In this document: piece by piece, positions 1 through 64,000 of the stretch | Layout of the letters: each line of letters opens with the position of its first letter | Numbering within the stretch: the first letter of the stretch is position 1 | Assembly: GCA_000165425.1 (NCBI GenBank) | Contig: CT868174.1 | Location: 434,001-498,000 of the forward strand | DNA length: 64,000 nucleotides | Direction of reading: 5' to 3' | Origin: Paramecium tetraurelia | Lineage: Eukaryota | Notes under the pieces: model-generated | Database searches by the model: none | Told to the model about the DNA's origin: nothing | Seen by the model: the letters and a program-made list of their open reading frames with translations, nothing else | Translations under genes and position numbers: made by a program

Positions 1-3000
1 TCAGGATACTCAACATTAATAAATCTTAAAAAAGATTGATATTACAATAAATTCAAGGTTTCAACAACAAAAGAACTTTCACCAGAAACTAAAGATATTA
101 CACATATTGATATTGCTCCGATCATGAATGCTTTATTCGATTATTAGGCATAATTAGATACTTATTTGAGTTATTCAGACATTATTTTTGGTGTTTATAG
201 AGTAATTGATTAATTACTATTAAAGAGTGATTAATTATTTCCATTAATAATTTCTTGATTCAACTAAACTAAAAGAACTGGTTTTGTTTAAAGCTCTAAA
301 AATAATTCAATTTAAACCTAATACTAAGCATGTTAAAGATCAAATGAGATATCTTAAATTGAATTGATTTTAATATTATAATACTGAGAATCTAAGTCGT
401 TAATGCTTATGTTAAATAGATTTTTGTCTTTTTAAACCTCATCACTAAATTTGACTTCTTAATCAAAAGTAATATCAACATACTATAGAGCAAATGATTA
501 AGTTTTATAAGTAAGTTTCATACTAGGTTTTTTAGAGTATACACATTCATATCCTCTGCATAACATATTTTCATTTAATGACAACCATTCAGGATTTTAA
601 CCATAACTTGTATTGTTATTATTACTTGCATTATTATTTTAAGTTTCTTCAGTATTGCTAAGATTAAGATCATCATTTTCTTTATTGAACGAACATTAGT
701 TATTTTATAAGGTATAGTCATTTTGGCATTAAAAACATTCCCCTTAGTTGCATATTTGACAATATAATGTACATTAAAATTTGCATTCATAACATCCATC
801 ATAAGGAACATCATTCTTATCATCGCAATATTCATTGCCTGCAACAATACCATCTCCACATTAAGTAAAACAATCATTACTCTAATTATCATAATACAAT
901 CCTTTTAAATCTTCACATGATGCTAGTTATTCACAAATACTTTTTGATTGTATAAGTATTAAAGGGGATTCACATAATGTACACTATCCAAATTAGCAAT
1001 CTAAACATTCCGTTTGACATTAATATTTACACTAGTAACAACCATCATATTTCAAATCATTGCCATCATCACAAGCTTCATCGCTTGCTAGTATCTTATC
1101 ACCACAAACAGAGTTGCATGAATTACTTACAATATCCAAATAGAACCCTGAAATGCAATTAGTACAAATTCCATAAGCACAGAACTCACAATATTGAGGA
1201 CAATAGAATTTACAATTTAAACAAGTATCTAATTCATATTCTCTTCTGTCATCACATTCCTCTTCCTAAACAATAATACCATCTCCACATTTAGGCATAC
1301 ACTAGTTTCCATAATATCCAAATTCACATTCTAAACATTTGTAATGCACACATTTTTTACAAGTTTTAGGGCATTTATTCATGTTATAATCAATTATACA
1401 TGTGTTGGTAAATGAATCAAGATATGGTGATAATTTCAGTTATTATTGACAAAGACTTTATGGTGCTACTATTAAATTACACATATACTCAAAATTTTCA
1501 AAGTATACATAATCTTCACATTAAATGCAACTGTTTCCAATTTAAATATGACAGTATTCTATTATCATAAAACTATACTCTAGAGACTTAATGCAATATT
1601 TTTTGTTTGAGGATAATTCATATCCGTCCTTACATTGGTAACATATACCAAGTTAACACAATAAGCAATTTAAATTGCAAGTAAGTTGACAAGATTAACA
1701 ATTTTGATAAATCTGTAATGAAGAGTTAATATCACATTATTCATTATTTTTCTAAAGACCATCTCCACATATAGAGTAACATTTAGATTATATTAATTAA
1801 TAACCTTCTTAACAATCATAACAGATTCCTTAAAGACAATAAAGACAAGAGTCCTAACAATTAAATTGACAAAGATGGCATCCGTCTCCAATAATAAAAT
1901 TACCATCATCACATTATTCATCTTAAGTTATTATTTTATCACCACAAATTGAATAACATAAATTATCAATTCTATTGTAACCACTTTTACATTAGAGACA
2001 ACCAAGTCCACTAGTACTACAATTGAGACAAGAAGATTAACATATTGCTTAACAATTATTACAACCTTTATATGGTAATATAGAAGAAATCTCACATTAT
2101 TCACCAACCCACAACCAAAGCATCCCCACAAATTGGTATACATATTTTTTTATCAGAAAGATAATATCCAGTAGCGCATATTTTCACATCTATTATTTAC
2201 ACAACTTGTGCAAATAGTTGTTGGCTAACACTAAAATTAACAAGAGCTACTGCAACCATCATTATTAATTGTATTGCCATCATCACATTGCTCTGAATTG
2301 ACTTCCCTGAAGGATCAACTACGGCTAAGCCATCTCCACATACATTTTCACAATAGTAAGATTTAAGAACAAACCCAGGGAGTGCACAACTTAAGCATTT
2401 TTTGGTTGTATAATCACAAGATGAACAACCAATTCTGCAGAAGTACTTACAATCTTTGCACCCATCCGTATCAGAAGTGTTTCCATCTTCACATTATTCA
2501 CTGCCAATTATTAGCCCATCTCCACATTTTTCTTTACATTACCAAGGAGTAATTAAAGGATCAATATACCAACCTCCAGTTGCACACTCAAAACATAGTC
2601 CTTTTATACACTTTGTACATTAGGGTTAACATTGATATTTACAATTAAAACATCCATCATATTAAATAGTATTCCCATCTTCACATTCTTCTACTCCTGT
2701 AATAATTCCATCTCCACAAACATCAGGACAAGGTAAAGTAGTTAATAAATCGCAAGTTAAACAATGAGCTGGACATTAAAATTAACAATTATAGCATAAG
2801 TCATTAAGGATTGTATTATTATCTTCACATTATTCATATCCTTTGATTTATAAATCTCCACAAATAGGTTGACATTCTCCAAATACTAATTGAAATCCAG
2901 TATCACAAGAACTACAAGTTATTGTATGCCATATCAACTAATTATTATTACACAATTTATAACATTCGCTAAGAGATGGATCTTCTGTAATTGGACAATC

Positions 3001-5684
3001 TATAATATGATTATTAAATATACTTGTACAAACATTACTTAATTCATAATAACCAGGTGCACAAACACATTTTAACCCTTTTAATAATCTATTTAAAGTA
3101 GAATTACATGTTAAACAGCCATCAATTGTGATTCTAAAGCATGTTAAGCATGATGAATGACAAGATGAACAAGTTTATATTGTAAATTAATAAGACATCC
3201 CTGTTGGACATCTACACGTTGATCCTACTTTTTCAATATTAGGAATATCATTGCAAGTTAAACATTCATCAGATGTTGGTCCAGTGCAAGTTTTACAAAA
3301 TTAATGACATAGCTAACATTTAGGATCAGAAATAATTGGATAATATCCATCAATACAATTACATTACCCATTTGACAATTGTCTATTATTAATAGTCAAG
3401 CATTCTATACAATTAGTAGAACTTAAACATTAATTACATTCAATAGGACAATTAAGACATTAATTTGAATCTTCATATTAATGTATTGTGCAAGTACATC
3501 CTAATTTAGATTAGGTATAAGTTGATTAACATGTTTACACAATCTAATTTAAGATGTACAAGTTAAACAAGATGATGGACAAGTTATACATCTAACAGAT
3601 TCTTTATCATAATATTGATTACTCTAGCATTCTGCTTGAGAAAATTTAACTATATTAGAATCATAAGTGCTGTTCCATTAAGTACATGTAGATTAATCTG
3701 AACATTATAAACAATAAGGTTAACAATTATGAACAGCAATATAATAATTATAGTATGCACAATATGCCTTGATTGGTTCATTATTTGGACCAAAGCATTC
3801 CCAAGTTATTGTTAATGTATTTGCATTATGGTTGATTCTTTCATAAACAATTTAATATTTTGAACCATCAAATTTAGAGTAATGTTAATTTGCAGTTGAT
3901 TTAGTGACTGGTGTATTACTTTCAATTTTATATATAAACTTCCCATCTGAAGGGAATGAAGGTCCATATAAAATATAAAAATGCAATAGTAACACTGTGA
4001 TGTGGATTGATTATATTATGAACCCTTTAGAATTTAGCTTATGCCCATACAAAAGGTCCTCCAAAGACTCTATATCCTTACCAATAAGAATAATAGATAT
4101 CTGATCCTCTTAAAAGGTTTGATCCACTTTGAGAGAATTAAAGTATATTTTCCATAGTATTCTGGATCACCTGTCTAAATCTAGATATTCTTAAACCAAA
4201 TTATTAAGAATCTATATATAAATATAATATGATACAAGGTGTTTCATCATCATAATCATAGCAATATGAACCACTCAATCTCTAATATGGAGATGAGCAA
4301 CTCCATATGCAACTACCATCTCGATAAAAATAGTAACCACTTTTACAAGTCTTACATTTAAATGATACTTCACACAATTCACAATCTTTATGGCAAAATC
4401 CTGAAGTAATATAAACTAGTCTTAATCCCCATCCTGCTGTGCCATCTCTAAGCTACAAAATGATATTTACGTATAATTTCCTATCGCTTAAAATAAAAAT
4501 GCTTATTTTGGAATATCAATATATGAAATTAGGTCATATTGTTTAGTCAAATACGTAACTGTTGAAGAAATTCCATAATTATATTGATAGGAGATTTTTG
4601 AATTATGGGTTTGAATTCCAGAAGCATTTCTATAAATAGATCCGTAATAAGTATTGTTAATCTTAAACTATATTCCACAATTAATTGGAATTTCATTATA
4701 AAGCATAATTGTTATTTTCAATCCAATCAAAAAAGTGGAAGAAGAATAAGTAGACAATGAGTCGAAATATCTATAAACTCCAGAATTATACTTTAATACT
4801 CCTAATGCAAATAAATAAATATTAATAGCAGTTGGAGTTGTATCAACATGTTATGGATCATATATTAACGACCATTTGAAAACTTCATTACTATAGATTG
4901 AATCATAAATATAACTAGTTATTATACGGCCAACTAATATTAGTTAAAGATACATACTTGGATAAAATTAACAAAATCCATTATAATATAATGGAGACAT
5001 GATATCACAAATGTCTCTGCATCCTTCCTCCTTCCAATAGTATTAATTTGAAGGACAAGGTGGACATTAATTATTTGTTTGGATCCCATAATAGCAGCTT
5101 GTACATTAATTGTATTTTGGACCTGTGCATGAATTACATGATGGATAGCATTTTAATCTTGAGACAAAGATATTTCTAATCGAAACTAAACCTGCATCTG
5201 TATTAGAGGATGTAAATTTCATTCTAGCATAAGTACTACCTTCTGCTATTTGTAGTGTAAAATTTAAAGTTTTAACTTCAAAAGGAGTAGCATCACAAAA
5301 TCCAGTTGTCAATAGATAAGTGGTAGGGGAATTATAAATATATGAATAAGAAAATGATCCTAAGGTAAATTAAACATTTTGAGAAGACCATGTACTCTGA
5401 AAATATAAATCCATAGATATCCAATCCTAATCATAGAATAAGTATTAATTAGAAGTTATTGCAGATGGATATACATTAGTTAAAGTAATGTAACTTGTAG
5501 GAGGAGTTGTACAAGTGATAAAATTTGCAGATGTTTAGCTTGAAGGCAATGTAAAATTTCCTGAGCTTGATCCTCCGCTTGTTGTAAATATCATATCAGT
5601 ATCTAAAAAATTTTTATGTATTTCCCATTAACAATTTGAATTGTCAAGCAAGGTGAATAGGTAATAAATGATCGAAATAGTCAT
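1..5684 (-). CDS. Large cysteine-rich surface/membrane protein (CGDG...E.CDDGN...DGC repeats plus furin-like CxxC repeats). 3' end runs off the window; apparent frameshifts at ~3540-4205
   Basis: Code 6 from ATG 5684: MTISIIYYLFTLLDNSNCQW (signal-like), many CGDG/CDDGN repeats, tiny introns (e.g. 4448-4470). Collinear with 31325-39898 on the opposite strand. Several single-base insertions relative to that paralog. Confidence 0.85.
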
Positions 5685-5945
5685 AAATAAATAAATAAAT
5701 AATTAATAGAGTTAGAAATTTAAAATAGTAGAAATGCAAATAGCTTATAATTAGAATTTACCTATTAGAAATGATTTAACCTATTAAATAATACATTGTA
5801 AATAAGGATTCGATAATTATTATAATTATATTGATTTAACTTTTATAATGAATAAGTAATATCTATATATATATATTATATATTATTTATAAATTAATTT
5901 TGCAATAAATAAAATATTTAAAATATGAAACACAAAATGAGAGAT

Positions 5946-8900
5946 TCAATCTCTTAGATAAGGATTTTCAGGAAAACGATATCTTTTAACTATTTATCTC
6001 TTTTTTGCTCTGTAATATCGTGTTGTTATTGGAACTGCATATTTTTCAAAGAGTATAGTGATTATCATATTAATAATCATTAAAATGAACATTGCAATCA
6101 ACCATTTTTAGGGCATTTAGCTATCTTGAAAATTGAAAATCAACTAAAATATATTTGTGTTTAATACCTTAAAAATATCTTCAGCTAAAAATTCAGGATG
6201 TTATGAAAAGAAAAACACATAAAAATTAATTATAAACAGAATGATTAAAACACAAGTAAATCCAAAATTTGTATAAAATTCTCTTCTAAATGGTTTTCCA
6301 ATTGAAAATGCTATGCATTAAAATATGTATTGGAAACTTGAATATAAGAATAAACTCTAAATTAAATAATTAAATAAATTACAGTATTTTCATAGTTGAT
6401 CATCATTGCATAATGATCATCTGTATTCCCTTCATGAATTACAAAATTACTCACATACCAGCTTTATGTACGTAATGTAAAATAAACAATACATTGGAAT
6501 GATAATTGAATAATAGTTTGCCCAATAACAGACATCAAAACAGGAAATGAGAGTAAGTTTGAGCCTGGCTAAAATTATGTCAATTGTTTATAGGCTTTAG
6601 TCTTACCCATAGTAAAGGCTAGAGGTATAATTAAGACTAAATCAATATAGAGAAACTGAAAGTCTGAAATCTTGGCTAAAATTAAATAGAGCAAAGTGCA
6701 AGTGATGAATTAGATCATACTATATAATGCCATATATTTAAAGCATTGGAAACTTGTAACCAAAGAAGCTCGTCCTTCTCTCAATAATTTAACAACGCAA
6801 GAAATGTCTTAAATTTTCGATGTGAATGGAGCAGCAATTGAGGCTTCAGCTTCAGATAGAGATATGCCGACATCTGCAGCTTTTAAAGCTCCACAATCAT
6901 TGGCTCCATCTCCACACATTCCACATAATGCCTTTTTACTAATTTTTTGGAGATGTGTAATCAATTAAGCCTTTTGTTCAGGTTTCATTCTTGCAAATAT
7001 TTATGCCCTTTCTAAGAGTTTACCAAAAACCTTTCGAGCTGCTGGATTTGTGTCGATTTATTTGGTTAGCAATTAAAATGCTTTTCCTGAGATGGCAATA
7101 ACGAAGGGCTCGTTGGTTTTCCATGGATCCTGATCATCAATCAAATGATCTAAATTTTCAAGAATTAGTTGTTTCTCTTTTTCTTTATAAGATTGAATTT
7201 TGCTTTTTTGTAATTATTAAGATCTCCTAGATATTGATTTTCTATCATAAGAAGTTTAATGATAATCTTCTAAATCATCCTTTTAGATAATTTCATCCAA
7301 ATCCTCATTTAAAGCAACTTCTAAAGTCTATTAATCTTTCATTGATAGTTAATTCCAAATGATTTCATTCTCATCCTCTTGATTATCAGGATCGTCCTGA
7401 ATGTCTAATTCTGGAGATAGATTTTCTGGATTGAGTACATTATCACTCATATCAAAATCTTTCCATACAATTTAATTCTTCCCATTAATTTTCTCCTCTC
7501 CAATATCCCCTAAGAATATTCTTTAGTTAGGTAAAACTATAGAACATTATCTGGCAACTGAAATAGCTGTTAGAACATTATCTCCTGTGACCATAATTGT
7601 CCTTATAAATCCATCTTAAAGTGTTTATATAGTCTTTGTTGTAGCTGATTTCAATTTATTCTACATGATTAATAATCCAATAAAAGTGAGATTAGATTCC
7701 ACATCATCACGATTTGTTTCCTTTTATAATGTTTTTGCTCCACAAGCCAATATTCTAAATCCTAATTTTGAGTAGAAATCCAGAATTTTATGAAAACTAG
7801 ATGGTACACTTTGTTTCTTACATAATTCCCTTAACTTTTCAGGGGACCCTTTGACATAGGCTTTCAATTCTCCATCCTTTTCTACAATCACACTCATTCT
7901 CTATAGAGTTGATGAGAATTCAAATCTTTTAAGTATTTTTATTTAACTACCATCTTGAGAATAAACAAAAGAATTGATGTCATCTAGTTTATATTAAGTG
8001 GCTTCGAACATCTTAATTTCTAGAGGATCTCCAATCAAATTATTGTTAACAGTTGCTAAACTATGACATGATGCCATAATGTCATATAAAACTTACTTTG
8101 GTGTTCTCTTTAATTCATTAAATGCTACATTTGAATCATCAAGCACAACTGACTTATCATGGATATTTAGATCACTGATATTAATTATTAAGTCATCAAA
8201 TTTGAGCTTTTGTTTTTCTATCATTTTTAGATTTAATTATACTTTCACTATATCCAATAGCTCTAACTCCATATAGATCTAGGCCATCTTCGGTTAAAGT
8301 ACCAGTTTTATCGAAGCACATTATTGTTATCTTTCCTGCAACATTAACTTTGTTAGGTGAGATACAATAGATCTTCTTCTTTTACAATCTTGCCAAAGCG
8401 AAAGAAACTCCAATTGATAAACATGTAGGCAGAGCAGGAGGTACTGTAATTGTAACTAAATCAAAGGAATTTATGATAAACCAAAAAATAGTCATCTATC
8501 CATTTTTAATACCTTCAATTGTGTTTGGTAATGCAATTAGCCATCCAACAAATGCCATTATGGCTAAAACTACTAGAAATAATAGTGAATCTTTATAAAA
8601 TGAAAAAGTAACTGGTTTTGGATATAAGATTGATCTAACTAACTCACCTTTTATTGTTGAGAATCCAGTTTGAGTTGCAAGTGCCAAAACAGGAATCTTA
8701 CTTTTTTCAGGATGTCTTGCCTCAATACATTTTGTACCTGCATAGAGAGTGAATGTTTTTGAATCCTCCTATGGATTGTACATATTACTATTGTATGGCA
8801 ACTACGTTTTGATGATTGGTATTGATTCCCCTGTTAACATAGATTCATTTACGATGGCTGATCCATTCAATAGTATGCAATCACAAGGAACTGTCCAATC

Positions 8901-9790
8901 GTTCTGTACTTCGATCAGATCACCAGGAACAATGTCATTTGAATTATATTTTACCCTAGTTGAAATTAGATCATATGGAATAATAAGAGATTCATTTTCG
9001 ATTCTTATTCCATTTTATTTTCTATACAAATTTTCAGTTGTATTTTATGCAGACATCTCTCTAAGCCGTTTGAAATTGGTCTTTGTTTCTCTTAAACTGA
9101 TGATAATAGATATCAAAGAAGAAAGCAGTATTACAATAGCATAATACGTGTATGACTCTATTAACCATAAAGTAACGCTGAAAGCTTGGAATAAGTAAAA
9201 TGGAGATAGCACTTCATCTATTAATATTTTGACTGTAGATTTATCAGGTATGGTTGTGTTATTATATCCATATAATTATGCAATCTCCTGGGGATTTGAT
9301 AAACCTTTACAAAATTACTTTATGATTTCTTTGTGCTATAATTTATAAAATGATGTTTCGATAGGCTTGAATACTCCGTCCTCCAAAAAGTAAGAGTAGA
9401 GTCTATAACTAAAAATCTTCATTTTCAACTGCTTCTCATTTTTCTTTATCTGTTTCTCCTCTATTTTTACAAGTTCTATTTCATCCAGGGCAGAGTAAAT
9501 GAGCAGATGCGTTGCTTCATCCAATAAGCACTTTTAAAATTTTAACCATATATTAAATTTTTATTCCCATCTTGTAAATAGATATGCTAAACCAACTACG
9601 TTTATGAAAAATTATGATTACGCGATATGACACAAAAAAACCAATACATAATTTGCTCCCAAAATGGCGATTTGTAGGGAACTATTTATTTGATAATGCC
9701 TTCTTCTTAAATGAATTTGGGCATTACAAATTGCACTTAGTAAAAATCAACTTTGCATAACAATTGTTCTTCTACGGGTTTTACTTTCAT
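5946..9790 (-). CDS. P5B-type P-type ATPase (ATP13A-like cation/polyamine transporter)
   Basis: TVPPALP (M4, P5B signature), FDKTGTLT phosphorylation site (~8300), [17 protein letters not shown]-terminal TM helices, TGA at 5946-5948. Start may be 9790 or the in-frame ATG at 9724; tiny introns near 9600 and 6360. Confidence 0.93.
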
Positions 9791-10860
9791 AAAGTTTAAT
9801 TTTATAAAAGTTATTTCTCCCAAATATTTACCTCAGCTGCTAATTACGTCATTTTAAGATAAATTGCAGTGATCGAAAAAAATCAAGTTCAAAATGACAT
9901 CTTTTTATATTACGTAATAAATTTAATGATTCTTTCAATTGAAATAGTAAGTAACTTTCTGTATTTAAAATAAAATTAAATTAGACTTGAAATTCAAAAT
10001 GTAATTTCGCTACCTCATCGTCATCCCTATTATTAAACAAATTTGGTTTGCATTCATAAATACAAATAAACCTAATATTATTATCATTAATCTCTTCATG
10101 AAAAAACATCTAAGAGCCAATTCTACTAAAGTTGAAAATAGAACTCTGTAAACATAGATATATTATTAATATATTTTGCAATAATCAGTTTTCAAATTTT
10201 TAAATTACTTGAATTAATTTCTAAATCGATCCAATTTTATTATTAATTCAAATAATAATCAATAAGAATTAAAACAAGCAAGATGAAGTTCTTAATAAAA
10301 AAAATGAAAGAGAGTGCTCTCATATCAGTTATTTAATCCTTTCCTTACATTTTTAATGAATAGAAAATTAATAATAGAAAACTATATTTAAGGATTATCC
10401 TTGAAAGTATTGTCTCAAGATTTGAAAATCCTTAGAAAATTGGAATCAGTTCATATATTCATCGAGAATTACAAATATTGTGATCAGTGGATTGGAAGAA
10501 TAAAGTTGCATTAAACATAAATTAAAATTTACATAAATACAAGAGGGTAATTAGAATTTAGAGAATCATAAGCTATATTAATATGGTTTAAAATACAATG
10601 GTGATGGTAATATAAAAATAGTAAGCACTATGATTTAATTTAGATAATTTTGATTATTTCAAATACATAAATTACTTTGATTTTCAGTTCCAAGAATAAT
10701 TGGAAAGTGTTTTAGGAAGGGAATCCAAAAAATTAATATAACAACAACCTATGATAAATTAGATATCACTTTATATAAAGTTGCTAAATAATATTGGATA
10801 TAATTCAATTCAAAATATTACAAATGGATTTATATAAAAATTATAATCAAACTAGTAATT

Positions 10861-12147
10861 TCATTTAATACTAAATGTTCTCTTTCGCAATGGGGATTTT
10901 TTAGAAATTCTCATTTATTTAACGCAATTAATAAAAGTCTAATCTACGCATTTCATTGGGACATAACCAAAAGTCTAACGTAATCTATCTGGGTTTAATA
11001 GATCAGTTGATAATAATGATCTTTGGGACAAGTAATCTTAAGATTGCACTTAACCAAATTTCACCTTAAATCTGATTGGAATTTGTGGAATAATTGGTTA
11101 AAAGTGAATTTCTTCTATTTATTTTGGAGCATCTTACACTTTAACCATTTAGAGATTGATTTTTTGTGATATTACTTTATCTCTGATTTTCTACATGGAA
11201 CTCCGATGATGTAATTGTCTCTATGATAAGGCTCTTGGTTTAGAGATGGTTGAGAATAGTCTATAATTATCAATAAACTGCCGTGCACAAATTTTCAATA
11301 ATTTGCATGAGGATTAGGTTTGTGCCTCTGAACTTCTTAATTAATGAGGGCAATCCTCATAGTATAATTCCATGTCACCAAAATATTGGTTAGTAGTAAG
11401 ATGAGTGATTCCATCGATTTTATTGATTTAGTTTTTTGATTCACCAGGTTCTTCTATTCTTCTGAATACTTTCAATTTAACTTCACCGCTGACTATAAAG
11501 TACACAAAATCAATGGGCTAATTCTATTTAAAGATGTAAGTGAAGGGAGAATAATACTATTCTTCGCAATTCATTAACATCGCTAATAGAGCACTGTCTT
11601 TCCAGCCTTCAAAAAGTGAGATCGATTTTAGAAAATTAAATTTGTAGTCGTTCTATTGTTAGCCTGCCAATGATAAGATCTTTTGATAAGTGTCATAAGT
11701 AATAACTGCTAATTCTAATTTTGTAATGGAACAAACAGAAGCATTTCTAGGTCCTTTCTGATGCAATGCAACTTCGCCAAAATATGTTCCTGCTTTTAAG
11801 ATGTTGACAAATTGATATTAGAAGTACCTTCTCTCAGTAATCTCTTGGAATGTGTGATATTTGCCAGGATGTGGTTTTGCATCAGCATTTTTTGGTTTGA
11901 ATATGCCTACTGTACCGTCGATTATAAAATACATTCTTCTGCCTATGTCACCTGCTTCAAAGATAGGCGTAAGTGGTGGGTATTTCTCATATTTGATTTA
12001 TTCAAATAGCATCAGATATAATTGGGCATCTAATTTAGATTTCAAGTTGCGAATATAATCGAATTGCTTAAAAAAGTATTCTTCTAATTCTTGGATTTGA
12101 TCATGATTCCTTAATTCAGTCTGCAGAATAGTTTTAATTTCTTGCAT
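10861..12147 (-). CDS. Tandem cyclic nucleotide-binding domain protein (~428 aa)
   Basis: Intronless code-6 ORF: IFEAGDIGRRMYFIIDGTV...GTYFGEVALHQKGPRNASV, second domain VYFIVSGEV...YFGDME. Confidence 0.9.
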
Positions 12148-12185
12148 TATATATTAATAACTAAAACAATGAGTTAAATAAATTA

Positions 12186-14382
12186 ATGAAGAGTCAAAGT
12201 ATTTACAAGAAATCCAATCCAATCAGGTCCACTTGCATCAAGTCCATTGAAGCTAACCAAGAGTTCTACTTGGCAGTTATTGAATAATAGATGTGTGTGA
12301 GTATCTGTGCTTATAATGAATAAACTGGAGAAGTCTTTGTCACTTAATTTTTAGATTGCACCACTTTCAATATCACTTCATCCACAATCTTGAGATTTGC
12401 CCCCAAGATCTTGATCTCTATTGAAAATAATGAAAAAAGCATGTTTTTTAAATAATTGGAAGATGAATTGAATGATACTCTGATCTACTTTTTACCTCTC
12501 AATGTGTTGCAAATTAAATTCGAACTAAATCAATTTAGTAAATTTGTAAAATAATTAAATTAACTCCAATTATGCTATACTGCATTGTCCTACACTGTCA
12601 ATTAGCATTTGAATATCCAAATCACCAATTTTCCAGTTCAATTCTACAACATTAAAGAGGTCCTAGTATTCAACATTTAAACAACATTGAGTTTAGACAT
12701 CTTAAATCAATTGTATAAATTATTCAAGCCCATAACAAATGGAGGTAAGAGATTACTTAAAGCAAATCTACTCTAACCTTTTAGTACTTTACAAACGATT
12801 CACATAAGATAATAGAATGTAAAGGAAATGCTTGGCAAAGATGATTCTACTATTCAATCCTTGAAATCACACATGTTGAAATTCAAACAAGTTGATACTT
12901 TGGCTTGTTAATTGCAGAGCAAAAGTACTAAACTATAGGATCAATTATAATAAATATTCAAGATCTACAATTTCCAAAAGGACATAATAAATTTTACACA
13001 TTACTTGAACGATTAAAAATTGAATAATATCATGGATATAGATATCAATGGGATTTTAATGAGTGATGAATTCCAGAATATTCTAAAATAGATAGAGTAA
13101 TACATCGATGTAACTTTATAATTGAATAATATCGAGGAAGACACTCTATTTTTCATTATGTTAAACGAGAAATCAAATAATTTAAAATAGAATCGATTAT
13201 AATTTATAGCATTAAGATAGGAAATAAACAATCTATTTTAAAGGTTGATGTCATGTTTTTGTCTAAATTTGAAATGCAAGAAGCTTAAGACCAATGATAA
13301 TTCAATAAAATGTCTGAAAAGTGGGTACATCTTTGAATTATCTGTAAATGAAGCAAATAGAAACAACATAAATGAATTAGATATCAAGAGAATAGTTGAA
13401 AAAGAAAATGATTCAATCTCCTTTATTGATAAAAACAATAAAAAATACAGCATTCTTACTGAGAAACTTAAGGATCTAAACAATAAACTGAATGATTGCC
13501 AAATGAACATATTATAAGAAACCTAACTCTAAGTTAACAATTTGTATGAACAGATGCAGAAGTTTTGTTCTTGGATATTTTCTCTTAATTGTTTGATCAG
13601 TCAATTTGATATAGCACTTTGTATAAGAGATTATACAATTTAAAATGTATCAAATAAGTAATAGATGATATTCCCTCAATTTGATCATAACTAATTCATT
13701 ATCAAGGATGCGTCATACCTATACTCTGTGAATTCCCATGATACATTTAATAAGTTAACAGTTTCATTCAATTAATTTAATATCATTTATGATTACAAGG
13801 AGTGTTTATCAGAATAATTGAAACTAATAGGACAACTGATCATACTCTCACAAATTGGATGTACATTGCCTTGTTCACAATTCAAATAACAGTTGCTAAG
13901 TTGTATATACACTCATTTTCAAAAATATACTATCTAAAATTTAGCAGAGAGGTAATCTTCATTTACTGCTGAAATTTAATCATTGAACAATTTATTGGTT
14001 TCTGAATTGCGTGATTCCTTAATTCTATGTGACTCCTTAGCAATTTCATCTTCACATGAATCGAATGTGTCCTTTAGCATTTCATTTTTGGAGGCTATCT
14101 TCAAAAAAACTCACTTTGGTTTGTTTGGAACATAAAATTCTGATATCATGCAAATCAATGATTTAATTTAATGCAAATGCATGATATCAAATACTAATTA
14201 GATTGACTAAATCTAATCGAACGAATTGGAAGTAATTATTATTTGTTATCTAGCAAATTCTTGACGAGGAATTTAACTTAGATTACAAGTTGAAGTTACT
14301 AAATAAGCTACAATAAACCTTTGATTTCCCTTCAACCTTTTGTTTGATTTTTGAACGTAACTTTAATAAATAATATGCTTGA
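12186..14382 (+). CDS. MSH4: Divergent MutS homolog, MSH4-like, with degenerate ATPase motifs (~724 aa)
   Basis: Connector-like LAVIE..VSICAYNEQTGEVFVTQFLDCTTF; core TNGGKRLLKANLLQP..IHIRQQNVKEM; ATPase scaffold LIILSQIGCTLPC, SSFTAEI, SLILCDSL. No mismatch-binding domain I seen. One 22-nt intron at 14232-14253. Confidence 0.72.
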
Positions 14383-14568
14383 CAATACTAATAATTATTA
14401 TTTATTTTAAATTAAATACAGACTTTGATTTCTTATTCAGATTCAATCTAATCTTATGGAATTGTTATCAAAGAACGAGAGTGGGTATATTTTACAATTA
14501 CATAAGAAAATCAACCATAACTCTTAATTATTAAGTAGAATATATTTTATTACAATTATTAATGCTAT

Positions 14569-15362
14569 TCATAACTCATTACTACTGATTACTCTTGCTA
14601 CAATGACTGTAATATCATCGCTTTTTCCTCCCATAAACCTAATTCTTGATTTTTGAGCTCTTTTGGCAAAAGGAGAGCTGTATGATTTATCTAACGAATA
14701 TTAGAAGGATGTTTTTGCCAATAGTTAAGCAGAACTTTGACTGACTCCATATTCATTGATAATCTTCAAGATTTAATTCTCATCAAGATTATCATACAAT
14801 CCATCTGAACCCACTATTACAATATCATTGATCTGTAAAGTGTGCTCGAATTCTTAGGCTAATTAAGCACTATCTCCCTAAGGTCCCAATTAAAATGGGA
14901 AATTAAAGGAATGCTATTACTCCTGTGATTGATGCAATATTTCTTGATTTCGGATAATCGTATATCCACAGTCTCCAATATTAGCCACTTTCAGTATATT
15001 ATCAATTAACTTCATTAAAACCAATGTACTGCTTCCTAAAATGTGATTTGTTAATTCTGAAGCAATCTGCATAATCTCTTTAGGATTATCCAAATGAGAA
15101 TATTCCTTAATGCTTATGTTAAACCACATCTGTACTTTTCACAAAGAGTTTTTGAATACTTGGATGGATCAACTCCTTGATTATTCCAACCTCCAACTCC
15201 ATCTGCCACTGCTAGTAAATTCTCGTTTGCATAATAGGCATCCTCTCCTCCTTTAGCTACTTTATCTGGATGCGGAATGATGTGAACACTATTTACTCAA
15301 ATTCTATACAAGGATTGAAATTGCAAAGAGTAGACTTCAATAATAAATAATAAAAAAATCAT
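14569..15362 (-). CDS. PP2C/PPM phosphatase, PTC7 type
   Basis: IPHPDKVAKGGEDAY, AVADGVGGW, ANIGDCG, GSDGLYDN, GGKSDDITV. Introns at 15289-15309 and ~15115-15137. Confidence 0.92.
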
Positions 15363-16073
15363 TAATATAAAATATTCCTTATGTTGGGTAATTAGATAAT
15401 GATAAAATAATAGTTAAGAGGAAGATATCTATACTTTGATTGGACAGAAGAATCAAATATATAAAGCTCCATTTGCATTTCAACTAATTTGAATCAAACG
15501 ATAAATTATAATGATTACTAAATATGAGTGGCTTTGCATACTTATCTAAATACTGATGAGATGTAGTATCTTAAAGTTTGATTTGAAATTAATTCTGAAT
15601 GTCCTATTCTATTAACCTAAATGAGGCTTGAATATCCAAATTTTAAGGATTATGTAAATGTTAAAAGATTAAATTAAGATCATTATCCTATATATATTTG
15701 TTATCCAAATTTAAAAGATTTAAGTTAACCATAACGAATATTTGTAAGATTATAATTTTAATATATAATAAGAAATTAGGTTTGTATTAGGTATTTGTCT
15801 GAGAATAGGAATTTCAATGTGCAAATACTTTGATTTTGAAATTAATATAGTTTTTATATTTTTCCTAAATATTTTTATGGTCTAAACTGAATCTATATTT
15901 GATGACAAGGTTTAATTATTAATTTTTCAATATGAATTTTAATTCCTACCCTAAATGTGGACTGGTGATTCTAATTCTGATTAATTGATAAATAGAACTG
16001 ATTTCATCAAGCTTACTAATGTTCTTGAAAATTCAACAAATTTATTCATAATTTAAATATATATATAATTATT

Positions 16074-18807
16074 ATGCAATAAGCAAATCACGTAATCTAT
16101 GAGTTGGAAGATGATGATGATAATAATAAGTAACAGACTTCTAAGCAGGTAAGGAATTTTATTATTTGATTTAGTAAATCAGGATTGATAGAAAATTAGG
16201 AGCAGTTTCTTATAAAAAGTGGGGGACATTATATAACTACTATTTCTCCTTCAATTTGAAAAAGGGAAGATTATTGTGCTATAAAACGCAGACATCTTCC
16301 TCTTACAATAATTACTACTCGTTAAACAAAGGGGATTTTGTCAAGGATGAATCAGAAATTACTCGATTTGAAAACAGTTTAAAGAAAAAGAAAAATTATG
16401 AGTTTGTTCAAAATTAGAAGGTACATATGAATGAGTGAATTTAGTTAATAATTTATGTTCGAACAGCAAAGGGAAGGATTTTCAAATTGCTAATCGATGA
16501 AAATGAGAATTACGATAAGATTGTGGGGTATTTGCAAATTTGTTTCTCCTCTAAAATTTAAAGTGTGAATTCATTTTTTGCTTTGCTTGGAGTTGGATTA
16601 GTTAAGGTGAATGATGAAGAATTTAAATTAACTACTGGTATCTTTGTATCTTTGAATGATTGGTCAAAAACAAATAACAATAAATATTTATTAATGAACC
16701 ATGATTAAGGCTTAAATTTATTAATAAGCAATATTGAGTTATTAGGTGGAATAATAGGTTCATTCTATAGAACCTAAAATCTTTTAGGAATCATCTTTAA
16801 CCCATTCACTCAGACCATTGATATCGTTTTATTTGATAATATAAAGTAAGTAATAAATCCTAAATATCTTTAGTCCTAAAACACTATTGCAGGGAGTCTT
16901 CAAATTAGTAAAATTTAGTAAGAAACAAATCCAACCATCAGGGAGAGGTTAGCTTTTGAAATTGAAGACTGATATGAATGAAGTCAAGGACAATCATTAT
17001 GTGGAAATAGCATAAAGTGAAAATGTCAAAATATACATACACAATGCACATCTTAATATATCAGATTATGATTTGGTTTAAGGATCTATGTTTACATCTT
17101 AATATATAGATGATGAAAATGATTTGGATGCAGACAAACTGCTATCAAACACAGCCTTAGAATTCTATAAAAAGGAATACAAAGTGATAAACACTAATGA
17201 AGATGAAACTAAAGAGTTTATTATTGTTAACAAATAGCAAAAGCAAATGAATTTCAATAACTTTGCTTCGCCTAGATGCAACAAAAGATAGGTGTCCATA
17301 ACTACAGAAGATGTCAATGATGAAAACTAAGGCCAAGGTGTTTAGATAGCAAAAAGCATAAAAATACACATGCATAGATCAGATCAAAATATTAGTTAAT
17401 TTCCAAACATTACACCTCCCAAATTAGAATTCATCACTGAATTTCAAACTGGATGCTTTAATAATATTGACAGCATTGATTAGGTCCAATAAAATCTATT
17501 CTAATAAGAATAAATAAAATAAAATGGAAACCAAGAACAAAATATACCGTTACAATAAAATCAAGAAATTGAATAATCTAAAATACTCTAATGTTAAGCA
17601 TAAGAATAAGACAATGATTCAGAAGAAATCGATTTGGTTAAATTTTCAATTGTTTTTGAAGCTTCAGAACATAGTCCATATAGAGATTTCAATTCTATCA
17701 TGAATTACGCAGTTAATTTTAAGAAAATTGATTACAAGGATGAATATAGAGTTAGCATTGCTCATAAGAGTGGAGGAACAGCTTGTTAAGATAAGAAGAT
17801 GATTGAATTAGCAAGAAGTGTTGGCAAAAATATGATTAAACAGGTAGGTTAGAAATTGTTAAGTGGTAATTTCAATCTTACATAAGTGTCATTTCCAGTA
17901 ATTTAATGTCTTAACTATTTTAGATTAAAGCTATGATTCCGAAATCTGCCTTAGAGAAAACCTTTATGTAAACAATTCTCTTTCCACTTTATATGAATAA
18001 GGCAGCATCCATTTAAGACCCTCTGGAAAGAATGAAACTCTCTATTGTTGGATTACTTTCCAATTATATTTAAGCTAACTCTTTTCTAAAGCCTCTCAAT
18101 CCTATTTTAGGAGAAACCTTTGAGGGAGGCTATGAAGACGGCACTTAATTGTTTTGTGAATAAGTACCTATTAAGATTCTATATGTTAGATATCGCATCA
18201 TCCTCCACTCTCTTATTTCTTAGTTTTTGGACCAAAAAAATCATATAAATTCTATGGATATTCCCTTTATGAAGCCAAGGCAGGATTCAATTCTCTAACT
18301 ATACTAAATCATGGAAAAAGAACGATATAATTTAATGACTAAAAAATCCAATGCACCTTCTCATCAGAACATTACTCTGGCACTTTCTTAGGAACAATGA
18401 AAAATGAATCACAAGGATCTCTTTAATTTATAGATGATGCCAATAGTAAATAGTTTAATTTATCAGTAGATTTAAAATGTACGGTTTAATTGGGGAAAGT
18501 CAAGAGTAAACCAACTGATTATTTTGAAGGGGAAATAAAAAGAGGTAAAACCACTTTGAGTAAATTATTTGGATCCTACATGGGTTTTGCTGATTTTGAT
18601 GGTATTAGATATTGGGATGCCCGAGTTATCAAACCCTTTGCAATGCAAATATTAAAATCTAATTTAGATTCTGATCACACCAAAAGAACGGATAGAATCC
18701 TTATGATATAAGGAGATATGGATAAAGCACAATCTGAAAAGGAAAGATTGGAATAACTTCAAAGAAAAGACACAGCCTTGAGAAAGGCTTCAAGGTAAAA
18801 TGATTGA
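16074..18807 (+). CDS. Oxysterol-binding protein family member with a probable N-terminal PH-like domain
   Basis: Continuous after removing tiny introns (16149-16174, 16421-16444 and others). NLTQVSFP, KPLNPILGETF, EQISHHPP OSBP signature, AQSEKERLEQLQR. TGA at 18805-18807. Confidence 0.88.
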
Positions 18808-18940
18808 ATTTCTTTTTAATTAATTATATGTATTGTAAAATATTAAGAATGCATTATTTATTTACTCATAAAAAAGAGCGAAAGAATAGAAATATTTGTA
18901 TGTCAATATATAAAATTAAAAGTATTTCAAAATCATAAAA

Positions 18941-19972
18941 TCACTTAAACCCAAAGCATAGTAATAGCATTACCAGGAACTCAACTGGTTATACTATGTA
19001 AACTGCTAGTGGAACTACTTAAGTTATATCATCTTCGTATATTGACGTGAGTACTATTATTGAATCTAAAACTAAAAGAGCAATTATTTCTAAAACTTGT
19101 TTCCATAACTCTCTCTTTTTTGTTTAACGATATAATTTAACATCTTCATTCTCTCTTTTCTTTTATTTATAATGATATTTCATGTCTAATAATGTACTTA
19201 TAGTAGAAACCACAATCAATTTTCCATTTAAATTATAGATATAAATCAAAACTGTCCATACAAGCCAAACTAAGAGTGTAAAAAGATAAATTATAAATGT
19301 ATGAACTCCAAAAGTGAATAGCAATTAAATAATTAAGTAAGCAATCATTATAATAAAAGAGTTCTCTTTCAAAATACACAGCTTAGAATCATGACCATTA
19401 TATTTATCTCTGCAAACGTAGCAATATTCATGATTACAAGATTTACAAGTCATATGATTGCATCCACCATTTTTCATAATTTAAACATCGCAATTAGGGC
19501 AACGGTGAGCATAATAAAACTCTTAGAAAAAACATAAAAAGTCATTCTTTATGTCCTTCAAAAACAAAATAAAAATCTTATTGATTGATAAGCATTGTTT
19601 GTCATACCATTTATAATTACAAGTTTCGCATTCTAAAAATTCTTTGCACCTGCTAGATGGTAAAAAGCCATAAGATTTGCAAACTTTATTTGGACAAGAT
19701 CGGATATCTTGACAACTTTACAAATAATTTTTAAATGCAATTTCATGGTACCTATCCAATAAGCTTTGTTCTATGATTTCTTTTAGAAAATTTTGGATTG
19801 AACTAGGTTTATTACACTAATAATTTAAGCAATTAAAGTTCTCTTTTAAGAGTTTTTCTGGATTTTATTCAAACCAATTAAATACACAATTATAACAGTA
19901 TCTGCATTCACAGCTTTTTCCTATTACAAAGTTTAAAGTATATTATAAACAAATTATACAAGGATCTTCCAT
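18941..19972 (-). CDS. RBR (RING-IBR-RING) E3 ubiquitin ligase with hydrophobic C-terminal TM segments
   Basis: MEDPCIIC..C.C.YCYNC, RSCPNKVC..CETC, HRCPNC..KNGGCNHMTCKSCNHEYCYVC (catalytic Cys intact), then several hydrophobic stretches. 344 codons in code 6. Confidence 0.85.
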
Positions 19973-20299
19973 CTTAATTATAATTATTATTCTTTATTAA
20001 TAATAAATTTGATATAAAACAAGCAATTCTGATGCATTATGATGTATTGATTTGATTATAATTTAAATTTTATAATGTTATATTATAAAAATGCATTTAG
20101 ATAACTGTTATATTTTTAATATAAAATGAATAACTATCTTAACATCACCAAAAAGAATATAAAAAATTAAATTTAATTTAATATTTTTGATTAACAAAGC
20201 CTAGAGAATTATTTTGTTGATTTAAAGTTTTTATTTTGAAGTATCTAATTATTCTGATTCCCCTCGAAATATTTTATAATATTAAGAAAAGAATTTGAA

Positions 20300-21320
20300 T
20301 CCTTAAATTACTTAGGATATATGATCTAGTAATAGAGAAGAATTCAGAATTATAAAGAATTACTAATAATTAGGAATATATTTAATTAAGAATATAAAGA
20401 AACCAGATACTTTAAATAATTGAAATTTTGGAATATTGATTTGATTTTGTGATAAGTCATTTTCTGGAATCTGGTATAATTGTGTATTATATTTCTAAAT
20501 TGAACATTAAGGCGTCAATGTCAATCAAGACAGCCAGGACACACACTATGAACAAGATAATGGACAATCTTTGTTTTGTCTTTTAAATGTTGTAAAATAA
20601 TAATTGAATAAATATTGCTTTAATGTCTTCTGGGGGTGATGTGTTATATAAGTTCTACAACCTATAATAATTATTATTATATTGGACGGTAACATTTGGA
20701 GGGTACTTTTCTTATGTATAATTCCAATTAACAAAGTCGCCTAGTGGTTTAGATGGCAATTTAATCCAGACACTTAAACCCTTTGCTCTTTATTAAAGCA
20801 ATTCTCCTCTCTGATTAATTAAATTGGTCATTTGAAATATGAACAACTATATTAAGAAGCATAATATAAGCAAAATTTAATTAATTGATGTTGATTACTC
20901 CAGATAGGTTAAAGCATAAATGTAGGCTAATTCAATTTCTCTAAACATTATATTTTTCAATGAATTCTCTAATGTAAAATGCCTTTCTTTTTGATTTTTG
21001 GTACCCACATAGATATACATAACCAACCTAATTGTAAGGATCATTACTGATAACACATAATAACTTATGATGGCAGGGAGACAATTCTAAAATTGGTCAA
21101 AAACAAATAAACTGCGTCTAAACAGTAGATTGCGTAGACCATATTAAAGATCATTTAATTGGATGAAAAGAATTCAGTTTTGCATAATTTCTTCAATAAT
21201 TTTCTCAATATTGCAATAGAGCCTAACAAAGTGATTTTAGTTATTCCAAATGTTAAGAGTGTTGTAATGGCTATAAATGCAAATTAAAATTCATAATACA
21301 ATTTACGTTGAAACGTTGAA
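20300..21320 (+). pseudogene. Possible decayed gene remnant
   Basis: Coding-like composition in ~1 kb without an intact frame. In-frame TGA breaks (e.g. TTA-TGA-TGG near 21067, GGA-TGA-AAA near 21164). No domain recognised. Confidence 0.25.
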
Positions 21321-21430
21321 TTGTATATATCTGTAATTCTTTGAACTCTTTAATAATCTAATTACATTTGTTTTAATATTAATAATAATGAGTAATAAAA
21401 ACAAAAATTCATTTGTTATTGAATTATTCT

Positions 21431-22157
21431 TCAATCATAAAATGATTGTCTAAACGATCTCAGTGATCTCATTTATTTATTATTAGTCAATCTCCTCTCT
21501 GAGTTGTTGTTGCTTAGAACATGCTATTCTTATTAATCTTGTAAGATTTTTCGAGGAGACATAAAATAACTATTTTTATTTAATTTTTTCATTTATTCTT
21601 TTAATAACTCAAATTTCTTTTGATCATCCTCCTTAATCTTTTAATCACGCAGTATTTTTCTATTTTGAATTATTTTATTTAAATCTTCTTTACATTTAAT
21701 AAGCGAACCTTTTTTGTTATAATTAACAATTTTATTAAAACATTGACTATACTAACTTTACTCATGTCTCAATTAAGTGCTCTTGCTTCTCTGAAACTTG
21801 CTTCTATCTTCTTCCAAAAAATTAATACTTGAACTGATTAATTAGTATACTAATTTTCCTAAAGAATTTTGCTATTGGGGTATTAATAGAAATAGCTTCT
21901 TGCATTGTATGATATTAGTATATTCAATCTTTCTTTCTAGAATAGTTTCCACCATTTGATTTAAACTGCAGCTCATCAATAATTAAGCCAATAGCCAATC
22001 TTTAGTTTTAACTCCCTTGACCAATAAAATAAATGCTTAGACACATTAAAACACATCAGTTGCAGGTTTTGCAATCTAGTTTCAATTAGAAACATTTTAC
22101 AAGAAATTTGTTTTTATTCAGTTATTTTGCTATTAATCTAATAGATTCTTAAGCCAT
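21431..22157 (-). CDS. Hypothetical protein (~233 aa)
   Basis: ATG at 22157 (MAQESIRLIAK). One 25-nt GT..TAG intron near 22077-22101 restores a frame ending at TGA 21431-21433. No recognised domain. Confidence 0.6.
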
Positions 22158-22602
22158 TCAGAAAGATAATTAAAATTATAAAAAGTATTATTTAATAAAC
22201 ATTATGTTCAATTCACAATAGAGATGCATTTATCTCAAAATTCACTTTTAAGCTAGTGAGGGAAATTAATATGAAAGTGGAAATGCAATGATAAAACAAA
22301 AGGTTATTAAGTTATTATAATACAATTGATTCTCTATTTACAACAAGATTAATACTATTCAAAGTGAATTATAAATTGAAATATTTATAGTAGACAGATG
22401 CATTTTGAAATTTAATACAGATTTTTGGAATATTTATAAGTTAAAACCTGGTTGATCATTTAAACCATTTGAAATAAGATGCATAATTCGATATTTTATG
22501 TTGGATTTCATTTTTTTGATAGCTGGACTCTGTTAGGAATGGTTTGAATTAGTGTATATAAATAAATTTTAATATATATCTTTGATTATATTAATTTTAA
22601 TA

Positions 22603-25600
22603 ATGAGCAGAACTGCATCAAGATAGTAGAGCAGAGCTTCGATTATGCAACCTTAAGGGTAAGCAACGACCCAACAAACCTAATAACCGGTTTCTACAAG
22701 TGCTCCAAAACCTTTGCCTTAAGCACCCGTTTCTAATGAAAGAAAATGGCTTGGCAAGAATCCAGAAGTGGTGTGCTTTTTACTTGCTTTGGAGAATGAT
22801 AGGTTGGTGAGGGAGAACAATGACTTGGTTAAATACATCAACGAATTGAAACAAAGTAGTGGAGGGACACTTGATTAGTTCAATCAACTAAAGAAATAAT
22901 ATGAGGAAGCATTGCAATAGATTAACAAATAGAAGTAAGACTTATAAGTGAATTTAGAATTGACATAGATGAATTAAACAAGAGGATACGTTCATTGGAG
23001 TAGGAATTGAGTGATGCCAAAAGCAAATACGGACAAGTGGATTAAACTTTACCATAGAAATTAGCAGATGCAGAGAAGAAATGGAAGGAGTTCGAGAGTT
23101 TGTACAATAACTTAAAGTTGAAATACGACACAGATATAAGGGATTGGCAATTGAAGTACGACGAGTTGAATAGAAAGGCATTGGATTGGGAAAGAAGATA
23201 CGGTATCTTGGAATAGTAGATGAAGCAAATGCAAGATGATCACGAATTAGAATTAAGGTCAAGTGGAGATTCAGCCAAATAGTACGAGGATCAACTGAGG
23301 GAATGGGAATTGAAATAAAATGATTGGGATAATAAGTAAAAGGCTTTGAGGGCAGAATAAGACAGATTGAACCAACTACTAAAAAACAAGGATGATGAAT
23401 ATGAAAGATTGAAGGCTCAATTGTTGGCTGCCCAAAGAGAGTTGGATGACTATAAAAATAAGTTAAGGGAAAGTGATTAGGCATCTGGATCAAAATTCAC
23501 AGAGTATGAAAGTAAGATTGCTGAGTTGAGATTACAAAATCAATAATTGAATTAGGATTTGGAGAGGTTGAAAAAGAGATATTAAGATTTGGAGGATTAA
23601 TTAAATAGATTGCAATCATAAAATTAGAGTTAGGACTCAAAGGTTAGTGAATTGTAATCCAAGTGTGGAAATTTAGAAAATGAAGTTGAGAAGTTGAATA
23701 ATGATTTAAGAGATAAGGAATAAGAAATTACTAAATTGCAAGGAAAACAAATGTAATTGGAATAAAGAAATAAAGAATTGACAGATGAAAATAATCTACT
23801 GAGAAAGAAGGTTGCTGATTAGAAGGCTGAAATTGAAAGATTGGAATTGGAATTAAGATAGAAAATAAGTGAAATTGAATATTATAATTTGAATCTAGTG
23901 AATCAAGATGAAAGAAACAAATAACTGTTAAATTAGGTAGATGATCTCTAATTTTAATTATAAGATTTCAAAACTAATTATTAATAATTAGAAGAAGACT
24001 TTAATAGATTATAAAAGAAAAATGAAGACTTGGAGAATAAATGCGCTTTGTTCTCTGCTGAAATCGATAGAATGAAGAATATTATCAAATTGAAGAATTA
24101 AGACTTAGAAAAATTGAGAAGACAAATAGGATCACTTGAAATTGAGAAGAAGTTCTTTGAATAATAGATTGAAGATTTGCTCAATAAGATGAAGTAGATG
24201 CAAGATGAAATTGTCAAACTCAATGAGTTATTGAAGGAAAGACTCAAGCAATTACAATAATAGAATAACACCATTATATCCTTAAATCATTAATTAGGGG
24301 AGATGAAAGCATTGCAAACCTATTGTGATTAACAGGATAAGAGAATTAATGAAACAACTAATAAACTTAATGAGGCCTTGTTGTAATTGTAATTCAAGGA
24401 TATTGAGTTGATGAACATATCAGCATTATAGGCTTCAATATAAGAGAGAGAAAAATAAGCTGAATTATTGAATAATGAAATTGTTAGATTGTAAAATGAT
24501 ATCATCAATAAATTGAAAGAATCAGATGATTAAAAGGAACAAATCAAAAAACTCAACGATGAAATTGCAAGGTTGAAGACTCAAGAATAAAATCTTCATG
24601 ATATTGAAAGAAAACTACAAAATGCTGTCGAAGAAATTAACAGATTGGAATCTCAAAAATCTGATTTGGAAAATCAAGTTTCTGTTAATAGATAATCATC
24701 ACCTAAACATACCATCACCAAAGAGATACGCATTGAAAAAACCTCTGTTTAAGTAGATACAACAGAGATTGATAAACTTAAACAAGACTTAAGATAGAAA
24801 TAATTTGAATTGGATTAATTGAACAATTAATTATTGATCTCTTAAAATGCATTAAAGTCTGCTGAAGACTATATTGCAGTCCTATTAAATAGAATTAATA
24901 TCTTGAATAAAGAAAATGAAGACATGCTCTAAGGAAAACAATAATTGGAAATCCAAGTTCAAGATACCAGAACACTTCAAGATAAACTCTAGAATTTAGA
25001 AAAGCAATTAACTTAATTTAGAAATGACAATGAAAGAATCTTAAGGGAATTCAAAGAGAAGAGCAAATTATATGATGATGCAAGATAAAAAATTAGTAAA
25101 TTAGAAGCCTAAGCCACCGAAGCAAGAGAATTGTAAGCCAAATTAAGAGAAATCGAAAACAAATTAGTATTTGCTTAAACCAATCAAGAAAGATTGACTG
25201 CATAATTAGCTGAAAAAACTGAAGAAAACAACAATTTGAAATAGAATTTGTAAATTGCCAACAATGAAATCACCAAATTGAGTGAACAACTACAACAACT
25301 ATCAGAATAGTAATTTAATTTCTTATCATTTATCTAGAGAACGTTTATTGAAAGAACAAGTTAACCATTTATTATAAGACAAAGATGCCTTGGATAATCT
25401 TAAGAGACAACATGAAGTTCTTATTGCTGACATCTCAAAGGCTAATTAAAATATTGATCAATTGTAATTTTTTATTTTTATTGCTCTCTAGGAGCATAGA
25501 AAGGGATTCTTTGGATAATTAACTCAAATAGAATTAACAAGAACTTGAGAAATTGAGAATATTATAAGAGAAGGTAATTTTGCAATATAATCATGTTAGG

Positions 25601-25820
25601 TTAGATTCTTGGGTGGAGAATGCAATAAATTGAATGATAAATTGGGTAGGGCTGAAAATGAATTGGATAACTTTAGAAAGAGAGGATAAGAGAATTCCGA
25701 TCTTAACAAATAGTAATAAGATTAAATAATTTATTTAGAATAATAGACAAAAATGGTTAAATCGAGAGACTAAATAAAGAGTTAGAAAATCTAAGAAAAT
25801 AATTAGATGGTAATTATTGA
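22603..25820 (+). CDS. Long coiled-coil protein (probable cortical/cytoskeletal)
   Basis: MSRTASR.. start, VVCFLLALENDRL, about 1000 codons of heptad-like E/K/Q/L sequence including ENKCALFSAEIDRM. Tiny introns near the 3' end; TGA at 25818-25820. Confidence 0.85.
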
Positions 25821-25897
25821 TATAAGTTAATTTAACATTAAAACAATAAAACACATTCTTGAAATGAGTTCTTTTATAAAATTAATTTATTCTTTTG

Positions 25898-26771
25898 ATG
25901 TTCAGGAAAATATTATTCAGATTTAGCACATACAATTTCATTAATGTTACTCAAAAGGGAAAGGTTGCCTTGATCTAATTCAACAGACCAAAAGCTATGA
26001 ATGCCCTTTGCGATGGATTAATCAAAGAATTAAACCAAGTAACTTAGGAAATTGACTCTAATCCTGAATATGGATCAATAGTTATCACAGGAAATGAAAA
26101 GGCATTTGCAGCAGGAGCTGACATTAAAGAAATGTAAGACAAATCTTTCCCCTAAGTTCAAAACATTTAAATGCTTGCATGTATTAACATTATCATCTTT
26201 AGCCTGGGAAAACTTGACCAATATTAAGAAACCTATTCTTGCTGCAGTTAATGGATATGCCTTAGGTGGAGGATTTGAATTGGCTATGATGTGTGATATT
26301 ATTTATGCAGGAGAGAATGCTAAATTTGGATTACCTGAAGCTACACTTGGAACAGTATGAGATAATCATATTTAACTAGATTCCAGGATGTGGAGGAACT
26401 CAAAGATTAATTAGAGCAGTAGGAAAGTCAAAAGCCATGGAAATAACACTAACTGGAGAATTCATAGATGCACAAACTGCACTATCTTATGGATTAGTCA
26501 GCAAAGTCTTACCAGTAGCAAACTTAGTTGAGGAGACTTTAAAAGTGGCTGAGAAAATAGCTTCATTTAGCAAGTATTTTATTAGAATTATCATGATAGA
26601 CCTGTTGCTGCATTGATTAAGGACACCATAAATGAAGCAGAAAATATTGGATTGAGAGAAGGAGTGAAATATGAAAGAAAGGCATTCTATTCAACATTTG
26701 CAACCTAAGACAGAAAGGAGGGAATGAGTGCATTTGTAGAAAAGAGAAAACCTTCTTGGACTGATAATTGA
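25898..26771 (+). CDS. ECHS1: Short-chain enoyl-CoA hydratase (crotonase), probably mitochondrial
   Basis: [69 protein letters not shown]. Three tiny introns. Confidence 0.93.
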
Positions 26772-26802
26772 GTATTATGAAAATATATTATATAATTAAA
26801 TT

Positions 26803-27417
26803 ATGTAGGTATAAAAAATCAATGGATCTGGAGTTATGATTTTCATTGAATGTAAACAGGAGATTTATGTTCTATTGCTAAGTAGCACTGGAAGAGGTGG
26901 AGTTTTCTTCACTGAAGCAGGAGGCAAATTAGAACCAAGATTAAATACAGAAGAAAATGCAATCAAAGAATTGTTTGAGGAGACTTATGCTACTTTTAAA
27001 GTAAAAAGTCTTAAACAATCTAAAAATGTCATAGTTAATAATAAATATGTTTGCTTTACTATTAAAATATAAATGGATGATTTAATGGACATCGAAAAAA
27101 TAATGAAGAATAATAGGAAAATTTTAAATGAATAAAAAGGATTAAATAGTTATAGAGAAATGTTTGGCTTTTAGTTCGTTAAAGTGAATGATTTACTATA
27201 GTTAAAACAAAAATCTATTCAATCTAATGGTTAATAAATTTCTTTACACAAAAGAACAATAAATTCATTTGAGGAATTGATAAAGCAAAAAATTATCAGA
27301 GAAGATTTTACGGTTGATGTACCAGTTTCCTAATGTTAAGTACTTTAACATTAATATGAGAATTAAAATGATAAATTACATTCACTAAACAAATAGTGTT
27401 ATCTTAGTATTTCATGA
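26803..27417 (+). CDS. NUDIX hydrolase (~204 aa)
   Basis: Intronless code-6 ORF with GSGVMI..IYVLLL..FTEAGGKLEPRLNTEENAIKELFEET (variant Nudix box). Confidence 0.75.
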
Positions 27418-27504
27418 TTATTTAAGTTATGAGGATATACCCCTTAAAAATGAATATTTAATTTAGCAGTTTAATATAAATTAGAAGCTCAAATTAAGTA
27501 AAAA

Positions 27505-28995
<1,491 letters not shown>

Positions 28996-31324
28996 AATTT
29001 AATTTAAGTATTGCAAACATATATTATTTAGTATTAATAATTGATTTTAAAGCATTATTTATGAATGATTTAGTATAAAAATGATACTTAATTAATGATA
29101 AATGATATTTATTCGTATAGAGATATAACTTAATAATATATTATAAATATATAATGATGTTTCTCAATTTTTATAATGAGTATATACAATTTACTCGATT
29201 TTTAATAGACTTATTTTTATCATCTCATTTATATGTTAATCATTAAAGTTTTTAATCCCTGATAATCATAAGGGTTTAATTATTTGCTGAAACAAATGAG
29301 TCAAAATGATAGTAAAATTTGGTTTCTTTATAATGATTTAAGCAGAGTATAATAGATTTGAAAATATCTATATTTCATTTTTCATTAGAAGAGGAATTTA
29401 TTTAAAACTTGGTAATGCATTATTAGTTTTCAATATATGCATAGAACTAGTTCAATCCCATCCGCTATGAGCATATAAAAATATTTTTCATCTTAATTTC
29501 ATTAGTTAAATAATCAATTAGCTTTAAGATTTTTGCTGAGGATTGATCTAATCAAAATGAGCTTACTTCTAAGAAAATGAATATAAAAAGATTACATGAT
29601 TATAAAATAGATTGAAGGATTGAAAATTAATATTTTAAAGTGCTCAAGTGCACTATCTCAGAAACTCCAAAATTAATTAACAAATAAGATTCAATAATAA
29701 TCTATTATAACAAGGAAATGAAGTTTAAGTACTATTTCTGTCTTTTTTAAAATTCTATTCATTATTTCCAATATCAAAGAACAGGTATTAAGCTTTTTTG
29801 AGTATATGTTTATATATTTAATTTATATTATAAAATTTTCATTAATGATAATATTATCTAATCGATAAACTATCATTCTTAACCACTTAGTTATTATTGG
29901 TCTTCTCTCAAATTTGACTCCAATAACTATTATTAAGATTCAATTTTTAGATTCAACTCTGGCTATTGCTATTAGGACTGCTTTTAATTTGAATCTTAGG
30001 ATTATTGTATATTTTCATTATCTAATTAAGATTGTTTTTATTGTTTAGATTCGTTCAACATTTGTTCTTTCATTTTTCTTCTCACAATGTTATTCTAATT
30101 TACATAATGCAACTTACATTAACTAAATATTTGGAATAAGGATTGAATTTCTAATGATGAGAACGACATTGGGAAGGAGATCTAGACTTAATGATATCAG
30201 ACATAAGTTTAAAAATCTTATTTGTTTTTTTTAACTCGGAACTTTCCATAACTTCTCGATGTTATGATAAAAATGTTAAATAAACTTAATGTTCCTATGC
30301 ACTCCAATGACCTTTTATATAAAAAAATATAATACCATTATTGAACTAAGGATTATGTGATTTTTTTATATGTTTTCTTTTTATTTTATTATCCCCAAGA
30401 TCTTTTGTTTGACTATAATTGATATTTTCAACACCCTAATTAATAATCTATTTACTTAGAATTAGTTTAACAATGCTGCATTTAACATTAGTTATTATTA
30501 TAAAAGTTATTGGGTGAACAAATCCATTACTCTAGGTTCATCAGTGATTAGCGGGATGTTATTCATTTGTGAATAGAATGATGACTACATCTGCTTTATT
30601 TACTCTAATTAGACAGTTTAAAGAAAGAAGTCTGGATTCTACATCATTTAAGAAAATTGTGGTAATAAAAAGGCAGGATCAATCTCTGGTTTGTTTATTT
30701 CTAATTATAAATATTATTTATTACAAAGACAAGGAGAATTTTCTTCAATTAGTGGAACTATGCAATCTTTTGAAGATGGGTTAAGACGATCCATAAAATA
30801 TTATTTAAATTTTAATTAAGATTTGTATATCTGATTCAGATATAAGAATTTAATTTAATCATGTTTTATATTATTCAATTATTTCTTGTTTTTAATAAAC
30901 AATTGCTACAGATATTATATAAAAAATAGCAAACACAATATCTTCCTAAAATTGTGCCCATCCAAATGACACGCTATCAGTTGTGATAGCCATTTAAGAT
31001 AAATTAATCATTTATTTTCATTTTTTGACACTTTTTCTTATATTTAGTTGTCCATTCCAAACTGGGGTGATAATTATATAAAATTCACATCTAATTTGAA
31101 TATCTTATATAGAATATTTTGATTATGCTACTAAGAATAATTTTATTAATAAAACATATAGATTATATAATATAATTACGCAATGAAATTACAATAACAA
31201 AAAAAATTCCTTAAATCCAAATTTTTTTGTTTTTAAATAGACTATCAAAAATATTAGGAGATGATATTATATAGCTAAATGCAAATTAATAAATGCGTAA
31301 TTTATTTAATCATATATTTAATTA

Positions 31325-34300
31325 ATGCCAATTTCTATAATTTTTATCCTTGTGGGATTGGTTGAGGTTTCAAATTCCTAATGGTAAAGTTAAAATAGTT
31401 TCTTAAACTATGATTAGAAATTCACTTAAAACACTGGATCAAATGCTTATATTTATTCAGGAAACTTTTTATTACCTTCAAGCTAAACTACTGCAAATTT
31501 TATCACTTGCACATCTCCTCCTACAAGCTACATTACTTTAAATTAAATATATCCATCTGCCTTAAATTATTATAATTACTAATTCAATGATTAGGATTGG
31601 ATATCTATGGATTTTTATTTTCAGGGTACATGGTCTTCTGAAGATGTTAAATTTACCTTAGGATCATTTTCATACCCATACACCTACAAATCCCCTACTA
31701 CCTACACAATGTCAGCTGGTTTTTGTGATACTACTCGTTTTGAAGTTAAAACTGTGAATTTTACACTCTCCCTAACACAAGGTACAACTTCAGGATAAAT
31801 TACATTTACATCCTCTAATTCAAATTCAGGTTTAGTTTCGATTAGAAATGTCTATGTATCAAGATTATAATGTTATCCATCATGTATTAAATGCACAGGT
31901 CCAAAATACAATTAATGTACATACTGCTATTATGGGATCCAAACAAACAATATTTGTCCATCTTGTCCATAAAATTAATACTATTGGAAGAACATAGGGT
32001 GCAGAGAAATTTGTGAGATATACTCTCCATTATATTAGAATGGATTTTGTTAGAGTTATCCAAGTAATTATTATAAATTAATATACTTAGTTTCTCAACT
32101 AGATTATGGTTATATCACATCACCAGTCACTTAAACAGAAAATTTGAAATGGTAATAGATATATGACCCACTACATGTAGATACAACTCCAACTATTATT
32201 ACTTAATATCCATATACATATGGAGTATTTAAGTTTAATTCCGGAGTTTATAGATATTTCAATACATTGGCTTCTTATTCCTTTTACACTTATTTGATTG
32301 GATTGAAAATAACAATTATGCTTTATAATGATATTCCAATTAATTGTGGAATATAGTTTAAGATTAACAATACTTACTATGGATCTATTTATAGAAATAC
32401 TTCTGGAATTCAAACCCATAAATTCAAAATCTCTTAAACTTCTACTTATGGATCCTATTCAACTTATTCGTCAAATACAAGATATGAATTAATTTCATAT
32501 GTTGATATTCCAAAATATCCATTTCTATTTTCAGCAGTAGGAAATTATACGTAAATATTATTTATTAAACTTAGCGATGGCACAGCAGGATGGGGTATGT
32601 CTTAAGTCTAAACTACTTCAGGATATTGTTCTTAATATTGTACATTGTGTGAAGTATCATTTAAATGTAAGACTTGTTAAAGTGGTTTCTATTTTTATCG
32701 AGATGGTAGTTGCATAAGTAATTGCATGTCTCCTTATTAGAGATTAAGTGGTTCTTATTGCTATGATTATGATGATGAAACACCTTGTATTGTATAATAT
32801 CATATATAGATTCTGAATATTTGATTTAAGAATATATAAATCAAGCAGCTGACCCAGGATAATATGCGTAATATACTTTAATCTCTCAAAATGGATTAAA
32901 CTTTTTAAAAGGTTCAGATATCTATTTTTCATATTGGTAAGGATATAGAGTCTTTGGAGGACCTTTTGTATGGGCGTAGGCTAAATTCTAAAGGGTTCAT
33001 AATATAATAAATCCACATCACAGTGTTACTATTGCATTTTATATTTTATATGGACCTTCATTCCCTTCAGATGGGAAGTTTATATATACAATTGAAAGTA
33101 ATGCACCAGTCACTAAATCAAGTGCAAGTTCTACTAATTCATATTCTGATAGTTCAAAATCTGATAAAGTATATGAAAAAATCCTTCATAATACAAATAC
33201 ATTAACAATAACTTGGGAATGCTTTGGTCCAAATAATGAACCAATCAAGGCATATTGTGGAATCTAAAATTATTACATTGCTGTACATAATTGCTAACCT
33301 TATTGTTTATAATGTTCAGATTAATCAACATGTACTTTATGGAACAGCACTTATGATTCTAACATAGTTAAATTTTCTTAAGCAGAATGCTAGAGTAATC
33401 AATATTATGATAAAGAATCTGTTAGATGTTAAACTTGTCCATCATCCTGTTTAACTTGTTCATCCAAACTAGATTGTTAAACATGTTAATCAACTTATAC
33501 CTAATCTAAATTAGGATGTACTTGCACAATACATTAATATGAAGATTCAAATTAATGTTTTGATTGTCCTATTGAGTGTAATTAATGTTTAACTTTCACT
33601 TACTGTATAGAATGCTTAATTACTAATAATAGACAATTATCCAATGGATAATGCGATTGTATTGATGGATATTATCCAATTGTGTCAAATCCTTAATGTT
33701 AGCTATGTCATTTAATTTTGTAAAACTTGTATAGGGCCCACTTCTGATGAATGTTTAACTTGCAATGATATTACTAATATTGAAAAAGTAGGATCAACGT
33801 GTAGATGTCCAGCAGGATCTTATTATTAGGATGCAACAAGAAATTGTTTGTTTTGTCATTCATCATGCTTAACTTGCTTTAGAACCACAATTGATGGCTG
33901 TTTAACATGTAATTCTACTTTAAATAGATTATTAAAAGGGTTAAAATGTGTTTGTGCACCTGGTTATTATGAATAAAGTAATTTTTGTACAAGTATATTT
34001 AATAATCATATTATAGATTGTCCAATTACAGAAGATCCATCTCTTAGTGAATGTTATAAATTGTGTAATAATAATTAGTTGATATGGCATACAATAACTT
34101 GTAGTTCTTGTGATACTGGATTTCAATTAGTATCTGGAGAATGTCAACCTATTTGTGGAGATTTATAAATCAAAGGATATGAATAATGTGAAGATAATAA
34201 TACACTCCTTAATGACTTATGCTATAATTGTTAATTTTAATGTCCAGCTCATTGTTTAACTTGCGATTCATTAACTACTTTACCTTGTCCTGATGTTTGT

Positions 34301-37300
34301 GGGGATGGAATCATTTCAGGAGTAGAGGAATGTGAAGATGGTAATACCATTTAATATGATGGATGTTTTAATTGTAAATATTAATGCTAACCTTAATGTA
34401 CAAAGTGTATAAAAGGACAGTGTTTTGAGTGTGCAACTGGAGGTTGGTTTATTGATCCATTAATTACTCCTTGGTAATGCAAAGTTCGATGCGGAGATTA
34501 ATTGATATCTGGAGATGAATAATGCGATGATGGAAACACTTCTGATACTGATGGATGCAAAGATTGTAAGTACTTCTGCAGAATTGGTTGTTCATCTTGT
34601 GATTATACAACCAACACATGCTTAAGTTGTGCACTCCCTGGGTTTGTTCCTAAATCTTACTATTGTTAAAATGTATGTGGAGATGGCTTAGTTGTAGTAG
34701 ATCCTAATGGATTTTTCTAAGAGCAATGTGATGATGGCAATACAATTAATTATGATGGTTGCAGTAGCTCTTGTTAATTTTAGTGTTAGCCAACAACTAT
34801 TTGCACAAGTTGTGTAAATAATAGATGTGAAATATGCGCTACTGGATATTATCTTTCTGATAAAAAAGTATGTATACCAATTTGTGGAGATGCTTTGATT
34901 GTGGTTGGTGAATAATGTGAGAATTCTTCTATATTACCATATAAAGGGTGTAATAATTGCTAAGCGAAATGTTAATCTTCTTGTCTCAATTGTAGTACTT
35001 CTGGACTTGGTTGTTAATAATGTAAAAGTGGTTACAATAGAATTGATAATTTATGTTATTCAATTTGTGGTGATAAAATAATAACTGAAGATGAATAATG
35101 TGATGATGGCAATTTGATTATTGGAGACGGATGCCATCTTTGTCAATTTAATTGTTAGGACTCATGTCTTTATTGTCTTTAAGGAATCTGTTATGATTGT
35201 TAAGAAGGTTATTAATTAATATAATCTAAATGTTACTCTATATGTGGAGATGGGCTATAGAAAAATAATGAGTAATGCGAATTTAACACTTCATTACAGA
35301 TTTATCAAAATTGTTAATCTTGTAAATATATTTGTGATTTGAATTGCTTATTGTGTTAATTTGGTATATGTTACCAATGTAATGACGGATATGAATTATC
35401 CTCAAACAAATAATATTGTGTTAACTCTCTATAATATAATTTAATGATAATAGAAAACTGTCTTATATAAATTGGGAATATTTGTATTTAATGCGAAGAT
35501 TATGCCTACTTTGAAAAGGCTGAGTAGAAGTGTAATTTAATAGTAGCACCATTGAGTTTTTGTCAATATTAACTTAAATTATCTCCAGATTTATATTGTA
35601 GTTATTGTTTTGATTATTGTACATCTTGTAATGAAAATAATTGTATAGATTGCCAAAATGGTTATTATTTAGATGAAAATTTTTCTTGTATTTCATTTTG
35701 TGGGGATGGAATATTAGCACATGATGAACAATGTGAAATTTTTAATAAAAATTGCTTAAGTTGCATGTTTGATGCTCCAAAATTATGTGAGCTATATTTT
35801 GAAGATCAATGTTTTGAATGTGAAAATGGGTATATTTTTAATTAGTACAATAATGCTTGTGAATCTTAGTGTGGAGATGGAATAATTGTCCATGATGAAG
35901 ACTGTGAAGATAATAATTACATCGAATTTGATGGTTGTTATTATTGTTAATATTCTTGCAGTTAATACTGTATAAATTGCCTCAAAGGAGTATGCTAATA
36001 ATGTGATCGACATCATCTACTTAGAGATGGATTTTGTTATGGAAAACAAAATGAAATTGATGTATTTCCAGAATGTTAATTTAACTTAAATGGAGAATGT
36101 TTAATTTGTGAGGAAGACTTTTAATTAAATGAGTATGGAGATTGTGTTCCAAAATGTTCTGAAAGCTGCATTCATTGTTATAATGGTTAATGCTTTGAAT
36201 GTGCAGAATAATATGAACTTTATAATGATACATGCTTGTTAATTTAGCAATGTTAAATAGGATTGCATTTAAGTTAAGAGTTATAAATTTGTTAATCTTC
36301 ATGTGGTGACGGATATGTAACTGGATGGGAAGAATGTGATGATTAAAATATGGAACAATTTGACGGTTGCTATTAGTGCAAGTATGAATGTGATGATAAT
36401 TGTATCGAATGCATATATGCTGAATGCTTTCTATGCTCTTAAGAATTTAATTTAGTCGAGAATAAATGCTTATCAAAATGTGAAGACACATGCCTTAATT
36501 GTGTTTAAGGAGTATGTTAGTTATGCAGTAGTGGATATTTCTTAAATGAATATTTCATTTGCGTAAAAATAGACTGTGAATACGATTTTAGTTGTACTTC
36601 ACATTGTGGAAATGGCATAATAGAGGATATGGAATAGTGTGATGATTAGAATCTATTTAATGATGATGGTTGTAACAATAATTGTGAATAAACTTGTGAT
36701 GTTAATTGTACAAGTTGTATTGATGGCGTTTGTTTTGAATGTAAAGAAGGGTGGAAATTGGGCTTATTCTTTTGTGATCCAATTTGTGGAGATTTAATTG
36801 TTGTGGGAAATGAAGAATGCGATGACGGAAATTAGAGTAATTTTGATGGGTGTTTCTAATGTAAATACCAATGTTCTCAGCATTGTGAAATTTGCTTGAA
36901 TGGAATATGTCAATCTTGTTAACTTAATTACCAATTGGATTAATTAAGTAATTCTTGCAAACCAATTCAACCCTTGCTTACAATTAATGAATAGCCTAAT
37001 TGTAAAATATTAAATAATAACAAATGCATATTTTGTTAACATGGATATCTTGATTCATTTACCAACACATGTATAATTGATTATAATATGAATAAATGCT
37101 CTAAAAATTGTAAAAAATGTGTGCTTTCCAAATGTTTAGAATGTGAATTTGGATATTATGGTAATAATTGTATGCCTAAATGTGGAGATGGTATTATTGT
37201 TTAGGAAGAGGAATGTGACGACAGAAGTGAATTCTAATTAGATACTTGTTTAAATTGTAAATTCTAGTGTCCTCAATATTGTAAGTCCTGTGCTTATGGA

Positions 37301-39898
37301 GTTTGTACTAATTGCATTTCAGGGTTCTATTTGGATATTGTAAGTAATTCATGTAACTCTGTTTGCGGCGACAAGATACGAGCAAGGGATGAAGTTTGCG
37401 ATGATGGCAATGAATTGAAATATGATGGTTGTTATTAGTGTAAATATTAATGCCAAATGGAGTGTTTAGATTGCTAATTTGGAAAGTGTACGTAATGTGA
37501 ACCACCTTTAATACTCGTACCATCAAAAAGTATGTGTGAAGAACGAAAATCATGTAAAGGTCTAATAGGATTGTATTATGATAATTATAGTAATGATTGT
37601 TTGCCACAATGTGGGGATGGTATTGTTGTTGGCCTTGAATAATGTGAGGATTAGAATAATATTCCTTATGACGGATGCTACGAATGCCAATATTAATGTC
37701 ATAAAATGTGCTCTAATTGCCAAAAAGGATTATGTTTTGAATGTAAAAATGGATATCATTTAAATGGCCAGTAATGTATAACAAAGTGTGGAGATGGTAT
37801 TAAAATTGGAGATGAATTATGTGATGATCAAAATGATGTTGTTAGAGATGGTTGTACTTTTTGCAAAGTTGATCCTTTGTATAAATGTGAGGAAGATTAA
37901 AGCCTATTAACCTTTTGTTACAGATGCTAAGACAATTGCGAGGAGTGCATATATAACTTGGATATGGTAGAATGCAAGCGTTGCAAGACTGGATATTTCC
38001 TTAAGGATAATACTTGTAATTCATGTTCGGAAAAGTGCGAGGAGTGCGTCAATACTCCAAACAACTGCACAGTGTGCTCAACTGATGGTTGTACAAAATG
38101 TGATAATATATCTGGGTTTTATCTGGATAGAAAACTAAAATCATGTGTTACAAAATGTGGAGATAATATCCTCGCAGGAAGTGAATAATGCGATGACGGA
38201 AATAAAATCGATAAAGACGGATGCAACTCTAGATGTGAAATTGAAAAAGAATTCATTTGCAAAGAGAGCAGCTGCTATGTACCACCTGAGAAATAAATTG
38301 GTTTGTAATATACCAACTCAACTACTGCTAGTGATTTCGATTTAATATTTAAGGATCTCAAGATAGATGGTGTTTGTGAGAAATTGAAAATTTGGATAGA
38401 AGAATTTTAACCTAATGAATTCAAGTATGAAGTTTCAATAAAAGAAGGTGAAAACTCAAAAACATAAGCTAAGTGTGAAATCAAATTTAATTTCTTTAAA
38501 ACCATTATGGAATACAATCTTATACATTTAATAGTACCATTAAAGGAAAATATCACAAGAGTTCTTGAAGAAGAAACTAGAGAGATTATTATTACACCAA
38601 GAAGATTAATTTATTATAATCAAGATCAAAAGGATCAAGCTTAAAGTGTAGTAGCTGCATCATCAACCTTAACTTTTCTCCTATAATTAATTGGGCCTTT
38701 AACAATTATTCTCGGAGGATTCAATTTTTTTTGGACAATTTTGGATATATTGACTTGGATTAATAATTTTTATTTTCTAAATGTGGATTACCCTTTGAAT
38801 GTTAAGTTATTATTCAATTAATTTCAATGGGGTGATGTGATTAATATCCCTGATGTTTTCACATTAAATTCACCAGATGATCCATATTATTTTGAAGCAC
38901 CTCCAAAATTTACTGAAAAAGATGTCAATCCATTGTTTTTAAATAACATTTAATTATTTAGTGGGTTAATTTCGCTAGCAATTTTGGGTTATTTTATTTC
39001 AATTTGCATTGTGTCATTTTTATAAAGTAAATATTTATAGAATAACATGAAAATACATAAAATAGAAATATTTTCAGTCAGCGAGATGAATAAGAGTCTT
39101 GAGATGATGTCACCACAAAAATCGCAAATGAAACAAATTAATTTAAAAAGTTAAAAGATGCCCTATATTATAAATCACGTATATAATGAAATTCTATGGT
39201 TTAAAGAGAATTTTAGAGCAAAGTTACTTTAAATTATAGGATTGGTGTTTTTGGATATTTGCTTAGCTTGTGTTCTTTAATTATAATATAAAGCAAATGA
39301 AGAGTACGTAATAATAAAATTAAATATTGTTTTGGCTATTATTGGAGTTATTTTTATATTGATAGTGTTTAAAATGTACTCTTTTGTTTGTTCCTAACAT
39401 GAGATTTTGTATGAGAGCAAAATGTTTTAGAATTATTATTCATCCTTATATGAAGGTATCGATACAAAAAAGATATTGGCTAGAAATTATTGTTATGTCA
39501 ATTTAATGAGAAAAGCCTTTTTTATATTTTTTACAGTGTACTTTTATTAAGTGCCATTGTTATAGACGTCATTATGTTGTTTAATTTGCTTTTTGAATTT
39601 AGCTTTGATTTTGTATTAGAATCCATTTGAAAGTAGAAGTGTGCTTATATAATCATCAATACCTGATTTTTGTATATTTATTATAATTTTTATTACTGTT
39701 TTGTTGGCTATTCACGATGTAAGCAATATATTTTCATTTGATCAAAAGTATTTTATAGGATGGATAATCTTATTTTTTATTGGGTTCTCAATATTCGTCT
39801 AGATGATCTTTTTGTTTTAATAGTTTTATAGTAATTTGAAGGAGAGAGTGATATAATTGAAGGATTATTTGTGTAAATAACCAAGTAAAAAAATTTGA
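31325..39898 (+). CDS. Very large cysteine-rich membrane protein (signal peptide, CGDG/CDDGN repeats, C-terminal multi-TM domain); one apparent +1 frameshift at ~33712
   Basis: MPISIIFILVGLVEVSNS; many CGDG..CDDGN..DGC repeats; C-terminal FWTILDILTWI..YPLNV..LYEG..YCYVNLMRK multi-TM region. Introns at 32551-32574 and 32787-32809. TGA at 39896-39898. Confidence 0.88.
31460..37640. repeat. Inverted dispersed duplication: homologous to ~840-5560 on the minus strand
   Basis: Direct reverse-complement comparison shows long stretches of high nucleotide identity, interrupted by a 1458-nt segment (35588-37045) absent from the left copy. Confidence 0.9.
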
Positions 39899-39999
39899 TT
39901 TTGAATGTTGTGTAATTATTTAAATAAGAAATATATATATATATGTATAAAGACAAAGAGAAATATAACAAATTTAAATTGATTCTTTATATAATACTC

Positions 40000-41150
40000 T
40001 CATTACTTGAGTGTTTCTGGAGCATTACCAACTTTGACAACACATCTGTATTTGGGTCTTCCATTCAACAATTTGTCATAGGCACCTTTGAAATTTTCAA
40101 ACTCGAATTACTCGCAAGTAGGGTAGATCTTGTGCTTATTGACAAACTCAAGCATTTCGTAATTTTCCTAAGGGTCTTAATATTAAATATACTTGTCTTG
40201 ATCCAACAAGAGATCCAACAAAGGAAATTTATCTTACAACCAATGCGAAAAATGGTAATTAGAGTTCAACCTTTGTGAGTGCTGGGATACCAACCATCAC
40301 AAAATCACCTCCACTTTTGATTAGGTTTGTGTAAGCTATGAATTCATCAACTGTATTAGCACTGGCACAACTCAAAATCATATCAAAGGTTCCATTTGCC
40401 TTAGCCATCTATTCTTGATTCTTTGTGCAAATGAAATCAGTAGCACCATATGCTCTTGCCTCTTCTTCCTTATCTGCTGATGTAGAAATGGCTGTTGTTC
40501 TCATGCCCAAAGCAGCAGAGAATTTGATTGCTAAATGTCCAAGACCACCGATACCGAGGATACCAACATTTTTGTTGGCTCCAAAGTGTCTCTTGAGTGG
40601 AGCATAGACTGTAATACCTGCGCATAAAAGAGGAGGTGCAAGATGTTGAGGAATTGTGTTGGGAATTGGGAATGCCCATTTTGCTGGCAATTAGACATGA
40701 GTAGCAAATCCACCAAACTTGGGGATTGGAATCAAATGCTCATTTCCAACTTGTCCACACAATTAATCATTTCCTACAATACATTATTTGCATTTTCCAC
40801 AACTATCTCTGATAAATCCTGCTCCAACCAGGTCACCAATTTAAAATTGAGTGACTTAGTCTCCTCTTTATACTACATGACCTAATATTTCATGTCCTGG
40901 AACACTTGGATAGCTAATTGGGAACCAATCTTAATTAACAAGATGACCTTAAAAATAAATCATTCTATTTACAATCTGTGTAGCATAAACCAAAATATGT
41001 CTATTGAATTCTAACTTCATCTGGTCTGATGGGAGGGAATTAAAATGGATAGAGGACAGCCTCTGTATTTGGACCCTCAAAAGACCATGCAAATGCTTCA
41101 GCTTAATCTTTGCTTACTAATTTATAAAGACTGTGTTCCTTTGTTGCCAT
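40000..41150 (-). CDS. Zinc-dependent medium-chain alcohol dehydrogenase (cinnamyl-ADH/ADH6-like)
   Basis: GLCYTD, PGHEILG, CGKCKQC-x7-C structural Zn site, PLLCAGITVYAPL, GIGGLGHLA, GRPKYRCV. Tiny introns. Confidence 0.93.
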
Positions 41151-41570
41151 TAAATTATATTTATTTATCTTTCCTCATCAAATACACTTGTCTTCATAAA
41201 TATTCTCAATCCACTCATGAATCACCGACTCTTATCAAATCAGAATTTAGAAATTTCTATATAATATTTTATAAAACAAATAGATGACAACTAAATCAGT
41301 TCATTCAACAACATCCTTAAAATCGATTAGATTTCTGAAATACTTTAAAATTTTTCAAAATTTAAGCATTTATTTTCGGAAATTGAAAACTTAATTCAAA
41401 ATTCAATGATTTCAATCGAAATACTCCTGAATTAATTAGGCTGCTTGATTTTCATTGAGATTTTTCACTTTCAAATAAATCCAAAAGTAGCTTTCTTAAT
41501 TCTGCTCAAATATGATGAAGTATCACAATAAAATTAAATATGTTATATATAATGTTATTTATAATATCAA

Positions 41571-43698
41571 ATGAAGCTTGGAATATATGAAGTTGGGATC
41601 ATTCCATAGTCTGTTAAATAATAATATTTAGAACTGTAAGCATTTTCTTAATGGCAATATCTGGGAAAAAATACATTGTCTACAGTTTTGATTTCACTTT
41701 TAGATTATTTTATTGCATATGACAAATATTAAGCAATAGAAAATTTGGCTAAACCTAAAAGCAGTTATCAAAATGCATATAATATTAAGATTTCTTAATT
41801 TATTTATAGTCTGCTGAGCAAGAAAATAACTCCAAAAGAATTTTTCACATAGCTAAAACTGTTTGATAGTTCTAATGATAGAGGAGGAAATTTATTGGAA
41901 GAGTTTTGTTATTTGTAAGGTTTAAAAAAGATTCCGAATAATTTAAATTTACTAATTCAAAGTATTGCCAACTTTTTTTCCATTTCTATAAATTTCATTA
42001 GACAGAACATTATAGGTAATTCTAGTAAATCTAAAATATTGATTCTTTAATCTGCAGATGGTCATTTTTTAATTAAATAAAGCAGTCCCTTGATTTAATA
42101 TATAAACCCACGCTAATAAATATGTCAAATGTGTTCGATGAGATACGATGACTATTTTATCACTTAATGCCTACATATATGTTGCAATAAATGTTTAAAT
42201 GATAAAATAAAGAAGACAAATTAATAACTTTTTATAGTATGCTCTAATACTTGCATGTAAAAAATACATATAAAAGATGTTCAACAATATTTAAGTAAGG
42301 AACTCAATACTTAAAAGTAGCAACAAGAATATTCAATTAACTTAACAAAATCATAATAGTTCACCACTAATGACAACTCAAAATCCAACCCAAATAATCC
42401 TGGAGTTGAAAATTAAAAGATAAATTCAGTTTATTGTAACAACTTTATTGATTCAAGATAATAATAATAATAGAAATGTAATTATTGTTAATAATCTAAT
42501 GCTAACAACAAATTCTTTATTAATAATTCATGTGGCCATAAATTTTGCACTGATTGTTTCAAAAGAAAAGTCATGACTAAAACTTAATAATGCCCAGTAA
42601 AAGATTGTTATAGATATGTTGATCTATAATTATATTAATAAAGAGTCTAGCTAGAATAGGAAGCTACTTAAAACTAACAGCCTAATTATCCATAAAATTA
42701 ACAGCCTAATTATCCATAAAATTAACAACCTATTTAACCATAAAATTAACAGTTTGCTAGGTGTAGTAAATGTAAGAGCGAATACAGCTTGAATAGTTTA
42801 TATAAAGACAAAAGATGCATCCATTTTACCTGCTTCTCCTGCATTCAGGTGCAGGTTCAAAAGTTGCTTTAGAATCAACCAAATTAAATTATTATTACAT
42901 GTCCTTCATGTAATAATATATATGGAGGAGAGTTTGAAAAATTTTATGACTAATCGCAACTACGTTTGGTAGAAGAGAGAATTAAATATGACGAAAAATT
43001 TCAGAAGGAAGATAAGGAAAGGGAAATTAAAGAAAAATAATAATAGCAAAAACTTCAATAATAGTAGTAAGAAGAGCTATTGCTATAACAATAATCACCA
43101 TAGAAGAAAGTTGAGAAGTATCCCTATGGAGGCAACGATACTCAAAAATAATAATCATAAATATAATCGCAAAATGATAAATAAAATAATTCATCATCGG
43201 TCAAAGACCTTGTAGAATAAAAACAACCTATTAAAATCAAGGAAGGGTTAAATTAGCAAGAATAAGGAGAATGCACTATGTGTTTTACACAATTTTCAGA
43301 ATTTAATTTAAGATAAGACATTGATTGTTAATACCATGCTATAGGGGTTTGTTGTAGGACGAACTGTGACAGATGTCCATAGTGTGAAGCAAAGAATGCA
43401 AATCCTAGGAGTATTAGAATAAAACGTATTAATTAAAACATTATTAGCAAAATTGGCTTTATAAACATTCACCTAAAAAGTGGAATTTTTAACCTCGTCC
43501 AATATCTATAACTCCTCAATCAAGCAATATAATTACGGAAATGCAGATGATTACTCAAGATTAAATTCTCGATTTAATGTAGTGTAAAGTCAAATAAAAT
43601 CCTAATAACGAAATAGCACTATGGACAATAACCTTTTCAGAAGTTAGGGTTTATAAAGTAATGTAGTAAGTGTTTATGGGGCAGGATACAAATATTGA
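41571..43698 (+). CDS. Multi-RING/zinc-finger protein (four Cys/His clusters) with Q-rich linkers
   Basis: CQMC..CLHICCNKC..CSNTC; CNYC..CGHKFCTDC..CPVKDC; CSKC..CIHFTCFSC..CPSC; CTMC..CQYHAIGVCC..CPQC. One 22-nt intron near 43426-43447 gives 702 codons. Confidence 0.8.
42669..42752 (+). repeat. 24-nt coding tandem repeat (QNQQPNYP x ~3.5)
   Basis: Unit TAAAATTAACAGCCTAATTATCCA repeated with few changes. Confidence 0.85.
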
Positions 43699-44811
43699 AT
43701 TTGTGAATTAATTTATGAATTAGTTTTGATGTTAATAAAATTAAATAAAAAAATAATCGATTGTTTTTAGTAATTAAGTTTATATAATTTGGATTACTAT
43801 TTAGATTTTTATTAGTTTAAAGATTTAACATCTATTGACTAACAAGTAGATTACAAACAAATGTGTTACCTGGTAATATAAGTTTGATCTAGTTATTTTT
43901 ACTTAAATTTATTAAATGCAAAATGGATTTTTATCTAATTATGTTAGTCTTAAATTACATTTATATAATTTATCTAAATATTCTGTCTTCAATTTTATTT
44001 TCATTTATTAAATTAGCAACCTTTTGAAAGTAATTATAAAGGAGATTATAAATCAAATGTTTACTAAGAAATAGTTTTCCAGGCTAAGTATTAATATTTT
44101 AGATTAGAAATGTGTAATATTCTGACAGTAGTTTCTTTAATAATAGAGATTTTGATTAAATTTTCCTCCAAATCTTTGCTTAACTTGTTTTCCTTATTCG
44201 AAAGAGTTTATATATTAGGAAGACTCCTGAGACTTATGAGACGGACTTTAGCTATTGTTAAAGCCAAAAGTTTTTGTAAATTAGTCAATTTATAACATAA
44301 TGTCTCAGCTAATCTATTAGATATAGAAATGAGAATGAGATCAATCTAAATTTAAGGCATAGGTATCAGCTCTGGTTTCATAGATATTACTTTTAACAAC
44401 ATTTATCCCATTCTCTAAAATGCATTAATTACTTAAGATAAGTTAAAACCACAATAAATCCCTTTATTGAGTTGCACTTGGCCATAACCTTATTTGATGG
44501 AATTAAATTGTAATTATTGTAACTTGATCCAAATTAATCAACTTTGATTATTATATCTAATATAAATTATTAATTAGAAATATTAATAGAATTGAGATTA
44601 TTTAAATGACATAATTTGTTTTGTTATTAAATTATATAAACCAAAAATGATGTCATTTTTAATTTATGCAACCGATTTATCAAAGATACTCTTACATCCC
44701 TAAATTTCATTACATTGTTAAATAATCATATTGAATTTATAAAAAATCAGTAAGTGGGGATTTGTTTGCAATTTTAAAAATAATATAATTCACATAATAT
44801 TTACATTTCGA

Positions 44812-46505
44812 TCAGTTGGACGAATTATTTTGATTATTCTGGGGATGAGCTTTTGGTGTCACAGTTTCATATAATTCAACAATATTTAACCCCTTCATTT
44901 TTGGTTGTTGCTACATAAGAACATAGAAATCTTCATCCGTCAATTTCAATTCGTCATCTATTGATTCTGGTATTTGCAGGTTCTTTCCCAAGAATAGACT
45001 TTGCGATTGATTCAATTATTAGAATTATACAACCTGGTGAGGGACATCAACCATAGACTAAGGCATCTAAATAATAGATAATAAAGAATTACAATTTTTA
45101 GGATATTGCGATTTTAATCATCTATCGAACTATTATCTATGATCTCTTATCTCAGTTCTTGATTATTGTTCATATTCTCTATTTTGATGGCATTTTTTTT
45201 CTCAACATCCTATTCAAGTTGTATAAATTTTAATCTGATTCCAATTTCATGACAATTTCTGAGCACTTCCTTATCACTTAAGGATCTAACAATGAATTAT
45301 AACCTCGAAATTTCGTAAAGAGTATTTGTTAAACACAATTTGTCAGAAGCAATCTTCAACAATTTCTTATAAGTATCTAGGAATGAAAGTGCTACTCTAG
45401 AATTTTGATATCTGATTTCGATCACTTTGCCAAACAAATTCTTGATGAAAGTAACTTATTTCATTTAAGGGTAGTACATCTCGATTAGAGTTCTTACTAC
45501 TCTTAATTCTAGATTCTTCTCGTTAATGAGATAGGCAACATGCGAAAAGAATAAAAAGAATGAAATGATAGATCCGATGTTTGCTAGCACCTCAGATATT
45601 TTGGGATACTCAACAAACACTGTTTACTGCAAGGTTCCCAACTCAAACTCAAATACAACATACACGTCCTCACTGAAGGTGTGAGTGAAATAATCCAAGT
45701 CCATCTGCTGAATATATTATTAAGTCGAACTTGGAAACTCCATCATCTCTATGCTCTCCAATAAAAACCCAGTGTCTATGGATATATTTGATGTGCATAT
45801 GGTGATTTGACTGAAATAGGTAGTTTTGTTGTCGATGGAAGCATAATAGTCTTGTTCGACTAAATCTAGTTGTCTTGTTGAAGTATTGAATTAATTAACA
45901 AATGTTTGGATGTTCAGCTGGTTCTATTTTTGATTAAAGAACTTCTTTATTGTATCTTCATTTGCACAATTCCAACCTGAGGGTAGGAGATCCTAAACGC
46001 ATTGTTATAATATAAGCATATATTCCTTATTTGGATGATCCAGGGATTCATGTTCATTGTTTGACAATACTATGTCTTTGAGCTCTATTAGTATGGTTTC
46101 ATGTTTCTCGGATTTCTTAGTCGAAAGTAACGGATTTGGCTATTGAATCTCATCATCAATTATTTCGTATAGCATCGGTAGTAAGACTACATGATCTGGA
46201 TCAAAAGGGTCAATTTAATCTTAAATACTTTTGTGCCTTCTCAAACAAAAGGATGCTACTTTATCAAAAGATAATTAATAGGTTTCAATTTCTGTGCTTA
46301 AGGATGTGATTTTGGGAAGTATTCTCCCAGATCTCCACAGGACCATTTCGTATACCAAATAAGCTAAACTTAACCCATATAAAACAATCGAAAGCAACCC
46401 TCCCAAAGAGGTTTTGTATTGAACTTCTCCATAGGCATAGCTAGGTTTATAACTAGCACCGAATTAGTCAATTCTTCTTAAGAATTCCCCAAAGTTATTG
46501 AGCAT
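44812..46505 (-). CDS. Two-TM membrane protein with a large central loop (DxFG...KT.LGG family, ~555 aa)
   Basis: IDQFGASY..YKTSLGGLLSIVLYGLSLAYLVY (TM1); YPKISEVLANIGSIISFFLFFSHVAYLIN (TM2). Intron at 45067-45092. Confidence 0.82.
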
Positions 46506-46759
46506 AAATATTGTTATTTCTGATTTCTATTTTTAATTTGCATTAGTAAAATGACACAATAATGAGTATGATTTATAAACTAAATATTAATTTACGTCAT
46601 TTTTATATTAAATTTAGAACTTCAAGCGAATAAGAATAAGAAAAGGAAAATCCATTTCCTAAGGTCCTATTTATAATTTAGGTAGATTCTTAGTGTGTCC
46701 GTTTGATGATTCGATTGTTATAAATTAATATTATAAAATTATATAAAAAGATATTAAAG

Positions 46760-49235
46760 TCAAAGTATACGATAATATTACAACACTTAAATTAATGATT
46801 CCCTTTTTACTGGTTTAGACAAATAGTAATCTAACCCATTTTGATAACATTATTCTTTTGTTTCATTATCAGTAAAGGCAGTGCAAGCTATGATGGCTAT
46901 AGAAAACCACTTTTTAATTTGTCGAGATGCTTCCCATCCATCCATCAGAGGCATGTTTATATCCATAAATATCAATTAGTATTGACGATCACTACATTTC
47001 CCACAATATGCTATCAATATCATTTAAAAAACATACTTTTTTTTTATTTCGAGTAAATCAAATCTACACACTCCTTTCCATTGAACACTTGATCAGTATT
47101 CAAACCAAGTTATTCTAACAAAATCGATAATGCTAATATATTAATCTACTCATCATCCACTATGAGTATATTGGGACAACGACATTCAATAAATGATTGA
47201 TTGCTTCTCAATAGAAATGACTATTATTGCTATTAATGCCAAGACTTTATGTATTTGATTCTCGCCTAATAGTCTTCAACTGAACATTCATTATTGACTG
47301 TGTCAGTTGAAACTGCATCGATAAGTTCCTACACAAAGCGGATCTAACTATGAGGTCTTCTATGTCTAATTTAATATCCCTCATTAATTTGTTCATTGTT
47401 GATCATTGCATGCGATAATCTGTTTCGCTTATTATCTCTTTGTAATGTCTCAATTCCAGCATTTACCTCTGTCTGTCTTGTATCGATAACAATCTTCTTA
47501 TTGAGTATTATCAATGGACTTTTTGGATTGTTAGGCTTTACATCTGGACTAACAGTCTGAGGGTACACAAAAAACCAGCAGTGAAACCCTTTTCCTGGTT
47601 ATGTCTCAAATCTGAGTCCACCTCCTTTTTCGAATCTCTATTACGATAATGCCTCTGCAATCTTATTGCTGATGAAGAGTCCCAATCCAAACCCTGCTGT
47701 GTTCTTTGATATTTTTTAAATTGAAGGCACTCCCGATTGCAACAACAAAGTTAATCGATCCTATTCTGGCTTTGTCATTCCTATACCAGTGTCTTCAACA
47801 TGGAATACCACGTATGGTTTCTTATTGGACAGAGATGTTTCAACCTTTAAGGAAATCAAACCTTGCAGTGTAAACTTCTGAGCATTTGATACTAAATTAA
47901 TCAAAATCTATTTAATTCTATTTCGATCAGATAGAATCTATGTTATTTTGGAATTAAATTCAATTTTGATTTCTAAATTCTTTTTTGAGACTTGATCCTT
48001 GAACAATGAAATGACTTCCAAGATCAAATCCTAGATGTTGAAGACTCCTACTTGCAGACTGAATGTCTTTCCCAAAATGCTGTTGTAATCCATCATATCC
48101 AAAACCATACTGTGCATTACCTTCCCATTCACCAATATTGGTTTGATGAATTACTCTTAGACATTCTGCGGCACATCCTCATGGCATTCTGCTACCTATG
48201 CCAAAGCTAAGATATAATTTAATGATGTATTGTATTCATGGCTGAAACTCTTAAACAATTACTGCATAGTAGTTTGTGTAAATACTTTCTTGATTTGCAA
48301 ATTGTATTCCTCCATATTTTGTATTATAATCGTAAAAGACTTAGGTTCAACGTAAAACACCTTCAAGTGCAGGTCATTGTATCCGCGAATGCTGAAGACC
48401 TCAAATTCATATGGGAATTTCTGTAGTTGTTACAGCTATTCCAATAATTCACTTAAGGTGTAATTAAGTTGAGCTTCCTTCAAATCGTAAATTGATGGAA
48501 ATTTACAGCTAAATTACTCTTGCATCAATAATTTAGTCTACTTGTCCACAGATAATAAGGGACTATTCAAAAGTTCCTAAATATTGATATTCTTCAATAG
48601 CTCCTATGCTCTCGAATTGCGCATCATCAGATTTAATTTACAATCCAACTTAATTATACTTATTAGAGAATTCTATAACTCATAATTTCGATCCGTGTCT
48701 GAGCTCGTTCTGATATTCATTGTGTCATCAAGATATCTGTCACTCCTTATGATCTATTGAACTATTATTTTTTTGTGATAGTAGGCAAACAATAATAATA
48801 TAATTGTAATTATTATTGGTTACCCATAATTTAGATTATGCAGTACTTTCCAAATGCCCATGATGATGAGATGCAGGGATTTGAAAATGTTAAAATAGTG
48901 TTTCTGTTTTTAATCCTTATTTAAATTGTCATATAGGAAAGGTGGAAGCAGAAATAAAAACACCTTCTCAGGATTCATTTCCTGCAAAAGTACTACTGTT
49001 AATTAATCACTTACTTAGGATGTTCAGAGCTAATAGTAGAATTGGGATTAGGAAACTTATAGATTGCCTAGATTTTTATAGTTTTTGGACTATGAGGAAA
49101 CACATTACGATCCCCAACTCGATACCATAATAAAATAGCTGACTCTATCATAAAAATATAGTACTCAACTCCTAATATCATTTCGTAGGTCGTATTGCAT
49201 AGCCAAACGCCACTGTATAAAATAGCCAATATCAT
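46760..49235 (-). CDS. Membrane-bound hybrid sensor histidine kinase (TM, HisKA, HATPase, receiver)
   Basis: H-box SFSHEYNTSLN, N-box QILINLVSNAQKFT, VEDTGIGM, AGFGLGL, receiver ILIVDD..FMDINMPLMDG..ACTA..KP. Three tiny introns. Confidence 0.92.
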
Positions 49236-49482
49236 ACTTAATGTAATATTATATAATTAAATGATAATCGGACTTATAGAGTAGATTCGTCTTAAATACT
49301 CAATTAGAACTACGGAAACAACTTTGAAAAATTGCCTATTATTATACCCTCTAGGTTTTCAGGCAATTAATTTCAATCTCTTACGAATAAACCACTAATT
49401 CTGTAACAGATTGTTAATAATCCCATTTATGAATGCTTCGTTGATTATAACAAATATATAAAATTAGGTAAATGTGTTGTTG

Positions 49483-50689
49483 TCAATTTAAAAATTTATT
49501 CAGTTTAATTCTACTAGTCATGTGTCTATGGTATTTGAGTGGAAGCAACAAAACATCAGCATCTTGTTTGATAATACTATTTTAAGAAGTCAAATTTGTA
49601 TTATTTAACAAAAATGTCTCAGTGTGTAATTTCTTGAAACTGGTTCTCGTTGTTGTTATGCTTGTTAAGCTTTATTATTTTTTACGTTTTGGAGTCAATT
49701 TATCATATTTAACAGACTTCATTATTTCAGGTACCTAAAGATCAATGATATGATGGTCTAGAAGAGATTTTTTAAGACTCATTTTCATTTTTAATCTATC
49801 TTCAATAATAGACTGGGCCTTGGCGGGTAATTGCATTAGTTGTGATTTTTGGATTTCAAAAATATGAGCTTGTTACTTGACTCTTGCAGTGTAAGGCGCC
49901 ATTGTACAATCCTCATTAAATGAATCAAAAATTGAACAAGTACACATGATATTACGCTTAGTTTCCAAATTTACTTGGCCCAAATAGACAAGAAACATGG
50001 ATTCTGTTGGTTGATATATTGTAATTATCGTTTCATTTTCTTCAAATTGTTGTAGGAGTAAGGAGTCAGCTAAAGTATGTATTTGCTATTTTTCGGTTTA
50101 GTTTGTAGGTTCAAACAGCTTGAGAAAGAACGTGCGTTTTTATCTGATGAATTATTCGTGTTTGAGGAAGAGGAGGGATTGGGATTATTTGGTGACGTAC
50201 AATAGTTTGGAGTGCTCGAGAGAGAACTGGAGGGGATAGGATATAATGATTTTACAATTTTTTAAAGGTATCGTTTTTCAGCGATGTATCCATAATTTAA
50301 TTGTCTTTGGAACAAGAGTTTGTTCTTCTTGACGTATTGGACATTGGATTCGAAGGAGTCGAGGTCGTCTTGTTCGGAGGAATCGAGGACCAACTTGCCT
50401 TCTAAAAACAAGTAGATGTTTTCGTTTTGGGTTTCCGAGATTACCTGAAAGGGAGGCAAGTCAAGTAAATGCAGACGTTAACAAAGCTGAATGGGATTAT
50501 AGAGGATAGATACTAAGATATATTCTGATCTGCTTTGCAATTGCAATTTGAGGAATAATGGTTGGAGATGGACTTTCAGATTGTCGTAAATGAGCTACTG
50601 TAAGGTGGAGATTGTACTTCTGCTTGTATTTGGTTGCGTTGATTCAATTTGAGGAGGTCGTACACAAGGGTATTAATAATTTCAGTCAT
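49483..50689 (-). CDS. Degenerate tandem cyclic nucleotide-binding-like domain protein
   Basis: NIYLFLEGKL and SMFLVYLGQV beta-roll starts, YTARV. Layout resembles 10861-12147 but lacks FGE..R. Needs two or three tiny introns. Confidence 0.6.
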
Positions 50690-50703
50690 ATTATATAAAA
50701 TAA

Positions 50704-51180
50704 ATGGAATTATAGAAGGAAGACATATTGAAATATATGAAAATGGCATTGGAATAGGCTGAGTTGGGGAGGCAGAACAAGGAGGTTCCTGTTGGGTGTG
50801 TGATTGTGAATAGGAACGACGGGAAAATAGTGGAGAAAGCCTACAATAATACAAATAAATCAAAAAATGCAACATAACATTGCGAAATAATTTGCATCAA
50901 TCGCATGAACAGAGATTTGGAGGATTGCATCTTGTTCGTGACTTGCGAGCCATGCATAATGTGTGGTCAGGCTTTGAATTACGTGAAGATCCATAGTGTG
51001 TATTATGGGTGCAATAATTCGCGATTTGGGGGGAATGGGACTGTATTGTCGTTAAATAAGTATCCGAGTTTTGGGGGTCATTTGGAGTATGATTGCATGA
51101 AGATTTTGCAAGATTTTTATGAGGAGGGCAATGAGAACATCGAGGAGTAGTTCAGACATCGAAAAAAATAAAAATAATGA
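50704..51180 (+). CDS. ADAT2: tRNA-specific adenosine-34 deaminase catalytic subunit (Tad2/ADAT2)
   Basis: MKMALEQA..EVPVGCVIV..NATQHCE..VTCEPCIMC..YGCNNSRFGGNG..FYEEGN. 159 codons. Confidence 0.9.
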
Positions 51181-51238
51181 TACAACTGTGGTCAATAGAA
51201 GTGAAACAAATATTAATATAAATTTATTATAAAATTAA

Positions 51239-54200
51239 ATGGAGTAGAGTTCAATGGAAAGCGAAGATGTGAGTTATAGTGTGTTGATATTATCTAGGAG
51301 TTCGTCGAGAGACATAAGAAAAATTAGATGATTCTCCAGCAGGTGAAGGAAATATGGAAGGAGTCCGATTTGTCAAAGGATGATGGAATATTGCAGATAT
51401 TGAATGATTTCAAGGAGGAAATTTTGGATGATTTGGAAGATGAATACGAACCTGAATATAGAGCAATATAAGTTTAAGAAAATATAAATATAGATTTAGT
51501 TCCAATGAATGAGGTTCAAAAAGCCCTCATCTATGACGACAAGTAATTTCGATAACATTATTAGGTATCCCTTTTTGAAGATAAGGAAGCGAATCTTGAT
51601 ATAAGCAAAGAAGATTTCAATGATGGCGATGCAATTGACCAAGCATCCCATATTCGAGTTTTTCACCCTGCTGGTCATCATATTTAACTCTATCATGCTT
51701 GCCTTGGATGATCCGACTACGGACATCTAGACTCCCTTTTAGGATCTAATGGATATAATCTTCTTGGCAGTTTACACATTTGAGGCAGTTTTAAAAATTA
51801 TCGCAATGGGCTTTGTTTTCAATAGCAATACCTATCTCCGCGATTTGTGGAATGTCTTAGATTTCACAGTCATTGTAACAGCATACATCCCCTATTTTGT
51901 GAATAACTCTGGTTTGTAACTGAGTGCTTTGAGATCATTGAGAGTCTTAAGACCATTGAGAACAATATCCTCAGTAAAATCATTGAGAAGCATAATGATG
52001 ACATTATTTGCCTCATTTGCTGAATTGGGTAATTCCTTGATTATATTGGGATTCACCTACACAATTTTCGCAATAGCTGGATTGCAACTGTTCTCTGGAT
52101 ATGCGAAATTGAGATGTTTTGATGAAAATGGCATCATCTAAATGTCTGGTTATGATACGGATGAGCCATTTTGCAATGGATCTTGTCCTGAAAATTATAT
52201 CTGTGGTAAAATGATGGACAATCCCATCAATGGACTATTGTCATTTGATGATTTTGGGTTGGCCTTTTTGTAAGTATTTATCATTACTACACTTGAAGGA
52301 TGGACTACGATTATGTAGACTATAATGACTACGTTTTCACAATTTTCAGTCTTTTATTTCTTACTCTGTGTAATTATCGGAGCATTCTTTCTCGTCAATC
52401 TGACTTTGGCTATCATAAAAATCAATTTTTCAAAGGCTGAGTCTCAAGAGCCTATCAAGCCTGATGATGTAAGTTACAATCTCAAACAAATGAAGAGACT
52501 GGGAATCTATAAATTCACCAGAGATTCTCAAACACCCAGTATCACTCGTAAACATACCATCCGAATGACTCGATTGAGACAATCAATTAACAACTAAAAC
52601 AATATTAATATCAATGTTGCCAACAAGCAAATAGATGAACCCAAAAGAAGTTCAATTAAGGTCAATTTCTAACCCTTGAACATTAAGGACTTCAGTAAAC
52701 CTCATCAAGTCAAATACAACAATAACAGAATATTGCTTTAGGGAATCCAAGGAGTTAGAACAGAACAACCCGTCAGTAAATACTAGGAAGCCAACAATCC
52801 TCAACTAATCATGAAGACTAGTGTCCAATCTGTGAATGCTCCGTAAATCAGGAAACTAAGCAAACTTGGAACACAATTCAAACAATCCCAAAGAAAAATG
52901 TCAATCACCCATCAAGAAGACAGTCCTTTGGAAGAGTTGGATAACCTATTGAAATTCGCTGTTCGTAGACAATCTGTATTGAGAGTCGATACGAAGATCA
53001 TGGCATCTCCAAGAATACCCACTCCTTCCAAGGAAACTCCATTACCTGTCAGCAGTAGTTCCATGTTAGACGAATCTCAATCTCCTGGAAAACCTCATCA
53101 ATCCAATTTCTTGGGAATCCCTAAATAGCAATTCAATTTCTTGCAAGATTAGAAATCATTCAATGAAAATGATGTACTCAGTGTGACTCTCTCGGAAATC
53201 GATTCCATCTCTGATAGTGAATTAAATCAAAGATTCAAGGAATTCGAAATCTCCTTCCAAATTGAAAAGTCAGATGATAAAACAGCCAATGAAACAGAGG
53301 ATCGTAAACCGATTCAACACATCCATCAAAAGAGGAGAAAATAAGATGCTCCATTGATCTATGAATTAAGCAAAGAGGATGAAAAACTGAAGATCAGATT
53401 GTTTCAATCTAAACTAGTTCCAAGAGTTGTTTACAAAGAATTTCACTCCGAATCCAGTAAAGACATCCTTGTAAGTTTGGAAATCAAAAAATAAAGGAAA
53501 GACTAAGAGATACGAAATCTAAGAATCTAAAACATGAAATTCACTCTGAAATATTAATTCCAAAACAATTCCACTAAATTATCATTATCTAAAACTTCAC
53601 AACAATAATAATCCAAAAGTTCATTGAGTTCAAATGACCAAAAACTCAAAGAAACTGTTAAATCTAGGAAAATCATCCCATTAACTGAAATACCATCAGT
53701 GCAAGAAATCACTACTCCCAAACTAAACGTTAGAAAACAATAAAAACGTAAGACTATTGTCCATAAGGTCTTTACTTACGAATAATATTAATCTGGTTTT
53801 AATCATAGTTCAGAAGTAGATGCCAATTTTAATGAAAAGTTAGAGGAGGTTGAAACCTAACAACTCACTTTTAAAACTCCCAATGAGACTTATTTTTATA
53901 CTCAAACTGCATTTTAATAATACCATCAAATTAAAAATGATGACATTAATCTAAGCAATGGGAATCTAGTTGGTTAAGCTTCAATTGAAGATGTAATCAT
54001 GATTAGAAGTAGCTTATAAAAAAGGTTTAATTTTATTTTATAGGGAATGAATTTTACGAAATAAGATTATATGATATATATGACGAAGGATATGCTGAAA
54101 ATGCTGCAATTCAAATTATTCCTCATTGTCGACTCGAGATATTTCAATATGATGTTGAATCTAGCAGTGTTTATTAATACAGTAATCCTGTGTTTGGATG

Positions 54201-57200
54201 GTTTGGTCAATAACTCGGAAGACCTGAATGATTTCAATCTAGCCTTTACTATCCTATTCACTATTGAAATGGGATTAAAAATGATTGGATTCGGCATCAT
54301 CTAATACATAAGAGACCCAATGAATATCTTTGATGCTCTAATCGTAGCCCTTAGTTTGATCGATATATTCTTTTTATCAGGTAGTTCGGTCTTCAAATCA
54401 GTGAGAATATTTAGAGCCTTCAGAGTATTGAGAGTAACTAAGTTGATGAGGTAATTGTTATCATCTAAATGAAATAGATCCTTAAAATTTATGAATTTCT
54501 TAGTCTAAGTGTTGAGCAATGCATTCCAATCCTTAATGTACATCTTCCTCTTACTCATTCTATTTATATACATATTTACATTGTTGGGAATGTCCTTCTT
54601 TGGTGGCTAATTGACTTACACACCCAGTCGATAGAGTTATGACACATTTTATGAGTCCTTTTTAGTTGTATTCTAAGTGCTGACTCTCGAGAATTGGAAT
54701 AGCATCCTTTACGATCTACTCAAATAACCAGTCTCTTGGATTATCACCATGATTTACTTAATAGCTTGGATCTTTATAGGAAGTTATGTGTTGTTGAATT
54801 TGTTCTTGGCTAGTTTGTTGGATCAATTCGAGGCAGAGTACTTAAGAGAACATAGTTTAGAAAATAGCAATTAGGAGGGAGAATAGATTCAATAGCAATA
54901 AATTTAATAGACTTAAACGATGAATTAAACCGTAGTCAATATGTCGGTTAATTAGACTTTAAATCCCATATTGGCTAAGCAACTACTAACCAGATAGGAT
55001 TCCTTAAATAAATTTATCTATTTCTCAGAACCAGGGCTGTGCTTTTACTCCTTGAATATATTTAGTCAAAACAACCCAATAAGGAGATTATGTTACAAGA
55101 TAGTTAAAAACAGTTTATTTGATTAAATCATTTTATTCGCCATATTTCTGAGCTCATTGAAATTGGTGATTGATACATATGTGAGTAACTTTTTGGATTG
55201 GGCAGATTGGTTCTTCGCACTCTTCTTTGGAGTAGAATTCTTATTTAAGATCATCGCTTATGGATTTGTGATGGAAGAGAATGCATATTTGAGAGAGAGT
55301 TGGAATATTCTTGATTTCATTATAGTTGTGTGCTCTTTCATTGATATATCAGTAGCATCAATTGATTTGAGTTTTGTAAAGATTTTAAGATTATTACGTA
55401 CATTACGACCGTTGAGATTGATATCCTAAAATAAATCCATGAAGTTATTAGTAACGACGTTGATCAACTCAATTTCAGGTATTGTGAACGTAGGAGTGGT
55501 TGTGATATTAGTGTTTCTGATGTTTGCAATATTGGGAGTGAATTTGGAGAAGGGCAAAATGAATTATTGTGATATTGGCAGTGATGAACAATCCTACTTG
55601 CACAAAGCAGATTGTATTTCGGAAGGGTATGAATGGAAAAATAGAGACATGAATTTTGATAATGTGTTTTGGGCCATGTTGACTCTCTTCATTGTATCCA
55701 CATAAGAGGGTTGGCCTACTTAAATGTATTGGTTTGTTGATGCCGATGAAAGTGGGCCTATCAAGAATAATTAAATGTGGTTTACTAGTTACTTTTTGAT
55801 CTTCTTGCTGATTGGATCTATTCTACTGATGAATATGTTTGTTGGTGTTATTTTAGTGAATTACAAATTGGCAGAAGACGAAATGAAGGATAAGAATGTA
55901 TCCAGAGATCAGGAAGATTGGATAAGTATATAAAAATTAATAGTCGATTCGAATCCTAATTTTGCTTTGTACTATCCTCCAAAGAATCAATACAGAGCAT
56001 TGATATTCAAGATTATTTCAAATAAAATATTTGATTTCTTTATCATGCTCTGTATTATTGTAAATATTGCAGCAATGGCCTCCAATTATGAGGGTAAATA
56101 GATCGCATTATTAAAATAGGGTCAAGTGTCAAGTACTAATACATTTTAGAAACATTGAACTTGGTTTTGAGTGTGATCTTTATATTTGAATCTTTGTTGA
56201 AGATTATCGGATTTGGACCACGAGGATATTTTAGAAACAATTGGAATCAGTTTGATTTCTTTGTGGTTCTTTCCTCAATTCTTGATATGATTTTGAGTTT
56301 CACTGATAATAAGGATAACCCTATTCTATCTGCTGGACCTTAACTCATTAGAGTTTTTAGAGTTTTAAGGGTTACTAGATTATTTAGATTAGTTAAATCT
56401 CTACACAGTTTGAAAAAGTTGATTGACACTGCTCTATTCTCTTTACCTGCTTTGTTTAATGTATCTGCCTTAATGTTTTTACTTTACTTCATTTTCTCTG
56501 TTTTGGGAGTATTCCTATTCAGCAATCTCAGGTATAATTTCATCGTCTATTTTTAGTGATGGTTACATTATTAATAGTGAAAATAATTTCAACGACTTTC
56601 ATCATGCTTTAATTTTACTATTTAGATGCACGACAGGTGAGGATTGGTATTTATTGATGTACGATGTGATGAACAAGGCCAGTTATTATTATTGTTCATA
56701 TTTCATCATATTTGTGGTAATCATGTAAAGAATCATGCTCAATTTATTTGTGCTCATCATTTTGGATCAATATGAAAGATTCTACTTTAATTCTGATAAT
56801 CCTTTGTAGAGATTTCAGGAGTTCGAAGACGACTTCGTTGATGGATGGGCACCTTTGGCCTCTGAAACTAAGGGCCAATAGATTCATCAAGATCAGCTGG
56901 TCTAATTGATGTTGTCAATCAAGGCACCTATGGGTTATGATTTGAAGGAGAAGATCAACACGGCTGTTAACGATTGGAAGACCTACAATTCTGATGCTGA
57001 AAAATCTTCTTAGAATCTGGAGAAGATTAAGGTCATGGTCACAACGGAAGCCAAGAAAGCAGTGGCCAAGACAATTATGAACATGTAGATAGAGTCTGAT
57101 GAAAATTAAATGCTAGAATACCATTATGTGTTATTTGCCTTTATGAAGAACTTCTAAACTGATTTATTCAAGGAAGTTACTCAAGCAGGGTTGCATAAGT

Positions 57201-57658
57201 TGATTTAAAGGGAAGAATAGACTTTAAATAAGATTAAGAAAAATAGACATAGCTCACAAGAAGTCAATCCTTGCGTTGAATTATTGTTTCATATCATGTG
57301 TTTTAAAGCATACAAGAGATATGCAATCAAATTGAAGGAGAGAATGAATAGACAACAGAACGAGTTCAGTCAAAAGAGTTCTGATTCTTCGTATCTCCAC
57401 AAAAGCTCAGATATAGTATAGAGAGACAGCATTAGTCAGTCCTTGGAATCCATCTAAGAATCTAAACAATAATTTTGCTTACCCCCTGATTTAGCTGTTT
57501 ATCAGAGTGATGTGAATATTGCAATCAAAGATAATAGTCAAAACACGAAGAATCGAGGATCAGTCTAATAGCTTGTTGAATAAAAGCTAGAAAATATTAG
57601 CGAATTCAATAGTGAATAAAGCATCAGCTTCAACAAGTTAAATGATATATCGAATTGA
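51239..57658 (+). CDS. Four-domain voltage-gated Ca2+ channel alpha-1-like subunit (EEEE filter)
   Basis: Four S4 helices (LRSLRVLRPLR; RIFRAFRVLRVTK; KILRLLRTLRPLR; RVFRVLRVTRLFR) and pore loops TLEGW, TLENW, TQEGW, TGEDW. Several tiny introns; TGA at 57656-57658. Confidence 0.95.
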
Positions 57659-57716
57659 CTCCTATTTGTATATTTTAAGATTTCAAACTACACATATTTA
57701 TTAGTATAAACAATTC

Positions 57717-58506
57717 TCATTTTGATAAATAGCCCACTTGAAATTTCTCAAGAATGTAATGGAAATTGATCCAAGGATGATGTTGGAGGAACAGGAGAGT
57801 GGCATCCTTTCCAACTCCCCTGAGAATTTATTCTCGACCCCCAGGATGTTTCTCAATGTAATAAGACACATCATAGATATTGTCTTGCAACACAATCCAT
57901 GCATCATTTTGGGTATTATGTAATTGAACCTTGATATTAATAAAAAACGAGCAATACCTCTTCCATGGTGTAAGATTTAAATTCAGTTTGTCGTTTATGT
58001 AATGTTTGATTTGTGGTTGATTTAATTTTAGTAATTGGATAGGTGTTGGCACTTCTCTCAATGCTTTATTTCTGGTTAATCATGTTCGTATTGTCCTTAA
58101 CGTTTTGGCTGGCTTCTCGATATTGTTGATTAAGATTAAAGATGGTTTGCATCTGATAATTGACACTTTCCAATTTTTGCATTTTCTTATACTTTTGGAT
58201 CACAAGTTGATTTGGGTGTATCTGGTAGAGATTCTGAAATTCCTATTCTTCTACCATATTCATCATCTATGTGTTGTTGGAGTTGGTGATATAGACATTT
58301 TGTGATTGAATGAAGTGAGGGAGTGAGTTTTGGATAGGTTGTGAGTTGGAATCAAGGAATGCCATGTTATTCAGTTTATTTTTGGTTGAGATTTCATTGA
58401 AAAGGAAGAAGAGCACTTCATTTAGGATATTTTGATCGAGATCTTGCCAGAGTAGGGTGTATTGGCGATTGGCATAGTAGAAATTGATTTGTTGATTGGT
58501 ATTCAT
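57717..58506 (-). CDS. Cytochrome b5-like heme-binding domain protein
   Basis: EEVQLHNTQNDAWIVLQDNIYDVSYYIEKHPGG..GKDATLLFLQHHPW..VGYL, with both heme His present. One 28-nt intron gives 254 codons. Confidence 0.88.
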
Positions 58507-58518
58507 TATATTATAAAA

Positions 58519-59938
58519 ATGAATGATAATGGCATACTCGAGGAGTAGAGGAGGGAATCATTAAGTTCGACCAATCAAACAGTTGAAACTCCAACACAGG
58601 AGGAAATGGATTGGGAGGCATTTCAATAATTATTAATCTAAGAGAGAGTCGAAGTAAGGAGGAAGAAAATAATAATAGACAAAGAGGTGGAAATATCTTA
58701 GGTGTTGAAGTTGAGTGGGAATATGTCAGTGATTCAATTCAAGGGAGGTAATTTGATATTTGAGGGGAGTACGAGAGATTCTATTTTTGATGAAGAATGT
58801 AGTATTTAAGGATTTCAAATAGAAGTTTATTAAACCTCTCCTTGCATTAGAGTGCATTACAGAAACCTGTTGATTATGGCATGTAATGTTGAGAACTTTC
58901 AAAATTAAGGGTTGTTTATTACCTTTGATAACTCCTTAACGATAAACGATACGATATTGAAGGGATTTCAAGTATATTTTGGTTGTGAGAACAACGGGAC
59001 GAAATTGAGTATAAATCATTCGATAATAAAGAGTGATTGTTAATAGTAATAATAGTCAGTTTTGATTCATGCGGACAACCTCGGAGAATTTGCGATGGAA
59101 CTTACAAATTCAATAATAGAAGGTAGTTCAGTCATTATAACAAATAGTAAGAATGTGGAAGTCACAATTAAGGATAATGAATTTAAAAATTAGTAAATTT
59201 CCATTTCATTTGAAAATGTCAAGAACAAATCAATCACAATCCACAAGAACATATTTTACCTGTCTTGGGATTATGCAATCAAAATGACTGATGTTGTTGT
59301 GGACAAATTACAGCTATTCAAAAACACAATCACCAAATGCAGAATTGGAATCTATCTATACAATGTGATAGAAGTATGCCCCTTGGTTCAACACATTAAA
59401 CCTATCTCGCTCAAATAGAATGTATTGACAAGCATGGAACAAACAGCCATCAGGATTGGAGAAGTCATCTGTATGGAAATAGATGAAATCAACATCTAAG
59501 ACAACATTATCGGAATGGATATTGACATCAGCACATCCAAAAGGCCAGAAAAGAATACTTTCAATCCTTTTATCATTACGATTAAGAACTCTACAATAGC
59601 ATCCAACCGTATCCATGGCATCTTTCTCAATAGCAACTTGTCCTACAATCCCATCCATCTCCAGATCTCTAAGTCTGCATTCTTCTCTAACTGCAATTCC
59701 TTGAGTCTCTCTCATCAAGGAGAATCGAACGACCAAAGTAAGTCTGATGATATTAAATAGGATTCAAGGTCAATATTAATAGTTGCCAATTCCAAGACAA
59801 TCACTTTTCTAACTCTAATTCAAATTATGAAATCAATATCAGCAATACTAACATTGTAGTAAGAAAATCTAAATAATTTGATAGCATAATAATCAACTCC
59901 TTCTTAATTCAAGGTCAAAAAACTGTCAAATAATGTGA
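58519..59938 (+). CDS. Right-handed parallel beta-helix (pectin-lyase-like) protein ending in CaaX (CQIM)
   Basis: Repeating I/N/G ladders (NTITKCRIGIYL, NRIHGIFL, INSCQFQDN). Introns 59738-59760 (GTAAGT..TAG) and ~59859-59884 give ..KNCQIM-TGA. Confidence 0.7.
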
Positions 59939-59982
59939 ATATATTTCAACTAATTATATATTGTTAATTCAATTATTCATTA

Positions 59983-62618
59983 ATGTTAAAAACACCTAGT
60001 CTTAAATCATTTTCTAATCCAAGTGAAAGGAATCAATCTGAACAATACATCCAGTGTTATACAAATAAAATCATCAGACAAGACCAACAGCTCAATTCCT
60101 CCTACTATGAAGAAGACTAATTCGAAAAATGCTAAAACACTAATGATACACAGCAATTTCAGGATTACATGCAAAACCTTATCACCATCATCTCCAACCC
60201 TCCGCAATCACAATATTTAAGTTAATACTATGTTCTCTCTACCGAAAACGATACTATCACATTCATTAGCGAAACATCTCCAGAAACACTTATGGATTAT
60301 ATTAAATTTAGACATTAGAACAAAGCTCCCATGAATGAAGATGAAATTGTCTATTTGGCATATGCATTACTGAATGGTTTATCAAACATCAACATTTTGT
60401 ACTTGAGTCCCACCAACATTATCAAAAAATGGAAGATCATAAATTACATGGAGCAAATAACCCATCAAAATCAACGATCATTTTTAGAATCAGAGGACAA
60501 ATTATACTTAGCCCCTGAACTCTTTAAATATTTAGACATCGAACTTAACGATTGCGATGATTTCAATAAACATCTTAGCCAAGAAATTAAAAGCCCCTAA
60601 AGCTTCTGTCTATTCGTTAGGCGTTATCCTGTTACAATGCATCTATTTCGAATTCAAAAAAGATAGCTTCCATTATCAGGACATTCTTAAGAATTCTAAA
60701 TACAGTTGGTCATTGAGAGATCTCATTCAATAAATGTTAAGAGAAGAAGATGAAAGGAGTTCAGTCTAAGAATTACTCTAAAATCCTTTATTCTACACTC
60801 AGAAGCAAATCGCTATCTAGCCAAAACAATAGAATCAAATGTCCTTGGCAGTATTCTTTCAATTTGTTAAAAACAAATTTTTTAATCTAGATTGGGCTGA
60901 TCATTTTTTTTCTATGGAAGAAATCATTTTCATTAGCGATCTCAAGGAAGGTATTTATCCTATTGGAGAATTGAAATCCGAAATAAATAGTTAAATCACA
61001 TAAATCATTCAATGTTGTCCTAACAATTGTACTCTTGAGGAATTGATCGCTACTCTTACTAAAATCTCAAATCCATAACAGTAAGAGGAAAACCAAGTGG
61101 TCTAACCAAAAAAGGACTAATTTTTATTCAGAAAATGGTTTAAAAAACAAGAATAAAAAAGTGAAGATATGTAAGAATAAGTTATTGCTCCTCAAGAACC
61201 TACTTATATGGCCTAGCTGCTATTATTAAAATTGATGTCCTAAGCATCTGAAAAAGCCTTTTAAACTTTCATTTCTAAGGTAATTCATTTTATGGGAGGC
61301 TCTGGTTTAATTTGGTAAAACATAAGAAAAGCATTTTGGCCGAGGGCACTTGGTTTTGAATCATTAGAAGCCCAAAGACAGATTGTGTAATTGACACTCG
61401 AATTGTGTGAATATTTGAATGCTTAAAAAGAGAAGGATTTGATTCAACTTGAAAAAGACTTAATCAGATAAAAGTACAGCAAAAGAACTCAAGATGCAAT
61501 TAGGAGAACCATACGAGGATTTATCAATTAGTCTGTGTCAAATTGCTATATATAAGGGATGGATTCCATTTCATATATTCTCTTAGAAGCTTTTAATTAT
61601 GATTCAGAGCTTAGTACCATATGTTTGAATGAGATTTACAAAAAGAGAATTGTTAACTTACCCTCTGGGGAGGAATAAGTAGAAATCAGTGATTATTTTG
61701 GATAAAAGTTATAAGAGAAGATCCTGCTTTACAATTGGACTCTTTAATATTTTGATCCTGGTTTAAGTAATCATTTTAAAAGAAGCTGATTTTAAATGTG
61801 AAACTCATATTGTTTCATGGTTCAGTACTTTCTATGCCAGAGAGTTCAGCTTGGAAAATGTTCTGAAGATTTACGATTATTTCCTAATTTCTGATGAATC
61901 ATTCGAAATCCTATTAGCATGTTAAATAATGTTGGAACTCAAGTCCACCTTTGAAATTAAAGACAGCGAAGGAATGCTTAGTTGTTTGAAGAATCTTTAG
62001 AATAATATATAGTTAGACAATTGTTTGTAAAATGCCCTAAGGTTTACAAGCTAATTACATAAAACATTTTTCATTCTCACTCATCAAGATGAAGAAATTT
62101 GCAATCAGATGAAGGAAGAAAATGAGTACTTATAAGAACGACCATGGGAACATCCACTAACATTTAAGTAGTTACAAGAGCAATTGATATTTTCTATTTC
62201 GATTCATGATTTTCAACAATTATTGAGGGAACAAAAATAAAACTTCAATGTGCTATCTTTGGATATGAGAAGTGCTAAGGAATACGAATAGGCTTGCATT
62301 TCTGGTTCTTTGTTTGCATTCTATGACAAGAAGAAGATCAATAACATTCAGTTATTAAATTATTTCGAACTGAGAGGATTAGTTGAAGAATAGAGCATTT
62401 ATTATGTGGTTGCGATTTGCGATACAGAAAAGCAAAACGTGAACGAAATCATAGATTATTTGCTTAAATAAAGAATCAAACGTCTTGTTCTGTTAAAGGG
62501 GGGAATTTAGGCTGCCCTGCTTGATGCGTAGGACATCATTAAGTTTAAATAGAAGGCAGTGTTGCCTCCATGGATAAAAGTGCAAATTGATGAATTAAAG
62601 AAAAAAAATATGTAATGA
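59983..62618 (+). CDS. TBCK-like protein (pseudokinase + Rab-GAP TBC + rhodanese) with two +1 frame breaks
   Basis: Kinase remnants YLSPTNI, YLAPE, SVYSLGVILL; TBC LEKDLIR, YIQGMDSI, DPGLSNHF, SWFST; rhodanese LDMRSAKEY, LKGG. Frame breaks at ~60590 and ~61780. Confidence 0.82.
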
Positions 62619-62640
62619 AAGATTGATAATATTAATTTTT

Positions 62641-64000
62641 ATGTTTTAAATTAAGATCACTATGTTAATCCTGTATATCATATCTTGCTTTGAAGGCAAG
62701 AATCTTATACCTCTCTGTATCAATATAGGATTGATCTGTACTCAATTTGGCAGTCTTAAATTTCGAATGCACACTGTATTTCGAATTTATGAAACACTAA
62801 TTTTGTTTATTTAAATTGCGCTTATTACCTTATATGACTAGCAATTGATTGTTTACAATGTGATTTACATCATCTTATTAGATGAAACAGCAAGATTCAA
62901 ATATTCTTTAATTCAAAAGCTTTCATTGCTAGGTATACTGTTCTTATAATGAAGGAACCAGTGTTTTTTATAATAATTTTTATATCATCAAATGTGATTG
63001 AATATTTAAGAAATAGTGCTTTTGCTTTGGGAATTATAATTGTGATGATAAATAAAGGAATTACAAAATAGGGAGAATTTACCAATTTATTATCGAGTAC
63101 TCGTACACAAAGTCCACGAGCATAAGAGACTTAAGGCCTGATGATAGTGGATCCCCAGAATTTAAATTGTATATATATGAATGAATATGTTAAAAGAAAA
63201 TTAGGTAATTAGTAATTAATTATAAATGAAATTGATTCAATAAGTAAATAAAAATTCGATTAGAAAATAAGAAATATTGAATTGTTTGAATTATTAAATG
63301 AATTTGATTTAAAATAATTTATGATCCATGTAAATATTGGATTTCAGATATAATGTCTGATCATACTATTGAGATAACTAAAGATGTAGATCAAAATAAA
63401 ATTCATATTACATTTTAGAATAACAAAGAAAGAGATGATCACCTTAAAAAATCATATCTATATCAAATACTGAAATAAATCTTTCATACTATTTCACATG
63501 AATTTGGAACTTCATTAAATTTTATGTTAGCGATAGCCCAAGTTGCAATAGATAAATATCCAAATCAAAAGTATTATCACTCTTTTCGAAACACATGTGA
63601 AATCATGCATTATTTCGTACTAGATATGGTTGATTACAATGATATTTTGGGGAATTAATTCAAATTGTAATTGGAAGAATTAGATCTCTAAACAATTTTG
63701 GAGTCAGTTACTACGCTGTTTTAGGAGTAGTGCAGGTAAAAGGACTTATAATTGAGTTTTGAAAATCACATTCCAGAGAGCTGGTAAATAATATCTGATC
63801 AAAGGAGGATTAAGTAAATTTTGATCCATTTAATCTCTAACGCCTAGAAGTTTACTTTAAAGGGTTCAATTCTCATAAAGGTGTTAGCCATTAGAGATGA
63901 CTTGATACAATTCTCGGTAACAGATACAGGAATTGGAATAAGCTAAAATGATGAATAAAATCTAAGAAATATGTTGGAGTAGGATTTCAAAGATGAATAA
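62641..64000 (+). CDS. Membrane histidine kinase, 3' end off the window; 5' exon structure unresolved
   Basis: TISHEFGTSLN, SDQRRIKQILIHLISNAQKFT, VTDTGIGI in 63350-64000. The hydrophobic N-terminal region from ATG 62641 needs frame changes near 62940 and 63310. Confidence 0.8.

Follow-up and report, generated by a model that had tools for sequence, protein, structure and literature searches.

An MSH4 ortholog without ATPase motifs in Paramecium tetraurelia, a putative pseudo-ATPase partner of Msh5

Introduction

The MutS-gamma sliding clamp is thought, in the available passages of PMC6553527, to form through ADP-to-ATP exchange in both of its subunits. A gene of Paramecium tetraurelia raises the question of what becomes of MSH4 when its ATPase motifs are gone, and what such a protein could still do. 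The gene lies in a window of 64,000 nucleotides (contig CT868174.1, positions 434,001 to 498,000 of the forward strand), by which we mean the whole stretch of DNA that was analysed; coordinates below are counted from its first letter. A sequence-only reading of this window had described an undisrupted MSH4-like gene with a retained MutS scaffold and replaced ATPase motifs, and had proposed either a non-catalytic partner or a repurposed factor.

The same reading had guessed that such genes may already be catalogued, and the MSH4 family of Paramecium is in fact both catalogued and knocked down. In the parts of the literature available to us, MSH4 and MSH5 are tabulated as present in P. tetraurelia (PMC5570047), knockdown and localisation are reported for 'Msh4-1' and Msh5 (Rzeszutek et al. 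2022, BBA Mol Cell Res 1869:119239), and Msh4 and Msh5 are found in gametic nuclei at meiosis I and II, with IES retention after silencing of MSH4 or MSH5 (PMC11385659). MSH4 of another ciliate, Tetrahymena, is named as TTHERM_00857890 in PMC8282021. Excerpts of citing papers group the two genes as meiosis-specific factors whose knockdowns (MSH4-KD and MSH5-KD) both cause IES retention, note that cells under MSH5-KD continue to form new MACs, and call the MSH4/MSH5 functions 'non-canonical' and not understood. A printed mention of ATPase loss in Paramecium MSH4 was not found in the available passages, including those that cite Rzeszutek et al. 2022, and a literature search for 'MutS' joined with 'pseudo-ATPase' returned nothing. 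One candidate precedent, bioRxiv 10.1101/2025.11.07.687317, was set aside, as its accessible text treats RAD50 and TOP6BL, not MSH4.

Gene model and transcript

Translated with the ciliate code (table 6, TAA and TAG read as Q), the listed open reading frame at 12186..14264 contains 692 open codons, 42 of which are TAA or TAG. Splicing out an intron of 22 nt carries the frame on to a TGA stop codon (14380-14382) and gives a product of 724 aa, identical letter for letter (100%) to the P. tetraurelia macronuclear protein P0001. The open reading frame is thus undisrupted, as had been claimed, once the intron is removed.

12186..14231, + strand: exon 1 of the MSH4 ortholog, codons 1-682; its translation equals residues 1-682 of P0001, and it is colinear with the mRNA contigs
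14232..14253, + strand: intron of the MSH4 ortholog, 22 nt, GTA...TAG, 82% A+T, found by its pattern
14254..14382, + strand: exon 2 of the MSH4 ortholog, codons 683-724 plus the stop
12165..14394, + strand: mRNA, approximate extent from the run contigs (starts 12165-12207, ends 14367-14394)

All five contigs spanning the intron (runs X3, X5, and X9) leave out the 22 nt at 14232-14253, and the transcript of the duplicate gene (ohnolog, see below) likewise lacks a 22-nt intron. These three contig runs were taken as RNA-derived because their contigs are spliced and confined to the gene. Neither hidden splicing nor editing was found in the motif region, where genome and mRNA contigs run colinearly; record 7 of X3 spans 12998-14394 with no letter differing from the genome and the 22 nt as its sole gap. 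First mates among the stranded raw X21 reads map to the - strand throughout the gene, which makes the + strand the most likely one for the RNA. Stranded poly-A reads of a fourth run cover the gene to a depth of up to ~9, and no depth was found 3' of the gene at 14436-14522.

Family placement

A Pfam profile search with the 724-aa protein supported the MutS assignment that had been made from the letters. MutS_V (PF00488) passed its cut-off of 30.2 bits with a score of 42.1 (E 1.2e-10), with residues 545-662 on profile positions 15-131 of 188, so that the match starts after the P-loop. This score (42) is the lowest found, since 58 of 58 scanned relatives reached higher values (71-293 bits). MutS_III was significant by E value (4.2e-6), but its 27.6 bits fall under the Pfam cut-off of 34.1; MutS_II was also under its cut-off, and neither MutS_IV nor the mismatch-binding domain I (MutS_I) gave a match at E up to 1.

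Profile-to-profile comparison with hhalign separated the candidate subfamilies. Against the MSH4 rows, residues 10-658 were aligned continuously over 609 columns (E 1.8e-28), starting at the connector and running to the ATPase domain, without domain I, whereas a profile of three MSH5 rows gave E 2.1e-4 over 411 columns. An LG+C20 mixture-model tree of 33 rows, built after a quick 80-row LG+G4 tree, places the Paramecium protein inside a 26-row MSH4 clade (support 100/100) that includes named MSH4s of a bird, Candida, and a microsporidian as well as a JGI 'MSH4'. The clade excludes the tree's only MSH5 rows, two named MSH5s, as well as three MSH2-like rows. An AU test rejected the grouping of Paramecium with MSH5 (delta lnL 36.3, p 0.00026). 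The Paramecium stem branch measures 2.62 substitutions per site (median of the terminal branches, 1.02) and attaches among further long branches in the 33-row tree, and its placement carries a long-branch warning.

The tree, the AU test, and the profile comparison agree in making the Paramecium protein an MSH4 by descent, as far as sequence comparison goes, and they bear out the MSH4-like identity first read from the letters. It shares its clade, the 609-column match, and the missing domain I with the canonical MSH4 of yeast, mammals, and other eukaryotes. The reading of the protein as an MSH5 or as a new MutS class is rejected on the strength of the 33-row tree, the AU test, and hhalign. A lead towards MSH5 had come from the Protein Atlas, where the clusters are generic MutS, the first with MutS5_N in 37% of its members; the same three analyses gave it no support.

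ATPase motifs lost and retained

The motifs were compared in a 55-row alignment of the MSH4 clade (50 non-Paramecium and 5 Paramecium rows), with counts at single sites taken against 46 other rows. The following elements are replaced in the Paramecium protein.

13698..13757, + strand: IIKDASY ... HDTFNKL; relatives have G/A-R-H-P and F/V-P-N-D; the H-P pair is lost
13776-13823, + strand: Walker A stretch FNIIYDYKECLSEQLK, residues 531-546
13788..13811, + strand: former Walker A (P-loop) YDYKECLS; relatives have G-x-N-x-S-G-K-S/T
14031..14051, + strand: former Walker B and loop DSLAISS, residues 616-622; relatives have D-E-L-G-R-G-T
14127..14135, + strand: GTQ, residues 648-650; relatives have A/S-T-H; the switch histidine is lost

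Three further motifs agree with conserved columns and are kept.

12741..12779, + strand: GGKRLLKANLLQP, domain III motif
13845..13874, + strand: LSQIGCTLPC, structural motif past the P-loop helix
13956..13976, + strand: SSFTAEI (S-x-F-x-x-E), between Walker A and Walker B

All 50 non-Paramecium rows have the Walker A G-K, with the P-loop lysine kept in each of these MSH4-clade proteins, and none of the five Paramecium rows has it; for the Walker B D-E pair, as for the T/S-H switch, the counts are 47/50 and 0/5 rows, respectively. YDYKECLS is one residue shorter than the P-loop of relatives and contains neither Gly nor Lys (changes G536D, N538K, G540C, and K541L; canonical residue in 44-46 of 46 other rows). 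When aligned by phmmer to human MSH3, the P-loop 'iitgpnmggkssyikq' stands opposite 'iiy-dykeclseqlk' of the query, and 'deLgrgts' opposite 'dsLaisss'. The Paramecium protein shows an intact P-loop in none of the alignments made, whether with human MSH3 or with the MSH4 clade. At Walker B, D616 is invariant and the catalytic Glu is lost, with the changes E617S, G619A, R620I, and T622S (canonical residue in 37-44 of 46 other rows), and the switch histidine is replaced by H650Q (His in 44/46). Two fragments of other species have GSS (P0012) and GSV (P0040) where GTQ stands here. In the first stretch listed, which we take to contact adenine, H511 has become Y and the following P is deleted (H in 38/46 and P in 40/46 other rows), while N522 is kept. 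The replacement of Walker A, Walker B, and the ATH motif that had been noted from the letters is thus borne out at all three sites.

The scaffold claimed to be retained is also present. Within GGKRLLKANLLQP, the residues T184, G187, R189, L191, L196, and P198 agree with columns conserved in 37-46 of 46 other rows, and the motif is invariant in fragments of other Paramecium-like species. G558 and P562 of LSQIGCTLPC agree with 46/46 and 44/46 rows, and S591, F593, and E596 of SSFTAEI are each the same in 44/46. The S-x-F-x-x-E motif presumably acts in trans on the ATP site of the partner. Paramecium MSH4 therefore resembles canonical MSH4 in keeping G-x-R-L-L-x-x-N-L-L-Q-P, Q-I-G-C-x-x-P, and S-x-F-x-x-E, and differs from it in having lost the P-loop Gly/Lys, the catalytic Glu, the GRGT loop, the switch His, and the C-terminal Y-G. 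Nothing in the Paramecium protein corresponds to this last motif, which 39-40 of 46 other rows conserve; on our assumption that the Y-G region helps MutS proteins to dimerise, the dimer interface may be altered. Altogether, 35 of 71 conserved MSH4 columns are kept.

The alignments establish the loss of the ATPase motifs at the level of the encoded protein, and Paramecium MSH4 would accordingly be predicted not to bind ATP. With its own nucleotide-binding site lost and the MutS scaffold kept, it has the properties expected of a natural pseudo-ATPase. The P-loop is likewise missing from L001, a syntenic ortholog of a more distant Paramecium-like species (58% identity over 516 aa), which reads NVAYSHQGCLPEQLKL at that place. 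L001 is one locus out of 216 pattern matches in a metagenome scan with a 67-aa alignment; a metagenome scan with the whole protein matched 89 stretches, none of which was confirmed. The P-loop replacement is itself conserved, C-L-x-E-Q-L-K-L being common to P. tetraurelia and L001, and D616 and T649 are kept, as might be expected if nucleotide were still bound through non-canonical residues, as in some atypical kinases and ATPases. We regard such binding as very improbable, given that five distinct elements have disappeared (the H-P pair, the glycines and lysine of a P-loop that is also one residue short, the catalytic Glu, the GRGT loop, and the switch His) and that the site has neither a lysine nor a glycine-rich loop left.

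Duplication and selection

The gene has a duplicate (ohnolog), GSPATT00037600001 / XP_001436560.1, and the pair stems from whole-genome duplication; searches of literature text for the ohnolog identifiers found no occurrence. Base differences in the transcript of the duplicate number 175 in 1370 and 93 in 742 (~12.7%), and the two proteins differ at 39 of 724 residues. Of the 36 codons hit by 40 listed differences, 30 carry synonymous changes, and dN/dS lies at 0.03-0.05 by a rough estimate that is not a codon-model value. Conservation between the duplicates peaks in the ATPase core (residues 530-660), where 2 of 131 residues differ. Both copies are transcribed and spliced, P. octaurelia retains both, and in 5 of 5 proteins of the aurelia complex the motif strings are identical and the frame is intact. 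These comparisons indicate strong purifying selection on the gene, with the dead ATPase core under the heaviest constraint.

The gene is not decaying. A course towards loss under relaxed constraint after duplication would agree with the very long branch and the low Pfam scores, but it is effectively refuted by the rough dN/dS of the pair at ~12.7% base difference, well away from 1, by the transcription and splicing of both copies, by their retention in P. octaurelia, and by the five intact frames. With the MutS_V match above its cut-off, the P-loop missing, and the gene expressed under constraint, none of the outcomes that the sequence-only reading had named as refuting it has come about.

We take the name 'Msh4-1' to imply two paralogs, which agrees with the duplicate pair. 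The gene is very probably one of the published 'Msh4-1/Msh4-2' pair, and it matches the Msh4-1 of Rzeszutek et al. 2022, as far as the available text describes it, in species, in family, and in having two paralogs.

The homolog searches bear on whether the gene could instead be an extra, divergent MSH4 paralog, with a canonical MSH4 of intact ATPase elsewhere in the genome. A word-indexed search with the Paramecium protein returned three Paramecium clusters only, and one with a 4-sequence profile yielded MutS and MutS2 proteins of bacteria and failed to recover three of the four sequences that made up the profile. The word-indexed search with a Stentor protein led to a named MSH4 of a vertebrate and to an MSH5, which served as references, and to no other named ciliate. 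The insensitivity of these searches, and their scope in protein databases rather than the whole genome, leave some room for an extra paralog. Against it stands an exhaustive phmmer search of 1.84 billion protein representatives, with 112 matches: among the 30 matches looked up, the Paramecium records belong to the MSH4 family only (P0002, P0003, P0152, and P0153). These 30 include all 13 non-Paramecium rows of a 15-row subclade (support 95) that holds the Paramecium protein in another quick tree, namely the Stentor-like set, a dinoflagellate row, P0006, P0008, P0009, P0065, P0054, P0091, P0021, and P0025. With the two paralogs that the published name seems to imply being accounted for by the present pair, and with L001 showing the same loss in a distant species, we judge an extra paralog to be quite improbable. 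A Paramecium MSH5 sequence was not obtained from the word-indexed searches or from the same phmmer search.

Proposed function

What might an MSH4 without a nucleotide site do? Most likely, Paramecium MSH4 is a non-catalytic, nucleotide-free partner of Msh5. The protein would keep the connector, the core, and the fold of the ATPase domain with its own nucleotide site gone, and would join Msh5 in a clamp of the MutS-gamma kind that sits on meiotic recombination intermediates in the micronucleus. The Msh4-Msh5 dimer would retain one of its two composite ATP sites, formed by the Walker motifs of Msh5 and completed in trans by the S-x-F-x-x-E of Msh4. Counting against the model are the MutS_II and MutS_III scores under the Pfam cut-offs and the missing MutS_IV match, which leave the clamp domain putative, along with the absent C-terminal Y-G motif and the long-branch warning. 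Taken jointly, an MSH4 ortholog, present as a duplicate pair, that is a pseudo-ATPase and is paired with Msh5 in a single-site, MutS-gamma-like clamp is a reading that we hold with moderate confidence. More tentative is the specific proposal that the motif lent to Msh5 by the pseudo-ATPase yields a single-site MutS-gamma that supports both meiosis with crossover interference and IES targeting.

In heterodimeric ABC-type ATPases with one degenerate site, one subunit gives only a trans-acting motif, and the degenerate site usually still binds ATP. If the single-site model is right, Paramecium MSH4 works in the same way, in a different family and with the P-loop itself gone. Mutants of the yeast msh4 ATPase domain point to an asymmetry in the same direction (Nishant et al. 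2010, PMC2928781). According to the available text of that study, the predicted hydrolysis mutant msh4-R676W has wild-type spore viability and msh5-R685W is null, so that the hydrolysis residue is dispensable in Msh4 and not in Msh5, and human MSH4 reportedly binds ATP less well than MSH5 (PMC2928781, PMC6553527). However, Walker A mutants of either subunit are null, including msh4-G639A (PMC2928781), which implies that ATP binding by Msh4 is needed in yeast. The complete loss in Paramecium thus exceeds what the yeast complex tolerates and is not a simple extension of the known asymmetry.

The localisation to meiotic nuclei and the retained IESs of silenced cells, as described in the accessible passages, would fit either of the roles first proposed, a non-catalytic partner or a repurposed factor. 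As a repurposed, Msh5-independent factor, the protein would have escaped ATP control and would bind DNA or chromatin in meiotic micronuclei as a static scaffold. Instead of stabilising crossover intermediates, it might, for example, help germline transcription or the production of scnRNAs, which would guide IES excision at a later stage. The emphasis of the citing papers on IES retention, 'non-canonical' functions, and new MACs in MSH5-KD cells agrees with such a role, as do the missing C-terminal Y-G region, the conserved MSH4 columns of which only about half are kept, and the very long stem branch. However, the like outcome of the two knockdowns and their meiosis-specific grouping fit a joint complex, and the kept columns (G558, P562, S591, F593, E596, and D616) cluster in the scaffold motifs of the ATPase domain that face the dimer. 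The ATPase core is also the part most conserved between the duplicates, and crossover interference has been measured in P. aurelia, according to the available passages of PMC13085455. We therefore consider a repurposed factor unlikely; if it were Msh5-independent, a recombination clamp would have been recruited into programmed genome rearrangement.

A single-site MutS-gamma, if confirmed, would be the first natural pseudo-ATPase of the MutS family and a ready-made separation-of-function allele with which to probe the role of the second ATP site of MutS-gamma. With the dead domain as the best-conserved part of the protein, the locus offers a natural experiment on the division of labour between the MutS-gamma sites, in an organism where MSH4 and MSH5 have already been silenced and localised and recombination has been mapped genome-wide, as indicated in the accessible portions of the literature.

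Nearest relatives

The nearest relatives found for the Paramecium protein are four metagenome proteins (P0006, P0009, P0065, and P0008), its sisters in a 6-row clade (support 95/95). Like Paramecium, they have C-x-V-P-C and lack the GRGT loop, in whose region they show D-E-P-F-D-N or D-N-I-G-T-T. Unlike Paramecium, all four keep the P-loop G-K-T, and their MutS_V scores are higher (71-127 bits vs 42). D-E and His are kept in three of the four and both are lost in P0008 only.

In P0006, P0009, and P0065 the GRGT loop is the only loss, and the P-loop persists in three proteins of the MSH4 clade (P0008, P0042, and P0095) that lack the catalytic Glu and the His. The distribution hints at a stepwise decay of the MSH4 ATP site, of which Paramecium, with everything lost, shows the full extent.

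Gene model and transcription

An MSH4 without the ATPase motifs is a real feature of this locus and not an artefact, and the overall reading made from the sequence alone was correct. The gene itself is already known and studied, whereas the recognition of a conserved pseudo-ATPase, based on sequence comparison, looks new: no mention of motif loss in Paramecium MSH4 was found in the literature searched, which included papers citing the primary Msh4-1 study. The gene and its neighbours, both of them ordinary, are as follows.

10861–12147, − strand: cyclic-nucleotide-binding-domain gene (two domain stretches, Pfam cNMP_binding E 7.4e-23)
12186–14382, + strand: MSH4 gene (exons 12186–14231 and 14254–14382)
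14569–15129, − strand: 186-aa ORF, convergent with MSH4, that weakly matches the phosphatase families PP2C (E 3.7e-6) and SpoIIE (E 5.9e-6)

Under the ciliate code, the + strand carries an open reading frame of 692 codons that starts with the ATG at position 12186 and closes with a TGA at 14262–14264; 42 of its codons are TAA or TAG and stand for glutamine. The frame is shifted by a 22-nt GTA...TAG intron (14232–14253), giving a spliced product of 724 aa that stops at TGA 14380–14382; the span 12186..14382 assigned by the sequence-only reading equals this ATG-to-TGA model exactly. P0001, the 724-aa P. tetraurelia macronuclear protein in the database, is 100% identical to the 682-aa exon-1 product and equals the spliced translation letter for letter. 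The cNMP_binding and MSH4 genes are divergent, with start codons 38 bases apart (spacer 12148–12185), and the 186-aa ORF probably represents a single exon of a longer gene.

Four public runs were mapped over 12000–14600. Contigs from X3, X5 and X9 span only ~12165–14394, leaving 14436–14522 empty, and because the 22 intron bases are absent from all contigs crossing 14232 (5/5), these represent spliced transcripts. In the raw, poly-A, paired reads of X21, first mates map to the − strand throughout the MSH4 gene (depth up to ~9) and on the + strand over the upstream gene only, showing that the library is stranded; MSH4 RNA is thus most likely from the + strand. The gene is both transcribed and spliced.

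Loss of ATPase motifs in a retained MutS scaffold

The protein matches Pfam MutS_V above its cut-off (42.1 bits vs 30.2), and the match begins at profile position 15, past the P-loop. Scores for MutS_III (27.6 bits, E 4.2e-6) and MutS_II (17.7 bits) are under the respective cut-offs, and domains I and IV have no Pfam match. In a phmmer comparison with solved structures, Y-D-Y-K-E-C-L-S lies opposite the P-loop of human MSH3, and D-S-L-A-I-S-S-S opposite its D-E-L-G-R-G-T-S.

We aligned 55 MSH4-clade proteins and defined conserved columns as those common to ≥75% of 46 other rows; the Paramecium protein retains 35 of these 71 columns. Losses cover Walker A (G536D, N538K, G540C and K541L, with a one-residue deletion), Walker B and the GRGT loop (E617S, G619A, R620I, T622S), the switch His (H650Q) and an H-P pair upstream of the P-loop (H511Y, P deleted). 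Retained are the domain III motif (T184, G187, R189, L191, L196, P198) and G558, P562, S591, F593, E596, D616, E636 and T649. The P-loop G-K is present in 50/50 non-Paramecium rows vs 0/5 Paramecium rows, and the Walker B D-E pair and the switch His each in 47/50 vs 0/5. The C-terminal Y-G region, common to 39–40 of 46 MSH4 rows, is absent, which may alter the dimer interface. The replaced Walker A, Walker B Glu and switch His, the lack of an intact P-loop and the retained scaffold had all been read from the DNA alone, with motif coordinates right to the base. Since none of the residues employed by the aligned family at its own nucleotide site is present, we infer that Paramecium Msh4 would be unable to bind or hydrolyse ATP.

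Descent within the MSH4 clade

phmmer, run exhaustively against 1.84 billion cluster representatives, returned only 112 matches at E ≤0.001, with the protein's own P. primaurelia ortholog as the single match at E ≤1e-30, indicating a very divergent protein. Names were looked up for thirty of the 112: MSH4 names are P0013 (JGI), P0025 (microsporidian 'MutS like protein 4') and P0030 (Candida subhashii MSH4), and other family names are MSH5 (P0098, ranked near 98) and MSH2 (P0076). A second, canonical MSH4 could be encoded elsewhere in the P. tetraurelia genome; however, the Paramecium records among these thirty source-checked relatives all belong to the present protein's own ATPase-less family.

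A quick tree of 80 full-length matches separated 52 MSH4-type rows, including the Paramecium protein, from 28 others (100% SH-aLRT support). A more careful mixture-model analysis of 33 rows, whose named references include bird MSH4 and frog MSH5, places the protein within a 26-row MSH4 clade (100/100); three MSH2-like rows and a pair of MSH5 rows (100/99) fall outside it. This upholds the initial MSH4-like assignment. Grouping Paramecium with MSH5 was 36.3 log-likelihood units worse and was rejected (AU p 0.00026), the tested group having been named after the tree was seen and the question fixed beforehand. Profile-profile comparison gave a probability of 99.8% (E 1.8e-28, 609 columns) against seven MSH4-clade rows, four of them named MSH4, vs 45.5% (E 2.1e-4, 411 columns) against three MSH5 rows, reference sets of unequal depth. 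The Paramecium stem is long (2.62 substitutions per site vs a median terminal branch of 1.02), as are the sister rows P0008 and P0006, P0009 and P0065 (95/95), and the tree tool issued a long-branch warning. The trees, the AU test and the profile comparison agree that the protein descends from MSH4.

Purifying selection on the duplicate copies

A second contig set differs from the window at 93/742, 14/141 and 175/1370 bases and also lacks the 22-nt intron. Its 40 listed differences touch 36 codons, six of them non-synonymous, and because all six encode the residue of P0003, this set represents the whole-genome-duplication copy, GSPATT00037600001. The copies differ at ~279 places in total (these 40 and a further 239) and their proteins at 39/724 residues. 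Taking the numbers of synonymous and non-synonymous sites as 428.7 and 1743.3, pS is ~0.5, pN ~0.03 and dN/dS ~0.03–0.05, a rough estimate from part of the second sequence; the ratio is not near 1, a value that, together with a lack of expression, would have spoken against the original reading. The gene is under strong purifying selection and is a working gene. By sequence, constraint is strongest in the dead ATPase core (530–660), where 2/131 residues differ between duplicates vs 39/724 overall. Motif strings are identical in five proteins of the aurelia complex, two each from P. tetraurelia and P. octaurelia and one from P. primaurelia.

Among the 30 synonymous codons seen, three are CAA/TAA swaps between duplicate transcripts, at glutamine codons 4, 242 and 312 (12195, 12909, 13119), direct support for TAA as glutamine in this gene. 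Five raw X21 reads have loose ends of ~9 letters behind 12922, within a patch (12909–12928) where the copies differ at six listed places; these are most likely duplicate-copy reads clipped by the aligner. Contigs of both copies (X3, X5, X9) break alike at ~12906 and 12998–13019, with pieces of 141 and 38 bases between (12879–13027), which look like assembly-graph bubbles between near-identical paralogs and not a biological joint.

A proposed single-site clamp with Msh5

In MutS proteins the ATPase sites are composite: one subunit's S-x-F-x-x-E motif extends into the site of its partner. As the most likely mechanism we propose that Paramecium Msh4 would still dimerise with Msh5, that its retained S591, F593 and E596 would complete the Msh5 ATP site, and that the clamp would be driven by this single site. 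Such a model extends a known asymmetry: a predicted yeast Msh4 hydrolysis mutant is wild type for spore viability whereas the matching Msh5 mutant is null (PMC2928781), and human MSH5 is reported to bind ATP more tightly than MSH4 (PMC2928781, PMC6553527). It also exceeds this asymmetry, as mutation of the Msh4 P-loop gives a null in yeast (PMC2928781). In Paramecium, Msh4 and Msh5 are reported from gametic nuclei during both divisions of meiosis, and substantial IES retention follows when they are silenced (PMC11385659, PMC10700549). Crossover interference is described for P. aurelia (PMC13085455), the deficit being 50% at 22 kb, and a table in PMC5570047 scores MSH4 and MSH5 as present and DMC1 as absent in P. 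tetraurelia.

Age of the motif loss

L001, a metagenome contig of 1888 bases, carries an MSH4 ortholog in conserved synteny, head to head with a cNMP-binding neighbour (2–250, − strand) as in P. tetraurelia. This ortholog shares 58% identity over 516 aa and extends just far enough to reach the place of the P-loop, which reads N-V-A-Y-S-H-Q-G-C-L-P-E-Q-L-K-L, without G-K-S/T. Where the GRGT loop and T-H would lie, short protein fragments of other relatives (36–67% identical) carry S-S-S-H-E-S-N ... G-S-S and S-S-S-Y-E-T-N ... G-S-V. Motif loss is therefore older than the aurelia complex.

The closest full-length relatives from outside Paramecium show intermediate states: P0006, P0009 and P0065 lack the GRGT loop while retaining G-K-T, D-E and the His, and P0008 combines an intact G-K-T with D-N and S-T. 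The unrelated MSH4-clade rows P0042 and P0095 have lost the Glu and His and keep the P-loop. Loss of hydrolysis residues may thus be recurrent in MSH4 (P0042, P0095, P0008). At ~325–400 of L001, the N-terminal coding part of the ortholog lies in two frames (ORFs 111–398 and 325–1887), which suggests that a short intron, absent from P. tetraurelia, lies near codon 40.
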